From: an uncultured Acidobacteriota bacterium | GTDB taxonomy: Bacteria > Acidobacteriota > Terriglobia > Terriglobales > Acidobacteriaceae | Assembly: GCA_963765015.1 (NCBI GenBank) | Contig: CAVXVD010000073.1 | Coordinates: forward strand, 1,087-65,086 | Reading direction: 5' to 3' | Length of the DNA stretch: 64,000 nucleotides | In this document: piece by piece, positions 1 through 64,000 of the stretch | Position numbering within the stretch: the stretch's first letter is position 1 | How the letters are laid out: each line of letters opens with the position of its first letter | Made by a program: the position numbers and the translations under genes | Notes under the pieces: generated by a model | What the model was told of the DNA's origin: nothing | The model's input: only the letters and a program-made list of their open reading frames with translations | Database searches by the model: none

Positions 1-451
1 TCACCATGTTCTCGACCTCAGCGGCAACACGACGTTGCGAGGCGCTGGTCAACGGCTGTTCATAATGGAGGCCCGAGTTCACGCGCCGCTGGTAGCTTTT
101 GGTGAGGACCGAAAGCGTCGCAAGCAGATCGTGATCGCGCAGGCTGCGATCTGCGCGAGCCGCCTTGGCTAGCGCATAGGTGAGTCCCATCAGCAGATGC
201 TCTTGTTCATACATGAACTGATCAGACAGTTCGACTTCGAGGAACAGTTCGGCTGCGTCAATCTGATCAGCCGACCGTGGCTTCTCATGTTCGTGTGCCT
301 GTCGCAGATAAGGACAATCGCTTGGGCAATCGAGCGTCACCTCGCGCTGCTCGCCGCAGCACTGCGGGCAGATGTGTCCGTGAACGGCGGGACAAAATCG
401 CCTTTCCTTTCGGGTTTCACAGATAGCGCAGCTCAATCGGGGCTCCCGCAA
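1..451 (-). CDS. Cys-rich hypothetical protein, N-terminal part (gene runs off the left edge)
   Basis: Uninterrupted minus-strand frame from TTG 451-449 (TGA immediately upstream at 454-452) down to position 2. It is absent from the ORF track because its stop lies outside the window. The N-terminus carries clustered cysteines (SCAICE...FCPAVHGHICPQCCGEQ...LDCPSDCPY). The + ORF 197..520 is its antisense shadow. Confidence 0.5.
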   Translation of the reverse strand, partial: MREPRLSCAICETRKERRFCPAVHGHICPQCCGEQREVTLDCPSDCPYLRQAHEHEKPRSADQIDAAELFLEVELSDQFMYEQEHLLMGLTYALAKAARADRSLRDHDLLATLSVLTKSYQRRVNSGLHYEQPLTSASQRRVAAEVENMV

Positions 452-757
452 TCATTATGGCATCTTCGACCCTACGATTATTTAGGAGTTCGATTGCAAG
501 ACTCGAAATCGGCAGAATGAAGCTGCGAGGGCCTGAGTTTTTAAACTCAAGTCTAGAATTCAGAACTGGCCCGTTACCACGCTGATGCGCATAGCAGGCT
601 CATTTGGGCACCAATAGGCATGGGAACGCCTGTAATGACGGCCCGTTGCGCGCGCGCGAATGAGGAAACCCCTGTAAAATAAGGTGTTTTTCCACAGGCT
701 CGGGGGTATAAGATAGGCCCCGCTGGTATTAAACCGATTTTTTCCCGAGGAGGAAGT

Positions 758-1051
758 ATGGCTTCAGGTCTAACCAAAACACAGCTGATTCGGCAACTCG
801 CCGAGAAGACTGAGCTCCCTAACAAAACCGCGGCGGCATTTCTGGAACATCTCGCTGACACGGCGATCAAAGAAACCAAGAAGAACGGCATCTTCGTAGT
901 GCCCGGTTTAGGCCGTCTGGTGAAGGCGCATCGCAAGGCTCGTGTGGGACGTAATCCGCAGACCGGCGAACCCATCCAGATCAAGGCGAAGACCGTTGTG
1001 AAGTTCCGCGTGGCCAAAGCCGCGAAAGACGCGATCGCCCCCAAGAAGTAG
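758..1051 (+). CDS. HU family DNA-binding protein
   Basis: 97 aa with the HU/IHF fold signature (LTKTQLIRQLAEKT..., GRNPQTGEPIQIKAKTVVKFR). AGGAGG lies just upstream of the ATG and a strong terminator follows. Confidence 0.93.
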   Translation: MASGLTKTQLIRQLAEKTELPNKTAAAFLEHLADTAIKETKKNGIFVVPGLGRLVKAHRKARVGRNPQTGEPIQIKAKTVVKFRVAKAAKDAIAPKK

Positions 1052-1072
1052 TTTCGAATTTTGAGATCGACC

Positions 1073-1105
1073 AAAAGGCTGGCTTAGGCTGGCCTTTTGT
1101 TTTTT
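1073..1105 (+). terminator. Rho-independent terminator after the HU gene
   Basis: AAAAGGCTGGC-TTAG-GCTGGCCTTTT stem (about 11 bp including two G-U pairs) followed by GTTTTTT. Confidence 0.7.
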
Positions 1106-1200
1106 GCGCCATGTCGCGACTGCCCGTGAGCCTCGGACGTGCTCATAGTGAGAGACTGGATCCGCGGCTTGTGAAGGGACGAAAGGACGAGGTTAGGGGC

Positions 1201-2133
1201 ATGCTGAACTGGATTGTTATTGGAATCGGCGATATCGCGACGCGGCGGGTCATCCCAGCGATCCAGGCCGAGCCCCGCTCCCGTTTTTACGGCTTGGTTA
1301 CGCGCGATCCTGCGAAAGCCACTCCCTACGGGGTCCAAACCTGGTCGACCCTAGACCAAGCTCTCGCCGACCCAGCCGTTCACGCGGTGTATGTGGGCAC
1401 TCCAGTTTTCTTGCACGCGCCGCAGACGATTCAGTCGCTTTGGGCGGGCAAGCATGTGATTTGCGAGAAGCCCATGGCGATGAATGAAGCCGAAGCTAAA
1501 ATCATGCTCCAAGCTGCCGAGAAGAGCGGCAAGACCTTCGGGGTGGCTTACTATCGCCGCTCCTATCCCAAAGTGCAACGCGCGAAACGGTTGATCGAAA
1601 CTGGTGCGATCGGCAAGCCCGTGCTGGCCGAACTTACCTGTCATGGATGGTTTGACGGCACGGGCAGCCGCAGCTGGCTCGTTGATCCTGTAAAAGCGGG
1701 AGGCGGGCCACTGTTCGATATCGCCTCCCACCGCATCGATGTTTTGAATTTTCTTTTTGGCCAGCCACAGAGCGTCACTGGCCAGCTGTCGAACCTCGTC
1801 CATCACTACGCGGTGGAAGATAATGCCACCGCGATGATCGAGTACGAAAGCGGCCTGCGCGGCGTCATCGATGTTCGCTGGCACTCGAAGGTGAGCCGCG
1901 ACGAGTGCCGCATTCGGGGCACTGAGGGAGAGATGGAATTATCCCCGCTCAATGGACCCGATCTAGTCTATCCAGGCGGCCGCGAGAATCTACCGCCTCA
2001 CGCCAACCTGCATTATCCGATGTTTGAGAACTTTGTGGATGCCTTGGAGGGCAAAGCGCCGTTGCTGTCCAGTGGTGCGTCGGCGTTCTGGACCGACTGG
2101 GTTACCGAGCGCGCCCGCCATTGGGCCGATTAG
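1201..2133 (+). CDS. Gfo/Idh/MocA family oxidoreductase
   Basis: N-terminal Rossmann segment (WIVIGIGDIATRRVIPA) and the EKP motif (VICEKPMAMN). Start moved to ATG 1201 because the 5' part of ORF 1111..2133 begins directly after the upstream terminator and looks non-coding. Confidence 0.85.
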   Translation: MLNWIVIGIGDIATRRVIPAIQAEPRSRFYGLVTRDPAKATPYGVQTWSTLDQALADPAVHAVYVGTPVFLHAPQTIQSLWAGKHVICEKPMAMNEAEAKIMLQAAEKSGKTFGVAYYRRSYPKVQRAKRLIETGAIGKPVLAELTCHGWFDGTGSRSWLVDPVKAGGGPLFDIASHRIDVLNFLFGQPQSVTGQLSNLVHHYAVEDNATAMIEYESGLRGVIDVRWHSKVSRDECRIRGTEGEMELSPLNGPDLVYPGGRENLPPHANLHYPMFENFVDALEGKAPLLSSGASAFWTDWVTERARHWAD

Positions 2134-2156
2134 CCACAGAGTAGCTCGGCTTACGG

Positions 2157-3451
2157 TTATTTCCCGTACTCGTTCTTCACTACCTCGCCGCCCTTCATCA
2201 CAAACTTAACGCGCTCCAGGGTGGTGACGTCTTTCAGCGGATCGCCATCCACCGCCACAACGTCAGCCCACGCACCCGGCTCGAGGCTCCCTACCTTTCC
2301 TGACCATCCTAGCAAGTCCGCCGCATTTACCGTCGCCGCCTGAATCGCCTGCAGTGGCGTTAGGCCCAGCCGCACCATCACTGCGAATTCGTGGGCGTTT
2401 AACCCGTGCGGATACACAGCGGCATCCGTGCCAAAAGCAACTTTCACTCCACTGGCAAATGCGTGGGCAATGTTCTTGCGCGCTGCCGGGATCACATTCT
2501 CGCGCCTTGGCGAGCAGAGGCAGAGGCAAGCGAGTCAGTCCCCGCGTTGTCGATCATCCAGTCGCCCAGGTAGAGCGTCGGTACCAGATAGGTGCCGTGC
2601 TCTTTCATCGCTGCAATTCCAGCGTCATCGATGTAGCTTCCGTGCTCAATGGAATCCACTCCGGCCTCGGCGGCCCAGCGGATTCCCTCTGCGCCATGTG
2701 CGTGCGCAGCCACCTTCCGACCCAGCCGGTGGGCATCTGCAACGAGCGCTTTCATCTCCTCCAGCGTGTACTGCGAGGCTTGGGGATTGTCTCCCAGCGA
2801 GAGCACGCCTCCGGTGGCGCATACCTTAATCAGGTCCGCGCCATACTTGATATTCTCGCGAACCTTGTGCTGCACCGCGGCAATTCCGTCCGCCACGCCG
2901 TCGCCTACCGCGTGGTATTCGAAGGGCAGCATATTGTTATCGCAGTGTCCGCCGGTGATACCCAGGGCCGGACCGCTTACCAGCATTCTCGGTCCAGGGA
3001 CATCCCCAGTGTTGATCGCATCGCGCAGAGCGACGTCGCTGAAACCATCGGCTCCCACGTTTCGCACTGTGGTGAAGCCCGCGAGCAGCGTGAGCCGCGC
3101 GTTTCTGGCGCCGATCAGACTCTGTCTCGGTACGGATATGGCCAGTTGCTCATAGCCAAATCTCGGATCCATGGTCAGGTGTGTATGCGCGTCGATCAGT
3201 CCCGGAAGCACGGTTCCATTGGGCAACTCGATGCGCACAGCATCCGCCGGAATCTTTGCCTTGGCAGCCGGGCCTACGCTCACGATTTTCCCGCCCTCAA
3301 TGACGAGCGTCTGGTCCAGAACCAGTTTGCCGGTCTTCACATCCAGCAGCTGGCTTGCATGCACTACTACGTGTTGGGTATTCTGCGCAGTCGCCAGCGT
3401 CACTAGGCAAGACATCGCAGCTGCAAACACAAGTCCGCGAACCTTCTTCAT
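2157..3451 (-). pseudogene. Secreted metal-dependent amidohydrolase family protein, interrupted by two 1-nt frameshifts (or sequence errors)
   Basis: Three pieces in different frames make one protein. ORF 2492..3451 has a signal peptide plus IDAHTHL and AAHAHG. A short piece [11 protein letters not shown] lies in the frame of ORF 2263..2529. ORF 2157..2495 has [14 protein letters not shown]...VAFGTDA. The shifts are near 2545 and 2497. Confidence 0.8.
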
Positions 3452-3585
3452 CGTGAAGTTCCTCTCAGGATTGACAGATTGTAAGAATGATTACCCGCGC
3501 CCGATGGAAAAACGGACGAGGCAATGCGAACACTCGCAATGGTTCATGGCAACGCGGACACCGAGGCCATCAGTTCAGGTTTGGC

Positions 3586-4023
3586 TTAGCCCCCAGGCCC
3601 GTCATTCGAGACATACTGTTCGAGGGAATCCAGTTCGTGGCTCAGGTCATCCACGCGCCACTCCAGCAGATTTCGAATCGAGAGAATCCCCAGCAGTTTG
3701 CCGTTATCGTCAGCCACAGGCAGATGACGGAAATGCCGCTCCAGCATGGTGCTTAAGGCTTCTCCTGCCCCGGTTCCTCGCGTGGCCATCTCGACAGGCG
3801 TGGTCATCAGATCGCGTACGGGCGTGGTTCGCGGGTCCACATGGCTGAGCGCCATTTTACGCAGCACATCCCGCTCCGTAAAAATTCCTGCCACGCGGTA
3901 CTCGCTATCGACGACTGCGACGGCTCCAACGTGGTGGTCTAGCATCTTATGGATGGCATCGGCAACGGTCGCTTCGATTCCAACCGCCGCGATCTCACGG
4001 TCACAAAGCTCCAACACGCTCAT
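3586..4023 (-). CDS. CBS domain-containing protein
   Basis: 145 aa with a tandem CBS pair (HVGAVAVVD...GIFTERDV; RHLPVADDNGKLLGILSIRNLL). Confidence 0.85.
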   Translation of the reverse strand: MSVLELCDREIAAVGIEATVADAIHKMLDHHVGAVAVVDSEYRVAGIFTERDVLRKMALSHVDPRTTPVRDLMTTPVEMATRGTGAGEALSTMLERHFRHLPVADDNGKLLGILSIRNLLEWRVDDLSHELDSLEQYVSNDGPGG

Positions 4024-4163
4024 AAGTACCTCCTCCAGCCCTTCACGACCCCGGGGCCGGACTTCGACCGACGGAAACTGGATTGACGCATTATGATCGT
4101 GGCGAAGCGCTTGTCAAGAACATTTACACGAAATCGGTTCTGCGCTCGATTTGGGAGCTTGTG

Positions 4164-4553
4164 CTACGCCTCAATGGCCGCATCCGCTTCGATCTCCACG
4201 AGAATTTCTGGGGAAATTAGAGCGCTCACCTGCACCATCGAAGTGGCTGGACGAATATCCCGAAAGGCCTCTCCGTGAGCCTTCCCAACCTTTTCCCATT
4301 CCGCGATGTTGGTGACATATATCCGGGTGCGGACCACGTCTTTCATGCGGGCGCCAGCTTTCTTCAACGCGCTCTCGATGTTCTCCAAAGTCTGCACCGT
4401 CTGCCCATAAACGTCTCCGACGCCGACGATCTTTCCATCTGGCCCCGTGGCGGTAGTTCCAGACACGTGGATGTAAGAACCCACTTTGACTGCACGAGAG
4501 TAACCCACGATGGGCTCCCACGCGGTGCCGCTTGAAAAGTTCAGTCGTTCCAT
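4164..4553 (-). CDS. RidA/YjgF family protein
   Basis: 129 aa starting at MERLNF, preceded by GGAGGG. YjgF/UK114-type sequence ([31 protein letters not shown]). The longer ORF to 4748 has a non-coding-looking N-terminus. Confidence 0.88.
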
Positions 4554-4801
4554 GCGAATCCCTCCGTGGCCGCTCATTCTACATTGCCCACGCTTGGAAC
4601 CCTCGACTTTGGCAGCCGCCTTCCCCAATTGCCAGCAATCTACAGTACGAACAAGCCTTTTTCTAACGGATTCAGCGCACAACTCACTTGAGATTGTTCG
4701 TGTTCTAACTAATCGGGAAAACGAATCATGCCGATAAACAAAAGTCACTTGCGTTTAACTACGGAAATGCGATATCAACACACGCATGTGGCTGAAACTC
4801 C

Positions 4802-5384
4802 GTGCACGACACGGAGTTCAGGGGGCTCAAAATGATTCCGGATTCGCATCCGCTGCAGCAGCTCTTTCAAGATCTGGTCGGACGCCATTACGCCGAAGAG
4901 ATCGGCATTCGCGATCCCCAGATCGTTGCCTACGTTTCTCATCTGTTGGCGGAATTCTGCGAAACCGATCAGCTTTACAAAATTCACGACTCGTCCAATC
5001 GTCCGCTGCACGATGTTGGCGAGATGCTCATTGAATCCGACCCGGTTTACGGTCCTGCGCCCTCGTTTGATCGCGAGCGCCAGGTGCGCAAACATGTGGG
5101 CGACTACATCCTCTTTTTTGCCGGGATGTTTCCCGAAAGCATCAACCATTTCCGTCTACGCCGTCAGCGGACTCGAGAATCTGGTTGAGTGGGTCAAGGC
5201 GGGGAAAGAGAGCTACTACATCGTCTCCAAGTTCGAGCACTTTGAATACGCCAAGGTAGCGCCTTTATTCGCAACTTTGTCGAAGAACTTCGAGGAGTGC
5301 GTTTACGGGCTGAACATGGTGAAGAACGATCTGCAGGAGATGCAGCATCCCATTGTTCGCCGGACAGACGAATTGATTATGTAA
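4802..5384 (+). pseudogene. Conserved-looking hypothetical protein, frameshifted
   Basis: ORFs 4802..5188 and 4926..5384 overlap in different frames and read as one protein (...GDYILFFAGMFPESI / GLENLVEWVKAGKESYYIVSKFEHFEY...). The shift is near 5150-5170. No family recognised. ATG 4832 is an alternative start. Confidence 0.5.
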
Positions 5385-5433
5385 CTAGCGAGCTTGTTCG
5401 GCTTCAGCCTCGAGTTCCCCCGCGTTCGCCAAG

Positions 5434-5992
5434 CTATAAAAAGTCAGCGCTGCGCTCCCCTGTTTCAAGCAGACGAAACCTGTGCAGTGCTCCGAATTCC
5501 TCTCCGGGATCGAACTCCTTTTCGTGCTCGGCAATTACAACCGAAGTACCAATAATTAATGAGGAATTTGCCAGGGCACTCAGCGTATCCGAGATAAGCC
5601 CCCGTCATCCGATACGGCGGATCGATGAATACAACGTTGCTCACGAATTGCTGCTGTTCCAGGCGCCGCAAGGCGCGTGGTAACTCTTCCTGCAGCACCT
5701 TGAAGCCCGCGGCAACTCCTAAGCTCCGAAGGTTCTTTCGGATCGCCTCACAAGCAACTCGCGAATTCTCGACGAAGTGCACTTCTTTGGCGCCGCGGCT
5801 TAGCGCTTCGATCCCCACGGCACCTGTCCCCGCAAACAAGTCGAGCCACACGCTGCCTTCCAGTGCTCCCGGATTCCCTGCAGTCAGCACGTTGAACAGC
5901 GTTTCTTTAAGCCGATCGGAAGTCGGCCGAATATCCATCCCATCCAATGAATGTAGCGGCCGGCTTCGGTATTTACCTGCAATGACGCGCAT
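5434..5992 (-). pseudogene. rsmD: 16S rRNA (guanine966-N2)-methyltransferase RsmD, frameshifted
   Basis: SAM motif DLFAGTGAVGIEALSRGA and FIDPPY in ORF 5465..6019. After a C5 run (5599-5603) the expected C-terminus (LISDTLSALANSSLIIGTSVVIAEHEKEF...) continues in another frame to TAG 5436-5434. Start taken at MRVIAGKYR. Confidence 0.8.
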
Positions 5993-6052
5993 CGATGCAC
6001 TCTTGAATTCCGCAACCACTATATTGAGGCTGTAGAATAAACGGAGCAGCCT

Positions 6053-7176
6053 ATGCGAAGCTGGTCCATCTCAGTCGGACGTCTTTTCGGCGTGGATGTC
6101 CGCCTCCATCTCACGTTCCTCATCCTACCCGCATTTCTTTACTGGACGGACTACGCGGCGAATCGGCAAAACGCCAACGGAGGGCGTGACTTCGCTCTGG
6201 TCGGTATTATTCTCGCCTGCGTAGCGGCTCACGAATTTGGACACATGGTGGTCGCCCGCCGTTTGGGGCTGATTCCGAAAGCGGTCATCCTGCTGCCCCT
6301 GACTGGCGTTGCGCTCTACGACGAGTCGCGCGTTCAGAAGCAGCCTACCGTCATGATTTGGCGGCGCGAAATCCGATTTGCCCTGGCTGGACCTCTGGTA
6401 AACCTCGCACTCGCAGGTCTCGCGATTGCCGTGATTACCGCCTCCGCACGCAGCATCGAACTGTGGAAGTGGCCTTTCTGCAGGCCGCAAACCTGCCGCG
6501 AAGCGTGGTATGGGCCAATCTTTGGCTTGCAATTCTGAACCTGATGCCGGCTTACCCGCTGGATGGCGGGCGCATTGTCCGAGCCTACTTCTCCCGTACA
6601 CTCGACCCTGCCTCGGCCACCAGGCGCGCGGTTTCCATCAGCACTGCCATCGCGATGGTCCTGGTCTTTGCCGGGCTGTTCAGCGATGCCTGGCTCACTA
6701 TGGTGGGAGTGATCGTCTTCTCCGCCGCTCAGTTGGAAGAGCGCGCTCTGGTTTTTCAGTCGGTGCTGGATAACGTCCGCCTCGAGGAAGTCATGCTCAC
6801 CGATTTCGCTACCCTATCTCCGGCCGACACTTTGGAAGATGCCCTCGAGAAGGCGGTCCACTCCCTGCAGGACGACTTTCCCGTGGTTCGGGGGAGCGAC
6901 ATGGTCGGAGTCATTTCGAAACAACATATCCTCGACGCGCTGCGGGCGGAAGGCAACGGGTACGTTCAGGCCGTAATGAATAAGATTTTTGAAGTCTCAG
7001 TACGCCAGGACTCGCTCGGGTCGGCCTTCCGCAAGCTCACGGCGAGAAATTCGAGCATCATTCCAGTCGTCGAAGATCAGCGGCTGATCGGCATCGTGAC
7101 CCTTCAGAACCTGATGCACTCCATGTCGCTACTGGCCGAAAGCCGCAAACTGCGCCGCGATGAGAGCGAATCGTAA
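6053..7176 (+). pseudogene. Site-2 protease (M50) family metalloprotease with C-terminal CBS pair, frameshifted
   Basis: HEFGH zinc motif in ORF 6053..6538. NLMPAYPLDGGR and two CBS motifs in ORF 6358..7176. The frames switch around 6440-6470. Confidence 0.8.
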
Positions 7177-7178
7177 GC

Positions 7179-7685
7179 ATGCTGCCGAAGTTGGTTCGTT
7201 TGATTGCTCTGATCGCTTGTCTTGCTGGAGCCCTTTCGCCCGCGGGTTCGGCGCAAGAAGGTTACCCCGCCCAATCCCCAAACTCGGAATCCCGAGACTC
7301 GAACTTTGCCGGATGCTACAACCTTCAAATGGGACGATGGTGGCCCTGGTCTTTGGGTGAAGATGCAAGGTTCGTAACACCCCCAGACCAATTTGAGCTG
7401 ACTCTTCAGCGGGCAACGGAAGGATTTGCGAAGGGCCATCTAATTATTCGGCAGGCGCCTTCCGGCGAGCGCCCTTGGCGATTCTCATACTGGATGTTGA
7501 CCAAGACGAACAGGGCGGCCGCTGTATGGAGCGATGGCCTTTCAGGAGTAAGCATCAACTTCGCGAAGCATGGCGATGAACTCCGGGGTAGGGCGCACGC
7601 TCATTTCGATTCTTGGCGACCACCGCATATTGCGCACGTTACTGCACGGCGGATCGCATGCCAGTCAGCACAACGGTTGCCCTGA
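7179..7685 (+). CDS. Hypothetical secreted protein
   Basis: 168-aa ORF starting 3 nt after the M50 stop. N-terminal signal peptide (LIALIACLAGALSPAGSAQE). No family recognised. Confidence 0.55.
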   Translation: MLPKLVRLIALIACLAGALSPAGSAQEGYPAQSPNSESRDSNFAGCYNLQMGRWWPWSLGEDARFVTPPDQFELTLQRATEGFAKGHLIIRQAPSGERPWRFSYWMLTKTNRAAAVWSDGLSGVSINFAKHGDELRGRAHAHFDSWRPPHIAHVTARRIACQSAQRLP

Positions 7686-7698
7686 CACCGGTTGGGGG

Positions 7699-9298
7699 TC
7701 AGAATAGCCTGACCGCCTTCGCCTGCTGCACCGCTGGAATCAGCCGTAACCGTGCCAGCACTGCCTCCGGCACTTGCCCGTCGACGTGGACAACCGCGAT
7801 CGCCTCGCGCGCCTGTTCCGCTTTTTCGCTACTGCGCCGTCCCAACGAGAAATCAGCAATGTTAATCGATTCTTCCCCGAGAATAGTTCCCACCTTGCCG
7901 ATCACGCCCGGCACGTCGCGGTTCCGCAGGTAAATCAGATTGCGTTCCAGAGGAGCTTCGACGTCAATTCCGTCCACATGCAGCAGACGAGGCGCATCGC
8001 CGTGCAGCACAGCACCCTTTACCATGTGTTCTTCCCTCGCACTCTTCAGAAATATCGAGAGCACGCTCCCCGCTCCGCCGGTGGAAGCTTTCGCCTTGTG
8101 CGATTCCACGACTCGCAGCCCGCGGCTCTCGGCGATGGCGGCTGCATTTACCAGGTTCGCCTTCTCCTCAAGCGCCTGATTCAGAATGCCTTTGATGGCC
8201 GCATTGCGAATCAGTTCCGTCTTCCACTCTGCAATGTGTCCGCCGTAGCGAATTGAAATTTCTTCCAGCGATCCCTCCGACACTTGCGCCAGAAATGCTC
8301 CCATGCGCTCGGCCAGCACAATATAAGGCTGCATCTTCGCGTATTCGTCCGCCGACACCGACGGCACATTCACCGCGTTCTGGATGACTCCGTGCTTCAG
8401 ATACTCCTTCACTTGCTGCGCAATCTGTACCCCGACCGCTTCCTGCGCCTCAAAAGTGGATCCCCCGACATGCGGAGTGAGCAGAACGTTTTCAAGTGCG
8501 GTGAGCGGAGAGTTCTTCAGCGGCTCCTCGACAAAGACATCGAGCGCCGCTGCCCCGACTTGCCCCTGCACCAATGCCCGCGCCAGGTCCGCTTCATTCA
8601 CCAGTTCGCCGCGCGCACAATTCACCAGCCGCACTCCCTTCTTCATCTTCGCGATGGACGCCTCGTTGATCATCCCCGCCGTTTGCGGCGTCAATCCCAC
8701 ATGCAGCGTGATGTAATCCGCCGCGGCATACACCTCCTCGAGCGTTGCCAGACGAATCCCTTGCTCCTTGGCTACCGCCACCGACACGAACGGATCGTGT
8801 CCCATGAGTTCCATCCCAAAGCGCCCGCGCCCGGCGCGCGACTTCCATCCCAACGCGCCCCAGCCCGACAATTCCTAGAGTCTTGGCGCGCAGTTCGGTC
8901 CCCTGGAGAGATTTCTTTTCCCACTTGCCCGCGTGCATGAGTGCATCTGCCCGGCAGAGGTGTCGCGCCATCGCCAACATCATCCCAAGCGTTTGTTCCG
9001 CGACTGCAACCGCGTTGGCCCCGGGGGTGTTCATCACCGCGATGCCCTTATGGGTTGCCGCTTCCAAATCGATATTGTCTACGCCGACTCCCGCGCGCCC
9101 GATTACCCGGAGTTTCTTCGCGTGCTCCAGCAGCTTGGCATCCGCCTGCACGGCCGAGCGCACGATCAGAGCATCTGCTGACTCAAGGAGCTCAGCCAAA
9201 TTGCCGTCGAGTTGATCCGCTGTGAGTACGGTCCACCCCGGCTCCTGCAACTGAGCCACGGCCGACGCGGAAATCTTTTCTGCCACAATGATTTTCAC
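7699..9298 (-). pseudogene. serA: D-3-phosphoglycerate dehydrogenase, frameshifted
   Basis: ORF 8594..9352 carries the N-terminal domain and NAD motif GIVGLGRVG. ORF 7699..8871 carries FGMELMGHDPF..., the catalytic region and a C-terminal ACT-like domain. The frame switches near 8826-8850. GTG start 9298 (VKIIVAEKIS) has AAGGA upstream. Confidence 0.85.
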
Positions 9299-9441
9299 GA
9301 GTGCGTTCCTTTGAATCAGAATCTCTATCCTGAAACGTATGCTGACAACCAATTGACGCGGAAATGACAGCTCCCTGACACGCGCTCCGGCCCGGTTTTC
9401 TAGACTCGCTTCAGTGGGCTCAAGCCCCCCGGAGAAGAAAT

Positions 9442-9840
9442 ATGAAAACCGTCAAGACCACGTTGCTGCTCGCGCTGATGGCACTCGGGCTCGCATGCGG
9501 ATACAGCTCCAAAAGCACTCCTCCAGTCGCCGGCACAATGCCCGCGATCGCTCAGTTGAACCCCAACAGCGCGACCGCCGGTGAAGCGGCATTCACGTTG
9601 ACCGTCAACGGAAGCAACTTTGGAACGAAAGCGGTGGTGAACTGGAATGGCGTTGCCCAGACCGGGACCACTTATCTGAGCTCCAGCCAACTCACCGTAG
9701 CCATTCCTGCTGCGATGATCGCCGCGTCCGGCACCGTTCAGGTGACGGTGACTAACCCGGGCACTCCCGGTACCGGCATTTACGGCACGGGCGCCACCCT
9801 GGCCGAGACTTCCCCGGCCGTGGATTTCACGATCAACTGA
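9442..9840 (+). CDS. Lipoprotein with IPT/TIG-like domain
   Basis: Lipobox (LGLACG) after a signal peptide. The remainder resembles an IPT/TIG Ig-like fold (ITQLNP..A.G...FTLTVNGSNF...VTVTNP pattern). Confidence 0.7.
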   Translation: MKTVKTTLLLALMALGLACGYSSKSTPPVAGTMPAIAQLNPNSATAGEAAFTLTVNGSNFGTKAVVNWNGVAQTGTTYLSSSQLTVAIPAAMIAASGTVQVTVTNPGTPGTGIYGTGATLAETSPAVDFTIN

Positions 9841-9860
9841 ATCGCTGGGCCGCGCCTCCT

Positions 9861-11054
9861 TCAGGCTCCGACCAGCTGCCGTTTTTCGGCCAGAGTGCGG
9901 GCATACACTTGTTGCGCTGCCCGCACCGCCGCGCCATATTCCACGCTCTTGTCGGTCACACGCGCTAGCACGTGCTCGAGCGCGCCTAGTATTCCGACGG
10001 TGTCGAGATAGTCGTAATAGCCAATGTGCGCAATGCGGAACAACTTTCCTTTCATTTCACCTTGACCGTTGGCCACGACCGCGTCGAACGCTTCGCGGAA
10101 CTCTTTTACGATCTTTCCGGAGTCCAGCCCGTCGGGAGCGCAGATCGCAGTTAACGCGGCTGCCGGCGTTGATGCAAACAACTTCAATCCCAACGCCTTC
10201 GCTCCTGTCCGAGTCATTTCAGCGCAGAGTTCAGCATTGTTGATCAACGCTTCGCGTCCCTTTGCCACGCTACCATTGCCCATGCCGCGGACAAACTCCA
10301 GAGCTGCTCCCAGGGCCGCGAACAAAGACGTTGCCGGCGTGTAGGCCGTTTCTCCCTTGGCAGCTGACTTTCTCTCCTTGCGCAAATCAAAGTAAAACCG
10401 CGGCGAAGATGTCTTCTCCATCCGTTTCCACGCCCGCTCGCTCACCCCGCAATACGCCAGCCCAGGAGGCATCATCAGCGCCTTCTGCGAGCCCCCTATG
10501 ATCACATCTACCCCCCACGGGTCTACATCGAGGTGAGTGGTCCCCAGACCGGTAATCGCGTCTACGACCAGCAGCGTCTCGTCGCCGTGTTCGCGCACAA
10601 TTCTTGCGATTCCCTGAATATCGTGCCGTGCTCCGGTGGAGCTCTCGGTCGCCTGCACGCACACTGCGCGTACGGACGTGTTCAACCGCGCTCGGATGTC
10701 GTCCAAAGCAAACGTCTCGCCGTACGGTACTTCGAGCACGTCGACGCGGCAGCCGAAAGCTTTGGCTAATCCCGTCCAGCGCTCGCCAAACTTTCCCGCC
10801 GTCAGCACGAGTACGTTGTCGCCCGGCGAGGTTAAGTTCGAGACCGACGCCTCCATCACGCCCGTTCCTGATGACGCGAGGACCAACACGTCATTCTTTG
10901 TGCCGATGAACTCCTTCATGTCAGCCAGCACGCGTTGAAACAGCGCCTTGAAATCGGCCGTCCGGTGATGCGCCGTGAACGAGGCCATTGCGGTCTGCGC
11001 CGCCGGCAGCAGCGGCGTCGGGCCGGGTGTAAAAAGACGATTCTTATGCAGCAT
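9861..11054 (-). CDS. Class-V (alanine-glyoxylate / serine-pyruvate type) aminotransferase, possibly the phosphoserine aminotransferase
   Basis: 397 aa, LFTPGPTP start, PLP-lysine box IIGGSQKALMMPPG. Proximity to serA suggests a serine-pathway role (inference). Confidence 0.88.
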   Translation of the reverse strand: MLHKNRLFTPGPTPLLPAAQTAMASFTAHHRTADFKALFQRVLADMKEFIGTKNDVLVLASSGTGVMEASVSNLTSPGDNVLVLTAGKFGERWTGLAKAFGCRVDVLEVPYGETFALDDIRARLNTSVRAVCVQATESSTGARHDIQGIARIVREHGDETLLVVDAITGLGTTHLDVDPWGVDVIIGGSQKALMMPPGLAYCGVSERAWKRMEKTSSPRFYFDLRKERKSAAKGETAYTPATSLFAALGAALEFVRGMGNGSVAKGREALINNAELCAEMTRTGAKALGLKLFASTPAAALTAICAPDGLDSGKIVKEFREAFDAVVANGQGEMKGKLFRIAHIGYYDYLDTVGILGALEHVLARVTDKSVEYGAAVRAAQQVYARTLAEKRQLVGA

Positions 11055-11251
11055 GGTCTTGATTCCTTATGTACGGATGATCTATATAGCCGAGCTACAA
11101 GTCTACCGGAAGCGCACCCTTGCGCCACGTTTTCCCCGGCCTGGAGGCATCCAACGTGGAAGAGCGGCCCTTCAGGGCCGCGTAAGGGATCCAACCTTCG
11201 ACGGGCTTCAGTTCCTGTGGCGGGCGCATGCCCTCCGTCTATAATCCTCCC

Positions 11252-11712
11252 ATGAGCCTCACCGAACAGATCCAGAAAGACATCGTCACCGCCATGAAGG
11301 CTAAGGACGAAGGCCGTCTCTCCTGCCTGCGCATGGTGAAAAGCGCGCTGCAACTCAAGGCCGTCGAAAAAATGTCGCCGCTCGACGACAAGGAATCGCA
11401 GGCCGTGCTGGCCACGTTGATCAAGCAGCGCAAGGAATCCGTCGAGCAGTTCACCAAAGGCGGACGCCAGGAGATGGCCGACAAAGAAGCCGCCGAGATC
11501 GGCGTGATCGAAAGCTATCTGCCCAAAGCCGCCAGCGAGGCCGATATCGCCGCCGGAGTGAAGGCCGCCATCGCTGAAATGGGCGCGCCCACCATGAAAG
11601 AAATGGGCACGGTGATGAAAAACGCCATGGCACGATTCACACGCCGCCGGCATGCGCGTCGACGGCAAAGATGGTTAGCGAGATTGTGAAGCGGGAGTTG
11701 GCGGGAAAGTAG
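11252..11712 (+). pseudogene. GatB/YqeY domain-containing protein, two frameshifts near the 3' end
   Basis: MSLTEQIQKDIVTAMKAKD... is typical YqeY. The expected C-terminus ...ARFT-AAGMRVDGK-MVSEIVKRELAGK* is recovered only by skipping one base near 11642 and one near 11670. As given, ORF 11228..11689 ends in an Arg-rich nonsense tail. Confidence 0.8.
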
Positions 11713-11731
11713 CGTTCGGCAAGATCATGTA

Positions 11732-11771
11732 GGGACAGCTGCCCTCGGCTGTCCGGTCGAGCGCAGCTCGA
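11732..11771. repeat. GC-rich double-hairpin intergenic element between convergent genes
   Basis: TGTAGGGACAGC-N8-GCTGTCC followed by TCGAGC-GCA-GCTCGA. A degenerate copy of the first part lies at 13631..13661. It probably acts as a bidirectional terminator. Confidence 0.6.
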
Positions 11772-11787
11772 GCGCGGACACTCGCGT

Positions 11788-12671
11788 TCACTTTGATTGA
11801 GGCTGCCCGGAGAGGCGGGTTGCAAACTCGGGATTGTATTCCTTGATCGACTCCGCAAAATTGTCCATCATTTCGTTCCGGCTATCCTCCGGCCACAGAT
11901 TCAGATCAGCCAGGGCCTCGTCATATTGATGGCATAGGACCCGCTGCTGGGCCCGCGACAGCAGGGCGCTTACCGCATCATCGAGATCGAGGGGACGACC
12001 AGATCCAAACTGCTTTGCCGTCTGCAGCTTCTTGACGTTCTCCGGGGTGAGTGCACGCGTCCAGGCATCGTAGTCTGGATTTGCCGGGGTGAGGAGCTTG
12101 TCGCAGAACTCCGGCGTTATGTCAACCAGTTTGCCCGACTGAACACGAAGCGCTCGCTCCGCGAAAGGCCTGGCAGCCCCGGAAGTGTACTCGTACGTTC
12201 CGCCCACTCGATCCCAGATGGTGACCCTGCCATCCTTCTCTTTGACGAAATCAACCGCAGCGCCCTCGCCAACGTCGAACAGCTTGTGCGGTTTCGGAGC
12301 CAGCGAAACGACATTGTAAATCCAGCAGCAGTGAGCTCCTCCCGCTTCATCAGTTTTGAAAACGACTTCGCCCTTGCCATCGCCGTCGAAGTCCATCCCG
12401 GTGTGGTCCTCATCGAAGATCACACCGATCCAGTCGTCCGGAAGACAACTTTTCCCGCCGCGTTGTAAATTGCCGCGGTGCAATCGTCACCTCCGCCGCC
12501 AGAGGCATTCCTCGCAGGACCCAGGGAAATCTCATATCCATCCCATAACTTCTTCTTGAAGGATTCAGTTGTCTTTGGATAGGAGTAGCAGGCGATCTTG
12601 TTATCATCCTGTGCGCAGCTGAGGGCGACACAGGAAGCAAAGAACAGAAGGAACAGAAACATCCGCGACAT
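11788..12671 (-). pseudogene. Hypothetical secreted protein, frameshifted
   Basis: ORF 12420..12671 (signal peptide MSRMFLFLLFFASCVALSCAQ...AAIYNAAGKVV) continues into ORF 11788..12483 (LPDDWIGVIFDEDHTGMDFDGDGKGEVVF..., an FG-GAP/VCBS-like DxDGDG motif). The shift is near 12440-12455. Confidence 0.6.
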
Positions 12672-12708
12672 ATGCGGATCTTACGTCCATGACAGAATCC
12701 GGACAAAG

Positions 12709-13605
12709 TTACTTCCGGTCGCACTTCTCCCTCTGCCACTCCCGGTATGCGTGGCTCTTCGACACGCCCCGCTCCTTCGCGACTTTCTTCAGCGCGGCCT
12801 TTTCATCCACTTTTTCTTCCGCCATGATCTGCTGCACGCGCTGGCGCACGGTCGGCCGGGCAAGAGTACCCGTCCCCACACCCGCATCGTTCTCTTCCGC
12901 TTTCCCGATCAGCAGCGTGATCTCGCCCTTCACCGTCTCGCGTGATTTCAAATTCTCCAGCACTTCACGCGCGCGGCCGCGCAAGAACTCTTCGTGCAGC
13001 TTGGTCAATTCGCGCGCGACTACGACGTGCCGGGCTTCTCCTAAAACCTCGCAAACGTCTTCCAGCGTCTCAATAATCCGGTGCGGAGCGTCGTAAAACA
13101 CCTGCGTTCGCGGAGAGTTCTTCACCGCCTCCAGCACCGCCCGCCGCTCCCCACGCTTGGCCGGAAGGAATCCGCTGAAGCGAAACGAATCCGTGGGCAG
13201 TCCGCTCGCCACCAGCGCCGCCAGGAACGCCGACGCCCCCGGCACCGGCACGACCGGCACATGATGCCGAATCGCCAGCGCAATCAGCCGGTACCCCGGA
13301 TCGGAAATTCCTGGCATGCCCGCGTCGGTCACCAGGGCGACGCTCATGCCCTCCTGCATCTCCTTTACCAGTTCCGCCGACTTCGTCATCTCGTTGTGCT
13401 CGTGATAGCTGGTTGTCCGCGTTGCAATCGAATAATGATTAAGCAGCTTCTGCGTCTGCCGCGTGTCTTCGCATGCAATCACGTCCACTTCTTTCAAAAC
13501 ACGCAATGCTCGCAGGGTGATGTCCTCCAAATTCCCAATCGGCGTCGCCACCAGATAAAGCGCCGGCACCGCAGTTCGTACCCCGGATTCCGTCGCATTC
13601 GTCAT
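12709..13605 (-). CDS. rsmI: 16S rRNA (cytidine1402-2'-O)-methyltransferase
   Basis: LYLVATPIGNLEDITLRALRVL, VTDAGMPGISDPG, tetrapyrrole-methylase fold. Start at MTNATESG (ATG 13605). Confidence 0.92.
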   Translation of the reverse strand: MTNATESGVRTAVPALYLVATPIGNLEDITLRALRVLKEVDVIACEDTRQTQKLLNHYSIATRTTSYHEHNEMTKSAELVKEMQEGMSVALVTDAGMPGISDPGYRLIALAIRHHVPVVPVPGASAFLAALVASGLPTDSFRFSGFLPAKRGERRAVLEAVKNSPRTQVFYDAPHRIIETLEDVCEVLGEARHVVVARELTKLHEEFLRGRAREVLENLKSRETVKGEITLLIGKAEENDAGVGTGTLARPTVRQRVQQIMAEEKVDEKAALKKVAKERGVSKSHAYREWQREKCDRK

Positions 13606-13630
13606 GGCCGGAAGTCTACCACTGAGCGAA

Positions 13631-13661
13631 TGTAGAAAGAGCCGCCCTCGGTTGTCCGGTC
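13631..13661. repeat. Degenerate copy of the TGTAGGG...CCCTCGG.TGTCCGGTC element
   Basis: TGTAGAAAGAGCCGCCCTCGGTTGTCCGGTC versus TGTAGGGACAGCTGCCCTCGGCTGTCCGGTC at 11729..11759: 24 of 31 positions identical by hand count. Confidence 0.45.
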
Positions 13662-13746
13662 TACCCAAGTTTGACGGTTGTGCTTCAGCCGTAACCTACG
13701 CATGTCGTCGACAATTGTGTTAATGTAACGCCGTTTAGAGACGTCC

Positions 13747-14103
13747 ATGACCGCGAAGGACTTTCGCCAAATTGCTCTCTCGCTTCCCGAAACCGAGGAG
13801 CGGAAACACATGGACCATCCCGACTTTCGCGTCGTTGGAAAAATCTTTGCCACACTTGGTTATCCCGACAAGACGCGCGCTATGGTGAAGCTCTCTCCCG
13901 AAGACCAGCACAATTTTTCAAAAGACTATCCCGACGCATTCATCCCCGTAAAAGGCGCCTGGGGACGCCGCGGCGCCACCAGCGTTATCCTCAAAGCTGC
14001 CAAGAAAGAAATAATGCGCCAAGCAATCGAGGCGGCCTGGCGCAATACAGCACCGAAACGCGTTGTGAACCAATACGAATCGCGCGAGAATATGCAGGCA
14101 TAA
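13747..14103 (+). CDS. MmcQ/YjbR family DNA-binding protein
   Basis: 118 aa with a family-typical N-terminus (FRQIALSLPETEERKHMDHPDFRVVGKIFATL). Confidence 0.8.
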   Translation: MTAKDFRQIALSLPETEERKHMDHPDFRVVGKIFATLGYPDKTRAMVKLSPEDQHNFSKDYPDAFIPVKGAWGRRGATSVILKAAKKEIMRQAIEAAWRNTAPKRVVNQYESRENMQA

Positions 14104-14263
14104 GTACGGTGAGAGTTAGGCCCGAAAAAGTTCCCCAAGAAAGCGTGACGATGCGATGTCACAACTGTTCCACGGATATAGGGTGAATCCCTGATCTCGC
14201 CAGATCGGTAACTTGCACAATCGTAACCACCGCGGCAGCTCGCTTTTGCATCAAACTAGGCCT

Positions 14264-14833
14264 ATGGTGGTTGTCCCAAAACCCGCGCTGGCGGCCTTGT
14301 TCTGCTCGCTATTACTTTGCGTTTGCCCGGCGCAAACGACCACGCGACAAGCCGTGAATTCCTCTCAGTCGGCGAGCGCGAATCCGCCGCGACATGCCGA
14401 TGGACCTCTGACCGTAGATGACGGCCTCGGAGTGATCTCCGCAGCCCTCGATCCAAGAGTACGCCGCCACGCCGGACAGGATTGTTCCCATCTGGTCCAT
14501 GCAATTTATGAACGCGCAGGATTTTCGTATATGTACGCGACGTCCAACGACCTCTATGATGGCGTCGAACACTTTCAGCGCGTTGATTATCCTCAGGCCG
14601 GCGATCTGATCGTGTGGCGCGGGCACGCTGGAATTGTGGTGCGACCTTCGCGGCACATCTTCTTCAGCTTTAGGAGCGCTGGCCCCGGGATTGATGACTA
14701 CGAGTCGAAATATTGGAGGGGAAGGGGGCGCGCTCGCTTCTATCGATACGTAAAAACTGATCGATGCCCCGAATGCACCAAGGTCAGTAGAATGTTCGGC
14801 CGATCTCGCGACGGCCACGATCGAGAGAAATAG
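14264..14833 (+). CDS. NlpC/P60-like (C40) secreted peptidase/hydrolase
   Basis: Signal peptide from MVVVPKPALAALF. Putative catalytic Cys in DCSHLVHAIYERAGF and His in GDLIVWRGHAGIVV. Start uncertain (ORF opens at 14213). Confidence 0.62.
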   Translation: MVVVPKPALAALFCSLLLCVCPAQTTTRQAVNSSQSASANPPRHADGPLTVDDGLGVISAALDPRVRRHAGQDCSHLVHAIYERAGFSYMYATSNDLYDGVEHFQRVDYPQAGDLIVWRGHAGIVVRPSRHIFFSFRSAGPGIDDYESKYWRGRGRARFYRYVKTDRCPECTKVSRMFGRSRDGHDREK

Positions 14834-14868
14834 CGCAGCTGTCCGACGTCGCGTTGTCCAATCCCAAA

Positions 14869-14898
14869 TTGACGCAATGGCCGCTCCACCCCTAGAAT
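14869..14898 (+). promoter_or_regulatory. Candidate sigma70-type promoter of the zinc-ribbon gene
   Basis: TTGACG (14869-14874), 18-nt spacer, TAGAAT (14893-14898), about 40 nt upstream of ATG 14939. Confidence 0.5.
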
Positions 14899-14938
14899 CA
14901 AGATGAAAACGAGTTGTTCCTCACAACCGTCTTAACCC

Positions 14939-15298
14939 ATGCCCCTTTACGAATACGAATGCAAGAAATGCGGCCACCGCTTCGAAAAAATTCAGAAGTT
15001 CTCTGACAAGATGGTGAAGAAGTGCCCCGAATGCGGGGGGGCCGTCGAGCAAATGATCTCCGCTCCGGCCGTACAGTTCAAGGGCTCCGGCTGGTACGTC
15101 ACCGATTACGCCAAGAAAGGATCGTCCCAGGGATCCACCAGCAGCGGCGATTCAGGGTCCAAAGAGAAGAAAGACGACAAGCCGAAGTCAGAGGTCACGA
15201 AAGATTCTTCGTCCAAAGATAGCTCGGCAAAGGAGAGTTCCTCCAAGGACAGCACGAGCAAGGAAACTCCCCGCAAAGGTTCCGGCAGACACAAATGA
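14939..15298 (+). CDS. FmdB family zinc-ribbon protein with Ser/Lys-rich tail
   Basis: [16 protein letters not shown]...CPECGG is the CxxC-CxxC FmdB signature. The C-terminal half is low-complexity KDSSSK repeats. Confidence 0.85.
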
Positions 15299-15299
15299 A

Positions 15300-15333
15300 G
15301 CGGCTCCGCAATTCGCGAAGCCGCCTTGTTCTT
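15300..15333 (+). terminator. Candidate terminator after the zinc-ribbon gene
   Basis: GCGGCT-N13-AGCCGC hairpin (the loop itself has CGC/GCG pairing) followed by the T-rich CTTGTTCTT. Confidence 0.45.
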
Positions 15334-15360
15334 GCTGAGAGCTGATGACTAGCCGCTGCT

Positions 15361-17598
15361 TTACTTTAATTCCTGTTCAAAATGATCTTCAATCATGGTG
15401 AACAGATGGACACGCGCATCTCTTCCCGCAATGCCATGCGTCTTGTTCGGATAGATCATCAGGCGGAACTGCTTCCCAGCCTTGATGAGTGCGTCAATCA
15501 TCTGAATGCTGTTCTGGAAATGCACGTTGTCATCGCTTGTGCCATGCACCAGCAGAAGCGACCCGTGCAGCTTGTCGGCTGATCTGGTTACGTCTGACAT
15601 CTCATATCCTGCCTTGTCGTCCTTGAGCAATCCCATGTACCGCTCGGTATAGATCGTGTCGTAATTTTCCTGATTGGTGACGGGAGCCACAGCCACTCCA
15701 GCCTTGAATCGGTCGGAATGCGTCATTGCGTACAGAGTCATCGATCCGCCATTGGACCAGCCCCAAATCGCGATCCGGTCATTGTCGAGTTGTGGATACT
15801 GCGCTAGCAGTTGGTCGAGAGCCGTGAGCTGATCTTTCAACTCGATTGCACCGAACTCATGCCGGATCGCCGTCTGGAACTTGCGATCCCGTCCTGGCGT
15901 GCCGCGATTATCCACCGCGAAGATCGCGAATCCCTTCCGCGCCAGAATTTCATCGAACGCGTCTGGCATCCCTTTCCTCACCATCTGTGCCGCTGGCCCT
16001 CCATAGATATTGATGATCAGTGGAATTTTTCCGCTGGCTGGCGCATCTGGAGGTAGCAACAGCCTCCCATACAGAACCGTCCCATCATCAGCCTTGAATT
16101 CTAGATACTTCGGTGCGCGCAGCCCGTAATCGGCAATCTCATCTCGCGCCTTCCACACCGGATTGCACGACCCTCCAACTGTACACAGTGAAATGCTGGG
16201 CGCAGTCTGCGGCCCAAAATACATATGCGTATAGTGCTTCGCGTCCCCGCTGAATGTCCCCAGGTGCATCCCTTCTTCTGGGGTCATCGCTTTGAGGTTC
16301 GAGCCATCCAGTTGTACCGAAAAAATGTGAGCTTGTCGCGGATCGTCTTTGTTCGCCGACAAATAGACCGTTCCTCCGGCCTCGTCTACACCGTCGATGC
16401 CCAATACTTCAAAATCTCCTTTAGTGAGCTGCCGCTCCAGCTTCGCATCCGCTGCCATCGGGCTCTGCTTGTCAAAGCTGTAGAGATAGAGGTGCATATT
16501 CCCGTCACGCCAGCTTGGCCATAGGAACTGGTTGCTCGATTTCAGGAAACGCACGTCGGCATGGTCGAACTCGATCCATGCCCCCGGTGTGGTCTCGGTC
16601 AACACGATCCGCGATTTCCCGGTTTTTGCATCCACGAAATAAAGGTCCATCTTGTCTTCCGTCCGGTTCAGTACTTCGGCCCAGATAACGCCCTCGCGCA
16701 CCCAGCCGAATCGGGGAACATACGTATCCTGGTCGCTCGTGAGAGAAATCCACCGGACTTTCCCCTTGCCCGCATCCACCACGCCCAGCTTTACAACCGG
16801 ATTCGAATCGCCCACCTTCGGATACTTCTCTTCATCAACGGTGGGATGCGTAGGCATCCAATCCGTAATGGGATATGTCGGCACCTTGCTCTCGTCCATG
16901 TGCAGGAACACGATCTCCTTGCTGTCGGGCGACCAGAAATAATTGCTGCGCACCGCCAGCTCTTCGGCGTAGACCCAGTCAATGTCGCCGTTAAAGAGAT
17001 TTTCGCCAGTGTCCTTGGTGAGCTGCTTCTCGTCTTTCCCGCTAACCGGATGCACGTACAGGTTGTGTTTGCGCACATACGCCAGCTGATTGCCGTCAGG
17101 CGAAAACTTGGGGTCGCCGCTCGGATCGGAAGCCGACGTAAACTGTACCGCCGTGTCGGTCCCCAAGTCATAAAGCCAGAGCTGTCCTTGCGAGTCGAAA
17201 ATCAAATGCTTCGAGTCCGGCGCCCACAGGTAAGCCGCCACGTGGTAGCGGGTCAGCCGCTCCTTTTCCCGCTCATTCTTTACTTTGTTCACATCCGGAT
17301 CGAGCGACGCTAGCTTCGCCGCGCTAACGAGCACCTTCTTCTCACCTGTGGCAGCGTCCACGTACCACAGTTCGCCCTTTTCTCCTTTTTCGTCACGCTG
17401 CACGAATGTTAATCGGGTTCCGTCCGGACTCCATTCCATCGTTTCCGGACCACGCCCCGCGAGCCCTCCCGGCTGAAACATCGTTTCAACGGTTAGCGGC
17501 TTGCTGGGCGGGGCTTGGGCACCCGCTTTCTCTGCAGAAAGAAGCCAAAGTAATACGAACAGGACGACGCAGGACAACAAGGAAATCTGTTTTTTCAC
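15361..17598 (-). CDS. S9 family peptidase, dipeptidyl-peptidase IV-like
   Basis: N-terminal beta-propeller region and a C-terminal alpha/beta hydrolase with nucleophile box IWGWSNGG. GTG start 17598 (VKKQISLLSCVV signal peptide) with GAGAGG upstream. The longer ORF to 17760 overlaps the divergent gene. Confidence 0.9.
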   Translation of the reverse strand: MKKQISLLSCVVLFVLLWLLSAEKAGAQAPPSKPLTVETMFQPGGLAGRGPETMEWSPDGTRLTFVQRDEKGEKGELWYVDAATGEKKVLVSAAKLASLDPDVNKVKNEREKERLTRYHVAAYLWAPDSKHLIFDSQGQLWLYDLGTDTAVQFTSASDPSGDPKFSPDGNQLAYVRKHNLYVHPVSGKDEKQLTKDTGENLFNGDIDWVYAEELAVRSNYFWSPDSKEIVFLHMDESKVPTYPITDWMPTHPTVDEEKYPKVGDSNPVVKLGVVDAGKGKVRWISLTSDQDTYVPRFGWVREGVIWAEVLNRTEDKMDLYFVDAKTGKSRIVLTETTPGAWIEFDHADVRFLKSSNQFLWPSWRDGNMHLYLYSFDKQSPMAADAKLERQLTKGDFEVLGIDGVDEAGGTVYLSANKDDPRQAHIFSVQLDGSNLKAMTPEEGMHLGTFSGDAKHYTHMYFGPQTAPSISLCTVGGSCNPVWKARDEIADYGLRAPKYLEFKADDGTVLYGRLLLPPDAPASGKIPLIINIYGGPAAQMVRKGMPDAFDEILARKGFAIFAVDNRGTPGRDRKFQTAIRHEFGAIELKDQLTALDQLLAQYPQLDNDRIAIWGWSNGGSMTLYAMTHSDRFKAGVAVAPVTNQENYDTIYTERYMGLLKDDKAGYEMSDVTRSADKLHGSLLLVHGTSDDNVHFQNSIQMIDALIKAGKQFRLMIYPNKTHGIAGRDARVHLFTMIEDHFEQELK

Positions 17599-17812
17599 GA
17601 AACGACCTCTCAGGCAAGAAGTTACAGCGGACCATTCGGGCGAACGAAAAGTGTACACCGCGCCAGCCCCCTCCGGCACCCATGGTAGATAAATCGCGCG
17701 TGCGATGAGGTACGGCTGGATCATCTGGCCCCTGCGCGGTTGCGGGTCTTGCGGCCGCATCCAACCCGCGCAAAATCAACCGTTCCCACGTGTTAGAATC
17801 AAAGGTACCCGG

Positions 17813-18940
17813 ATGCTCCCAGAAATAGAAAATCTCCTGAAACTGCAAGACACGGATAAGGAAATCCGTCGTCTGCAGGACGAAGTCGCCGAACTCCCCA
17901 AGCGCGTAGTCGCGATCGAACAAAAGCTAGCCGGCAACAAGGCGCAATTGGAGAAAGCTCAGGCCGCCGTCAAGGCCGACGAAGCCGCTCGCCGCAAGTA
18001 CGATACTGCCATCAACGACCTTCGCGGCAAGATCTCCAAGTATCGCGACCAGTCCCTTGACGTAAAAACCAACGAGCAGTATAAAGCCCTGCTCCACGAG
18101 ATCCAGTTCGCGGAGAAGGAAATTGCCGGCAATGAGGACAAGATCCTCGAACTAATGGTGAATGCCGACGCGCGTGACAAGGAAGTCAAAGCGGCCCAGG
18201 CCGCGCTCAAGGCCGAAACCGCTGAGGTCGAGAAAGAAAAGGAACAAGCCCGCCAGCGCACCGCCGAGGATGAGAAGCTTCTTTCTGAGTGGCGCGCGAA
18301 GCGCGATGGCCTCCGCACCGGCATCAGCGAGGACTTATTGCGGCATTTCGAGCGCGTCTCGAAGTTTCGCGGCAGCGGCATCGCGGAAGTTCGCGACCAG
18401 AAATGCATGGCGTGCCGGGTGATGCTCCGCCCGCAGACTTATAACGAGGTTCGTTCCGGAACGCAGGCCATCGTCTGTGATTCCTGCCAGCGCATCCTTT
18501 ACTTCAATCCGGCGGAGGAGTTGGTTGACCAAAAGCCGTCAACCACGCGCGCAAAACGCCATCATCCGAAAATTGACGCGCCCCAGGCGTGGTACTACCG
18601 CACCGAGTTTGGCGGAATTGGCGAAGTGTTCCTTTGTCTTACCACGGCTCGCGGGCAAGCCAGCCGGCGCGTCTACGACGTGCATACCGGACGTCTTATC
18701 GGCGATATCCTGATTCGCGAAGGCGATTATCGTCAGGCTTTTCCCGAGGATATTACCGGAGCTACTCGCCTGAACGGCAACTGGTCCGAAGACGAACTAG
18801 ATGCCTTCGGCAACGAGTTGCCCATGGTCATCCTGGATTCCCTGCGTGCAGACCTCGACTTGGCCCAGTACGAAGCAAGATCCGGCTCCCATGCCAAACA
18901 GGCTGTCCCAGCTACTCCCACCGAACACGCCGCCAGCTAA
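17813..18940 (+). CDS. Coiled-coil / C4 zinc-ribbon protein (DUF164, COG1579-like) with a long C-terminal extension
   Basis: About 190 aa of heptad-rich coiled coil, then CMACRVML...CDSCQRILY. Start at MLPEIENLL (ATG 17813). Residues after about 236 are an extra domain. Confidence 0.8.
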   Translation: MLPEIENLLKLQDTDKEIRRLQDEVAELPKRVVAIEQKLAGNKAQLEKAQAAVKADEAARRKYDTAINDLRGKISKYRDQSLDVKTNEQYKALLHEIQFAEKEIAGNEDKILELMVNADARDKEVKAAQAALKAETAEVEKEKEQARQRTAEDEKLLSEWRAKRDGLRTGISEDLLRHFERVSKFRGSGIAEVRDQKCMACRVMLRPQTYNEVRSGTQAIVCDSCQRILYFNPAEELVDQKPSTTRAKRHHPKIDAPQAWYYRTEFGGIGEVFLCLTTARGQASRRVYDVHTGRLIGDILIREGDYRQAFPEDITGATRLNGNWSEDELDAFGNELPMVILDSLRADLDLAQYEARSGSHAKQAVPATPTEHAAS

Positions 18941-19000
18941 TCGGCTTGTATAACGGCGGACGCACCCGTTCGCACTCGTCCCCAGGTATTACCATGTCCC

Positions 19001-20200
19001 ATGCCCCTGACCACGAATCTACCGAAGGTAAGAATCTCCCCGCGCGGCGCCAGTCGCCTCAAGTCAGGCCACGTCTGGGTCTATCGTTCTGACATCGTCT
19101 CCGCTGACGATATACAGCCCGGCTCAGTAGTCGCGGTCACCGACCATCGCGGCAAGTCCATGGGAACAGCTCTCTATTCGAGCTCTTCTCAAATCGCCAT
19201 TCGCATGATCTCCGCGAATCCGGTCAGCGATTTTCCGGCGCTCCTTCGCCAGCGAATCGCCGACGCCATTTCCTACCGCGATTCCATAGTCCACAACACC
19301 GAGGCCTATCGGCTGATCTTCAGCGAAGCCGATTTCCTCCCGGGACTCATCGTCGATCGCTACCGCGACATTCTTTCCCTCCAAATCGTCACGCAAGCCA
19401 TGGATGCCGATTCCGTCCGCCAGACAGTTCTCGAAGCACTCACCGACCGCCTCCACCCCACCGCGATCGTCGAGCGCGTCGACTCGCGGGTTCGCGAACT
19501 CGAAAACCTCCCACCTCGCGCTTCCGGCGTGCTGCAAGGGGAGAAGACGTCCACCACGTTTGCGATGAACCAGGTTAAGTTCCAATTCGAGGCCCTCGAG
19601 GGCCAGAAAACCGGAGCCTTCCTCGATCAGCGCGAAAACTACGCTGCCGCCGCCCAGTACGCCCACGGCGAGGCCCTCGACGTCTTCTGCTATCAAGGAG
19701 GCTTCGCCTTACACCTCGCTCCCGTCTGCGATCAAGTGACTGGCGTCGACAGCTCCCGTCCCGCCCTGGAGATCGCTGATCAGAATGCCGCCTTAAACGC
19801 GGCCCTCCTCGGTTCTAAAGAAATTGAGTGGATTGAGGCCAACGCCTTCGACCTGCTCAAGGACTATGCCTCCTCCAACCGCCGCTACGACACGATCGTC
19901 CTCGACCCGCCGGCGTTCGCCAAGACGAAACGCGATCTGGACGCCGCCCTGCGGGGATACAAAGAACTCAACCTCCGTGCCCTCAAGATGCTGAAGCCCG
20001 GGGGGTTGTTAATCACTTGCTCCTGTTCGTATCACGTCACTCAGCCCAATTTCCTTGACATGCTGGCCAGCGCTGCCCTTGATGCCCACCGGAACCTGCG
20101 TTTGGTCGAAGTCCGAGGCCAAGCCAAAGACCATCCAATACTTATAAATATTCCAGAAACCGCCTACTTGAAGTGCGTTATAGCGTCGATAAGCTTATGA
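19001..20200 (+). CDS. Class I SAM-dependent rRNA methyltransferase (RlmI/RlmK-like, PUA + MTase)
   Basis: 399 aa with an N-terminal PUA-like part (GHVWVYRSDI). MTase motifs DVFCYQGGFALH and IVLDPPAFAK. Confidence 0.85.
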   Translation: MPLTTNLPKVRISPRGASRLKSGHVWVYRSDIVSADDIQPGSVVAVTDHRGKSMGTALYSSSSQIAIRMISANPVSDFPALLRQRIADAISYRDSIVHNTEAYRLIFSEADFLPGLIVDRYRDILSLQIVTQAMDADSVRQTVLEALTDRLHPTAIVERVDSRVRELENLPPRASGVLQGEKTSTTFAMNQVKFQFEALEGQKTGAFLDQRENYAAAAQYAHGEALDVFCYQGGFALHLAPVCDQVTGVDSSRPALEIADQNAALNAALLGSKEIEWIEANAFDLLKDYASSNRRYDTIVLDPPAFAKTKRDLDAALRGYKELNLRALKMLKPGGLLITCSCSYHVTQPNFLDMLASAALDAHRNLRLVEVRGQAKDHPILINIPETAYLKCVIASISL

Positions 20201-20220
20201 AAACAAGCAACATGATGTAG

Positions 20221-20249
20221 TTGACAATAGTACACTCATGTTTTATGCT
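20221..20249 (+). promoter_or_regulatory. Near-consensus sigma70-type promoter upstream of hsp20
   Basis: TTGACA (20221-20226), 17-nt spacer, TATGCT (20244-20249). An inverted repeat AACATGA (20209-15) / TCATGTT (20236-42) brackets the -35. Confidence 0.6.
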
Positions 20250-20364
20250 TCGTTTGTGCTTACCAAGCATCTAAGGAAGTGACCGCAGCCCTGAGTCAGT
20301 TCCCAGAGCCGGTTACGAGTTTCTGAAACAAATCGGATCACAATTTCCGAAGGAGGATTTAACC

Positions 20365-20856
20365 ATGACCGTATTAGCCCGTTTTGAGCCATTTCGTGAG
20401 TTTTCCACCCTGCAGGACCGCATCAATCGCGTGTTCCGCGAGTCCTACAATGGCGCAGGCCAGGATGAGTCTCTGACCACCTCGAGTTTCGCCCCCGCCG
20501 TAGACGTCTACGAAGACGAGCATCAGGTCACATTGAAGATCGAAGTGCCCGGAATCGACGAGAAAGACATCGACGTCCAGGTGGAGAACAACACCCTCAC
20601 CGTTCACGGCGAACGCAAGATCGAGAAGGAAGAGAAGGAAGAGAACTACCGCCGCGTGGAGCGCCAGTACGGCAGCTTCACCCGCACCTTCACTCTGCCC
20701 CAGACCGTAGACACCGAGAAAGTTGCGGCGTCCTACGACAAAGGCGTCCTGAAGATCGCGCTGCCCAAGAAGGCCGAAGCGAAACCGAAGCAGATCAAGG
20801 TCACCGTCGGCAGCGAGAAGACCCTCGAAAGTAAAGGCCCCGGCAAGGCCGCGTAA
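20365..20856 (+). CDS. Hsp20/alpha-crystallin family small heat-shock protein
   Basis: 163 aa with an alpha-crystallin domain (PAVDVYEDEHQVTLKIEVPG..., ASYDKGVLKIALPKK). GGAGG RBS. Confidence 0.93.
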   Translation: MTVLARFEPFREFSTLQDRINRVFRESYNGAGQDESLTTSSFAPAVDVYEDEHQVTLKIEVPGIDEKDIDVQVENNTLTVHGERKIEKEEKEENYRRVERQYGSFTRTFTLPQTVDTEKVAASYDKGVLKIALPKKAEAKPKQIKVTVGSEKTLESKGPGKAA

Positions 20857-20866
20857 TGTTTGTGTA

Positions 20867-21016
20867 GGGGCGGACGCATTCGTCCGCCCCCGCGAAGGCG
20901 AAGCAGTGCGGTACTTGTGGAAGACCGGCGCTTCAGCGCCGCGTCTTGAGGCAAGAACGATGCGGGCCTTAGCCCCTGGAGGCCAGCGGGAGGCGGCAGA
21001 GATGCCCGCCTCCCGC
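20867..21016. repeat. Array of four GC-rich hairpin repeats in the hsp20-clpB spacer
   Basis: GGGGCGGACG-CATT-CGTCCGCCCC (20867-90), CGGCGC-TTCA-GCGCCG (20926-41), GGGC-CTTA-GCCC (20965-76) and GCGGGAGGCGG-N9-CCGCCTCCCGC (20986-21016). The first hairpin is the inverted form of the one at 26148-67 and 34316-37. Confidence 0.7.
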
Positions 21017-21126
21017 TACAATTTTAGACGTGAAATTTCGGGATCGAGTAATTTGAACTCGAAGCCTATCTTCGCCATCAAATTACTCAATTACTAAGTT
21101 TCCCAATTACCAAACCGAGGTTCCCC

Positions 21127-23769
21127 ATGGCAATCCGTTGGGACAAATTTACCGTCAAAGCGCAGGAAGCCGTCCAGCGGGCGAACCAGCTCGCTTCTGA
21201 GCATGGCAATCCCGAGCTGCTGCCCGTCCACCTGCTCGCCGCTCTGCTTGAGGACAAGGAAGGCATCGTTCCGCCCGTGCTGGAAAAAATCGGCATCGGC
21301 CCGCAAGCCGTCTTGAGTGAAGTCTACGCCGAGTTGGACAAGCTTCCGAAGGTCTCTGGAGAATCGGCCCAGGCTACCCTGTCGAATGAGGTCAACAAGC
21401 TTCTGGATCAGGCCTTTAAAGAAGCCGCCAATTTCAAGGACGAGTACGTTTCCACCGAACACCTGCTTCTCGCCGTCACGCACCTGAAGCGCGACCGGGC
21501 GCAACAGATCCTGGCGCAGCAGGGCGCTACTTACGACGCGATCCTGAAAGCCCTGATCGTTGTCCGCGGCTCGCAGAAAGTAACCGACCAGAATCCTGAG
21601 GCCAAGTTTCAGGCTCTCGACAAATATGCACGCGACCTGACCGAGCAGGCGCGTCGCGGCAAGCTCGATCCCGTCATTGGACGCGATGAAGAAGTCCGCC
21701 GCGTCGTCCAGGTTCTTTCCCGCCGCACGAAAAATAATCCCGTGCTCATCGGAGAGCCCGGAGTCGGCAAGACGGCCATCGTTGAAGGTCTCGCGCAGAG
21801 AATTATCTCAGGCGACGTGCCCGAAGCCCTGAAGAACAAACGCGTCGTCTCCCTCGACCTGGGCGCGATGCTTGCTGGAGCAAAATATCGCGGCGAGTTC
21901 GAAGACCGGCTGAAAGCAGTCCTGAAAGAGATCGAAGACTCGCAGGGCCAGATCATCCTGTTCATCGATGAGTTGCACACGCTGGTCGGAGCGGGAGCAG
22001 CGGAAGGCGCAATCGATGCTTCCAACATGCTGAAGCCCGCCCTCGCGCGCGGGGAGCTCCGCGCCATCGGCGCCACCACGCTCAACGAATATCGCAAGCA
22101 CATCGAAAAAGATGCCGCACTCGAACGCCGCTTCCAGATTGTCTACGTCGGCGAGCCCAACGTGGAAGACACGATTGCGATTCTTCGCGGTCTGAAAGAA
22201 AAGTATGAAGTACATCACGGCGTGCGCATTAAAGACTCGGCAATCGTCGCCGCGGCAACCCTTTCGCACCGTTACATCTCTGACCGCTTCCTGCCCGACA
22301 AGGCCATCGATCTGATCGACGAGGCGGCCGCGTCGCTGCGCATCCAGATCGATTCTCTGCCCACGGATATTGATCAATTAGAGCGCAGGGCCACCCAGCT
22401 CGAAATCGAAAAGCAGGCGCTGAAGAAAGAAGACGACGCGAACTCCCGCGAACGTCTGGCCGTCATCGAGAAGGACCTTGCCGAGATTCGCGAGAAGTCC
22501 AATACGCTCAAGGTCAACTGGAAGAAAGAGAAAGATCTCATCGCTCGCGTTCGTGCGCTCAAAGAGCAGATCGAGGGACTGAAAACCGAAGAGCAAGCCG
22601 AGTTGCGCAAAGGAAACAATGAGCGGGTCGCGGAGATTCGGTATGGGCGAATTCCGCAAGCTGAACAAGAACTCTCGAAACTAAGCCGGCAAATGGAGAG
22701 CCAAGGCGGCAAGCGCATGCTGAAAGAGGAAGTCGACGAAGAGGACGTTGCCGGCATCGTCTCGAAGTGGACCGGGATTCCGGTTTCTAAGATGCTCGAA
22801 GGTGAAGTGAAGAAGCTGGTGACGATGGAAGAACGGTTGCGCCAGCGGGTAATTGGCCAGGATGCCGCTCTGGAGCGCGTGGCCAATGCCATCCGCCGTT
22901 CTCGCGCCGGCTTAAGTGATCCAAAGCGACCCATCGGTTCCTTTATCTTTCTAGGTCCGACGGGCGTAGGCAAAACCGAGCTTGCCCGGGCGCTTGCCGA
23001 ATTCCTGTTTGACGACGAGCACGCCATGCTTCGCATCGACATGTCGGAATACATGGAGAAGCACTCGGTCGCGCGACTGATCGGCGCTCCTCCAGGGTAC
23101 GTCGGCTACGAGGAAGGCGGGCAGCTCACCGAGCAGGTGCGCCGTCGTCCGTATGCAGTTGTGCTGTTTGACGAGATCGAGAAGGCGCATCCCGACGTTT
23201 TCAACGTGCTTCTGCAGATGATGGACGACGGTCGCCTGACCGACGGCAAAGGCCGGATGGTCGATTTCAAGAACACGATCATTATCATGACCTCAAACAT
23301 CGGATCAAGCTACTTGCAGTCGGACCATGTTCGTACGCCTGAGGAATTCGAGAAAGCCAGCGAGCAGGTGTTAAACCTGTTGCACACGCACTTTAAGCCC
23401 GAGTTTCTGAATCGAGTGGACGACATCATCGTTTTCCACCCGCTTGGCAAGGAGCAATTGGTCAAGATCGTCGACCTGCGTCTCGAAGACGTTCGGCGCC
23501 TGTTGGCCGATCGCAAGATCTCGCTGGAACTCACGGACGCGGCCAAGGAACTCATGTTCACGCAAGGCTACGATCCAAATTTCGGCGCGCGGCCGCTCAA
23601 GCGCGCGATCCAGAAGTTGATCCAGGATCCTCTTGCGCTGAAGATTCTCGATGGCGAAGTGCTCCACGGCGATCACGTTGTCGTGGATGCTGACAAGAAA
23701 GCCGGCAAGATGAAGTTCGAGGTCAGCAAGCGCGTAGGCGAGAAAGAGCCGGCGAAGGCGAAACGGTAA
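21127..23769 (+). CDS. clpB: ATP-dependent chaperone ClpB
   Basis: 880 aa with a Clp N-domain, two AAA+ modules ([16 protein letters not shown]) and a long coiled-coil middle domain. Confidence 0.97.
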
Positions 23770-23780
23770 AGCAAAAACGC

Positions 23781-23850
23781 CACGGATCTTCACGGATTCG
23801 CACGGATAAACCCAGAAGGTGATCCGTTCGAATCCTCGGAGATCCGTAGC
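23781..23850. repeat. CACGGAT decamer-phased array forming an imperfect 70-nt palindrome
   Basis: CACGGAT at 23781, 23791 and 23801 (10-nt period), then inverted ATCCGT-type units at 23822, 23832 and 23842. It lies directly after the clpB stop. Confidence 0.75.
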
Positions 23851-24257
23851 TAAGATCTTGCAGCGAAGGCGTCGATCACGCTGGGCGCTTGCGCTAGATA
23901 CCATCCGACTGCAACGCGCAGAGCGATCTGAAATCCGTACCAGAACACGGGAACGCCTAATTCTGCCATCGAAATCCTGGGAACCAGCGCTGCGACGGCA
24001 ATCACCATGATCAGGATCGCTGACCAACGCGCCCAATTGTGCACGCGGAATAATCCGAAGCCAATTAGTGCATAACCCGTTCCGACGAGAAGCGCCATGT
24101 ACGGTCCGGCTAGTTCCAGGGAATACATCAGTTGCGATCCTGCCATCAGCGAGATCGCTTCGGGTGCAAACAGCTTCACCACGCTGATCGTCCACAAATA
24201 GATCGCGGCCAGAAAGAAGAGGAGTGCGATCATCGTGACGCCTGTTGGCCGCTGCAT
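23850..24257 (-). CDS. Small integral membrane protein (about 4 TM helices), hypothetical
   Basis: 135 aa, strongly hydrophobic segments, no family recognised. Bracketed by two CACGGAT arrays. Confidence 0.6.
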   Translation of the reverse strand: MQRPTGVTMIALLFFLAAIYLWTISVVKLFAPEAISLMAGSQLMYSLELAGPYMALLVGTGYALIGFGLFRVHNWARWSAILIMVIAVAALVPRISMAELGVPVFWYGFQIALRVAVGWYLAQAPSVIDAFAARS

Positions 24258-24280
24258 GCGATGAGACTAGCAAAAATCCA

Positions 24281-24345
24281 GCCACGGATCTCGCGGATAT
24301 CCACGGACAGACCCCTTCAGGAATAATCCGCGCGAATCCGTGGCC
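24281..24345. repeat. Second CACGGAT-type array (same orientation as 23781..23850)
   Basis: CACGGAT 24283, CGCGGAT 24292 and CACGGAC 24302, then ATCCGCG 24326 and ATCCGTG 24336. Confidence 0.7.
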
Positions 24346-24356
24346 AGGACGTTCAC

Positions 24357-24632
24357 TCAGGCGAGGTCGAACAGCAGGACTTCAGCGTCCTGAGCACCCC
24401 TAATGCTGAGTTGCTTCTCATCGCTGATGGCAGCGCCATCGCCTTGGCTCAGTATCTTGCCATTCAATTCGACGGCGCCGCGGGCGACTTGCAGCCAGCC
24501 GTTACGGCCCGCTCCGAACTCATGCGCGACTTCTTCTCCCGGCTTGAGCAGCGTGACGTAGAGCCGCCACGCTCGGCGCTTGGACGAACCGTAATCATCA
24601 CGTGCTCGGTTCTTTGGTCGGGAATCAACCAA
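24357..24632 (-). pseudogene. Pirin-family (YhhW-like) C-terminal cupin fragment
   Basis: Only about 70 residues resembling the end of pirin-like proteins (LYVTLLKPGEEVAHEF..GRNGWLQVARGAVELNG..LSQGDGAAISDE..L.I......EVLLFDL). There is no room for the roughly 150-aa N-terminal part before the next gene. Confidence 0.55.
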
Positions 24633-24814
24633 TATCTATTCGATGAACTGAGGATTCAGGTCGGTCCGAGACGGCGGAAGGGCAGTTTTCGCCTTGAGAA
24701 CCCGGACCGTTTCTTAAAATCAGCGGTTTAGCGGGCAAGGAACGCCCATCGCGACTCGGGGCGCAATGAAATCATCGAGTTAGCGCAACCAAGATGTCGG
24801 TTGGCGAATGATAG

Positions 24815-25729
24815 ATGTGGCAAACTGGACGTATGCACTGGCTGACCCTTGGCGACTTTGAACTCAGCGTTTTTTCGGATGGTACCTACCCACTCGATGG
24901 CGGCGCGTTCTTCGGCGTCGTGCCGAAAGTGATGTGGTCGCGCAAGGTCGGGTCCGACGAAAAAAACTATGTCATGGCCGGGCTCAACTCGCTGGTTATC
25001 CGGACGGGCCAACAGACGGTCCTGGTTGAGACGGGGATAGGGAACAAGCTTTCGGAGCGGATGGTCAAGTTCTACGGGCAGCCGTCGAAGTTATTGGACA
25101 ATCTTTCGGCTGGAGGAATTGCGCCCGAAGATATCGATATCGTGATCAACTCCCATCTGCACTTCGACCATTGCGGATGGAATACCGTGCGCGACAAGAA
25201 CGGGAAGATCGTGCCGACGTTTCCCCGCGCTAAATATTATGCTCCGGAGGGGGAGTGGCAGTACGCGAGGCATCCGAGCGAGCGGGATTCCATCAGCTTT
25301 ATCCCAGAGAACTATGATCCGCTAGTGGACAGCGGGCAGATGACGCTGCTGAAGGGCGGCGAAGAGATTGTGCCGGGGATTTCGGTGGAGACGTTTCCGG
25401 GGCATACGGCGCACATGCTGGCGGTGGTTGTGCGGGGAAGTCAAAATCCCCAGTTCTCCCAACAGCGGGGAGAAGTGGGGCACCCGCCGGCTTCTTCGGT
25501 TCCGACGGCTTGCTATATCTCCGATCTGATTCCGACTGCCGCGCACATTGACCTGACCTGGGGAATGGGGTTCGATCTGTATCCGTTACAGACGATCGAA
25601 AGCAAGAAGCGGTATTATGCACGGGCGATTTCGGGGAAGTGGCTTACAGTCTTCACGCACGATCCCAAGGTGCCATGGGCGTATGTGGAGAGAGATGGGT
25701 TGGGAAAGATGGTGGCTCGCGAGGTCTAG
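24815..25729 (+). CDS. MBL-fold metallo-hydrolase
   Basis: HxHxDH motif (NSHLHFDHCGWN), later GHTAHM and DLIPTAAH. Contains an extra roughly 20-codon palindromic module at about 25439-25507. ATG 24833 is an alternative start. Confidence 0.85.
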   Translation: MWQTGRMHWLTLGDFELSVFSDGTYPLDGGAFFGVVPKVMWSRKVGSDEKNYVMAGLNSLVIRTGQQTVLVETGIGNKLSERMVKFYGQPSKLLDNLSAGGIAPEDIDIVINSHLHFDHCGWNTVRDKNGKIVPTFPRAKYYAPEGEWQYARHPSERDSISFIPENYDPLVDSGQMTLLKGGEEIVPGISVETFPGHTAHMLAVVVRGSQNPQFSQQRGEVGHPPASSVPTACYISDLIPTAAHIDLTWGMGFDLYPLQTIESKKRYYARAISGKWLTVFTHDPKVPWAYVERDGLGKMVAREV

Positions 25730-25776
25730 GGCGGCGGATCAAAGATTCGGGTTGATCATCGCGGCACCCGTTTCCG

Positions 25777-26940
25777 CTACGCTCGCGTATCCGAAGCAAT
25801 CGCCGTGCCACATAAGCGGGGCTCGAAGAAGCCCTCCACTCGAGTGAGGATGTCGGGTGCGCTTTTGGACTCGTAAATCTCTTTGCGCAAGTGGGCGCCT
25901 CCGGGAACTCCGTGGGTGAACCATGAGGCGAACTGCTTCATTTTGCCGACAGCGTCGGGGAGTTCTTCTTCGATCAGCATCTGGAAGTAGGTGCGGATCA
26001 TCTGATAGCGGTCGGCTTCGGAAGGGTGGTCGTAGAGCGAAGCTGATGCGGAGACAGCCATCCTGGCCTGTTCCTCGGGCCGAATGCCCGATTCCTGTTC
26101 GGCGAGCTGACTCTCGAAGTCAAACACAGTCGAGCTTTGCTCGACACGGCGGACGAATGCGTCCGCCCCTCCTCGAGCATCGATGGTGTTCCCATCGCGT
26201 ACCTGTGCGCAGTACTGTTCGATCTGGCGGAAGATCCACGGATTCGATGGCGCCATGCGCCCGATCATCACTGCATCACAGCCGGTCTGGGTGACCATGG
26301 CGCAGGCGTTTTCTGGAGTACGGATATCGCCGTTGCCGATCACGGGAATCTTGACGGCATCTTTCACAGCGGCAATCCACTCCCAGCGAGCGTTGCCGCT
26401 GTAGCCCATTTCGCGGGTGCGAGCATGGAGCGCGACCGCTGCAAGGCCGCAGGATTCTGCCAGGCGCGCCAGTTCGACACAGACGATTTCTTCATCATTC
26501 CATCCGGCGCGAAATTTTACCGTGAAGGGAATCTTCACGGCGGCGCGCACCGATTCGAAAATCTTGCCGATCGCGGGAAGATCTCGGAGGAGGCCTGAGC
26601 CTCCGTTGCACTTAACGACCTTCTTGGCGGGGCATCCTAGATTCAGGTCGACCAGATCGAAGCCCAGGCCTTCGACCATGCGCGCGGCCTCGGCCATGAC
26701 GCTGGGATCGCTGCCGAAAAGCTGGGCCGAGATGGGGTGCTCATCTTCGTAGAAATGCAGATAGCGCTTGGCCTTCTGATCTTTCTTACGAAGGACGCCG
26801 TCAGCCGAGGTGAACTCAGTCATGATGAGACCGCATCCGCCGAGGTTACGGATGAAACGGCGGAAGACGGTGTCGGTGACGCCAGCCATGGGAGCGAGCA
26901 CAGTGGCGGGGCATATGGTAACGCTGCCGATCTGCAGCAT
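25777..26940 (-). CDS. dus: tRNA-dihydrouridine synthase (DusB-like) carrying an in-frame repeat insertion
   Basis: VLAPMAGVTDTVFR, VDLNLGCPAKKV and PWIFRQIEQY motifs. Start at MLQIGSV (ATG 26940). About 50 extra codons lie between the catalytic barrel and the C-terminal helical domain. Confidence 0.88.
   Translation of the reverse strand: MLQIGSVTICPATVLAPMAGVTDTVFRRFIRNLGGCGLIMTEFTSADGVLRKKDQKAKRYLHFYEDEHPISAQLFGSDPSVMAEAARMVEGLGFDLVDLNLGCPAKKVVKCNGGSGLLRDLPAIGKIFESVRAAVKIPFTVKFRAGWNDEEIVCVELARLAESCGLAAVALHARTREMGYSGNARWEWIAAVKDAVKIPVIGNGDIRTPENACAMVTQTGCDAVMIGRMAPSNPWIFRQIEQYCAQVRDGNTIDARGGADAFVRRVEQSSTVFDFESQLAEQESGIRPEEQARMAVSASASLYDHPSEADRYQMIRTYFQMLIEEELPDAVGKMKQFASWFTHGVPGGAHLRKEIYESKSAPDILTRVEGFFEPRLCGTAIASDTRA
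26103..26185. repeat. Multi-hairpin palindromic element inside the dus coding sequence
   Basis: GTCGAGC-TTT-GCTCGAC (26129-45) plus GGCGGACG-AATG-CGTCCGCC (26148-67). Positions 26120..26185 align to 34289..34352 with 57 of 66 columns identical (hand count). Confidence 0.75.
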
Positions 26941-27090
26941 ATTGGGGACTGGGCGCAGTAGATCTGGCCCGCGGGCGGTTGTGCCTGCGCTTTTCCCATT
27001 CGAGGTGTCCCAGAATTTGCGCATGGTTGAGAAAAACCTTCACCACCGAGGGCACACAGAGGAATCGTGTGCCCATTCTAAGCGACATTC

Positions 27091-27120
27091 CAAAACAAAG
27101 CCCCCGCTTTTTGCGAGGGC
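27091..27120 (-). terminator. Rho-independent terminator after rpmE
   Basis: On the minus strand: GCCCTCGC-AAAAA-GCGGGGGC followed by TTTGTTTTG. Confidence 0.6.
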
Positions 27121-27154
27121 TTAATTTCGGAATCCGCGACATCCGCGGGAAAAG

Positions 27155-27373
27155 TTACTTCTTCGTGGGCTCGGCTTTCGCGTACTTACGGCGGAAGCGC
27201 TCCACGCGGCCAGCGGTGTCCATGAGCTTCTGCTTACCGGTGAAAAACGGATGGCAATTGGAGCAAATTTCGACGCCGATGTCGCCCTTGTGGGTCGAGC
27301 GCGTCATAAAAGTATTGCCGCAGGCGCAATGCACGCGGACTTCGTTGTATGCGGGATGAATAGCTGCTTTCAT
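27155..27373 (-). CDS. rpmE: 50S ribosomal protein L31 (Zn-ribbon type)
   Basis: 72 aa, MKAAIHPAY...VHCACGN...[13 protein letters not shown]. Confidence 0.95.
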
Positions 27374-27403
27374 GTGTGTTCCAACCTCGATTCGAATCTT
27401 TAG

Positions 27404-27433
27404 ATTCTACCGGATTCCCACAGGATTCGGCAA
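27404..27433 (-). promoter_or_regulatory. Candidate sigma70-type promoter of rpmE
   Basis: Minus strand TTGCCG (27433-27428), 18-nt spacer, TAGAAT (27409-27404), about 30 nt upstream of ATG 27373. Confidence 0.5.
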
Positions 27434-27525
27434 ACCGGGTGCATCCGAATCCGATCTCCGATATTGACCTTAACCCCTTTAGATTGTGCGCTTGCTGGTG
27501 TCCGACACCTAAGGCTCGTGGAAGG

Positions 27526-28623
27526 TCAGAAGAGGGAACTCTGCCGGCGCGTGGGCGTGATTCCGAAGTGATCATAGGCTAACTGCGTTGCCACACGGCC
27601 GCGTGGGGTTCGGTTGAGAAAGCCGATCTGCATCAGAAATGGCTCGTAGATCTCTTCGATCGCGTCCGGTTCCTCGGCAAGGACGGCGGCTAGCGTGTTC
27701 ACGCCGACGGGTCCGCCCTGATATTTTTCGATGATCGTCAGAAGCAATCGGCGGTCGACCTCATCGAATCCGTATTGATCGACTTCCAGCATCTGTAGGG
27801 CGGCCTTGGCAGTGGGCTCATCGATCTTACCCGCACTGCGCACCTGCGCATAGTCGCGGACCCGGCGCAGCAGACGATTGGCAATTCTGGGTGTGCCGCG
27901 AGAACGGTTGGCGATCTCTTTCGCGCCCGCGTCGTCGACTTCCACGCCAAGGATTTCTGCGGAGCGCTCGACGATCACCTGCAGGTCTTCCGGGGTATAG
28001 AACTCAAGGCGAAGCACGATGCCGAAACGTGAACGGAGTGGCGCTGAGATTAGTCCCGCTCGCGTGGTCGCGCCAACGAACGTGAACGGGCTGACTTCAA
28101 GCGTGTGCGTCCGAGCGGAAGGACCTTGCCCGATGATGATGTCGAGTTTGTAGTCTTCGAGGGCCGAGTAAAGCAATTCTTCGAGGACAGGTTGCAGGCG
28201 GTGGATCTCGTCGATGAAAAGGACTTGCTTGTCCTGGAGGTTAGTGATGATCGCGGTGAGGTCGCCCTTGATCTGGAGGAGCGGAGCGGCAGTGGGCTGA
28301 AAGTGGACGCCAAGTTCGTTGGCAATGATGTTGGCAAGCGTGGTTTTGCCCAGTCCCGGAGGCCCGTAGAGGAGCACATGGTCCATGGCTTCCCCGCGGG
28401 AGCGAGCGGCTTCAATCGCCACGGCTAGGTTGTCTTTCACTTTTTTTTGACCGATGAACTCGGCCAGCTTCTGCGGTCGAAGCTTGAGCTCAAACGAGGA
28501 ATCGTCTTCGACCGGAGCCGCAGAAACCAGGCGCTCGCGGTTGGGGTTGAGGTTGAGATTGTTTTCGGCAGCAGACACTGCTTCGGATGGTAGAACGAAA
28601 TGCGAAAGTGCGCAATCGCTCAA
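27526..28623 (-). CDS. ruvB: Holliday junction branch migration helicase RuvB
   Basis: [14 protein letters not shown] (Walker A), LFIDEIHRL (Walker B), C-terminal winged helix. No ruvA adjacent. Confidence 0.96.
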
Positions 28624-28838
28624 GAGCCCCGACCGGAGCCTGAAATTTCCTGCACAGTTTCAAGCTGTTTCTGGAATTCACGAAATTTTCACTCCCTCGT
28701 TACCGGGGTGTAACAAATTCCGGCTAGGGTCGCAGATGGATTCGGCTGGATTTCAGCGTCTCGGTGGGCAGTAGAAGGCCTTGAGCCAGACCTCCAAGCC
28801 AAACAAATTCGGCATTCTGGGGAAATCAGGAGACAAAT

Positions 28839-30092
28839 ATGAAAAAAACTACCCTGGCGATAGGTCTGTTCGCCGCACTCGTGGGCAGCGCGTTCGCACA
28901 GCAAGGCGCCGTTCCAACCGGCATCCCTCATCTGGACCACGTGTTCGTGATCATGATGGAAAACCACGGTTACCGGCAGATCATTAACAATCCGAACGCT
29001 CCTTACATTAACAGTTACGCGACGAGCGCGAATCTGGCGACGAACTATTTTGCAGTCGCGCATCCCAGCCTGACCAACTATCTTGAAGTGGTGGGCGGAT
29101 CGAATTTCGGTGTGCACAGCGATAACAACCCGGATTGGTTCGATGGGAAGTGCGCCACCAACCTCGCGACAGGGCTCGTTAACACCGACAACCCGCCGAG
29201 TCCCGCTATCTGCCCCATTCGCGGAACAGGTACCGACGCGGCGACTCCTGCGCTGGACTGCACCAACGAGGTCACGGGGCCTCCCTGCGAAATGAATCTC
29301 GACGGAACCGTGAATTATCCGGCAGTCAGCACGACGCTGGGCATCACCATCGCGGACCAGCTCGCGACCGCTGGAAAGACCTGGAAGACCTATCAGGAGA
29401 GCCTTCCGATAACTGGTCCCAGCATGGTGGATTACAGCGATGGGAACTTCACGAATAATACGAATTTTGCCCACATGAACCCTCAGCTGACCCCGCCGCT
29501 CAATACCGGCGACATCGTTCAGCTTTATGCCTCGAAGCACAACCCATTCGTGTATTTCCATGACGTTCAGGTGGGCACGAACCCGATGGTCAGCTTTGCC
29601 CAGATGGCGGGTTTTGACGGCGCGGGCGGGTTGTACAGCGATTTGAGCTCGGCTAACCAGCCGAACTTCTCCTACATCGTGCCGAACCAATGTAACGACC
29701 AGCACGGCAGGGGCAATGGAACGGCGTTCTGCGCCTACGATCCGAACGATAATGGCACGCAGGCGGGTCTGAATCCGGCGTTAATTCGGCTCGGCGATCA
29801 GGCCGTCCAGAAGATCGTGGCTGCAATCCACGCCTCGAATGCCTGGACCAACGGGAACACCGCGATCATCACGGTGTGGGACGAAAACGATTATTCCGTA
29901 CAGCCAATCGTCAACCGCGTGGTCACGATCATCGATACCAACTACGGCGTTAAAGGCGTACAGAGCGGAACTTTCTACACCCACTTCTCTCTGTTGCGAT
30001 CAATCGAGGGTGGACTGGGACTCCCGTGCCTGAACCACGCCTGCGACCAAACCACCAGCACGATGACAGACCTGTTCGCGGCGGCGCAGTAA
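28839..30092 (+). CDS. Secreted phosphoesterase family protein (acid phosphatase / phospholipase C-like, PF04185-type)
   Basis: Signal peptide, then the HVFVIMMENHGY motif and later TVWDENDY. Confidence 0.82.
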   Translation: MKKTTLAIGLFAALVGSAFAQQGAVPTGIPHLDHVFVIMMENHGYRQIINNPNAPYINSYATSANLATNYFAVAHPSLTNYLEVVGGSNFGVHSDNNPDWFDGKCATNLATGLVNTDNPPSPAICPIRGTGTDAATPALDCTNEVTGPPCEMNLDGTVNYPAVSTTLGITIADQLATAGKTWKTYQESLPITGPSMVDYSDGNFTNNTNFAHMNPQLTPPLNTGDIVQLYASKHNPFVYFHDVQVGTNPMVSFAQMAGFDGAGGLYSDLSSANQPNFSYIVPNQCNDQHGRGNGTAFCAYDPNDNGTQAGLNPALIRLGDQAVQKIVAAIHASNAWTNGNTAIITVWDENDYSVQPIVNRVVTIIDTNYGVKGVQSGTFYTHFSLLRSIEGGLGLPCLNHACDQTTSTMTDLFAAAQ

Positions 30093-30213
30093 GAAGCTGC
30101 CTCGAATGGCTATGAAACAGGGCCGATCCTTTGGGATAGGCCCCGTGCTTCATTCTTGGAGACGAATTGTTTAGAAACCGCGGGGGCTGACCGACGGCGC
30201 AAACACGGTTGTT

Positions 30214-32316
30214 TTACTCTTCCTCTTCCTTCACATCGCCGCGCTCCGCCTTTGCTTTCTCGATGATTTTCTCCTGGAGCTGTCCGGGAACCACGTCGTA
30301 GTGGTGCATTTCCATGTTGAAGCTGCCGCGACCCTGGGTCATGGAGGTTAATTCGACGCCATAGGTCAGCATCTCGGACATGGGGACTTCGGCTTTCACC
30401 ACGGTGTTACCGGCTTTGTTGTCCATGCCCTGGATGCGGCCACGCCGACTGTTGAGATCTCCCATGATCGATCCGGCAAAGTCGTCGGGGACCGTGATCT
30501 CGACGGCCATGATGGGTTCGAGGATGGTCGGCTTCGCAACCTCCATGGCTTTCTTGAAGGCGATGCGGCCAGCCATCTGGAAGGAGAGATCGTTCGAGTC
30601 GACATCGTGATAGGAGCCATCGTAGAGACTGACCTTGAAATCGACGACAGGGAATCCGGCAAGATAGCCGCGGGCGGCAGCGTCTCGGATGCCTTTCTCG
30701 ACCGCGGGAATGAAGTTCTTTGGAATCGCGCCGCCGAATATATCGTTGGCGAACTCGAACTCTCCGCCACGGGGCAGTGGCTCCATCTTGATCTTGCAAT
30801 CGCCATATTGGCCGTGGCCACCAGTTTGCTTTTTGTGGCGCCCCTGCACATCGGCCCTGCCGCGAATGGTTTCGCGATAGGGAACTTTCGGTGCCTTCAG
30901 ATTGACCTGAGTGTTGTACCGCTTTTTGAGCTTCGCGACCGTAACTTCAATGTGTTGCTGGCCGGTTCCGGCAATGAGGAATTCCTTGGTTTGAGGGTCG
31001 CGAAAGAAGCGTAGCATGGCATCTTCTTCCATGAGTTTGTGGAGGCCCGGGCCGAGCTTGTCTTCGTCGGCGCGCGTCTTGGGCTCGATGGCAAAGGTGA
31101 TGGCCGGCTCCGGCAACTTCACTCGCGGATACTGAATGGGTGCCGACTTATCTCCCAGCGTGTCTCCGGTCAGGGTGTCCTTCAACTTGGCGACTGCGCC
31201 GATGTCGCCGGCATGCAGTTCGTTCAACGGGATTGCCGTCTTTCCCTGCATGGCGGTGATGTGCGCGAACTTCTCCTGCGAACCGCGGCTGAAATTTACC
31301 AGGGTCGCATCATTCTTCAGCACGCCGGAAAAAACCTTGAAATAAGAAATCCGGCCAGCGAAGGCATCGGACACGGTCTTAAAGACATACAGCGAGACAG
31401 GTTCCTCGTCGCTTTCGTGACGCTTGGGAGCGTCGCCGTTGCCTCCCGTCTCTCCCTGCACCCACTCATGCTCGGAGGGAGCGGGAGTGTAATCGACAAT
31501 GAAGTCCATGACGCGGTCGGCACCAATGTTGCCGAGCCCAGAGCTGAAAACCACAGGAAAAATCTTGTCTTCCCGAATGGCGTTGTGCAAGGCGGGAATC
31601 AAGTCTTCTTCGCCAAGAGTCCCGGCCTCGAAGAACTTCTCCATCAGTTTGTCGTCGCCCTCCGCAACCAATTCAACCAGCATTTCGTGGGCCTCCTGCA
31701 CCTGACCCCGCATGTTCGCCGGGATTTCCGTTTCCTTCCCCTTGCCGCTCCCTCCCAGTTCGTAGGTGTACGCCTTCATGCGAACCAGATCGACTACGCC
31801 AGTCAGATTTTTCTCGCTACCGATCGGAAGTTCGATGGGAATCACATCGCGTCCGAAAGCCGCGATCAGGGATTCCATCACGCGCTCGGCGTTAGCGCGG
31901 TCGCGATCCATGCGGTTGACGACGATCAGGCGGGGCGTCTTATACTCCTCGCAGTAATTCCAAACGCGTTGGGTGACGACTTCTACTCCGGCCACACCGT
32001 CGACGACTACGATGGCGGCGTCCACCACCGGCAGCGCCATCTTGGCTTCGTGTACGAACATGCTGAAGCCGGGAGTATCCAGAATATTGATCTTGGTAGT
32101 GCCCCACTCGACCACGGCGACGCCCGTCGAAATCGACATCTTGCGGGCAATTTCCTCCTCGTCGTAATCGGTGGTGGATGAACCATCGTCGACGTGCCCC
32201 AGTCGTTGAGTTGCGCCCGCTGTGTACAGCATGGCTGAGACGAGCGAAGTTTTTCCTGCATGCCCGTGCCCCACCATAGCCACATTACGAATGTTTGCTC
32301 CGGAATAGACTTTCAA
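30214..32316 (-). CDS. fusA: Elongation factor G (paralog-type, stand-alone)
   Basis: 700 aa with G motifs VGHGHAGKTS, DTPG and VNRMD. TTG start with GGAGGA 7 nt upstream. It is not in an rpsL-rpsG-fusA operon, so it may be an EF-G2 paralog. Confidence 0.93.
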   Translation of the reverse strand: MKVYSGANIRNVAMVGHGHAGKTSLVSAMLYTAGATQRLGHVDDGSSTTDYDEEEIARKMSISTGVAVVEWGTTKINILDTPGFSMFVHEAKMALPVVDAAIVVVDGVAGVEVVTQRVWNYCEEYKTPRLIVVNRMDRDRANAERVMESLIAAFGRDVIPIELPIGSEKNLTGVVDLVRMKAYTYELGGSGKGKETEIPANMRGQVQEAHEMLVELVAEGDDKLMEKFFEAGTLGEEDLIPALHNAIREDKIFPVVFSSGLGNIGADRVMDFIVDYTPAPSEHEWVQGETGGNGDAPKRHESDEEPVSLYVFKTVSDAFAGRISYFKVFSGVLKNDATLVNFSRGSQEKFAHITAMQGKTAIPLNELHAGDIGAVAKLKDTLTGDTLGDKSAPIQYPRVKLPEPAITFAIEPKTRADEDKLGPGLHKLMEEDAMLRFFRDPQTKEFLIAGTGQQHIEVTVAKLKKRYNTQVNLKAPKVPYRETIRGRADVQGRHKKQTGGHGQYGDCKIKMEPLPRGGEFEFANDIFGGAIPKNFIPAVEKGIRDAAARGYLAGFPVVDFKVSLYDGSYHDVDSNDLSFQMAGRIAFKKAMEVAKPTILEPIMAVEITVPDDFAGSIMGDLNSRRGRIQGMDNKAGNTVVKAEVPMSEMLTYGVELTSMTQGRGSFNMEMHHYDVVPGQLQEKIIEKAKAERGDVKEEEE

Positions 32317-32541
32317 ATTGGGCTCCTCCGGCAGGCGTGGGAAGGAAACGGCCCATGAAGAAGATTAGGACAGGAAGGCCAGCCCAAGATCACCTGCCAA
32401 AACTTAGGATGCTACCACGCGGGAAGCAGACGCTCAACCGCCGGGTACGAACCTTTCCGCCCGTCCGCGGTCCCAACTCGGCTATAGTGCTATACATTTC
32501 CCCAATCGTGCCATGCCCAGTCGCGTTGACTCTGTTATAGG

Positions 32542-34260
32542 ATGTTGGACCATCTTGAGTTCCTCCTGGGGGAGAGCATGCCTGAACCGGAACGGGCCCC
32601 ATCCACCACCATTGCACAATCCGCGTCGACGGAAGAGATACAACTCTCTGCTCCGAAACCGGTCGAATGCGGCGAAGGGCCGCCGGAATCCGCCGAAGGC
32701 TCGGAGACTTCCTGGAAGTTGAAAGTTCCGCTGCTGGCAACTCTGGGCGCCACCTTCGGATTCCTGATCGGCTCGGGCCTCTATGGAGAAATCCATCCCA
32801 AACCGGGGGAAGAGCAGAACCTGCGGGAGTTCCTTACGATCGCGGTGATTATTGGCACGGCAGCATACTGGTTCTTTGATCCCATTATGGAGTTGGTGCA
32901 CAGCTGGTTAGGCGCTCCAATCCCGAAGTTTCCGAAAGAGCGCCGCGTTGTTGCCAGTTTAGCTGTCGTCATCGCCACCTTGGCTATTTCGATCCTTCAC
33001 CATTCACTGGGTGAAACTCTGACCCGATTTCATGCCAAAGGATTTTTCACTTTGCTGGTCTTGTTCGCTGGCACGGCAGGAACCACGACCTATTACTGGA
33101 TACGCGGGGCACACAAGCAACCCGCTCGTTCGGCTGCTTATGGTGCCTGGACTGGAGCCATCGCCGGACCTGTGGCCGGATTTCTACTCGTGTTCTTGGC
33201 TCTGCAGGACAAGACAGTGGCTAGTCAGGTGTCGTCTTCTCAAGCCGCACTCTTCGCCAAGGGCATGGGAATGTGGACGTTTCTCACGTTTGTGCCGGGG
33301 TTTCTGGGCGGCATGGCGATTGAGAAAGCATGGGATCCCAAGTCTCCCAGCCGAGGCATTCTTGCCTGTTTAGGAGCGTTCTCGGTCATATTCTTGTTGT
33401 GTGCATGGCTGGTGGGAATCGAGTTTATCCAGTACCGAGACATGATCTGGGCCATCGCACTGCAGGGGTTGGCGCAGAGTGTCGGCTGGGGCATGGGCCT
33501 TTATCTGCAACGCGAGGCCTGCGACCCGATCTTCAGCGGAGCTCGTGCCCACGCGACTTTGCTGCCGAAGAGGGCCAGCAATCTCGACAGACCAGCAGTA
33601 GTTCCGATCGATACGCGGCGCCCGGTCAGGATCTCGGCGCAGGTTCCCGAGAATCCGCAGGGCCCTCAAGTTTCGCCCCAAGTTTTGCTGCTGCAACCCA
33701 AAGGCAGCCGTGCTTGGGCGTTGGCCGTTTTGGTTCTCGCCTTGGCGTTTGGAGGTTGGGGATACACAACTGGATTTTTCAGGACCGATCCGGAGATTGT
33801 TTCGGAGATCGAAGGGAAATTCGAGCAGGATTCGGGCCTCCACGGGCGAGCGCTGTCTGTCAGGAGCGCGGAGCACATCGTTACGATTGCGGGAATGGTC
33901 GATAATCCCGTGCAACACACCGCCGCTACGCAGCAGGCCTCCGGTGTGCGCGGTATACGACAGTTGGTCGACCAGATTCAGGTTGCTCCGCCAGCCCCTC
34001 CGAAGGCCAAGATCGTAGTTGCTCCGCAACCGGCACAACCCAACACTGTCAACGCGACGCTTTCGATATTCAAGTCGGCTGCGTCGGGTCAAGCTCATCC
34101 GAACCAAGGTCATCCGAACCAGGCTCGTCCGATCAACGCGCAGAAACGTGGTGCGGCCCCCCCCGCGCCGGAAGGGCAGAGCCAAAAAAAGCCGGGCTTG
34201 TTGCACCGTCTCTTCGGGAAAAAAGATAAGAAAGACACGCAAAACAACGCGCCGCATTAG
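32542..34260 (+). CDS. Multi-pass membrane protein with C-terminal BON domain
   Basis: 572-aa ORF with about 8 hydrophobic helices. BON-like segment (LHGRALSVRSAEHIVTIAGMVDNPVQHTAATQQASGVRGIRQLVDQIQV) and a basic low-complexity tail. Start uncertain. Confidence 0.6.
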   Translation: MLDHLEFLLGESMPEPERAPSTTIAQSASTEEIQLSAPKPVECGEGPPESAEGSETSWKLKVPLLATLGATFGFLIGSGLYGEIHPKPGEEQNLREFLTIAVIIGTAAYWFFDPIMELVHSWLGAPIPKFPKERRVVASLAVVIATLAISILHHSLGETLTRFHAKGFFTLLVLFAGTAGTTTYYWIRGAHKQPARSAAYGAWTGAIAGPVAGFLLVFLALQDKTVASQVSSSQAALFAKGMGMWTFLTFVPGFLGGMAIEKAWDPKSPSRGILACLGAFSVIFLLCAWLVGIEFIQYRDMIWAIALQGLAQSVGWGMGLYLQREACDPIFSGARAHATLLPKRASNLDRPAVVPIDTRRPVRISAQVPENPQGPQVSPQVLLLQPKGSRAWALAVLVLALAFGGWGYTTGFFRTDPEIVSEIEGKFEQDSGLHGRALSVRSAEHIVTIAGMVDNPVQHTAATQQASGVRGIRQLVDQIQVAPPAPPKAKIVVAPQPAQPNTVNATLSIFKSAASGQAHPNQGHPNQARPINAQKRGAAPPAPEGQSQKKPGLLHRLFGKKDKKDTQNNAPH

Positions 34261-34268
34261 TCCGCGGA

Positions 34269-34359
34269 CGAGCTGAAAAATGGTGACATCAAAGACAGTC
34301 GAGCGTTGCTCGACTGGGCGGACGAATGCGTCCGCCCGCACGAGCATCGATGCTGCTCG
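34269..34359. repeat. Intergenic triple-hairpin element (twin of the dus insertion)
   Basis: GTCGAGC-GTT-GCTCGAC (34298-314), GGGCGGACG-AATG-CGTCCGCCC (34316-37) and CGAGCA-N7-TGCTCG (34341-59, containing the perfect palindrome GCATCGATGC). Confidence 0.75.
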
Positions 34360-34416
34360 CATGCGAACTGGCCGTGCGGACGAAGACTGCGCAGGCTGTA
34401 GTAACATCTTCCCGTC

Positions 34417-34719
34417 ATGTTAGGCGGGCGCACGAGCGAACAGTGGATTGCTCAGTACTCAAGCAGCCATCAGCATCCTGTGAATCGTCTTTGCCATACC
34501 TACGGGATTCCAACCATCGTCATCTCGGTAATTGTTTTCGTCGCGGGATTCTTCTTGCACCGCCTGTGGCATCTCGCCGCAGCCCTCTTCATCATCGGGT
34601 GGGTTCTGCAATTCATCGGGCATGCTTTCGAGGGAAAACCGCCGGAGTTCTTCCACGACTGGAGATTTCTATTCGTGGGGGTGCGCTGGTGGTGGGCCAA
34701 GATCAACGGCAGGGCCTGA
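34417..34719 (+). CDS. DUF962 / Mpo1-like membrane protein
   Basis: 100 aa, HQHPVNRLCHTYGIP followed by two TM helices and HAFEGKPP, as in YGL010w-like proteins. Confidence 0.75.
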   Translation: MLGGRTSEQWIAQYSSSHQHPVNRLCHTYGIPTIVISVIVFVAGFFLHRLWHLAAALFIIGWVLQFIGHAFEGKPPEFFHDWRFLFVGVRWWWAKINGRA

Positions 34720-34964
34720 CCACGAGTTCCTGAAATCCATTTGAGGTACACCGCGCGTACATCTTCGTGACCCCTCCTTGCGCCCTTTTGAGATTGTGTT
34801 CTATGCTGGCCTCACTTGGGGTTCTAAGTCCGACACAAACCGGCTGATTGTTGCTGGAGGTCGCTCGCCCCGTCTTTAACATCGTTAGCGCCGAGAGCTT
34901 GCAGTTTGTCGGCCTTGTGTCATATGCTTCATCGCAACTTGGGGTTCTGCTTCACCGAAATCAC

Positions 34965-35315
34965 ATGCAGCGCCTGACCGCCAGATTTCTGTTGTTACTC
35001 GCGATCGTCGGAACGTTTGCTCCGCTAGCGTTGGCCGTCACCTCTGCGTCATCGCATGCGTGTTGTCTTCGCATGGCACACCGCTGCCACGATTCGGTGG
35101 CCGTAGATTCTGGTGAGGTTGCGATACGTGCTCCGAGCTGCTGCGGTCACGATTGCTGCCGCGCGGTGACCACATCGCGGTGGGCTCATGCTCAGCCGAG
35201 AACGACCGCATTGTTAGCGCAGAATGCCGATGCCTTCGTTGCCGATCTGCGTCCAAGCTCTTCAGTTGCTGAACTCTCTACCTCCCAATCGCCCCGCGCT
35301 CCCCCCACCTGCTGA
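34965..35315 (+). CDS. Small secreted Cys/His-rich protein
   Basis: Starts at MQRLTARFLLLLAIVGTFAPLALA (signal peptide). The mature part holds HACC, HRCH and CCGHDCC clusters. It lies directly upstream of a TonB-dependent receptor. The first 39 codons of ORF 34848..35315 look non-coding. Confidence 0.5.
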   Translation: MQRLTARFLLLLAIVGTFAPLALAVTSASSHACCLRMAHRCHDSVAVDSGEVAIRAPSCCGHDCCRAVTTSRWAHAQPRTTALLAQNADAFVADLRPSSSVAELSTSQSPRAPPTC

Positions 35316-35545
35316 GCCTTCTTCCGCTTTACAAACAGGCTTAAACATCAGCCCACAGTGAGGGAAAATCCGCGCTTCTTGCGGCGGACTCCGGGCGTCG
35401 GCTAAAGCCATTTTTTTCAGGCGCGGACCGGCCTCTGCGGAGACTCCTTCTCGACCGAGACGTCTTGCGAAAGCAGGTATTGCTGTTCCGCGAACTCAGA
35501 GTGAGTTTGACTGTCCCGCTTCTTTGCGGCACCAATGGAGGCACA

Positions 35546-37858
35546 ATGAATTCCATAAGGATCTTCCTATCTGCGGCATTATTGCTGCTCAGCAGTCTCG
35601 CTTTTGCGAACGTGTACGGCGCTGTCCGTGGCGTCGTGCACGACCCGCAGCATCGCCCATTACAGGGCGCCATGGTGATGCTCAAGGCAAAATCATCGGA
35701 CTGGGGGAAGTCCGTGAACACCGACGCCAACGGCGAGTTCCAGTTGAATGGCGTCCCGCTCGGCGATTACACGATCAGTGTTGCCAGTCCGGGCTTTGCG
35801 CAGATGGCGCTGGACGTCACGGTCATCTCGGGATCAGTCCCGGTGGTTCACTTTCTCTTGAAAATCGCTACTACGAACGCGCAGGTCACGGTCTCCGCCG
35901 CTTCTGACGTTGTAGCCACCGATTCCTCCACGCCGATCACACTGGTCGATAAGCTCGACATCGCCCGCACTCCCGGCGCGGACCGTTCCAACAGTCTCGC
36001 GATGATCACCGACTACGTTCCGGGATCCTATGTCACCCATGACATGCTGCACATCCGAGGCGGTCATCAAACCACCTGGCTCCTCGACGGCATTCCTGTG
36101 ATTAACACGGCCATCGCGCAGAATGTCGGCCCACAGTTCGACCCTAAAGACCTCGAATACGTCGAAGTCAATCGCGGCAGCTATGGAGCGGAGTTCGGCG
36201 ACCGGACTTACGGTGTCTTCAACGTTGTTCCCCGCACGGGCTTTGAGCGTAACAACGAGGCTGAACTCGTGCTTAGTGCCGGCAATTTCTATCAGACCAA
36301 TGACGCGATTAGCTTTGGCAGCCATACGGAGCGTTTCGCCTACTACGCGAGCGTCAACGCGAATCGCAGTAATCTGGGCCTGCAAACTCCGGTTCCGCAG
36401 GTGGTTCATGATGCCGTCAACGGAGTTGGGGGATTCGGCTCGTTTATCTTCAACGCCGATCCTTCCAATCAACTGCGGGTGATGACTTCGCTTCGCCGCG
36501 ACTACTTCCAGGTGCCCTACGACCCGAATCCCGACGACATCGAAAATGGATCGATCGCAGCCAACGGTTTCTCGCCGCAATATCCGAGCATCGGCTATCG
36601 CGATGGCGAACACGAAACCGATGCCGGCGTGATGTTCACTTGGGTGCACACTTTCAATTCGCACCTGTTGACCACCGCTTCTCCCTTCTACCACTACAAC
36701 CGCGGCAACTATGACAGTTCGCCCTTTGACACTCCAGTGGCCACAACCGAGGATCGCGGTTCCACTTACGCGGGAGGTCAAGCCAGCCTCGCCGCCAACT
36801 ACAAGAAGAACGACCTTCAGGTGGGTTTCCTCAGCTTCTACCAGCGCGACAATCAACTCTTCGGCGCCATCTTCAACGACGGCAGCGGAAACTTGCCGTT
36901 CACCGATACCGAGCGCCCCACCGCGAATCTCGAAGCCTTCTATGTCGACGACAAGTTCAAACCTTTTTCCTGGTTGACGCTGTCGGCGGGCATGCGCCCC
37001 ACGCGTTTCGCCGAAGGCAACATTCCCCTTACGGCAGCCGCGCCCGCGGTTGACGAAAGCGCCATCCAGCCGCGCTTTGGAGCCACCGTTACGATTCCCA
37101 AGCTTCGCTGGACTTTCCGCGCCTTCTACGGACACTACTACCAAGCCCCTCCCATCGAGACCGTGTCCGGTCCGGCACTCATCGACTACACCGGCCAGCA
37201 AGGCCTGGGGTTCGCCACCCTCCACGGCGAGCGCGATGAAGAACATCAGTTCGGCGTGACGATTCCGTTCCGTGGCTGGGTGCTCGACGCCGACAACTTC
37301 AAGACGAACGTCCAGAATTTCCTCGACCACAACAACATCGGTGCCTCCAGCATCTTCTTTCCCCTCACCGTCTCGCAGGCGGTGATTCGCGGTTGGGAGC
37401 TCACACTCCGTTCTCCGCGCTTTGCCCATCGTGCGCAAGTGCACCTCGCCTACTCCAACCAGATCGCCGAAGGCAGCGGCACCATCACCGGCGGACTCAC
37501 GGATTTCTCTTTTTCTCCCGGTCTTAGCCCGCTCGACCACGACCAGCGCAACACCCTCAACGTCGGCGGCGACGTAACTTTGCCGTGGCGCGCCTACGCT
37601 TCCACCAACGTCTACTATGGTTCTGGTTTCAGCAACGCTTTCCCCGGCCAGCCTTATCCAGGCGACTACCTGCCCCAGCACACGACCTTCGATCTAACTG
37701 TGGGCAAAGATTTCGCCGAGCGTTTCACTGCGTCTGTGACGGCGTTAAATGTCGTGAATCGCCGGGTGGAGTATGACAATAGCCTCACATTCGGCGGATT
37801 CCACTGGAATAACCCTCGCGAAATTTACGTCGAACTCCGCTACAGATTTCACTATTAG
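35546..37858 (+). CDS. TonB-dependent receptor with N-terminal carboxypeptidase-regulatory-like domain
   Basis: GGAGG RBS and signal peptide MNSIRIFLSAALLLLSSLAFA. CarboxypepD_reg-like segment (VRGVVHD...GEFQLNGVPLGDYTISV), plug and beta-barrel, terminal ...VELRYRFHY. Confidence 0.9.
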   Translation: MNSIRIFLSAALLLLSSLAFANVYGAVRGVVHDPQHRPLQGAMVMLKAKSSDWGKSVNTDANGEFQLNGVPLGDYTISVASPGFAQMALDVTVISGSVPVVHFLLKIATTNAQVTVSAASDVVATDSSTPITLVDKLDIARTPGADRSNSLAMITDYVPGSYVTHDMLHIRGGHQTTWLLDGIPVINTAIAQNVGPQFDPKDLEYVEVNRGSYGAEFGDRTYGVFNVVPRTGFERNNEAELVLSAGNFYQTNDAISFGSHTERFAYYASVNANRSNLGLQTPVPQVVHDAVNGVGGFGSFIFNADPSNQLRVMTSLRRDYFQVPYDPNPDDIENGSIAANGFSPQYPSIGYRDGEHETDAGVMFTWVHTFNSHLLTTASPFYHYNRGNYDSSPFDTPVATTEDRGSTYAGGQASLAANYKKNDLQVGFLSFYQRDNQLFGAIFNDGSGNLPFTDTERPTANLEAFYVDDKFKPFSWLTLSAGMRPTRFAEGNIPLTAAAPAVDESAIQPRFGATVTIPKLRWTFRAFYGHYYQAPPIETVSGPALIDYTGQQGLGFATLHGERDEEHQFGVTIPFRGWVLDADNFKTNVQNFLDHNNIGASSIFFPLTVSQAVIRGWELTLRSPRFAHRAQVHLAYSNQIAEGSGTITGGLTDFSFSPGLSPLDHDQRNTLNVGGDVTLPWRAYASTNVYYGSGFSNAFPGQPYPGDYLPQHTTFDLTVGKDFAERFTASVTALNVVNRRVEYDNSLTFGGFHWNNPREIYVELRYRFHY

Positions 37859-37886
37859 CGGTCTGAATTAAAATGAGTGTGGTTTC

Positions 37887-37913
37887 GTAAGTCCTTAATA
37901 AGTAGAGACTTAC
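37887..37913 (+). terminator. Weak candidate terminator after the TonB-dependent receptor gene
   Basis: GTAAGTC-N13-GACTTAC hairpin. The stem is AT-rich and is followed only by a moderately T-rich tract. Confidence 0.3.
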
Positions 37914-38062
37914 TCGGCTTCTTGGATTTCCACGCAAAAGATGGATCGACCGTGTCTTTTTTGTGGGCTACAATGCTGATCAGCGTCATCCAAATTGATG
38001 TAGACGCCAAGATGCGTTGACAGGCTCTATCCGCCAGAGGCGGAGGGGCACTGGAGGACATC

Positions 38063-38953
38063 ATGAGCTTGACCCCTATTGGCGAGCCTCGCCATAAAGT
38101 AACGACCGCATCCCTGCGGGATCAGAAACTCCACCACGAGCCCATCACCTGCATCACCGCGTATGACTACGCCGCCGCGCGTCTGGTCGAAGCCGCCGGT
38201 ATTGACATGGTGCTGGTCGGCGATTCCCTTGCGCAAACCATGCTGGGCTATGAGAACACGCTCTCGATCACGATGGACGAGATGCTGCATCACGTGAAAG
38301 CCGTGCGGCGCGGGTTGAAGAATGCGCTGCTGATCGCGGATATGCCGTACGGGTCCTACCAGGTCGATGGGAAGGACGCCGTCGTCAACGCTACCCGCTT
38401 TGTGAAGGAAGGCGGCGCTGAGGTCGTCAAAATCGAGGGTGGCGAGAAGCGCGCGGACCTCATCCGCCACATCATTGACGCAGAGATTCCCGTGGCAGGA
38501 CACATTGGCTTGACGCCTCAGTCCGTGAATGTGATGGGCGGTTACAAGGTGCAAGGCAAGGATCTGGGCGGGATTGAGCAGTTGATGCGTGATGCGACTG
38601 CGCTCGACCGCGCTGGCGTAGCGTGTCTGTATCTAGAGGGCATTCCGCGCGAAGTGGCGGCGATGATCACCGCAGAGGTGAGTGCTCCGACCATCGGGAT
38701 TGGCGCAGGTCCGGAGTGCGACGGGCAAGTGCTTGTATTTCACGACATCTTGAACCTGACGTTCGGGCCGCCCGCAAAGTTCGTGCGGCGCTATGGAGAC
38801 GGCGCCGCGCTGATCACACATGCCGTCCAGGCATATCGCGCGGATGTGCGGTCGCACGAGTATCCGTCGGACGAGGAGTCATACCACCTTCCGAAAGAAA
38901 CCCGGGCAGCGCTGGAAACTGTGCTGGCGCGAAAGCGGGCGATGCGACGATAA
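38063..38953 (+). CDS. panB: 3-methyl-2-oxobutanoate hydroxymethyltransferase
   Basis: ITAYDYAAARL, VLVGDSLAQTMLGY and GGYKVQGK motifs; 296 aa. Confidence 0.95.
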   Translation: MSLTPIGEPRHKVTTASLRDQKLHHEPITCITAYDYAAARLVEAAGIDMVLVGDSLAQTMLGYENTLSITMDEMLHHVKAVRRGLKNALLIADMPYGSYQVDGKDAVVNATRFVKEGGAEVVKIEGGEKRADLIRHIIDAEIPVAGHIGLTPQSVNVMGGYKVQGKDLGGIEQLMRDATALDRAGVACLYLEGIPREVAAMITAEVSAPTIGIGAGPECDGQVLVFHDILNLTFGPPAKFVRRYGDGAALITHAVQAYRADVRSHEYPSDEESYHLPKETRAALETVLARKRAMRR

Positions 38954-38966
38954 CAAGAGGCCGGGC

Positions 38967-38983
38967 CACGGATTTGCACGGAT
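38967..38983. repeat. Two CACGGAT units at 10-nt spacing after the panB stop
   Basis: CACGGATTTG CACGGAT at 38967 and 38977. Confidence 0.6.
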
Positions 38984-39097
38984 CTTCCGAACTAAAGTTG
39001 GCGCGATTACGTATATAGCTATGTGTGCTCAATAGCTTGGTGGACGAATGCTCTCTTGAAACCCGGATGGTGCTAGGCTATTAGAGGGAGGTAGACA

Positions 39098-39304
39098 GTG
39101 ACTTTATCAACATTCTTTTTCTTCCCATTCTTCGGCATGCCGTTCGTGTTGTATTTTTTGCCGTCGATCATTGCTTTGGCGCGCGGCAAACGCGATTTGC
39201 TCGCAATCTTTTTGCTGAACCTGTTTCTAGGGGTGACGGTGATTGGCTGGATCGTCGCGCTGGTGTGGGCTGCAAAGAACGATTATCCGGTCGTGGTGAG
39301 GTAG
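39098..39304 (+). CDS. Superinfection-immunity (Imm)-like small membrane protein
   Basis: 68 aa, YFLPSIIALARGKRDLLAIFLLNLFLGVTVIGWIVALVWA matches my recollection of the Imm/PF14373 pattern. Confidence 0.65.
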   Translation: MTLSTFFFFPFFGMPFVLYFLPSIIALARGKRDLLAIFLLNLFLGVTVIGWIVALVWAAKNDYPVVVR

Positions 39305-39330
39305 CGCGGCCCTTGATCGGTAGGCTTCTG

Positions 39331-39759
39331 ATGGTGCGTTTTGGGTTTCTGCTGCTGTGGAGCACCGCTCTCGTCGGCTGCTCCCAGCAACAAGATACTG
39401 CGAAAACTCCAACAGCTGAAGCAGTATTGCAATCCATTCCTGCGGCGGATCCCGCGCAGTACGACCGAATCCGCGACATGAAAACCTGGCGGAATCCGTA
39501 CCTGATCGTCCGACCCGAAAAAGTCGCACTGTTAGACGCCGCGGACAATGCGGAAATCATCCTGAAGCCCGAGGAACTGCTCCCGACGCTAGCGAATTTG
39601 CCGAGTTCGAACTGGCCCTATGGGCGAGTGGTTGCCGCGGCGGAGGATCGGACTAAGGGGTCCGAGCAGGATGCCGTTGCGATTCGTCGCATTAAAGGGA
39701 TTGTGGGCGGGATGTTGCAGGGAGCGCACATTGCGGTGAAGTGGGTACCGTCGTCGTGA
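39331..39759 (+). CDS. Hypothetical lipoprotein
   Basis: MVRFGFLLLWSTALVGCSQQ lipobox. No family recognised. Confidence 0.55.
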   Translation: MVRFGFLLLWSTALVGCSQQQDTAKTPTAEAVLQSIPAADPAQYDRIRDMKTWRNPYLIVRPEKVALLDAADNAEIILKPEELLPTLANLPSSNWPYGRVVAAAEDRTKGSEQDAVAIRRIKGIVGGMLQGAHIAVKWVPSS

Positions 39760-39787
39760 AGCATCGCACGACAAATTTGATCCGATC

Positions 39788-40636
39788 TTGAAAATCTGCA
39801 CCACAATCGACGAAATGCGCGCTGCATCTCGTGAGACTCGTCAAGCGGGCCGGCGGCTGGGATTCGTGCCGACCATGGGAGCGCTGCACGAAGGGCATTT
39901 GTCTCTGGTGCGGGCGGCGCGTGCGTCTACCGAAGTGGTAGCGGCATCGATCTTCGTGAACCCGACACAGTTCGGGCCCAATGAGGATCTGGCGAAGTAT
40001 CCGCGATCGTTCGAAAACGACCGGCGGTTGCTCGAGCGCGAACGGGTGGAGTTGTTGTTTGCTCCTTCGGTGGAAGAAATGTACTCCTCGGGCTCGGTGA
40101 CGTGGGTGAGCGTGGAGGGACTCAGCGACAAACTCGATGGCCGCTCGCGGCCCGGACATTTTCGCGGCGTCACCACTGTGGTCGCGAAGCTATTCCATGC
40201 GGTCGAACCCGATGTAGCATTTTTCGGACAGAAGGATGCGGCGCAGGTGTCAATTATCCGCCGGATGGTCCGTGACCTGAATTTTCCTGTAAGAATTGTG
40301 GTCGCGCCGATTGTGCGTGAGGCCGATGGCCTGGCAATGAGTTCGCGAAATGCCTACCTCGATCCGGAGCAGCGCCAGAAGGCTCTCGTTTTGCAACGTT
40401 CGCTGATGCGGGTGAAGCAGCTTGTGGATGCGGGCGAACGCGATTCATCGCGGCTGGTAGCCGTGGGGCATGAGGAATTTTCGAGGGAGGACTCAGTCAG
40501 GCTCGACTACTTCGAGATCGTCGATCCGGATACGCTGGATCCAGTTGAGGATATCTCCATGGGTGCGCTAGTGGCTGCCGCAGCATTTGTGGGCAGCACG
40601 CGGCTGATCGACAACTTATTGATCGAAAAAATGTAG
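39788..40636 (+). CDS. panC: Pantoate--beta-alanine ligase
   Basis: VPTMGALHEGHLSLV (HxGH), 282 aa. Confidence 0.95.
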   Translation: MKICTTIDEMRAASRETRQAGRRLGFVPTMGALHEGHLSLVRAARASTEVVAASIFVNPTQFGPNEDLAKYPRSFENDRRLLERERVELLFAPSVEEMYSSGSVTWVSVEGLSDKLDGRSRPGHFRGVTTVVAKLFHAVEPDVAFFGQKDAAQVSIIRRMVRDLNFPVRIVVAPIVREADGLAMSSRNAYLDPEQRQKALVLQRSLMRVKQLVDAGERDSSRLVAVGHEEFSREDSVRLDYFEIVDPDTLDPVEDISMGALVAAAAFVGSTRLIDNLLIEKM

Positions 40637-40658
40637 AACTAGCTGTCAGTCACTGCCC

Positions 40659-41504
40659 CTAGTAGGAGTATGGGTCAATGTAGCTGGGAGCGGTGTAGTA
40701 GCCGTCCAACCAAGGCGTATAGCCGTAGTAGTACGGCCAGCCCCAGTAGGGGCTCCAACCGAACCCCCAACCCCATCCCCACCAGCCCAAGCCGAGTCCC
40801 CAACCGCAGCAGCCCCAACCTCCGTAGCCCCATCCATAGCCACGCCAAGCACCGCCGCGCCAGTTAGTTGCCACGGCTCCGTGGTTGAACGCAGCACTTA
40901 TGGGATGGGCATTTGCAGCCAGTGTCGATCCAGCCCTTGGGGCAGACTCCGATGCAGCAGCGCCGTGGGCTGCTCCAAAGGTATGCCATTGACCATCGGC
41001 AATCGCGGTATGTGCAGCTTCCGCACTGGAACGTCCAGCGAAACCTGCGCTTTGCGATCTTCCGGTCTCGGATCTGCCGCTCTCGGCTCTGCCAGCCATC
41101 CCGGCGCTGACGGATCGTCCCGCTCCCCCAGTGCTGTTGCCGGATCGTTGGAATCCGTGCCAGCCGGGAGAGGTGTCACGAACGCCTTGGCCTTCTGAAG
41201 CCCAGGGCCGCGATCCGCCTTCGCGTGCCGAAGATGATCCTCCAAACGAGCCCCTCCCGCCACCATAGCCATAACCGCCGCCATGGGAGGAGCCATAAGA
41301 AGATCCGCCGCCGTGGAAGCCACCGTTTCCGTAGGAGCCCCCATGGTAGCCGCCGCCTGAGAAGCTAGCTCCGCCGCGGGAACCGCCGCCTCCGCCCCCG
41401 TGACCAGCGCCCCCATGCTGCGCGAGAGAGGGTGTAGGCACACAAATGAGCGCGACCGAAGCGATGACAGTAAGAATTGCGCTCAGCGACGTCGGTATTC
41501 TCAT
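40659..41504 (-). CDS. Secreted Gly-rich / Trp-Tyr-rich low-complexity protein
   Basis: GGAGG RBS and signal peptide MRIPTSLSAILTVIASVALICVPTPSLA. Next come GGxHGG/GYGYGGG repeats, and the C-terminus is WRGYGWGYGGWGCCGWGLGLGWWGWGWGFGWSPYWGWPYYYGY. Confidence 0.6.
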   Translation of the reverse strand: MRIPTSLSAILTVIASVALICVPTPSLAQHGGAGHGGGGGGSRGGASFSGGGYHGGSYGNGGFHGGGSSYGSSHGGGYGYGGGRGSFGGSSSAREGGSRPWASEGQGVRDTSPGWHGFQRSGNSTGGAGRSVSAGMAGRAESGRSETGRSQSAGFAGRSSAEAAHTAIADGQWHTFGAAHGAAASESAPRAGSTLAANAHPISAAFNHGAVATNWRGGAWRGYGWGYGGWGCCGWGLGLGWWGWGWGFGWSPYWGWPYYYGYTPWLDGYYTAPSYIDPYSY

Positions 41505-41652
41505 CGGAGTTGCCTCCAGCAAACGGCGCCTGATTACCCGGGAGGGCGTGCCGTTTTCTTTATGCTACTCCCACGTTGGACTCGCATTCCAGAACGAAAG
41601 TTGCATTGTCCGTCAGGGAATTACTTTGGGTCGGCGAACGGAAGCACCCCAA

Positions 41653-42423
41653 CTAAGGGCGCGGAACAGCCGCTAGCGCGCTGGGCTGCGGCTGCATGGT
41701 CTGGCGCACGAGTTCTTCCACTCGCGACCACAAACGTGGATCGCATTGGCTCTGCGTGTGGCTGGGAGTGAAGACCTGCTGGAACCACGATGCCCCACCC
41801 ACGCAATTCACCGGATGCTTCTCATAGTCAAAGAGGTAGTTGCCGAGGATTTGAGTCTTGGAATCGTCAGCTGCCGTGATTTCGCTGCGACCGTGGATCA
41901 AGCCATGAGGTTGGTAGAAGTTCGCGGCCGCCGCTACATTGTCTGGAATTACACCGTCTCGCTGCCAAGGTTTGGCCACGCTATCCACCTGGACGGTTAG
42001 CAGCACAGGGATGCCAGCGCGCTTCAGTTCGCGAGCCAACAGCACGACGGCCGACGCTCCCCAACTGTGGCCGAAGAGAATGATTCGCGCCTGGCCCTTC
42101 TCTTCGTTGGTCAGAACGCCATCGTGGTTGCGGTCCAGCAGCCGGAGGATTGTGTTATAGGCCGTCCTCCGGTGGCGATTCTCAAAGACCTGTACGTAAG
42201 AATCTTTCGGAATCTCCTGACGAATGCGTTGTGCGAGTTGGACGGGACCATGACGAGGATCGTCATGCCTCACGAATCCGCCCGCGAAACCGACAAGAAT
42301 GTAGGAGGCGACGGCCCCGGGATGGATGGCCGCAGCACCATCCGCACCCATGAGTGCCGGTGCGGATGCGACGACGAGAGCGACACCCGCAACCAGCGTC
42401 CGAGATAGTGCCAGGCAAGGCAA
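41653..42423 (-). CDS. Secreted alpha/beta-hydrolase-like protein
   Basis: Signal peptide and the nucleophile elbow ILFGHSWGASAV. No finer family recognised. Confidence 0.6.
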   Translation of the reverse strand: MPCLALSRTLVAGVALVVASAPALMGADGAAAIHPGAVASYILVGFAGGFVRHDDPRHGPVQLAQRIRQEIPKDSYVQVFENRHRRTAYNTILRLLDRNHDGVLTNEEKGQARIILFGHSWGASAVVLLARELKRAGIPVLLTVQVDSVAKPWQRDGVIPDNVAAAANFYQPHGLIHGRSEITAADDSKTQILGNYLFDYEKHPVNCVGGASWFQQVFTPSHTQSQCDPRLWSRVEELVRQTMQPQPSALAAVPRP

Positions 42424-42608
42424 CGTGCGTCCCCACTGAGTAAGATGATTCGCGCCACTGAAGGGATGCGGCAGAATTCAGTCCGATGATCTTTCCCCTC
42501 AGAACGAGTGGCCCACGAAAAGCCCTAACCAGCAAGGCTTTTGGCTGGTTTGAACCCGGTGGCAAGTCTACACCTGCTGTCAAGAGTGCCGGGAAGAGGG
42601 AGGTGGAG

Positions 42609-43256
42609 TCATCTCTTCAGCAACTTGGGTCCTGACACGAACGGGTTTCCGCCGAGAAGGTACCGCAGGGGGTGATCCGCAGCCTTCGTGATGCCGATTC
42701 GCGGCGTAGTGACAATCCCGTGCGCCTTGTATCCATCGTCCGCGATCCACAAGCTGTTCTGCGCAGAAGTCAGGTCGCCGCCATTATCGCGAGAGCGAGT
42801 GACGCCGAAAGATTCGCAAAGCCGTCCTGGACCGCTCGTGAGCTTGATCAGGTCCCGCCCGCCATGCACTTCGACTCCGCGGGCTTCAGCCATCTCATCG
42901 ATGCCAGACAGAGGTTCGAGTGCGCGAAACAATACGCCTCCCGCGTGGCCTTCCGGCTCGCAGGACACATTGAGGCAGTAGTGGTTCCCGTAAATAAAGT
43001 AGACGTAGGCACGGCCAGGAGGCCCGAAAAGCACCGAAGTCCGAGCGGTATTGCCGGCGGCGGAGTGGGCAGCGGGATCGTTCTTCCCGAGGTACGCTTC
43101 CACCTCTACAATGCGCGCGCTGAGAACCTTTTGATCCGCCTGCCTGCGAATCAGCACTTTACCCAGAAGGTCGCGTGCCACGCGGCGCGGACTGCGTGCG
43201 AAGAACGCGCGATCCAGCGGGTGGAAATGGTCCAGTGCTGTCTGGGGCGGGGTCAT
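42609..43256 (-). CDS. DNA-3-methyladenine glycosylase (Mpg/AAG family)
   Basis: IVEVEAYLG, YVYFIYGNHYCLNV and TSGPGRLC motifs. Confidence 0.9.
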   Translation of the reverse strand: MTPPQTALDHFHPLDRAFFARSPRRVARDLLGKVLIRRQADQKVLSARIVEVEAYLGKNDPAAHSAAGNTARTSVLFGPPGRAYVYFIYGNHYCLNVSCEPEGHAGGVLFRALEPLSGIDEMAEARGVEVHGGRDLIKLTSGPGRLCESFGVTRSRDNGGDLTSAQNSLWIADDGYKAHGIVTTPRIGITKAADHPLRYLLGGNPFVSGPKLLKR

Positions 43257-43448
43257 GCAGATGAGATCTTAAATGCTGTGGAATAGCGTTGTGGATAGCG
43301 ATACTTGGCAAATTGCGACGGGTCTCGTAAGTTGCTGACGGGGTGGCGGACGAACCACCGCGAGAAAAAGATCAAAATGTCCGCGTTCTTTTCCATCAAG
43401 CACGGGTTAGGGGCGATGAATGAGGCAGGCGTGGCCGCGCACTAGTGG

Positions 43449-44000
43449 TTAGATGGGTTTCGGATCCATATTCTTGGCGGCGGTTACATTTGAAGGAGTC
43501 GCGTCGAACGACGTGCCGGGTTCGTGCGCAACCTTCTCATGACGCGTGCCGACCTTCCGGATCGCGTCGTGCCAGCCGTCGTCCCAGCTGATGTGGGCCT
43601 CTCCGTCGACGAACGCCCAAGTCCCATGCGGTGAACCAGTCGTTTTGCGGGCTTCTCCATCTGCATCGAGGCTGATGAAGAACTTGCCGCCATTGCCATC
43701 GCCCACTTCCCACTTGCCGATGTAGTGCGATTTTCCCGGCAACATGCCGCCGGACTCGAATTCGATCCGATCGATTTCCCCAGCAATCTTCTCGTGGTGA
43801 CCATCCTTAAAGATGATTGCAGCGGGCGTTTTCAGGTCGATGCGGGAGATCTCACTGGCCGAGACGGTTTGCCGATGGCCGTCTTTGAATACGATCACCA
43901 TGGAGCGATCGTCCGCTGCCGCCGCAGGCTTCGCACCGCCGGCGGCGAACGCGAGCAGCAGAATTGCGGAAACGCGAACGAATCTGACGACAACTCGCAT
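43449..44000 (-). CDS. Hypothetical secreted protein
   Basis: GGAGGG RBS and signal peptide MRVVVRFVRVSAILLLAFAAGGA. Internal duplicated motif IVFKDGHRQ / IIFKDGHHE. No family recognised. Confidence 0.55.
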   Translation of the reverse strand: MRVVVRFVRVSAILLLAFAAGGAKPAAAADDRSMVIVFKDGHRQTVSASEISRIDLKTPAAIIFKDGHHEKIAGEIDRIEFESGGMLPGKSHYIGKWEVGDGNGGKFFISLDADGEARKTTGSPHGTWAFVDGEAHISWDDGWHDAIRKVGTRHEKVAHEPGTSFDATPSNVTAAKNMDPKPI

Positions 44001-44098
44001 AATACCCTCCCCGAAACCAGCGGAAAATAGCGTGCAACTCCGCTTGCATAACAATACGCATTCGCAGCGGCAATAGTTCCTTCTTGGTGTTTCCGAGG

Positions 44099-44566
44099 CT
44101 ACCCTTTGGCAGATTCCTTCAAATAGGACAAAACCTCTTCGGCATGGCTTTCCGGGTTTACTTTCTCGAAGATATGCTGGATTTTGCCGTCTGGGCCGAT
44201 AATGAAAGTAGTTCGCGCTACACCCCAAACTTTCTTGCCGTACATGTTTTTTTCTTTCATGACCCCGAAGGCCTCAGCCACTTTCTTTTCAGCGTCGGCA
44301 AGCAGCGGAAAGGGCAGATCATACTTCTCCTGGAATTTCTTTTGGGCTTTCGGTGTATCAGGGGAGACGCCAAGCAGCACGGCGCCGGTTTTCTGAATCT
44401 GTTTATATGTGTCGCGGAACCCGCGAGCTTCCACCGTTCAACCCGGGGTATTCGCCCGGGGATAGAAGAAGAGGATGACGGTCTTGCCGCGTAAGTCTTT
44501 CAGTGTCAGCTCTTTTCCATTCTCATCCTGCAAAGTAAACTCAGGAGCCTTATCATTGATCTTCAT
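44099..44566 (-). CDS. bcp: Thiol peroxidase Bcp/PrxQ with in-frame TGA at the peroxidatic Cys position (candidate selenocysteine)
   Basis: ORFs 44438..44656 and 44099..44434 share one frame, separated by TGA (44440-44438) and ACG. Joined sequence: MKINDKAPEF...VILFFYPRANTPG[TGA]TVEARGFRD...FIIGPDGKIQHIF. GGAGA RBS before ATG 44566. Confidence 0.8.
44409..44440 (-). promoter_or_regulatory. Candidate bacterial SECIS element (UGA plus downstream hairpin)
   Basis: mRNA: UGA ACG GUG-[GAAGC]-UCGCGG-GUU-CCGCGA-CAC. A 6-bp GC-rich upper stem, a 3-bp lower stem with a 5-nt bulge, and an apical loop containing GU that starts 18 nt after the UGA. Confidence 0.5.
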
Positions 44567-46163
44567 GGGAATTTCTCCGGAAAAATCGAACTCGAGTGTC
44601 AGGAATGCTGCGACAGTGGCGTACCAGCTATCGTTCTCCAGAATTTTACACCGCAAGATTTTTTCCTGCGGGGCGCCGACTCTCTTCCTACTGGCGAACC
44701 TCGTTGGTTCGTGCGTGACAGTATCGGCCCAGGAAGAGCGGCCGCAGATTACTCCGGGAGAGCGAAAGGTACCGCGTAAGAAAGATGCGGATCCGCGGGC
44801 ACTCGCAGTGCTTCAACTTACGGCAAATGGGAAGGCGTCTCTTGTGCCGCTTGCGATCCTGGTCAACGGAAAGTTCTGGGACGCTTCCGCCTACAAAGCC
44901 GATCCCGTCCCTATGGCGCTGGAGCCGGGGACGGTCTACGAGGCGGAGCGGACCGGCAATTCGGTTGGATTGTTCACGGTAACCAGCGCCTTGCACAGCA
45001 ATGCCATCAATGTACAAGCACCGTGGATCGGGACTGGGGCATGGCATCCGACGGGAACCGAGGGGGTTACCACTACAGAGAAGAAAGCTGAATCGGTTCC
45101 CGTGGGAATCGATACCACGGATGAACCGCCCCGGCTTACGCACGATCCAACCGCCAAACCGAACCCGCCTGCGAACACTCCGGCCTCAACTAGTCCCGCT
45201 TCTTCAATACCGTCCCCGTCAAGCGGACAGCCAGATACAGGGGATGAACCGCCACGTTTGACTAAACCTGCGTCCGCTCCTGCGGGCTCGGCTCAATCCA
45301 CTCCTGCGCCCCAGGCTGCGGGTGATTCGAAACCGAAAGATACCGAGGCGGCCGGTGCCAAGCCGGACCAGCAGGCAAACGTACCCGCCTCCGACAGTGG
45401 TGCCACGGAAGGCAACCGTCCGAGATTGAGGCGCGGAAAGCCAGCGGAGTCCTTTGCTGACGAGGAAGTGCCCGGCTATAGCAAGCCCGGTGCCCCGCTA
45501 AGAATTCCAGCGGACGCCGCGAAGATCATCGAGGCGCCTGCGGCTCAAGGTCCGGTGCAGTTGATCCCCGCGATTTCCGACGCCAACGGCCCCGAGCTTC
45601 GCTCGTTCGTCTTCGATTGGCTCAAGGAAGAGGAAGGCGACCGCCGAAAGCAAATGATGGGGCTGGCAAAGGACCAGCTCCATGCCTATCTGGCCGCGCA
45701 AGCCAAGGCAAGGATCACGCCGAAGCCGGAGCATCCATCTGCTGCTCGGCATGCTCCGGCGGCGAAGCTGCAAGAGCCGATCTTCGAGAACGTGCAGATG
45801 ATCGCCTATGACTTGTGGAAGAACGGTCAGGCGGTAATCGTCTTTAGCGCGGATGCCCACATGCCCCCTCCGCCTGTGGGCACAGCTCATTCCGAGGTCG
45901 ATACGGAGATGCGATATTCCATCGTGCTGGTCGCGTATCCCGACATGTACAACAATCTGCACAAGCTGTATGTGGGAGTCACCGACAAGTATCATCTCGA
46001 TGTCACACCACGCCTTGAATTAATTGATGCGGTGGATGCCGACGGTGACCGGCGTGGAGAGTTGCTCTTCCGCAAGGTGACTGACGCAGGAACTGGCTGG
46101 GTCCTCTATCGCGCAACCGCCGACAAGTTATGGGTGTTGTTTGATAGCTTGAGTCCGGAATAA
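44565..46163 (+). CDS. Hypothetical secreted Pro-rich protein (start uncertain)
   Basis: Long ORF 44475..46163. Signal-like segment HRKIFSCGAPTLFLLANLVGSCVTVSAQ around 44650-44730. Central Pro/Ala/Ser-rich linker with repeated DEPPRL motifs and a conserved-looking C-terminal domain. The 5' part of the ORF overlaps bcp on the other strand. The first in-frame ATG outside most of bcp is 44565, but the true start may be nearer 44650. Confidence 0.5.
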   Translation: MGISPEKSNSSVRNAATVAYQLSFSRILHRKIFSCGAPTLFLLANLVGSCVTVSAQEERPQITPGERKVPRKKDADPRALAVLQLTANGKASLVPLAILVNGKFWDASAYKADPVPMALEPGTVYEAERTGNSVGLFTVTSALHSNAINVQAPWIGTGAWHPTGTEGVTTTEKKAESVPVGIDTTDEPPRLTHDPTAKPNPPANTPASTSPASSIPSPSSGQPDTGDEPPRLTKPASAPAGSAQSTPAPQAAGDSKPKDTEAAGAKPDQQANVPASDSGATEGNRPRLRRGKPAESFADEEVPGYSKPGAPLRIPADAAKIIEAPAAQGPVQLIPAISDANGPELRSFVFDWLKEEEGDRRKQMMGLAKDQLHAYLAAQAKARITPKPEHPSAARHAPAAKLQEPIFENVQMIAYDLWKNGQAVIVFSADAHMPPPPVGTAHSEVDTEMRYSIVLVAYPDMYNNLHKLYVGVTDKYHLDVTPRLELIDAVDADGDRRGELLFRKVTDAGTGWVLYRATADKLWVLFDSLSPE

Positions 46164-46264
46164 AAGCGACTGGCGGATCTCGCTGAAGCTGCGTCCGAGC
46201 CCCCCAGTTTAGAATGACAGCCCGCGTGCGACTGAAGAACGGAAAGTTTATCAAGCACGACTGA

Positions 46265-47818
<1,554 letters not shown>

Positions 47819-47859
47819 CGAATTCTATCGCTGGTCCGGACAATCCCGCTCGGTAGGAG

Positions 47860-48513
47860 CTACTTTCCCTGCATTACCAGTTCCCCGTTTTCCACTTTGA
47901 TCCCACCGACGCCGTCCGGAAGCTTCAGTCGGTCGCGCTGTTCAGCCAGTTTCTTCTGCAGGGCAGGATTTACCAGCGAAACTGGAACATTCAGATCTCC
48001 GACTTTAAATTCTGTCGGATCGAAAGTCGCATAGCCGTTCTGATCGCCTAGATGTCCGGAAATCGTAACCCAAACATCTTTGCCCGCGATTTCGGTGAGG
48101 AACTGCCCGTGCACGACGTCGCCGTCGAAGCTGACCTGCTGGTCTTTGATGGAAGGCGCGCCGCTGCCGAGATTGGTATCCGGAGAGAGAGCTGCCCCGC
48201 CCGCGTTCCCTAATGACTGCGCGAGTACTGCGCTGATTTCGTCGGAATTGATGTGGACCTCGGGCTTGGGGCTGATTGAATCTGAGGGAGCGCTCGGTCC
48301 TGCGTCGGCGGTTTGAGAGGAACCTAGAGGCTGCTGGGCGGCCTGCTGGAACTCCGCCATCTTTTGGTCAAACGACCTCGCATGTTCCGCCACAGCCGTG
48401 GCCGGTTGCGGTTGCGCTACTGGCGCAGGCTTCTTCAGTACCAGGACAATCGCGATCAGCGATGCCACCAGCGTAGCAATACTGATAATGCGGTCAATCT
48501 TAAGCTTTTTCAT
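47860..48513 (-). CDS. Hypothetical membrane-anchored protein
   Basis: 217 aa with a single N-terminal TM helix (IISIATLVASLIAIVLVL). No family recognised. Confidence 0.55.
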   Translation of the reverse strand: MKKLKIDRIISIATLVASLIAIVLVLKKPAPVAQPQPATAVAEHARSFDQKMAEFQQAAQQPLGSSQTADAGPSAPSDSISPKPEVHINSDEISAVLAQSLGNAGGAALSPDTNLGSGAPSIKDQQVSFDGDVVHGQFLTEIAGKDVWVTISGHLGDQNGYATFDPTEFKVGDLNVPVSLVNPALQKKLAEQRDRLKLPDGVGGIKVENGELVMQGK

Positions 48514-48654
48514 TGCAGCTTAATGCTACCGTGCGGCCAGAAGGAAATAAGGTGACCGAAGTGCCGGGTCGGCCGGCGCCGGAGGGTCTATTTGTTGAGG
48601 CTAAGCTGGGGGGATCGGGTCCCGCGGGTGCTCCGAATTTGGCTCTGCTTTCGT

Positions 48655-50130
48655 CTATTCCAGCTTCTTGGCTAATAGCTCGTTTACGATCTGAGGGCTG
48701 GCTTGACCTTTGGATGCCTTCATGACTTGGCCTACAAAGAATCCAATCATGGTTTTTTTCCCCGCACGATATTGTTCAAGTTGCTTGGGATTCGCGACCA
48801 AAATCTCGTCAATGATCTTTTCCAACGCAGACGTGTCGGTCGACTGCTGCGGCCGGCCTTCTTCCTCATAGACTGCGGGGAAATCTTTGCCACGCTCGAA
48901 ACTCAAGTCATAGAGCTCTTTCAGCATCTTTCCCGAAATCGTGCCTGCCTCGACCAGATCGGCAGACGCCGCAACGCCTGCCATCGAGACTGGCGATTGC
49001 TCGATTCCAATGCCCTTCGCCTTGAGTCGTCCCATTAATTCACCCTGGACGAGGTTGGCGACGCGTTTTGGATTCTTGGCTGCTTTCGCCGCCCGCTCGA
49101 ACCGGTCTGCCATCGCCTTCGAAAACGTCAGCACCTGCGCGTCGTACTCAGTAATGCCGTAATCGTGTACCATGCGCGTACGGCGAGCTTCCGGCAACTC
49201 CGGCAGTTCCCGGGCAATCTCGGTCTTCCACTTTTCGTCGACGACGAGAGGCAACAGGTCGGGCTCGGGAAAATAGCGGTAATCATGCGCCTGTTCCTTG
49301 GAGCGCATGCTGTAGGTCTTTCCCTCGTTCGAGTTATAGAGGCGTGTTTCCTGCGTGATCTTACCTCCCGACTCGATGACTTCAATCTGGCGCCCGATCT
49401 CGTACTCCAGCGCTTCGCGGATAAAGCGGAACGAATTCACGTTCTTGATCTCGGTCTTCGTTCCCAATTCTTTCTGCCCGCGTGGCCGCACGCTGACGTT
49501 GGCGTCGCAGCGCAAGGAACCTTCTTCCATGTTGCAGTCGCTTACGCCGGCGTACAGGATGATCTCTTTCAGACGGGTCAAGTATTCGTAGGCTTCATTG
49601 GGGGTGGAGATGTCCGGTTCGCTGACGATCTCAATCAGCGGCACACCGGTGCGGTTCAAATCGATCGCGGTCTTCTCGTCGGAATCGGGAAAACCCTCGT
49701 GGAGACTCTTGCCCGCATCTTCCTCAAGATGCACGCGCGTGATGCCAATTTTATTCTTGCCGCTTCCTGATGGCACTTCAATCGAGCCAAACTCGGCCAG
49801 CGGCTTGTCATATTGCGAGATCTGGTAGCCCTTGGGCAAGTCGGGATAAAAGTAGTTCTTGCGCGCGAAGACGGAAGTCTTGTTGATGCGACAATTTAGC
49901 GCCAAGGCCGCCATCGTGGCGAACTCGACGACCTTCTTGTTGAGTACGGGGAGAGCGCCGGGCATCCCCAGGCATACGGGGCAGACGTTCGTGTTCGGAG
50001 GCACGCCAAAACGGGTCGAGCACGAACAGAAGATCTTGGTCGCCGTCAGAAGTTGAACGTGTACTTCCAGCCCGATAACCGGCTCAAACCTGGGATGAGC
50101 CGCGATGGACTTCTCCGCGATGGTGGTCAT
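48655..50130 (-). CDS. gatB: Asp-tRNA(Asn)/Glu-tRNA(Gln) amidotransferase subunit B
   Basis: 491 aa, VIGLEVHVQL and PNTNVCPVCLGMPGALPVLN, C-terminal YqeY-like domain. Confidence 0.96.
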   Translation of the reverse strand: MTTIAEKSIAAHPRFEPVIGLEVHVQLLTATKIFCSCSTRFGVPPNTNVCPVCLGMPGALPVLNKKVVEFATMAALALNCRINKTSVFARKNYFYPDLPKGYQISQYDKPLAEFGSIEVPSGSGKNKIGITRVHLEEDAGKSLHEGFPDSDEKTAIDLNRTGVPLIEIVSEPDISTPNEAYEYLTRLKEIILYAGVSDCNMEEGSLRCDANVSVRPRGQKELGTKTEIKNVNSFRFIREALEYEIGRQIEVIESGGKITQETRLYNSNEGKTYSMRSKEQAHDYRYFPEPDLLPLVVDEKWKTEIARELPELPEARRTRMVHDYGITEYDAQVLTFSKAMADRFERAAKAAKNPKRVANLVQGELMGRLKAKGIGIEQSPVSMAGVAASADLVEAGTISGKMLKELYDLSFERGKDFPAVYEEEGRPQQSTDTSALEKIIDEILVANPKQLEQYRAGKKTMIGFFVGQVMKASKGQASPQIVNELLAKKLE

Positions 50131-50216
50131 AGATCCAAGATTATAAAGCTCGCAAGATTCGGTTCCACAATAAGCGCGATAGTGCCCAGGGAACGATTCG
50201 GAGCAGGTTGTCTAGA

Positions 50217-50885
50217 CTAGGGATTCGCGGATGCGTGCATGTACTTATCAACCTCAACCTCGAAGTAAAGCAATTCGTTCCCCTTCGCATCGGTGACGCC
50301 TGTAATGTCGATGTTCGCACCCGCGAGCGGCGACGAAATCCCTCCCACGTCAAAAAACAGAAATCCTGCCTGCGTGGTATGGGGTTCGACGGCACGCGCG
50401 GCGAATTGCGAAGATTCGATCTCGTCCATCTGTTTTTTGTTGACCGTGCCTTTCACACGATTCGGCAGGGGAAGGGGACTGGGCCGCGTACCCCCACTTC
50501 GTGGATTGGATAGCCGCCGGTAGAGATCCTCTGTAGTGATCGGCGTGAGCTTCGAGTGGTTCGCGGTGATCAGCGTGATTTCCATGTTGGCTATGGACAC
50601 CGGTTGATCGCCGTCATTGGTCACAACGAAATAGATAGGCAGAAAGCCGTGCTCAGCAAAATTCACAGTAAAGATCTTCGCTTTGTCGGGGGTGTCATAC
50701 GGGTCTGCCGCAATGGCCACTTTCTCGTCGCGATGGAAGTCGTGTGCGGGATAGTTGATGGCCATCCGCGGCACAGGTTTTACGAAAGTCTTCGCCAAGA
50801 CCAAGATCGGCACGCTGAGTGCAGCGCACAGGATCAGGACCAACGACCGAGACCGAGCGTCGCAAGAAGTTGAAGGGAACCGCAT
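50217..50885 (-). CDS. Hypothetical secreted protein
   Basis: 222 aa with a signal peptide (SLVLILCAALSVPILVLA). No family recognised. Confidence 0.55.
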   Translation of the reverse strand: MRFPSTSCDARSRSLVLILCAALSVPILVLAKTFVKPVPRMAINYPAHDFHRDEKVAIAADPYDTPDKAKIFTVNFAEHGFLPIYFVVTNDGDQPVSIANMEITLITANHSKLTPITTEDLYRRLSNPRSGGTRPSPLPLPNRVKGTVNKKQMDEIESSQFAARAVEPHTTQAGFLFFDVGGISSPLAGANIDITGVTDAKGNELLYFEVEVDKYMHASANP

Positions 50886-50945
50886 GGCCCAATTATAGAA
50901 GGAGGGCGCGCCGACCGCCTACGTGGCGGTTTAGAATGACTCAGC

Positions 50946-52280
50946 TTGAGTTATCTTCTCTACAGTCTGGTGCTTGCGCTGGGAATGGTGTTGAGCCTGC
51001 CGTATTGGCTTTACCAGATCCTGCGCCACGGCAAATACCGACGCGGCTTCGCCGAGCGCATGGGCCGTGTTCCGGCGCATCTCAAGGGTCCGGAAGCTGT
51101 TCCATCAAGGCGGCGGATCATCTGGATTCACGCCGTGTCTGTCGGTGAGGTTCTGGCGGTGAGTGGCCTCGTCGACAAGATACGCTATTCATTCCCAAAG
51201 CACCGCGTGGTCGTTTCGACGACGACCGATACTGGCCATGACCTCGCCAGCGAGCGCTTCGGTGACGAGAACGTGTTTTATTTTCCAATGGACTTTGCCT
51301 TCGCCATTCGTCCATACCTGCAGGCATTGCAGCCCGAACTGGTAATGCTAGCGGAAACCGAGTTCTGGCCTAATTTTCTGCGGTTATCGCATGCCAGCGG
51401 AGCGCGCATTGTTGTGGTGAATGCACGCATCTCCGACCGATCATGGCCTCGCTATCAACGTTTTCGCTGGGCGCTGCGCCGGATGCTTGTGAACGTCGAC
51501 ATCTTTCTCGCGCAGACGGAAGAGGACAGTGTTCGGTTGCAGTCGATCGGAGCTGATCCGCTCCAGGTGCAGGTCACGGGCAATTTGAAGTTCGATGTAG
51601 GGCCGCCTGCGCCGTCGCCGATCGTAGAAAGTCTGCGCCGGTCGCTGGCTGCCGAGGCTGCTGGTCCCGTTGTCGTCTGTGGCAGCACAGTCGAAGATGA
51701 AGAACCTCCACTGCTGAAAGCATTTGAGAATTTGCGTGTCGGACATTTGGGGGCAGTCATGATTCTCGCTCCGCGTCATCCGGAGCGCTTCGACGACGTC
51801 GCGATTCTGCTGGGGCAGTTGGGCATTCGCTCCTACCGCCGTTCGAGGTGGCAGGGGGAAGCGTTGGCAGGCGGGGTATTGCTGCTGGATACGATCGGAG
51901 AACTGGCCGCCCTGTACGCACTGGCTGACATTGCCTTCGTGGGCGGAAGCCTGGTTCCGCGCGGCGGCCACAACATTATCGAGCCCGCACAACACGGTGT
52001 CGCGATCGTAACCGGGAACCATACGGAAAATTTCCGGGATATCGTCGCTCTCTTTCAAACTCGGGATGCGGTGCGCATCGTGAGTCTTGCCGAGCTGCCC
52101 TTGACCCTGATGCATCTGTCGGAAAACGAGGCCGAGCGTCGCGCGCTGGGCCGCCGCGCGAAAGAGACTATGCAGTTGCAGCTCGGCGCGACTTCAAGGA
52201 CACTAGACGCGCTTAAGACTCTGCTCGCGCAAGATTTAGATGCTCAACCCGCCTCAGCGCAAGCTGCACATAACGATTGA
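50946..52280 (+). CDS. waaA: 3-deoxy-D-manno-octulosonic acid (Kdo) transferase
   Basis: TTG start, N-terminal TM helix, IWIHAVSVGEV motif, GT30 fold length (444 aa). Confidence 0.9.
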   Translation: MSYLLYSLVLALGMVLSLPYWLYQILRHGKYRRGFAERMGRVPAHLKGPEAVPSRRRIIWIHAVSVGEVLAVSGLVDKIRYSFPKHRVVVSTTTDTGHDLASERFGDENVFYFPMDFAFAIRPYLQALQPELVMLAETEFWPNFLRLSHASGARIVVVNARISDRSWPRYQRFRWALRRMLVNVDIFLAQTEEDSVRLQSIGADPLQVQVTGNLKFDVGPPAPSPIVESLRRSLAAEAAGPVVVCGSTVEDEEPPLLKAFENLRVGHLGAVMILAPRHPERFDDVAILLGQLGIRSYRRSRWQGEALAGGVLLLDTIGELAALYALADIAFVGGSLVPRGGHNIIEPAQHGVAIVTGNHTENFRDIVALFQTRDAVRIVSLAELPLTLMHLSENEAERRALGRRAKETMQLQLGATSRTLDALKTLLAQDLDAQPASAQAAHND

Positions 52281-53221
52281 ATCCCCTCTCGAACATCTAC
52301 GGCGGAGTCGTGGCAGTGCGCAATGTGCTCTACGATCGCAGAGTCCTGCCAGCACGCCGATTGAATGGCCCCGTCGTCAGCGTGGGAAATCTTTCGGCGG
52401 GCGGATCCGGGAAGACGCCATTCGTGTTGTTGTTGGGTGAATTGCTGAAGGCGCGCAGCGTGAAATTTGATGTCCTATCGCGAGGTTATGGGCGTGCATC
52501 GAAGGGGGTCCGGTTGGTGGATCCCGCAGGTATGCCACAGGAGTTCGGTGACGAGCCTCTCTTGATTGCCCGCAAGCTGCAAGTGCGAGTGATCGTAGGA
52601 GAGAACCGCTACGACGCTGGACGCTTCGCCGAATCGAGATTCGGTCCACAACTGCATTTGCTGGATGACGGCTTTCAGCATCGCGCTCTGGCGCGCGATT
52701 TCGACATTGTGCTGGTTACGCCCCAGGACGCCGGTGACCGGCTGCTTCCTGCCGGGCGATTGCGAGAGCCGCTGCGCTCCTTGAGCCGAGCCGACGCGGT
52801 GGTGCTGGCCAGCGGTGCCGTGGCCGGGACTTTTCCAATAGCGGAGAAGCTAGTGTGGCGTCTGCGCCGTGGCATTGTACCGGGTAACATCCCGTCGCGC
52901 CCGGTCGTGTTCTGCGGAATTGCGCGGCCAGAACAGTTCGTTCTGCAATTGCGGACAGCCAGCATCGAGCCGGCCGCCCAGGCGATTTACCGCGATCACT
53001 ATGCTTACGGAGAGAAAGACATCCGCGAATTGCTCGAACTCAAAGAGAGGTCCGAGGCGGATGGATTTGTCACAACCGAGAAAGATGCAGTCAACCTGGG
53101 TGGATACCTTTCCGCGCTCGAACCGCTGGCTGTCGTCGCCGTTAAGATGGAACTGACTGAAGCAGCTAACGCCGTGGATACCATGCTCCGGAAGATCGAA
53201 GAGCGAAGGCGCCAGGCATGA
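52277..53221 (+). CDS. lpxK: Tetraacyldisaccharide 4'-kinase
   Basis: P-loop VSVGNLSAGGSGKTP, then SRGYGR. The TTG start overlaps the waaA stop by 4 nt. Confidence 0.88.
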   Translation: MNPLSNIYGGVVAVRNVLYDRRVLPARRLNGPVVSVGNLSAGGSGKTPFVLLLGELLKARSVKFDVLSRGYGRASKGVRLVDPAGMPQEFGDEPLLIARKLQVRVIVGENRYDAGRFAESRFGPQLHLLDDGFQHRALARDFDIVLVTPQDAGDRLLPAGRLREPLRSLSRADAVVLASGAVAGTFPIAEKLVWRLRRGIVPGNIPSRPVVFCGIARPEQFVLQLRTASIEPAAQAIYRDHYAYGEKDIRELLELKERSEADGFVTTEKDAVNLGGYLSALEPLAVVAVKMELTEAANAVDTMLRKIEERRRQA

Positions 53222-53277
53222 GAGAATCGGTCTCGTAGCGCGCCACGATGCCGGCGTTACCAGCGCGGGTCTCAGCA

Positions 53278-54312
53278 ATGTCCAAGCATCTAAAAGAAGC
53301 CGAGCGGCTCCACAAGATCGTCGAAGCCTTCCCTAAGATGACCGTCACGGTGCTTGGGGATCTCGTGGCCGACGAGTTTATTTTCGGTGAGATTTCACGG
53401 GTCTCGCGGGAGGCTCCTGTGCTGATCCTGAAGCATCGTGAGCGGACCGTGGTCCCGGGGGGCGCGGCCAATGCGGCGAACAATCTCGCGGATCTGGGCG
53501 TGAACGTTTTGCCGGTGGGAATCGTGGGCGACGACGAACCGGGACGGCTTTTGCTGAAATACTTCCGCCACAAGCGGATCGCAGTCAGCGGAGTACTGAA
53601 AGACAAGACTTACACAACTGTGACCAAAACACGCATTCTGGCGGGCATGACGCATACCGCGCGGCAACAGGTTGTGCGCGTCGACCGAGAACCCCGGGAT
53701 GCGCCGAACAGTCACTTGACTCGGGAGCTTTATCTGGCGGCACGAAACTATGCGCACGTCTCGGACGCCCTGCTGGTGTCGGACTATGGGTACGGTGCAG
53801 CCACTCCGGCGATCGTGAACACGTTGCGGGAAAAGGGAAAGGTGGGATCGACACCGATCGTTCTGGACTCGCGCTACCGCATGCTGCAGTATGCGGGTGT
53901 GACGGCGGCGACTCCGAATGAGCCTGAAGTAGAAGAGGCTCTCGGGATCCGCATCGGACACGATTGGGACAAGTTGATCGGCGCAGGCGAGCAGGTGATG
54001 GCGCGCATGAAGTTGCAATCGCTGGTGATCACGCGCGGGCGCGACGGCATGGTGGCTTTCGATCAACGGCACAAGCCGGTCGACATCCCCATCTCCGGCT
54101 CCGACCAGGTGGCGGACGTAACCGGCGCGGGCGATACGGTGATCGCTACGTTTACTGCGGCTCTGGCCGCGGGCGCGACCACCGAAGAGGCCGCGCAACT
54201 GGCTAACTACGCGGGCGGAATTGTGGTCATGAAGCGCGGCACCGCCACAGTTTCACGGGAAGAATTGCTGGCTGCGATCGACAAGACTTCGCCTGCGACA
54301 CGGCCTCACTGA
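53278..54312 (+). CDS. rfaE1: D-glycero-beta-D-manno-heptose-7-phosphate kinase (RfaE domain I, PfkB family)
   Basis: PGGAANAANN and DVTGAGDTVIATF PfkB motifs. Start taken at MSKHLKEAE (ORF opens at 53248). Confidence 0.85.
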   Translation: MSKHLKEAERLHKIVEAFPKMTVTVLGDLVADEFIFGEISRVSREAPVLILKHRERTVVPGGAANAANNLADLGVNVLPVGIVGDDEPGRLLLKYFRHKRIAVSGVLKDKTYTTVTKTRILAGMTHTARQQVVRVDREPRDAPNSHLTRELYLAARNYAHVSDALLVSDYGYGAATPAIVNTLREKGKVGSTPIVLDSRYRMLQYAGVTAATPNEPEVEEALGIRIGHDWDKLIGAGEQVMARMKLQSLVITRGRDGMVAFDQRHKPVDIPISGSDQVADVTGAGDTVIATFTAALAAGATTEEAAQLANYAGGIVVMKRGTATVSREELLAAIDKTSPATRPH

Positions 54313-54813
54313 ATGCACACCAAAGGGGACGCACACGGCAAAATCCTCACCCGAGAGGAACTTCGCCTCCGGGTCGAAGAGTGGCGACGTGTTGGCGAGC
54401 GAATCACGCTTGCGAACGGCAACTTCGATCTGCTGCACGTCGGGCACGTGCGCTATCTTCACGGAGCGAAAGCATTGGGAGGCAAACTGGTCGTTGCCAT
54501 CAATTCCGACCAATCGGTGCGTGCACTAAAGGGCGAGGGGCGGCCGGTCATGCCGGAACACGAACGAGCGGAAATTGTTGCCGCGCTTACTGACGTGGAC
54601 GCCGTCGTGATTTTCCCTGAACTGGATGTGCGCGCCATCATTCGCGAGATTCGTCCGGATGTTCAGGTCAAGGGGACTGATTACACGGCCGACTCCGTTC
54701 CGGAGCGCGATGCAGTTGTCGAGTGCGGAGGGCGGGTCGAGATCGTCGGCGATCCGAAAGATCATTCGACAAGCGAGATCATACGCTCGCGCCTCTCCCC
54801 GAGGGAGTCTTGA
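54313..54813 (+). CDS. rfaE2: D-glycero-beta-D-manno-heptose-1-phosphate adenylyltransferase (RfaE domain II)
   Basis: Cytidylyltransferase HxGH box [15 protein letters not shown]. The ATG immediately follows the rfaE1 TGA in the same frame. Confidence 0.85.
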
Positions 54814-54855
54814 CGCGACGGCGCGAACGGTGGGCCGCCTGAACGCCTCCTGATT

Positions 54856-55932
54856 GTGCGGCTTAGCGCGATGGGAGACGTGATCCACACACTGCCCGCG
54901 GCGCAAGCGCTGCGCGAGGCTTTCCCCGGAGCGATGATCGGCTGGTTGATTGAGGAGCGGTGGGCCGAACTGTTGTGCGCGCCGGGAACGCCGAGGCGTG
55001 GACCGCGCTCCCCGCAGCGGCCTTTGGTCGACTGGGTTCATACCGTCAACCTCGTGGGCTGGAGGAAATCGCTGTTTTCGATTCCAACGTTCGAGCGGGT
55101 CGCAAGAGTCTGGAATGACGTGCGCGCCGTCCACTATGATCTCGCGATTGATCTGCAAGGCGCGATTCGCTCGGCAGTGCTCGCGCGCTGGTCGGGAGCA
55201 CGAGTTGTGCATGGCGCCGCTGATCCGAGAGAGTCGCCGGCGAGCTTGTTGTACACGCGTATGACGGTCGCTCGTGGAGTGCATGTGATCGAGCAGAATT
55301 TGTCGCTCGCCGAAGCCGTCATCCAGCACAGGCTAGAATCACCATCCGTCGAGTTGCCTCACGATGGCGCGGCGGAGCGGCGCATTCGGAAGCGGCTCGC
55401 CGAAGCCGCGATCGGAGAATTCGCGATTCTGAATCCGGGCGCCGGGTGGGGCGCCAAACGCTGGCCGGTCGAACGCTACGCCCGCGTGGCACAAGGTCTT
55501 GCCGCCCGCGGCGTGCAGTCGATTGTGAACTACGGGCCGGGTGAAGAAGGTCTGGCAAGCGAGGCGGAGGCTGCCAGCGAAGGCTCGGCGAAAGCCTTTC
55601 CTTGTTCGATTACCGAACTGATCGCGCTGACGCGGCGGGCGCGATTGTTTATCGGCGGGGATACGGGGCCACTCCACCTGGCGGCGGCGATGCAGATCCC
55701 GGTGGTTGCGATCTTTGGGCCGACCAATCCGGCGCGCAACGGACCGTACGGGACCACGAGCGTGGTCTTGAGGAATCCGGCGAGTCCGACTACACATGCC
55801 CGCAATGCCAAGCCCGACGAGGGAATGCTCGAAATTAGCGCGGAAGCCGTCCTCGACGCCGCTCACAAACTGCTTACTGATGAAAACGCCGAACACAATC
55901 ATTCGGCCCGCAGGGATGCCGCGCGTGGCTGA
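54856..55932 (+). CDS. Glycosyltransferase family 9 (LPS heptosyltransferase)
   Basis: RLSAMGDVIHTLPA, later GGDTGPLHLAAA. Only a GTG at 54856 is available as a start. The usual N-terminal ILIV strand (ERLLIV) lies upstream of it in-frame, so the real start is unclear. Confidence 0.82.
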   Translation: MRLSAMGDVIHTLPAAQALREAFPGAMIGWLIEERWAELLCAPGTPRRGPRSPQRPLVDWVHTVNLVGWRKSLFSIPTFERVARVWNDVRAVHYDLAIDLQGAIRSAVLARWSGARVVHGAADPRESPASLLYTRMTVARGVHVIEQNLSLAEAVIQHRLESPSVELPHDGAAERRIRKRLAEAAIGEFAILNPGAGWGAKRWPVERYARVAQGLAARGVQSIVNYGPGEEGLASEAEAASEGSAKAFPCSITELIALTRRARLFIGGDTGPLHLAAAMQIPVVAIFGPTNPARNGPYGTTSVVLRNPASPTTHARNAKPDEGMLEISAEAVLDAAHKLLTDENAEHNHSARRDAARG

Positions 55933-56476
55933 CTGGTCCCGAGTCGCACGACGCATCCGAGTGCCTCTGGGCTTTGTCTTTGCCGTGCTGTATTTCTGGC
56001 TGGCGCGGCCGACCTGGCGCTTTCTCGCGTTGGGGGCTCTTCTCGTTGTGCCGGGGCTTTTGATTCGTGCACTGGCTTCTGGGCATGTACGCAAGAATGA
56101 GGCGCTGGCGACGTCGGGACCCTACGCGCACACGCGGAATCCGCTGTACCTGGGGTCGTTGCTACTCGGCTTGGGATTCGCGGTGGCAGCGCGCAGTTGG
56201 TGGGTTGGTCTGGTGCTGTTGGTGATGTTCTTCGCGATCTACTTACCGGTGATCCGTGGGGAAGAGGAATTCCTGCGGGCGAAGTTCCCTGAGTTCGAGG
56301 ACTATGCCTGGCACGTCCCGCGAATGCTTCCACGAATTGTTCCCCATCCAAGCGGGAACCAGGAGCAGGGGGAATTCTCGATGGATCTGTATCTCCAACA
56401 CCGAGAATACAATGCGTTGCTCGGCGCGCTGGCGATGATGCTGCTCCTGATGGGCAAAATCTTGTTGCGATTCTGA
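55916..56476 (+). CDS. ICMT/PEMT-like membrane methyltransferase family protein
   Basis: TM-rich, 186 aa, GPYAHTRNPLYLG and EEEFL motifs. The ATG overlaps the GT9 gene end by 17 nt. Confidence 0.72.
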   Translation: MPRVADWSRVARRIRVPLGFVFAVLYFWLARPTWRFLALGALLVVPGLLIRALASGHVRKNEALATSGPYAHTRNPLYLGSLLLGLGFAVAARSWWVGLVLLVMFFAIYLPVIRGEEEFLRAKFPEFEDYAWHVPRMLPRIVPHPSGNQEQGEFSMDLYLQHREYNALLGALAMMLLLMGKILLRF

Positions 56477-56563
56477 CTTTGGCTTGCCGCGGCCCGTCTC
56501 GGAAGACCCAGGGTGCGTCTCAAGAATTCCTTGCGGAGCCCGATCCTCGTCCTGTACCAGTTC

Positions 56564-57718
56564 TTATTCGAACTGCAGGACAACAATCTCGGGATTGGAA
56601 CCGAGCCGGAGAGGTGGACCCCAAGTGCCGGCCCCGCTGGAGGTGAAGACCTGCATCTTGCCAATGCGGCTCAAGCCGTAAACGAATTGGCGGTACATGC
56701 GGCGGGCCATCCAGCTCCAGGGGACGAACTGGCCGAGATGAGTGTGGCCGGAGAGTTGAAGAGAGATGCCTGCGGCCTCGGCGATGTCCGGGTGGTCAGG
56801 GGCATGGATGAGGAGAATACTGGCCCGGTCGCGGTTGACTCGAATCTGGTCAAGGACCGATTCCAGGTGCCCACGCTGGGTTGCGTGGCGGTAGGGGATG
56901 CCGACAATCTGGAGACCGTCGACTTCAACCTTTTCGTTACTTAGGACGCGGACCCCAGCGGCGGAGATCGCGTGCAGATATTTCGAGTCGTCCCCAAACT
57001 GCTCGTGATTTCCCGCGACGAAGTAGACGCCGTTGGGCGCGGTCAGTTTCTTGAGGGGCTCCGCAGCGCGACCTGCGTCGATGGCAGTCCCGTCGTAGAG
57101 ATCTCCGGCGATAAAGACGGCATCGGGCCGCTCGTGGAGAATCTTCGCCACCATGCGGCGGAGGAAAGTGCCGTTGCGCACGTGCCCAAGGTGTACGTCA
57201 CTGATTAGCGCCGCTTTTCGGCCGCGCCATTCTTCAGGCAAGTTGGCGAGTTGAACGGTCAGGCGCGTGATTCTTGTCAAGCTGGCGTTAAAAACGCCAA
57301 GAATCCCGGTCGCCATCGCGAGAACGAACAGGACTTCCACTGTGAGGTGAAAGTTCAAGGGTTGTCCGGCGAGGCGGGCAACCGCCAAAATCGCCCATGA
57401 TGCAAGGGCTGCGATCAAGAGGAAACTGAGGATTCCCATCCAGATGGCGGCGATTCGGTAGAAGGCTCGCAGGGGACCGTTGGTGTAGCGAAAGGCGAGC
57501 AGGGAAGCTGCGACAAAGCTCGTTGACAATAAGCCGAGAGAGAGTTCGAGCCAAACGGATCTGCCGCTGGCGAAAGAGTATGTCCAAGTTCTGTACAGCA
57601 GATAATGCACTAGGAAGAGAACGGACTGGATTACGACGATGAAAGTGACTAAGCTGCTTCGAGAATGCATGAGGATTGGATTCTGCGCGATGGTTTCGGA
57701 TGCGAGGGTTTCGAACAC
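56564..57718 (-). CDS. Membrane-anchored metallophosphoesterase
   Basis: About 4 N-terminal TM helices, then SDVHLGH, GDLYDG, GNHE and GHTHLGQ motifs. Start uncertain (GTG 57718 or ATG 57670). Confidence 0.82.
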   Translation of the reverse strand: MFETLASETIAQNPILMHSRSSLVTFIVVIQSVLFLVHYLLYRTWTYSFASGRSVWLELSLGLLSTSFVAASLLAFRYTNGPLRAFYRIAAIWMGILSFLLIAALASWAILAVARLAGQPLNFHLTVEVLFVLAMATGILGVFNASLTRITRLTVQLANLPEEWRGRKAALISDVHLGHVRNGTFLRRMVAKILHERPDAVFIAGDLYDGTAIDAGRAAEPLKKLTAPNGVYFVAGNHEQFGDDSKYLHAISAAGVRVLSNEKVEVDGLQIVGIPYRHATQRGHLESVLDQIRVNRDRASILLIHAPDHPDIAEAAGISLQLSGHTHLGQFVPWSWMARRMYRQFVYGLSRIGKMQVFTSSGAGTWGPPLRLGSNPEIVVLQFE

Positions 57719-57841
57719 CGCGAACGGAAGCAGATTCCGATCTGCTCGGTTGCGCAGAATTATGGGATAGCAACGGGCGGGATCTCGCCCGGAATCTGTA
57801 CATAATGCGGGTGTTTGCGGAACAACGGCAGGGAATAAATG

Positions 57842-57873
57842 AAAAAGCCTCTCGCCTGAGCAAGAGGCTTTTT
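57842..57873 (-). terminator. Bidirectional-looking rho-independent terminator after the OmpA-like gene
   Basis: AAAAAGCCTCT-N10-AGAGGCTTTTT: a 7-bp stem flanked by an A-run and a T-run. Confidence 0.65.
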
Positions 57874-57916
57874 CTGGGGGAGGGACTCGGGCCGAGTCGC
57901 CCGCTGGGTCCCAAAC

Positions 57917-58804
57917 TTACTTGGGCTGCTGTTGCTGATCAGGGGTGTTAGCCGGGGAATCTGGCGCTCCGGTGTTGCTGGAGAGCTGTTCAAGGTCATT
58001 CTTCAGCAGGCTGATTTCGACGCGTCCGCCGCTAATGCGCTTCGTCTTCGCGGTCTCATCAGTGCTGGGAGCCGGAGCGTTGCCCATGCCGACGAGGTAA
58101 ATGCGGTAGACCGGGATCTCGTGGTTCAGCACGAGGTAGCGCACGACCGACTCGGCCATTTTCTGCGAGCTGGTGATCGCAGCCTGAGCCTTGCCGGACG
58201 AGAAGCCCTGCACTTCGATGATATAGCCGCGCTGACCCTTGACACCTTCAGCCATCTGGTCAAGAGCATCCTTCGCGTTTTTGCTAAGGACGGTCTGACC
58301 GGGGCGGAAGCGGATTTCAGTCTGATTCGAGGCCTTGTACTGGTCGATGTTGCTGACCACGGTCTCGACAGTCTGGACGCGAGTGGTCACCTGCTGTGCG
58401 GACTGCTGCGCCATGGTTGCCTTGTTGCCGGCATCAATAGCGTGCTGATCGGCTTCGTTGGCTTTGTCGGAAGCGAGCTTAATGCCTGCCTGGGCGCGCG
58501 CGTCCGTGTCCTTAATGTTCTTTCCATTCTGCGAGGTCAGCTCATCGAGTTCGTTGACGCGGTCGCGGATGGGTTCGGTCTGGCGTTGAACGTACCGCTT
58601 GCGCGCGAAGGGGTTGACGCGTCCCCAGAAGCCCTCGCGGGAAGGCGCAGCCAGAGGAGCCTTGCCGGTTGCGTTGCCATTGCCGTCAGTCGATGTCGAC
58701 GGGGCGCCCTGGCTCTGAGTGGAGCTGGACGAGGTGGTCTGCGCGAGGACCGGCAAAGCAAGCACGGCGGCCAACGGCAGGGCGATTAGTAGACGGTGGT
58801 TCAT
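57917..58804 (-). CDS. OmpA-family protein with coiled-coil N-terminal region
   Basis: GGAGGA RBS and signal peptide MNHRLLIALPLAAVLALPVLA. Central Q/A-rich helix and a C-terminal OmpA-like domain (...VQGFSSGK...AESVVRYLV...GMGN...RVEISLL). Confidence 0.8.
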   Translation of the reverse strand: MNHRLLIALPLAAVLALPVLAQTTSSSSTQSQGAPSTSTDGNGNATGKAPLAAPSREGFWGRVNPFARKRYVQRQTEPIRDRVNELDELTSQNGKNIKDTDARAQAGIKLASDKANEADQHAIDAGNKATMAQQSAQQVTTRVQTVETVVSNIDQYKASNQTEIRFRPGQTVLSKNAKDALDQMAEGVKGQRGYIIEVQGFSSGKAQAAITSSQKMAESVVRYLVLNHEIPVYRIYLVGMGNAPAPSTDETAKTKRISGGRVEISLLKNDLEQLSSNTGAPDSPANTPDQQQQPK

Positions 58805-59304
58805 ATAGGACTTCCTCCAAGTTTGGGGCTGGCGCTTCAGGCTTGACCTTCCCGCCACCCTAGGCACGCTTGCGGCGTGCTGAAATTCGCATTGCGTCCC
58901 CTGAAACGATAAAGAAAGCTAGCGGATTCGCTGAGCCGGACCGACGCTGACGCTACGCACGATCCTTTGAACTTAGGGCGCCGCAAACAGTGGCGCGCAC
59001 TTGTTCTATTACACGTGGGATGCCAAATCGGGCTTTATGGTTGAATGGCTAAATTATTGATATCTATAGACATTGTACTGGTGTCGTGGTGGGAAGGATA
59101 GGGATGCAGGAAAATGCAGGGTAATTTTGGCAAACCTGATATAAAAACTGCGGGCCAGCGAAAACGGCGGTTTTCGCCCTAGGGACGTTCTTCTTGTTCG
59201 TGGATTCGGCGTCCGAGGCGGGGATCAAGCCCATCTTGGCCAGCCGTTTTCGGGTCTGAAACACGGGGTTTCGGGGCATACCGGCGGTGAAACGGAGGGA
59301 GACT

Positions 59305-60807
59305 TTGGCAACGAGCAGATCGAAGGTTTGGAGAATACGGTGCCGGGTTCTGGCGGGAATTGTCCCGCTCATGCTGTGCGCGGGAGCCAATTGCGAAGAC
59401 TCCGGTCTACCTTCTTCGCGGATCCCGGCTGATCATCTCAAGCAGTATTCAGAACTGGCCGTTACCTGGATGCAGCAGTATTTGCGGATCGACACGACAA
59501 ATCCTCCCGGGAATGAGATGAAGGCGGTGGCCTTCTACAAAAAGATCCTCGACCAAGAAGGAATTGAGAACAGGGTCTTCGAGTATGCACCGGGGCGCGG
59601 GGATTTGTGGGCTCGAATTCCGGCTACGGAGGGCGAAAAGAAAGATCCAGAGGTCTCCCAAAATCAGGGAGGAATGTGGCACCCTCAGGCGCGGCCGATT
59701 GTTTTGCTGAACCATATGGATGTGGTGACTAGCGATGCGTCGCACTGGCAGGTGCCTCCATTCAGTGGAGAGATTCGGGATGGATATTTGTGGGGCCGCG
59801 GCGCGCAGGATATGAAAGATGAAGGTCTCGCGCAGCTCGTCACGATGGTGATGTTGAAGCGGGAGAAAGTGGCGCTGGATCGCGATGTGATTTTCCTGGC
59901 CGTGGCGGATGAAGAAGCTGAGGGCACGGGGACGGATTGGTTCATCGCGCATCAACGCGAACTGTTGGAGAATGCTGAATTCCTAATCAATGAGGGCGGA
60001 GAAAACCTGCTGGATGCCGGCAAGGTGAAATACATCGGCGTCGACGTCGGGGAGAAAACCACGTACTGGATGCATGTGGTGGCACATGGGAGGCCTGGGC
60101 ATGGATCGAGGCCGAATCCGGATTCGGCGCCGAACCGGTTAGTGCGGGCGCTGGAGCGGGTCATTGCCTATCGAACACCGCTGCGAGTATTGCCGGTGGT
60201 GGATGAGTTTCTGCGCGACATGGCTCCTTATGAGCCGCCGGAACAGGCGGCGTATTACCGCAATGTAAAGAAGGCGCTTGAGGACAAGAAGTTTCAAGAG
60301 GAAGTGGAGCGGGATGAGTCGTTAAATTTTCTGCTGCGTGACACCATCTCGCTGACCATGATGGGAGGATCGGAGCAGACGAATGTGATTCCTCCGGAGG
60401 CCTGGGCCAATCTGGATGTAAGGATTCTGCCGGGAGGAGATCCGAAGGCGGTGCTGGCGGCGGTGCGGCGGGCAGTGAATGATCCGAACGTGACGGTTGA
60501 GCCGCTGAATGCAGAGTTCCGCGTGGCCAATTATTCAGGGACGGATAACGCGCTGTATGGGGCGATTCGCGAAGTGTCGGGAAAGTATTTTCCTGGGACG
60601 CCCGTGGTGCCGCATATCACGAGCGGATATACGGAAAATCAACGATACCGGCCGCTGGGGATCGTAGCGTACGGATTTAGTCCATATACGGCGACCGAGG
60701 AAGAGGGAAATACCGAGCACGGGAATGATGAACGGATTCGGGTGGAGGAGGTGCGGCGGGGGCCGAGGATTTTGTTCGACGTGGTGGCAAAGGTGGCCAC
60801 GAAGTAG
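59305..60807 (+). CDS. M20 family metallopeptidase (secreted)
   Basis: LLNHMDVV, FLAVADEEAEG and INEGGE motifs. TTG 59305 has GGAGG 6 nt upstream (ORF opens at GTG 59287). Contains an extra palindromic module at about 59630-59692. Confidence 0.85.
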   Translation: MATSRSKVWRIRCRVLAGIVPLMLCAGANCEDSGLPSSRIPADHLKQYSELAVTWMQQYLRIDTTNPPGNEMKAVAFYKKILDQEGIENRVFEYAPGRGDLWARIPATEGEKKDPEVSQNQGGMWHPQARPIVLLNHMDVVTSDASHWQVPPFSGEIRDGYLWGRGAQDMKDEGLAQLVTMVMLKREKVALDRDVIFLAVADEEAEGTGTDWFIAHQRELLENAEFLINEGGENLLDAGKVKYIGVDVGEKTTYWMHVVAHGRPGHGSRPNPDSAPNRLVRALERVIAYRTPLRVLPVVDEFLRDMAPYEPPEQAAYYRNVKKALEDKKFQEEVERDESLNFLLRDTISLTMMGGSEQTNVIPPEAWANLDVRILPGGDPKAVLAAVRRAVNDPNVTVEPLNAEFRVANYSGTDNALYGAIREVSGKYFPGTPVVPHITSGYTENQRYRPLGIVAYGFSPYTATEEEGNTEHGNDERIRVEEVRRGPRILFDVVAKVATK

Positions 60808-60817
60808 CTTCATTCGC

Positions 60818-60834
60818 CACGGATTTGCACGGAC
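60818..60834. repeat. Two CACGGA(T/C) units at 10-nt spacing after the M20 stop
   Basis: CACGGATTTG CACGGAC at 60818 and 60828, between convergent genes. Confidence 0.6.
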
Positions 60835-60837
60835 TCC

Positions 60838-62079
60838 TCATTGCTGCGGTGCTTTGGGCACGACGTATTCGTCGAAATAGCGGTGGAGCGCGTCACGATG
60901 AGCCGTTCGGTAGGGGACGTAGTCCTGAGCAATATCATTGTCGGCGCGGTTGAGTAGCGTGAAAGGCTCGAGGAAACCGGCTCCATCGATCTTGACGAGT
61001 TCAAGCAGAGGCGAGTCTAGGTTCTTCTTTTTCTTCTCGAAATCCTTCTGCTCGGTCATCACCGTGACCATCATGTGAAGGCAGTCGGCTTCCTCGCGCA
61101 TCGTCCGGCGATACTTGGGCTCGTTCGGGAACTCTTTTTTGAATTTCTCCTGCGTCCATAGGGCACGGTTCATGGCGTATATCAGCCAGGCAGAGCCTGC
61201 AGGGTCGCCCTTCTTCATTCCACTCGGGTCGAGTGTGATATTGATGTGCGATTCGTCTTTCTGGGTGACTGAACTCTTGTCCTGGAGGCGGACCCAGGTG
61301 AGGGAGAGCTTAGTGCGCTCGGCCCAGCGCTGGAGGCCAACCCACGATCGTTGTTTATAAGGTTCCGCGATGATGGCTAGGATGTATTTCTCGCGGGCAT
61401 CGACAGGTCTACCCAGATCCATCAGCGCGTCTCCCCAATAGCGATAGGCAGTTTCGCGATTGGGATCGATCTCGACGGCGCGGGCGAACCATTCTCCGGC
61501 ACTGCCGTTGATATGCTGCTTGAAGTAGACGTCGCCCATGAAGAGCGCGGCTTCGTAATTTCTGGGATCAAGCATCATGACGTGCAGGTAGCCATCGCGG
61601 GCTTTGTCAAAATCGCCGCGAACGAAATCAGCTTCGGCGTTCTTCATGGCATCGTCGACGTCTTTGCGATCGGAGAAAGGTGCTTGGGCTCCGTCCTCGG
61701 GTATTTCAAGGATGACCTGCAGGAGGCTGCTGGTGTCTCCGAGTTGCTTGGCTTCAAGTGCGATGGCGCGGGCACGAACGCGGGCCCTCTTCTTCAGATC
61801 GGGATCGGCGATGGTGGAGGCATAGGCCATCACGGAGAAGGCCCAGTATTCCTTAACCACGATGTCGGAAGGATTGTCAGCAGAGAGTTTTTCGAGCAGT
61901 GGCATGGCTTCAACGAATTTGCCGGCGCGGTAGACATCGAGGGCGTGCTGGCGGTCGGGAAGGTCCTTGGGAACGGTCTGAGCGGGAGATGATTGGGGCG
62001 CTGTCGTCTGGGACGTAGAGAAAGTGGCCAGCAAGGCGATCACAGCGATGGCCGCGAGCATCCGAAGGAGTCTGTTCAC
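60838..62079 (-). CDS. TPR-repeat-containing secreted protein
   Basis: GTG 62079 (VNRLLRMLAAIAVIALLA signal) with AGAGAGG upstream. Several TPR-like helices (e.g. YEAALFMGDVYFKQ, AYRYWGDALMDLG). Confidence 0.68.
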   Translation of the reverse strand: MNRLLRMLAAIAVIALLATFSTSQTTAPQSSPAQTVPKDLPDRQHALDVYRAGKFVEAMPLLEKLSADNPSDIVVKEYWAFSVMAYASTIADPDLKKRARVRARAIALEAKQLGDTSSLLQVILEIPEDGAQAPFSDRKDVDDAMKNAEADFVRGDFDKARDGYLHVMMLDPRNYEAALFMGDVYFKQHINGSAGEWFARAVEIDPNRETAYRYWGDALMDLGRPVDAREKYILAIIAEPYKQRSWVGLQRWAERTKLSLTWVRLQDKSSVTQKDESHINITLDPSGMKKGDPAGSAWLIYAMNRALWTQEKFKKEFPNEPKYRRTMREEADCLHMMVTVMTEQKDFEKKKKNLDSPLLELVKIDGAGFLEPFTLLNRADNDIAQDYVPYRTAHRDALHRYFDEYVVPKAPQQ

Positions 62080-62158
62080 GGTGCCTCTCTTTTGTATTGA
62101 GAGTGACACAGGAGGAACGCAGGAAGTTCCCAAATTTGCGCTGCACAAATGATAGAGG

Positions 62159-63283
62159 CTACCCTCCCCCGCAATGCTTCTCGTACTGCTCGAAGATGAA
62201 GTGGTCGGTCATGCCGGCGATGTAGTCGCAGATCACGCGTGCCAGGGAATCTTCTTTCTTCTCGACCTTGTCTCTGTAGTTGTGCGGGAGGGATTCGGGG
62301 TGGTCCATCCAGAAGGTGAATAGCTCGGTAACTACACGTTCGGCGTCGTCTTTTTCTCCGGCTAAAGCGCTGCTGAAGTAGAGATTTTCGTAGAGGAATT
62401 CTTTGCTTTGTTTGCGCTCGGCTTCGACCGCGGGGCTGAATGCCGCCAGGCGTTCGGTGTGATATCGGACTTCCTCGACAGTTTGAATTCTTGCCTGGCC
62501 GATGCGCGTCCGCGTATTTGTGATCAGGTCGTCCACATAGCGGTTGAGGACACGCTTCAGGGTTTCGTTGAATTGCAATTTTTCCGGGACATCGGGATGG
62601 ATCTGCGCAACTTTGGGATAGAAGCGCTCGAAGATCGGCATACCCTCCCGGATTTGATCGAGTGTCAGCAGATGCGCTTCGTAGCCGTCGTCCAAGTCGG
62701 CCGTGTTGTAGGCGATTTCGTCGGTCAGGTCGATCAGTTGGGCTTCGAGCGGCGGGCGCTGGTCGAGAAAATATTCAGCCAGTTCCGGATGTTGTTTGGG
62801 ATCGTAGTCGTGGGAATGCTTGATGATGCCTTCGCGGACTTCGAAGGTGAGGTTCAGGCCGCGGAAGGCGGCGTAGCGCTGTTCGAAATCTTCGACAATG
62901 CGGAGGGCGTGGAGATTGTGGTCGAAGGACAGGCCATGCTCTGCCATGGCGGCGTTGAGAGCTTTTTCCCCGGCATGGCCGAAGGGAGGGTGGCCGATGT
63001 CGTGAACCAGGGCTAGCGCTTCGGCGAGGTCGACGTTCAGGCCGAGTGCTCCGGCGATGGTGCGGGAGACTTGCGAGACTTCGAGCGTATGGGTCAGACG
63101 GTTGCGGAAGTGGTCGGAATAGCGGCGGGTGAAGACTTGCGTCTTGGCTTCGAGCCGGCGAAAGGCGCGGGCGTGGATGACCCGGTCGCGGTCGCGTTGG
63201 AAGTCGTTGCGGTAGGGGTGATGAGGCTCGGTGAAGCGGCGTCCGCGGGAGTGTTCGACGTGCACCGCGTAACGCGCCAGCAT
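62159..63283 (-). CDS. dgt: dGTP triphosphohydrolase-like HD-domain protein
   Basis: FQRDRDRVIH, LTHTLEVSQV and VHDIGHPPFGH motifs; 374 aa. Confidence 0.9.
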   Translation of the reverse strand: MLARYAVHVEHSRGRRFTEPHHPYRNDFQRDRDRVIHARAFRRLEAKTQVFTRRYSDHFRNRLTHTLEVSQVSRTIAGALGLNVDLAEALALVHDIGHPPFGHAGEKALNAAMAEHGLSFDHNLHALRIVEDFEQRYAAFRGLNLTFEVREGIIKHSHDYDPKQHPELAEYFLDQRPPLEAQLIDLTDEIAYNTADLDDGYEAHLLTLDQIREGMPIFERFYPKVAQIHPDVPEKLQFNETLKRVLNRYVDDLITNTRTRIGQARIQTVEEVRYHTERLAAFSPAVEAERKQSKEFLYENLYFSSALAGEKDDAERVVTELFTFWMDHPESLPHNYRDKVEKKEDSLARVICDYIAGMTDHFIFEQYEKHCGGG

Positions 63284-63341
63284 GGGGAGAGGATAGCAGA
63301 TTTCTGGTGCCGAGTCGGTGAAGCGCTCAGCTCAGCGGCTA

Positions 63342-63436
63342 AAGCCACGTTGATCTGCGTGGCTTATGGCACGAGTGGAAGAGCTTGCGGAAAAAGGCTT
63401 ACCAGACTTCGCAGGGGCGTACCGGGGCTAAAGCCC
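63342..63436. repeat. GC-rich hairpin repeats in the dgt upstream spacer
   Basis: AAGCCACG-N8-CGTGGCTT (63342-65). GGGGCTAAAGCCC (63424-36) resembles the reverse complement of GGGCCTTAGCCCC at 20965-77. Confidence 0.5.
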
Positions 63437-63619
63437 TCAAGAATTCAACGCGACTGGCGCGGCTCTGAGGGGCCGCTCCTCCACGGTGACTCATTCGCTC
63501 AGGGGGATACGGTCGTTTGTGGCTTTTTCCGCGACGTCTAGAACTCGTGCTCTTCCCAATCCCGCTCAGGCTGCCAGGCCCGAGGGCGAGATCGCACTCG
63601 GGATAACCGCACACGAAGC

Positions 63620-64000
63620 TTACTGCTTGCTTGGGTCTTCTTTCGCGAGCTTTACCTTCGCGGCGTCAAGTTTCTGCTGAACTTTAGCGAACGCATCGGA
63701 GTCCTGCTCAGCAGGAACGGTTTTGTTCCATTCCTGAACGGCACGATCCCAATGGGAGGCGGCTAGTTTCAGGCGTCCGGTTTTCTGGTACAAGTCGCCG
63801 AGATGTTCCTGCACGGTTGGGTCGGAGCTCATGTGCACCGCGGCCTTGTTCAGGTTCTCTTCGGCTAAATCGTATTTTCCCAGCTTGAAGTAGGCCCAGC
63901 CGAGAGAGTCGAGATATGCCGCATTGTTGGGCTCGAAGCTGAGAGCCTGCTTGATGTAATTCAGAGATTCTTCAAGCTTAACTCCGCGGTCGGCATTCAT
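63620..64000 (-). CDS. TPR-repeat protein, C-terminal part (gene probably continues beyond the right edge)
   Basis: TPR consensus (AAYLDSLGWAYFKLGKYDLAEENLNKA...). The ORF is open to the last base of the window. Confidence 0.7.
   Translation of the reverse strand: MNADRGVKLEESLNYIKQALSFEPNNAAYLDSLGWAYFKLGKYDLAEENLNKAAVHMSSDPTVQEHLGDLYQKTGRLKLAASHWDRAVQEWNKTVPAEQDSDAFAKVQQKLDAAKVKLAKEDPSKQ

Follow-up and report, generated by a model that had tools for sequence, protein, structure and literature searches.

A Recurrent, Multifamily Site for GTAG-Type REP Sequences in the Interdomain Linker of DusB from Terriglobales

Results

The stretch of DNA analyzed in this report (the window, 64 kb) contains a dusB gene that encodes a tRNA-dihydrouridine synthase (Table 1). 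The open reading frame was found to score 316.9 bits against TIGR00737 (DusB), for which the equivalog cutoff is 293.3, and to match the Pfam Dus family with an E value of 4e-77. The top match in the PDB is DusB from E. coli (6ei9, E = 2e-55), and both the TIM barrel and the C-terminal helical domain can be aligned to Dus structures in the PDB. An initial inspection of the letters, the sequence-only reading, had claimed that the gene carries an extra segment with no counterpart in other Dus proteins. The segment is present in the 415-residue open reading frame as VRDGNTIDARGGADAFVRRVEQSSTVFDFESQLAEQESGIRPEEQARMAVSASASL, and it is absent from the PDB homologues and from representatives of other phyla at 40–49% identity.

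On one side of the insert lies the end of the TIM barrel (..NPWIFRQIEQYCA), and on the other side the helical domain starts with its first helix (YDHPSEADRY..). The HMMER alignment with 6ei9 ends at query residue 272, and the alignment with 1vhn from T. maritima picks up again at query residue 330, with just 3 chain residues across the gap. The size of the insert is about 52–57 codons. The sequence-only reading was correct about the existence of the segment but had placed it at 26020..26195; the limits obtained from the codon count (Table 1) are slightly wider at the upper coordinate. The insert is presumably translated into protein, and the predicted peptides that span the two junctions are ..QYCAQVRDGNTIDAR.. 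and ..SASASLYDHPSEADR... Scans of the window for Rfam families (gathering thresholds) and for tRNAs returned no match.

Table 1. Coordinates of dusB, Its Insert, and the REP Copies within the Window
Feature	Coordinates	Strand	Basis
dusB CDS, 415 aa, host of the insert	25777..27024	minus	ORF; TIGR00737; Pfam Dus; PDB match
In-frame insert in dusB, codons 274-330	26035..26205	minus	gap vs 6ei9/1vhn; empty-site alleles; outgroups
A-type REP unit in dusB: 20-nt hairpin GGCGGACGCATTCGTCCGCC (26148-26167), degenerate head and tail	26145..26181	minus	exact 20-mer; nhmmer family profile E=1.9e-9
hp2, second hairpin GTCGAGC-AAA-GCTCGAC, encodes VEQSST	26129..26145	minus	perfect stem
Decayed right arm, inverted B-type REP remnant	26047..26097	minus	tblastn; orthologue architectures
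Intergenic composite: hp2, A-type REP, and tail	34289..34352	minus	nhmmer E=1.4e-7
A-type REP with intact GTAGG head	20856..20890	plus	nhmmer E=5.7e-12
Intergenic B-type REP and hp2, ATGTAGGGACAGCTGCCCTCGGCTGTCC-G-GTCGAGCGCAGCTCGAG	11726..11771	plus	nhmmer E=9.7e-14
B-type REP copy, decayed	13630..13675	plus	nhmmer E=1e-5

The core of the insert had been described as a copy of an intergenic element, and this was confirmed. Positions 26120–26168 and 34289–34337 are identical at 45 of 49 sites (92%) in the same orientation, and the similarity runs on past a 2-nt indel to about 26185 and 34352, respectively. The 20-mer GGCGGACGAATGCGTCCGCC has exact copies at 26148 and 34317 and an inverted one at 20869, with 0.04 matches expected by chance. 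The other hairpins that had been proposed were also recovered: the stem of GTCGAGC-N3-GCTCGAC has no mismatch at either 26129 or 34298, and CGAGCA-N7-TGCTCG folds in the intergenic copy. As ssDNA, the dus and intergenic elements fold far better than their shuffled counterparts (z = -5.2 and -5.3). Using nhmmer, three A-type and two B-type REP copies were identified in the 64 kb.

The A-type unit in dusB encodes ..ARGGADAFVRR.. and has a GGAGG head where the family has GTAGG, as judged by position weights computed on 136 copies. The adjoining hp2 is normally found downstream of B-type REPs in other genomes, and its register in dusB is the same as that in the B-type unit with hp2 from the window and in the dus inserts of the related loci L002 and L034. 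The right arm reads ESGIRPEEQARMAVSAS, for which the orthologue consensus is ESGLRPDGQPRAAVPTS. This arm had no match to the nucleotide profile using nhmmer; a tblastn alignment with the consensus peptide of the B-hp2-B' architecture gave 64.7% identity over 34 aa (E = 2.9e-8). Because the GTAG head has been lost (GGAG) and the partner arm has decayed, the copy in dus is probably an immobile relic. The intergenic composite starts 29 nt past the stop codon of the open reading frame at 32542..34260 and also has a degenerate head (GTGCG), and the A-type REP with the intact head adjoins the stop codon of hsp20 (20365..20856). The intergenic B-type unit translates in one frame to VGTAALGCPVERSS, a peptide common to many DusB orthologues.

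The element is not confined to the two loci at which it was first noticed. Among the matches listed, the exact core was found more than 136 times in 118 loci from more than 80 species-representative genomes; nearly all of the holders are MAGs of Terriglobales / 'Ca. Sulfotelmatobacter', some with several copies per contig. In the family unit, (GC)TCACGTAGG leads into the 20-nt hairpin GGCGGACGCATTCGTCCGCC, which has an 8-bp stem and a 4-nt loop; the unit is GTAG-headed and conserved over ~33 nt. The head, seen as (C/G/T)CTAC beside the hairpin, is present in at least 105 of the 132 copies among the matches listed. An inverted partner lies within 200 nt of 54 of these 132 copies (41%), with the heads facing outward and a modal spacing of 20–23 nt. 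The spacers of intergenic doublets are unlike one another and show no recurrence, and a blastn comparison of the dus inserts with ~1 Mb of loci matched the hairpin modules only. The whole doublet was considered as the mobile unit and was rejected, since the spacers are not repeated. Inverted pairs with a short spacer, as in a REPIN, are present, without the shared spacer of a doublet that replicates as a whole. With its GC-rich stem-loop, the GTAG head of the family, a mostly extragenic location, and a RAYT gene flanked by REPs in relatives, the element is a canonical GTAG-type REP, a palindromic repeat dispersed across the genomes listed.

The RAYT genes were located through open reading frames lying between paired REPs. 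In four relatives (L031, L038, L041, and L114), a RAYT gene was found with REP doublets on its flanks; in L031, the gene is at 1202–1747. The protein matches NF047646 with an E value of 6e-22 and 78.1 bits, just below the cutoff of 80, and Pfam Y1_Tnp with 25.6 bits (cutoff 23). Its top PDB match is TnpArep (4er8), to which the HUH motif and the catalytic tyrosine were aligned. The motif NH[V..]H, sought in all six frames, gave no match to these proteins, which have DHVH instead. The window itself yielded no RAYT, and the link to a transposase therefore rests on the other genomes. The composite, multihairpin build of the insert could also reflect a MITE or another TIR-bounded transposon that is moved by a DDE transposase instead of the REP/RAYT system, and the longer composite inserts with D- and E-type modules in some dus orthologues may be MITE-like. 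We regard this origin as improbable: the conserved unit is short and GTAG-headed with no terminal inverted repeats besides the hairpin, no target-site duplication was seen when empty dus sites (L171 and L186) were compared with filled ones, and the gene flanked by the REP units is a Y1/HUH transposase.

The length of the DusB linker was measured in 82 orthologous loci from a set of 80 fetched metagenome loci together with the window, L002, L034, and L073. The linker was found to contain 0–104 extra residues, always in frame, and more than 10 extra residues are kept in 77 of the 82 loci. At least five hairpin families occur at this position. Hairpins of types A, A2, B, C, D, and E are present in different lineages as single units, doublets, or stacks. 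Most orthologues have doublets, and the inserts exhibit arm swaps on either side of hp2 and partial deletions. A repeat-derived insert is present in 75 of the 80 metagenome loci, which come from many projects, and in the remaining five the extra residues number no more than 10. The source of the window is a metagenome assembly and frameshifts are visible in some related Dus sequences, as might be seen if the insert were an artefact of assembly or sequencing (for example, a chimera induced by repeats). However, repeat inserts at this same site, all in frame, are found in those 75 loci and in 120 independent protein clusters, and the probability of an artefact is negligible.

The inserts from the best 120 protein matches are composed of peptide modules that correspond to A, B, and C REPs translated in both orientations. 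In all of these proteins, at least 41 residues separate QY from P(S/T)ExDRY, where an empty-site allele would have 8. The loop codon of the modules varies among L, P, F, and I, matching the loop variation in intergenic B REPs. The list of best protein matches is biased toward insert-bearing sequences.

Relatives from the Terriglobales at 70–79% identity do not have the insert and read QY(T/L)ATG(S/R)YDxPT (for example, QYTATGSYDKP). Among close orthologues that otherwise bear inserts, there are two empty-site alleles, L171 (QYCASGSYDH) and L186, and two near-empty alleles, L170 and L189. These sequences, with those from the other phyla, bear out the earlier proposal that the segment was inserted. 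A genuine lineage-specific protein segment, either resembling the repeats by chance or having seeded them, would be compatible with the in-frame location within a conserved housekeeping gene. It is a very improbable origin, however, given that ~90% of the 20-mer copies among the matches listed are outside of genes, that the GTAG head of the repeats is absent from the dus copy in the window, that the peptide modules correspond to both strands of the repeats, that close relatives lack the segment, and that the flanks of the intergenic copies have no similarity to dus.

Tracing the REP arm types on a neighbor-joining tree of the core, together with identity bins, gave no signal (48 changes versus 49.5 after shuffling); the DusB core is ~94% identical on average among orthologues. 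Such a pattern would fit either rapid turnover or a lack of resolution and gives no count of independent insertions. The recurrence of repeats from multiple families makes the DusB linker a hotspot, and this is the unusual part of the system.

REP copies were also found in frame within other genes. Twelve of 139 sampled copies (~9%) are in frame within verified genes and have a Pfam domain to either side, and about 127 are outside of verified genes. The other hosts are nine genes, including those for MnmE, RsmG, MetH, RNR, and IspE, in which the copies are between or inside Pfam domains. A six-frame analysis of stop codons demonstrated that the 20-nt hairpin has no stop in any frame and that the GTAG head closes only one. 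A candidate second in-frame palindrome in the window, within the neighboring gene for an MBL-fold protein (~19 extra residues, imperfect hairpin), was set aside; no second copy was found in the ~1 Mb of loci, and the folding z is -1.9.

The dN/dS ratios for the insert and the core were determined to be 0.63 and 0.03, respectively, with synonymous divergences of 0.20 and 0.53, using pairs that were picked for alignable inserts and are non-independent. The evolution of the insert is almost neutral at the protein level, and strong purifying selection acts on the reading frame and on the domains to either side. The sequence-only reading had suggested an extra peptide loop, and in an AlphaFold model the insert is predicted as coil between helices 264–276 and 336–352. 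The pLDDT is below 50 for residues 279–327, with means of 22–34 for blocks of 10 residues over 281–320. This model is poor (mean pLDDT of 56.7, from an alignment of 44 orthologues, each with 80% identity or more to the query) and was used solely to assign secondary structure at and near the insert. The insert is predicted to be disordered, and the peptide is most likely a passenger in the linker and not a functional domain.

A segment of selfish origin could nevertheless have become required, either as a flexible tether that alters the grip of the two Dus domains on the tRNA or as a hairpin in the mRNA or DNA that causes pausing of translation or transcription. The retention of more than 10 residues in most of the loci, the minimum linker length among the best 120 protein matches, the lower synonymous divergence of the insert (suggestive of nucleotide-level constraint), and the location of the other in-frame REPs mostly at domain boundaries are consistent with such an exaptation. 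Homogenization of REP sequences and the choice of sequence pairs for the comparison would also be expected to lower dS, and exaptation is difficult to reconcile with the insert dN/dS, the empty and near-empty alleles in otherwise conserved orthologues, and the interchange of unrelated repeat families in a linker of such variable length. We consider it unlikely.

Discussion

The ~55 extra residues of DusB probably represent what is left of a translated REP doublet at a permissive interdomain linker that has served as a landing pad for repeats. The doublet would have consisted of one arm with an A-type GTAG-family hairpin and its companion hairpin, a spacer, and the now decayed inverted partner arm. 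The REPs would be non-autonomous elements that, in relatives, accompany a single RAYT gene for an HUH/Y1 tyrosine transposase. By analogy with TnpA-REP from E. coli, RAYT may recognize the GTAG head and hairpin on ssDNA and then cut and join the strand, and we infer that the REPs are mobilized in this way. Most copies would land between genes, and those that hit a gene would persist only if a floppy loop is tolerated and the frame stays open. The frame would be easily kept open because the 20-nt hairpin is free of stops however it is read and only one frame is closed by the GTAG head. The junction between the TIM barrel and the helical domain of DusB is probably one such permissive site that was turned into a landing pad in this clade. 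Different lineages would then have received A, A2, B, C, D or E hairpins, with subsequent exchange of arms around the shared hp2 and partial deletions. This order of events at the dus site is our reconstruction.

The linker may alternatively be an active exchange point, at which the resident hairpins are repeatedly overwritten by the current REP pool of the genome. The route could be replacement of hairpins catalyzed by RAYT, or else gene conversion, with the shared GTAG head and hp2 as anchors. This possibility is unlikely, but if true, a segment of a housekeeping protein would evolve in concert with a pool of selfish DNA, and the retained hairpins might act at the RNA or DNA level within the gene.

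Palindromic repeats inserted in frame in housekeeping genes have reportedly been found in Rickettsia, where they are said to be tolerated as extra surface peptides. Insertions of these Rickettsia palindromic elements (RPEs) are generally stable orthologous sites, not hypervariable sites with multiple families. The sequence-only reading had likened the dus insert to the RPEs; the in-frame tolerance holds for ~9% of the sampled copies, but the element is no relative of the RPEs, being a GTAG REP with a RAYT in relatives. The in-frame behavior is the only shared feature, and the two differ in tag, lineage (here Acidobacteriota), and size (RPE-1 is longer), with no relation in sequence. The RPEs have a CGTC tag and no dedicated transposase (PMC3733652).

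GTAG-tagged REPs have previously been described, some of them wholly inside open reading frames for known proteins, where they code for 20–30 aa as dimers and for a maximum of 43–82 aa as clusters (Di Nocera, De Gregorio & Rocco 2013, BMC Genomics 14:522; PMC3733652). A location of intragenic REPs in flexible linkers or loops has been proposed already, and for the Acidobacteria that survey reported no REP families, only TIR-flanked tyrosine transposases (PMC3733652). The repeats described here resemble those of the survey in having a GC-rich stem-loop and a GTAG head, in being mostly extragenic, often as head-outward dimers, in their link to RAYT, and in the minority of intragenic copies. They differ in the dus host and in the filling of one site by many repeat families across a clade, both absent from that survey. 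The suggestion that such insertions had not been characterized is therefore upheld for this lineage but not in general: in-frame REPs as such are already known in other phyla (PMC3733652), and relative to that survey the multifamily hotspot and the Terriglobales lineage are new. A REP/RAYT system is thereby added for the Terriglobales, members of the Acidobacteriota that are abundant in soil and peat.

The BIMEs of E. coli lie between genes and are bound by IHF, gyrase, and Pol I. REPs of different subtypes are combined there with linker motifs in alternating orientation, and the shared hp2 and the mixing of A and B arms in the present family resemble these mosaic clusters (PMC2817692). The REPINs of Pseudomonas and Enterobacteria are described as extragenic elements in which the whole doublet, including the spacer, replicates (Bertels & Rainey 2011, PMC3116915; Nunvar et al. 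2010, PMC2817692). The system described here is similar to REPIN/RAYT in its inverted doublets and in the transposase gene flanked by repeats; unlike REPINs, the spacers differ between copies.

The presence of ~9% of the sampled REPs in frame within conserved housekeeping enzymes is a notable coding load. The DusB orthologues also constitute a natural linker experiment, in which 0 to ~100 residues encoded by repeats of at least five families are accommodated by an otherwise highly conserved protein. This series illustrates the capacity of a protein linker to take up junk sequence and provides a way to study REP turnover. For annotation, the peptides VGADAFVRP, PDEGVRGY, VGTAALGCPVERSST, and DGQPRAAVPT mark REP-derived segments, which inflate the apparent novelty of proteins in acidobacterial MAGs.

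The Extra Segment of DusB

The open reading frame at 25777..27024 on the minus strand encodes a protein of 415 residues that was identified as DusB (316.9 bits, against an NCBIfam equivalog cutoff of 293.3; Pfam Dus was also matched). The alignment with E. coli DusB (6ei9) stops at residue 272, and with T. maritima 1vhn chain residues 230 and 234 pair with query residues 272 and 330, so approximately 55 residues are extra. The sequence-only reading had held that this stretch has no counterpart in other Dus proteins and that the frame is kept across it. Both claims are borne out, as the frame reads through with both sides aligning to Dus structures. Outgroup DusB representatives at 40–49% identity are 320–345 residues long and lack the segment, as do Terriglobales relatives at 70–79% identity, where the linker reads QY(T/L)ATG(S/R)YDxPT. 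Alignment of the Dus homologs, as had been proposed, thus shows a derived insertion, which by codon count spans 26035..26205; no homologous segment from unrelated phyla was found among the 40–49% representatives. An AlphaFold model from a shallow alignment (a poor model, mean pLDDT 56.7) predicts the insert as coil, with pLDDT below 50 at residues 279–327, between helices 264–276 and 336–352.

A Family of GTAG REPs

The core of the insert was claimed to be a copy of an intergenic element, and 26120-26168 was found to be 92% identical to 34289-34337 in the same orientation, with the likeness extending past a 2-nt indel. The hairpins of both long copies fold as described earlier (z of about –5 versus shuffles). 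The 20-mer GGCGGACGAATGCGTCCGCC is found at 26148, 34317 and, inverted, 20869 (0.04 expected by chance), the last confirming the inverted hairpin noted near 20867..20890. An exact-match search for this 20-mer over one genome per species gave at least 118 loci, so the element is not confined to two sites. Nearly all matches listed are Acidobacteriota MAGs (Terriglobales, Acidobacteriaceae or 'Candidatus Sulfotelmatobacter').

Position weights from 136 copies define a conserved unit of about 33 nt, in which the head, (gc)TCacGTAGG, is followed by a 20-nt hairpin. It is this GTAG head by which REPs associated with RAYT transposases are recognized (PMC3733652, PMC2817692). The head is kept in at least 105 of 132 copies, and 54 of the 132 have an inverted partner, heads outward, most often at 20–23 nt and otherwise at 33–100 nt. 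A second, variable GC-rich hairpin (hp2) lies on the side away from the head. Subfamily B, GT(A/G)GGGACAGCCGCC-loop-GGCTGTCC, is usually followed by hp2 of the form GTCGAGC-NNN-GCTCGAC and matches type A in head, hairpin length and register. Outside the Acidobacteriota, among the matches listed, the exact 20-mer occurs only in a Verrucomicrobiae MAG (L026) and an Oscillospiraceae MAG (L056). Both hairpins lack the GTAG head, that of L026 runs into a T-run like an intrinsic terminator, and they probably arose by chance or convergence outside the REP family.

A profile search located five clear REP copies within the 64-kb window. One frame of the first encodes VGTAALGCPVERSS, a peptide found in many DusB orthologs, and the copy 3' of hsp20 is in a typical REP position. 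An ORF of 345 residues (33370..34407, minus strand) is antisense to a 572-residue gene (32542..34260) and spans the intergenic REP, which it translates as RADAFVRPVEQRSTVFDV. This ORF appears to be a spurious product of high GC content, and such ORFs would seed databases with false "proteins" bearing REP peptides.

REP copies in the window and repeat modules of the DusB linker
Feature	Position	Strand	Description
B-type REP with companion hairpin	11726-11771	+	intergenic, downstream of a GatB/YqeY-like ORF
Decayed B-type REP	13630-13675	+	about 1.9 kb beyond the preceding copy
A-type REP, intact GTAGG head	20856-20890	+	immediately 3' of the hsp20 stop codon (20854-20856); clpB lies downstream
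dusB extra segment	26035..26205	-	by codon count; junction of TIM barrel and C-terminal helical domain
dus REP copy	within 26035..26205	-	A-hp2, then a decayed B' arm
Intergenic REP copy	34289-34352		92% identical to the dus copy over 34289-34337, same orientation
D1 and D2 modules	dus linker, other lineages		hairpins GGGCACGACTTCAGTCGTGCC and GGCACGGCTGAAGCCGTGCC; encode REGHDFSRA.. / ..GTAEAVPFP
E and C' modules	dus linker, other lineages		E encodes CHPEEP.., C' encodes GPGLRPG

Paired REP doublets about 660–710 bp apart bracket a conserved gene of about 165 codons in four MAGs (L031, L038, L041 and L114). Its product scores slightly below the 80-bit cutoff of the NCBIfam "REP-associated tyrosine transposase" (78.1 bits, E = 6e-22) and passes Pfam Y1_Tnp (25.6 bits, threshold 23). 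Among solved structures its best match is E. coli TnpA-REP (4er8); the HUH motif (DHVHLIL) aligns with it, and so does the tyrosine helix (YVLQNPVRKGL). By homology, this gene is a RAYT. No RAYT gene was found within the 64-kb window, and for the window's own genome we infer the link. With the E. coli system as the model (PMC3479197 and related work) and REP-flanked RAYT genes in relatives, a RAYT would spread the REPs by acting on single-stranded hairpins.

In-Frame Copies

Within the sampled loci, 12 of 139 exact-core copies lie in long ORFs with Pfam domain matches on either side. Three are in dus (L002, L034 and L073); the nine other hosts are a hydantoinase, an FAD-oxidase/Fe-S protein (two REPs), MnmE, RsmG, an Amidase_3 protein, an S9 peptidase, MetH, ribonucleotide reductase and IspE. 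The copies are mostly between domains. The hairpin is stop-free in all frames and the GTAG head blocks just one of six, so in-frame interdomain residence is easy for this REP. Such residence is a general habit of the family. The FAD-oxidase/Fe-S fusion (L042:2039-5269, plus strand) carries THVGTDAFVRPG between its FAD domains and GGRIRPP between its Fe-S and CCG domains.

An insert, modular and hypervariable in sequence, is present in 120 of the 120 best DusB protein matches (74–100% identical). VGADAFVRP corresponds to the A hairpin head-first and PDE(G/C)VRGY to its reverse; B gives VGTAALGCP in one orientation and DGQPRAAVPT in the other, VE(R/Q)SST is hp2, and GTGAFARP is a third type, C, with an intergenic instance in locus L079. 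The variable residue of GTAA[L/P/F/I]GCP matches exactly the intergenic B loops CCCT, CCCC, CCTT and CCAT. B-hp2-B' (at least 45) and A-hp2-A' (at least 22) are joined by both mixed forms and triples. Spacer type tracks the right arm in the mixed forms, which places the switch point at the common hp2 module.

At the DNA level, 82 orthologous dus loci hold 0–104 extra residues (median 45.5), in frame in all. Two alleles are empty (L171, QYCASGSYDH, and L186); others hold single arms, half hairpins, doublets or stacks. In other lineages, unrelated repeat modules occupy the linker, as in L141, L151, L172, L175, L176, L188, L190 and others, and D hairpins are also found elsewhere in the sampled loci. 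Elsewhere in the sampled DNA the hairpin modules reappear, but none of the spacers. Arm type showed no correlation with core similarity, in a core that carries too little signal to gauge how fast arm types change. Five Dus cluster representatives (P0121, P0124, P0150, P0202 and P0212) switch frame at or just past the linker, reflecting either long-read MAG sequencing errors or pseudogenes from out-of-frame repeat changes.

Selection and Origin of the Insert

For ortholog pairs chosen for alignable inserts, which are non-independent and give a firmer direction than figures, dN/dS was 0.63 in the insert and 0.03 in the flanking core; dN in the insert was about 7-fold the core value, and dS was lower (0.20 versus 0.53). 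By these rates the peptide is nearly unconstrained, whereas the lower dS reflects some conservation or homogenization of the DNA sequence. The helical domain 3' of the insert is under strong constraint and the frame is intact in 80 of 80 metagenome loci and four dus loci, from match lists that favor intact genes; together these argue that translation would run through the insert. It is improbable that the insert has gained a function, since empty alleles exist, unrelated families freely replace one another and dN/dS is high.

The best-supported reading is that a GTAG-REP doublet would have landed or nested in the permissive interdomain linker of DusB, which would carry the REP-derived peptide as a disordered loop. 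The family match and the derived state support the earlier proposal of a selfish palindromic repeat in frame within dus. The window's copy is probably immobile because its head (now GGAGG) and partner arm are lost. Linker diversity may come from independent insertions, nesting beside resident hairpins, or gene conversion at the common head and hp2.

Di Nocera et al. (2013) had already reported REPs with GTAG or CGTC tags wholly within ORFs of known proteins, as singles, dimers of 20–30 residues or clusters of 43–82 residues, most commonly in Opitutus terrae and Rickettsia conorii, and suggested that they occupy linkers or loops (PMC3733652). The dus element shares this siting. The only elements that paper reports for Acidobacteria are tyrosine transposases flanked by TIRs. 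The likeness to Rickettsia palindromic elements drawn earlier stands for in-frame tolerance within genes and fails for identity, as those elements are CGTC-tagged and of another lineage. The dus element lacks the conserved spacer that defines a REPIN, as the spacers of its doublets do not recur in the sampled DNA. It is not a MITE either: terminal inverted repeats are absent, and no target-site duplication is evident. Our full-text literature search returned nothing on REPs or RAYTs in Terriglobia or Sulfotelmatobacter, or on dus as a REP host. The earlier remark that this behavior is uncharacterized holds for this lineage only; intragenic in-frame GTAG REPs are already known from other organisms. 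What is unusual, and of interest to the specialist, is the repeated filling of one DusB linker by many families, at varied lengths, across a clade.

Other Hairpins and Repeats in the Window

The neighboring MBL-fold hydrolase gene (24815..25729, plus strand) has about 19 extra residues (204–230; window 25424-25507) relative to PDB 3esh, holding an imperfect hairpin, CCCCAGTTCTCCC-N7-GGGAGAAGTGGGG. A repeat insertion is not established here, because no second copy of the hairpin turned up across about 1 Mb of related loci, and its fold z is only –1.9. Another short repeat, of CACGGAT units (CACGGATTCGCACGGATAAACC), occurs in both orientations at 23791-23819, 24314-24342 and 38961-38983, and L137, L138, L140, L148, L151 and L164 carry a motif resembling it upstream of dus, at a distance of about 80 nt.

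Follow-up and report, generated by a model that had tools for sequence, protein, structure and literature searches.

The window, meaning the whole 64,000-nucleotide stretch of DNA analysed here, carries on its minus strand a complete gene for a Bcp/PrxQ-type peroxiredoxin in which the codon at the position of the peroxidatic cysteine is TGA. The features of the locus are as follows.

44574..44578, minus strand: GGAGA, a Shine-Dalgarno-like element read from the sequence, which ends 7 nt 5' of the ATG.
44099..44566, minus strand: complete coding sequence of a Bcp/PrxQ-type peroxiredoxin, 155 codons including the proposed selenocysteine (Sec) codon, running from the ATG at 44566 to the stop codon TAG at 44101-44099.
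44447..44461, minus strand: codons Pro36 to Thr40 of the PxxxTxxU motif.
44438..44440, minus strand: in-frame UGA (codon 43) where PxxxTxxC has its peroxidatic Cys; the proposed Sec codon.
44412..44426, minus strand: SECIS-like hairpin inside the coding sequence, supported by an RNAalifold consensus, published bSECIS constraints and codon invariance; a 6-bp stem formed by UCGCGG (44426-44421) and CCGCGA (44417-44412) encloses a GUU loop (44420-44418).
44213..44215, minus strand: codon of Arg118, downstream of the UGA.

Translation of the minus strand from ATG 44566 gives 42 sense codons ending VILFFYPRANTPG (FFYPRANTPG). These are followed by the TGA at 44440-44438, an ACG codon and a GTG at 44434, and 112 sense codons lie between the TGA and the TAG at 44101-44099. 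The initial annotation had placed two ORFs, 44438..44656 and 44099..44434, in one and the same minus-strand frame, as translation confirms, and the GGAGA ribosome-binding site that it put ahead of ATG 44566 is indeed present at 44578-44574. The N-terminus, MKINDKAP, agrees with the start of full-length orthologs in the alignment, and the TGA at 44440-44438 is the sole defect of the 155-codon gene.

Profile searches were run with Cys substituted at the TGA. The resulting protein matched Pfam PF00578 (AhpC-TSA) over residues 3-132 with an E-value of 1.4e-43 and 148.2 bits (cut-off 26), and it matched the Bcp equivalog NCBIfam NF006960 (thioredoxin-dependent thiol peroxidase) over residues 2-152 with 162.7 bits, above the curated cut-off of 140. 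The top PDB matches were the BCP/PrxQ proteins 5enu, 3gkk and 5iiz (6e-37 to 6e-33). When the window sequence was aligned with 19 close homologs, the TGA fell in the column of the nearly invariant Cys of TPGC. The active-site box reads P36-R-A-N-T40-P-G-(TGA)43, and P36, T40 and R118 are invariant across the 20 sequences; we take Arg118 to be the conserved catalytic, or active-site, arginine of peroxiredoxins. Both the alignment and the Pfam and NCBIfam matches thus agree with the proposal that the TGA stands at the peroxidatic Cys codon of a Bcp/PrxQ protein.

A single third-position change turns a Cys codon into TGA. One rival reading is a nonsense mutation or a base-calling error (TGC or TGT to TGA) in a long-read metagenome assembly, which would make the locus a pseudogene or an artefact and its hairpin a coincidence. 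Frame-disrupting errors do exist in this assembly, as seen in serA near 8850 and in indel offsets relative to a second assembly of the same population, L002 (ENA ERZ25039454). The TGA itself, however, is present in five assemblies of that population: the window, L002, L005 (Logan ERR11630400), L006 (ERZ25039529) and L007 (ERZ25039540). L002 is almost identical to the window, but its small indels differ, which marks it as a separate assembly; in L005, L006 and L007, which have the TGA too, the gene departs from that of the window at no more than two or three further positions. Long-read assemblies carry frameshifts, an example being the split of serA near 8850; a TGA reproduced in five assemblies is not an assembly error of the frameshift type. 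The TGA is also found in L001, whose protein is 88% identical to that of the window gene and whose differences are mostly synonymous, at third codon positions.

We then looked beyond this population. A metagenome collection was scanned with the DNA pattern TTYTAYCCN4GCN4ACNCCNGGNTGAAC, which recovered at least 120 loci with TGA at the Bcp active-site column; these are essentially all Bcp genes, drawn from widely different lineages, and wherever the contig extends to the end of the gene the frame past the TGA is unbroken (100-121 codons in most). In parallel, a protein-guided scan was made with one genome per GTDB species, and the best 80 loci were kept. All but two of these are labelled Acidobacteriota, and most carry the label of Acidobacteriaceae or Ca. 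Sulfotelmatobacter MAGs, which stem from several independent projects. The active-site box was locatable in 74 of the best 80 loci, and this column holds TGA in 44 of them, TGC in 28 and TGT in 2. Cys and TGA codons therefore alternate among the 74 closest species-level genomes, as the initial annotation had suggested checking, and the TGA recurs both in the five assemblies and in MAGs from several unrelated projects. Judged by codon, the Sec form seems to prevail in the nearest species-level genomes, with 44/74 of the located boxes. A TGA found in five assemblies, 44 other species-level genomes and at least 120 metagenome loci is hard to reconcile with a mutation or a sequencing error, and the divergence of the orthologs (dS > 1) excludes a shared contaminating sequence.

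The part of the gene that follows the TGA is informative in the same respect. For the window gene compared with the 44 TGA orthologs, dN/dS was 0.057 before the TGA and 0.039 after it (dS above 1.2), and the Cys forms gave the same values as the TGA forms. All 44 TGA genome orthologs keep 110-117 in-frame codons after the TGA. Together, the low downstream dN/dS and the intact frames indicate that purifying selection acts on the part past the TGA just as it does on any translated gene. By these comparative measures the gene is intact and not a pseudogene: the decay of downstream sequence expected of a plain nonsense allele was looked for, and instead dN/dS is about 0.04 and the frame is kept in 44 of 44 TGA orthologs. 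With the tight linkage of the TGA to frozen hairpin codons (described below), this leaves a nonsense mutation or base-calling error very improbable, despite a hairpin folding energy that is not significant.

Reassignment of TGA throughout the genome was also considered and ruled out. The window has 61 long ORFs that do not overlap, and 24 of them end with TGA, so this is an ordinary stop codon in this organism. A search of the 64-kb window for a second TGA-split selenoprotein candidate found none, the only pairs being adjacent genes that happen to share one frame.

The two ORFs might alternatively be a truly split gene, with translation stopping at the UGA and re-initiating at GTG 44434 to yield a 42-aa and a 111-aa peptide, either separate or in a complex. 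A GTG does lie one codon past the TGA in the window, and gene callers report the 111-aa ORF (and, in L007, the 42-aa ORF as well). In the TGA orthologs, however, this codon is ATC, ATT, GTA, GTC or GTT (Ile or Val), so the start is not conserved, and the GTG of the window is not preceded by a Shine-Dalgarno sequence. Such an arrangement would, moreover, delete the catalytic residue itself and leave the strong purifying selection on both halves unexplained. We consider the likelihood of a split gene to be close to negligible, and we return to the reading of the locus as a single gene translated through its UGA.

[quoted passage not shown] If the U of the UGA is counted as position 1, positions 15-20 of the window mRNA pair with positions 24-29 around a GUU loop at positions 21-23. 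The hairpin thus has a 6-bp stem with 5 G-C pairs, a 3-nt loop that starts with G followed by U, and 17 nt between UGA and loop; stem, loop and distance all lie within the published ranges, and hence the hairpin fits the model. The constraints were applied with a script of our own rather than with bSECISearch. The initial annotation had drawn a longer structure, and it survives in part: UCGCGG-GUU-CCGCGA is present, its loop starts 18 nt after the UGA, and it conforms to the bSECIS model, but the lower stem (GUG at 44434-44432 with CAC at 44411-44409) was rejected for want of conservation among relatives. A bulged U was not recognised in the window hairpin.

Comparison of TGA and Cys forms provides the main evidence for this element. 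RNAalifold, applied to the window sequence and 34 distinct TGA orthologs, returned exactly the 6-bp helix with the GUU loop. A hairpin fitting the bSECIS constraints occurs in 39 of 40 distinct genome TGA sequences and in 108 of 117 metagenome TGA sequences, as against 7 of 30 Cys sequences, or only 2 of 30 under a stricter criterion; the co-occurrence of hairpin and TGA anticipated at the outset is therefore borne out. The codons CGC GGG UUC CGC are identical in 39-40 of the 40 genome TGA sequences, GCU is the Ala codon ahead of them in 36 of 40, and the flanking codons of the TGA forms are free to vary at synonymous sites. At the same positions, the 30 Cys forms mostly have UGC GAA/GAG UUC/UUU CGC/CGG/CGU, with GCC as the Ala codon. 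The synonymous sites of CGC GGG UUC CGC are, in other words, frozen in the TGA forms only. Two loci, L128 and L152, are the only Cys forms that keep EARGFRD and its hairpin codons, and they look like recent Sec-to-Cys conversions.

Covariation adds a modest signal at the level of the whole family, as judged from the 117 diverse metagenome TGA sequences. A rigid 9-bp helix pairs in 64.5% of cells in these sequences compared with 61.3% in shuffles, and its covariation score is 0.193 compared with 0.141, a value that none of 500 shuffles reached; GC/AU/CG exchanges are seen at two inner pairs. This helix beats every slid register in pairing percentage and in covariation score, but not in other measures. 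The modesty of the signal is explained by several clades placing a different hairpin slightly further downstream and by the overlap of the stem with conserved codons. Within the close clade, the stem pairs are invariant and there is almost no covariation. Stem complementarity follows in part from the conserved residues (C/R)-(G/E)-F-R, and a 5-bp stem is retained in 10 of the 30 Cys forms, mostly with an AUU loop that has no G.

Folding of the single sequence gave no significant result, with z = +0.85 in a context of 66 nt and z = -1.06 in one of 36 nt, and in the 36-nt context the minimum free energy structure is a competing fold that is marginally more stable than the hairpin. As the folding energy does not stand out from that of shuffled sequences, the case for the hairpin rests on the comparative evidence. 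Rfam gave zero matches over the whole window at gathering thresholds, and its SECIS families gave none between 44000 and 44700 at E <= 10, a result to which we attach little weight.

Taken together, conservation of the TGA, purifying selection downstream of it and the hairpin linked to it, all of them sequence-based, support the candidate selenoprotein proposed in the initial annotation. The locus is very probably one intact gene for a Sec-containing Bcp/PrxQ peroxiredoxin of an uncultured soil bacterium of the Acidobacteriaceae or Ca. Sulfotelmatobacter type. UGA codon 43 would be recoded during translation, with the downstream hairpin acting as a bacterial SECIS; this element would recruit SelB-GTP carrying Sec-tRNA(Sec), so that Sec is inserted where release factor 2 would otherwise terminate translation.

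The conserved TGA, the hairpin and the purifying selection speak for recoding but not for the identity of the residue that is inserted. The UGA could be read as something other than Sec: as Cys, by a tRNA(Sec)-like tRNA-Cys together with SelB (selC*), by an acidobacterial allo-tRNA with a UCA anticodon, or as Trp by a near-cognate tRNA. The full-length protein would still be made, and insertion of Cys would yield an ordinary thiol peroxidase. Candidates for tRNA(Sec)-like opal suppressors have been described, and allo-tRNAs are frequent in Acidobacteria (Mukai et al., PMC5389517), but selC* was reported from Firmicutes, Thermodesulfobacteria, Nitrospirae and Proteobacteria and not from Acidobacteria (PMC5389517). 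ARAGORN detected no tRNA in the 64-kb window, hence no such suppressor there either, and no tRNA-Sec was among the 4 tRNAs that it detected in the window and 207 loci. Likewise, tblastn with approximate E. coli SelA, SelB and SelD queries gave no convincing selA, selB or selD in the window and about 1 Mb of related loci, the sole match being a weak one to a GTPase domain at the end of locus L030; the lack of Sec machinery in these sequences is compatible with a non-Sec reading. The nature of the site argues the other way, since activity at a catalytic Cys/Sec position needs one of these two residues. The hairpin is, besides, of the SelB type, with a small loop that starts with G at the canonical distance, and peroxiredoxins with a TxxU motif are an accepted selenoprotein family. 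Decoding of codon 43 as a residue other than Sec is on this evidence improbable. Some support at the level of the lineage, and at that level only, comes from the 4 selenoproteins in 3 families recorded for Acidobacteria (Zhang et al. 2006, PMC1794560).

Assuming that Sec is inserted, the composition of the protein has consequences for its chemistry. The translation contains no Cys anywhere in its 155 residues, and the position at +5 from the peroxidatic residue is Arg in all 44 TGA genome orthologs. The initial annotation had noted the absence of the usual resolving Cys; this was correct and can be extended to a protein without any Cys. The resolving Cys of the atypical 2-Cys BCP/PrxQ subtype is accordingly found neither at +5 nor elsewhere, and a protein without cysteine would be a 1-Sec enzyme of the 1-Cys(Sec) type. 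Within PxxxTxxU and together with Arg118, Sec43 would serve as the peroxidatic residue, reducing H2O2 or organic hydroperoxides and being converted to a selenenic acid. Atypical 2-Cys BCPs recycle through an intramolecular disulfide. Because Arg replaces the usual resolving Cys at +5 and no other Cys is available, the selenenic acid would instead be reduced directly by an external thiol, for example thioredoxin or glutaredoxin/a low-molecular-weight thiol.

In the metagenome set, Cys at +5 is kept in 45 of the 117 Sec forms, encoded by a UGC codon that contributes a U-G pair to the stem; a SECIS alone does not, therefore, compel the resolving Cys to be lost. A rough and weak NJ tree, rooted at its midpoint, gathers the Cys forms with CxxxxC into a single clade that is nested within the TGA forms, with L128 and L176 basal to it, and this nesting hints at a Sec-to-Cys reversion. 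From these observations we derive a tentative proposal, which we regard as possible but doubtful: in Acidobacteriaceae and Ca. Sulfotelmatobacter, a major lineage of soils, the housekeeping Bcp would be mainly a cysteine-free 1-Sec enzyme whose SECIS is built from the codons at the resolving-Cys position (CGC-GGG), so that gain or retention of Sec is coupled to loss of the resolving Cys, and the nested 2-Cys CxxxxC forms would have arisen by Sec-to-Cys reversion after which the resolving Cys was regained. If this were true, an RNA element and a catalytic mechanism would be co-evolving inside one 15-nt stretch, and use of Sec in mostly aerobic soil bacteria would be far commoner than annotations suggest.

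Public annotations of the gene are affected by its TGA, in line with the expectation that standard gene callers split or truncate it. Public protein collections hold 111-113-aa fragments named 'peroxiredoxin', the window gene being held as a 111-aa fragment, and the 42-aa ORF of L007 is called in addition. In P0019, a JGI record whose DNA is that of L001, the TGA is translated as Trp at the Cys column, and the ENA record of L002 annotates an antisense ORF where the gene should be. This gene and many like it are thus mis-annotated in public data, and correct annotation would credit an abundant group of soil Acidobacteria with a selenoprotein and, by implication, with Sec decoding and a need for selenium. 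In biological terms the locus is an ordinary instance of a kind of recoding that is well known; descriptions of the family, of its motif and of such a SECIS go back some twenty years, and the locus therefore opens no new question. Mildly new is how often the Sec form occurs in the nearest Acidobacteriaceae genomes (44 of the 74 boxes located among the best 80 loci), and modestly notable is that, across the clade, the TGA goes tightly with frozen hairpin codons and with an Arg that takes the position of the resolving Cys in a protein free of cysteine.

Among known systems, the Cys-type BCP/PrxQ proteins, represented by the E. coli Bcp equivalog NF006960, share with the window protein the full-length match above the curated cut-off, the PxxxTxxC box and the conserved Arg; similarity to PrxQ of Xanthomonas campestris (3gkk, 5iiz) and to the BCP-like protein 5enu, with E-values of 6e-37 to 6e-33, extends across almost the entire length. 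The resolving Cys lies at +5 in E. coli Bcp and further downstream in X. campestris PrxQ. The window protein, in contrast, would have Sec at the peroxidatic position and has no resolving Cys, so it cannot form the intramolecular disulfide of the atypical 2-Cys BCPs.

The hairpin can be compared with the E. coli fdhF-type SECIS and with the bSECIS model of Zhang & Gladyshev 2005, as that model is given in PMC13188914. It shares with them a stem-loop 3' of the UGA within the ORF, and its 3-nt loop starting with GU, its 6-bp upper stem and its 17-nt distance are all in the range of the model. It has no sequence similarity to the fdhF SECIS and no identified bulged U, and it is to be seen as a candidate SelB site only.

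PrxU of Eubacterium acidaminophilum is an experimentally characterised Sec-peroxiredoxin (Sohling et al. 2001, as cited in PMC13188914) and, like the protein predicted here, it has Sec at the peroxidatic position. It belongs, however, to a different Prx subfamily. The window protein scored 55.7 bits against the PrxU model NF040737 (cut-off 270) and 38.8 bits against Prx-SUH (NF045827; cut-off 298), values below both cut-offs that place it in neither subfamily.

The closest counterpart is the Sec-Prx family of COG1225, which we take to be the Bcp group. Sec-Prx proteins with the TxxU motif are an abundant bacterial family and have been included under COG1225 in the prokaryotic selenoproteome surveys of Zhang & Gladyshev since 2005 (PMC1088965); 12 genes and five Cys-to-Sec events were counted in 2006 (PMC1794560), 91 genes in 78 organisms in 2016 (PMC5029168), and a 2026 review has the entry 'Peroxiredoxin (Prx), PF00578, TxxU' (PMC13188914). 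That Sec-containing peroxiredoxins are not a new family, as already stated in the initial annotation, is clear from these surveys. Family members and the window protein are alike in their AhpC-TSA fold, in Sec (here predicted) replacing the peroxidatic Cys of PxxxTxxC, in a bSECIS (here putative) within the coding sequence immediately 3' of the codon with a small G-containing apical loop, and in having widespread Cys homologs with repeated exchange of Cys and Sec. We see no apparent difference in kind from this family, whose published reference sequence is WP_011365628.1. What distinguishes the clade of the window is its origin in uncultured soil Acidobacteriaceae and a protein wholly free of Cys, with Arg at +5.

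The in-frame TGA at the peroxidatic-cysteine codon of the Bcp/PrxQ peroxiredoxin (Bcp) gene misleads gene calls, both around the gene itself and in related database entries. Two plus-strand ORFs lie across or beside it in the window:

44084..44494, plus strand: antisense ORF across the Bcp gene
44475..46163, plus strand: 562-aa ORF divergent from the Bcp gene

The first corresponds to a 116-aa ORF (8763-9113) in the ENA record of L002, a separate assembly of the same population, where it is given instead of the Bcp gene, neither half of which is called. This antisense ORF is a spurious call, brought about by the in-frame TGA. A different rendering was found for P0019, the protein of the orthologous locus L001 (782-1243): here the JGI call gives Trp at the position of the in-frame TGA ('TPGWTVEARGFRD'), indicating that some "full-length" database entries of the Bcp family hide a TGA behind a W. 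The 562-aa ORF gave no Pfam match; its middle is rich in Pro, Ala, and Ser, and a signal-peptide-like segment occurs about 60 residues in. In its longest form this ORF shares 92 nt with the beginning of the Bcp coding region, and its real start is therefore probably located more downstream.

The initial annotation held that the other gene disruptions in the window are frameshifts and not in-frame stops, a claim with which the following gene agrees:

7699..9352, minus strand: serA (D-3-phosphoglycerate dehydrogenase), broken in two by a frameshift around 8850-8870

The N-terminal portion of serA is encoded by the ORF at 8594..9352 (minus strand) and the remainder by the ORF at 7699..8871, in which the NAD-domain match begins at profile position 43. 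This frameshift is probably an indel of the long-read assembly, rather than the mark of a real pseudogene.

Several other clades with TGA at the catalytic codon (Sec-Bcp) carry a differently positioned hairpin within the first 55 nt past the TGA (loci L052, L062, L067, L078, L080, L093, L115, and similar). This hairpin, e.g. GGAUUC-CGUGAU(C)-GAAUCC, has a loop of 6-7 nt containing GU and sits a few nt more 3' than the GUU triloop of the SECIS-like stem-loop; it looks like a second SECIS geometry inside one protein family. The species-level genomes L128 and L152 both have TGC as the catalytic codon (1627-1629 in each), yet keep EARGFRD and all the GUU hairpin codons that characterise the TGA forms. 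Both resemble recent conversions from Sec to Cys in which a fossil SECIS persists.

Two Bcp copies were found in each of two MAGs. In MFD09671.bin.2.133 one copy, L137, is of the 2-Cys Cys type and the other, L176, is of the TGA type and has the stem variant GAG UUU; in MFD03346.bin.3.25 both copies, on separate contigs (L182 and L184), are of the TGA type. Accordingly, some genomes may carry the Sec and Cys forms as paralogs; alternatively, these may be mixed bins.

Finally, the 2.4-kb metagenome contig L030 carries a Sec-Bcp gene and, at its end, the G domain of a translational GTPase (2089-2397, minus strand). This domain could belong to a selB adjoining the selenoprotein gene, or to any other GTPase; an alignment of 109 aa with E. 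coli SelB shows 34% identity.
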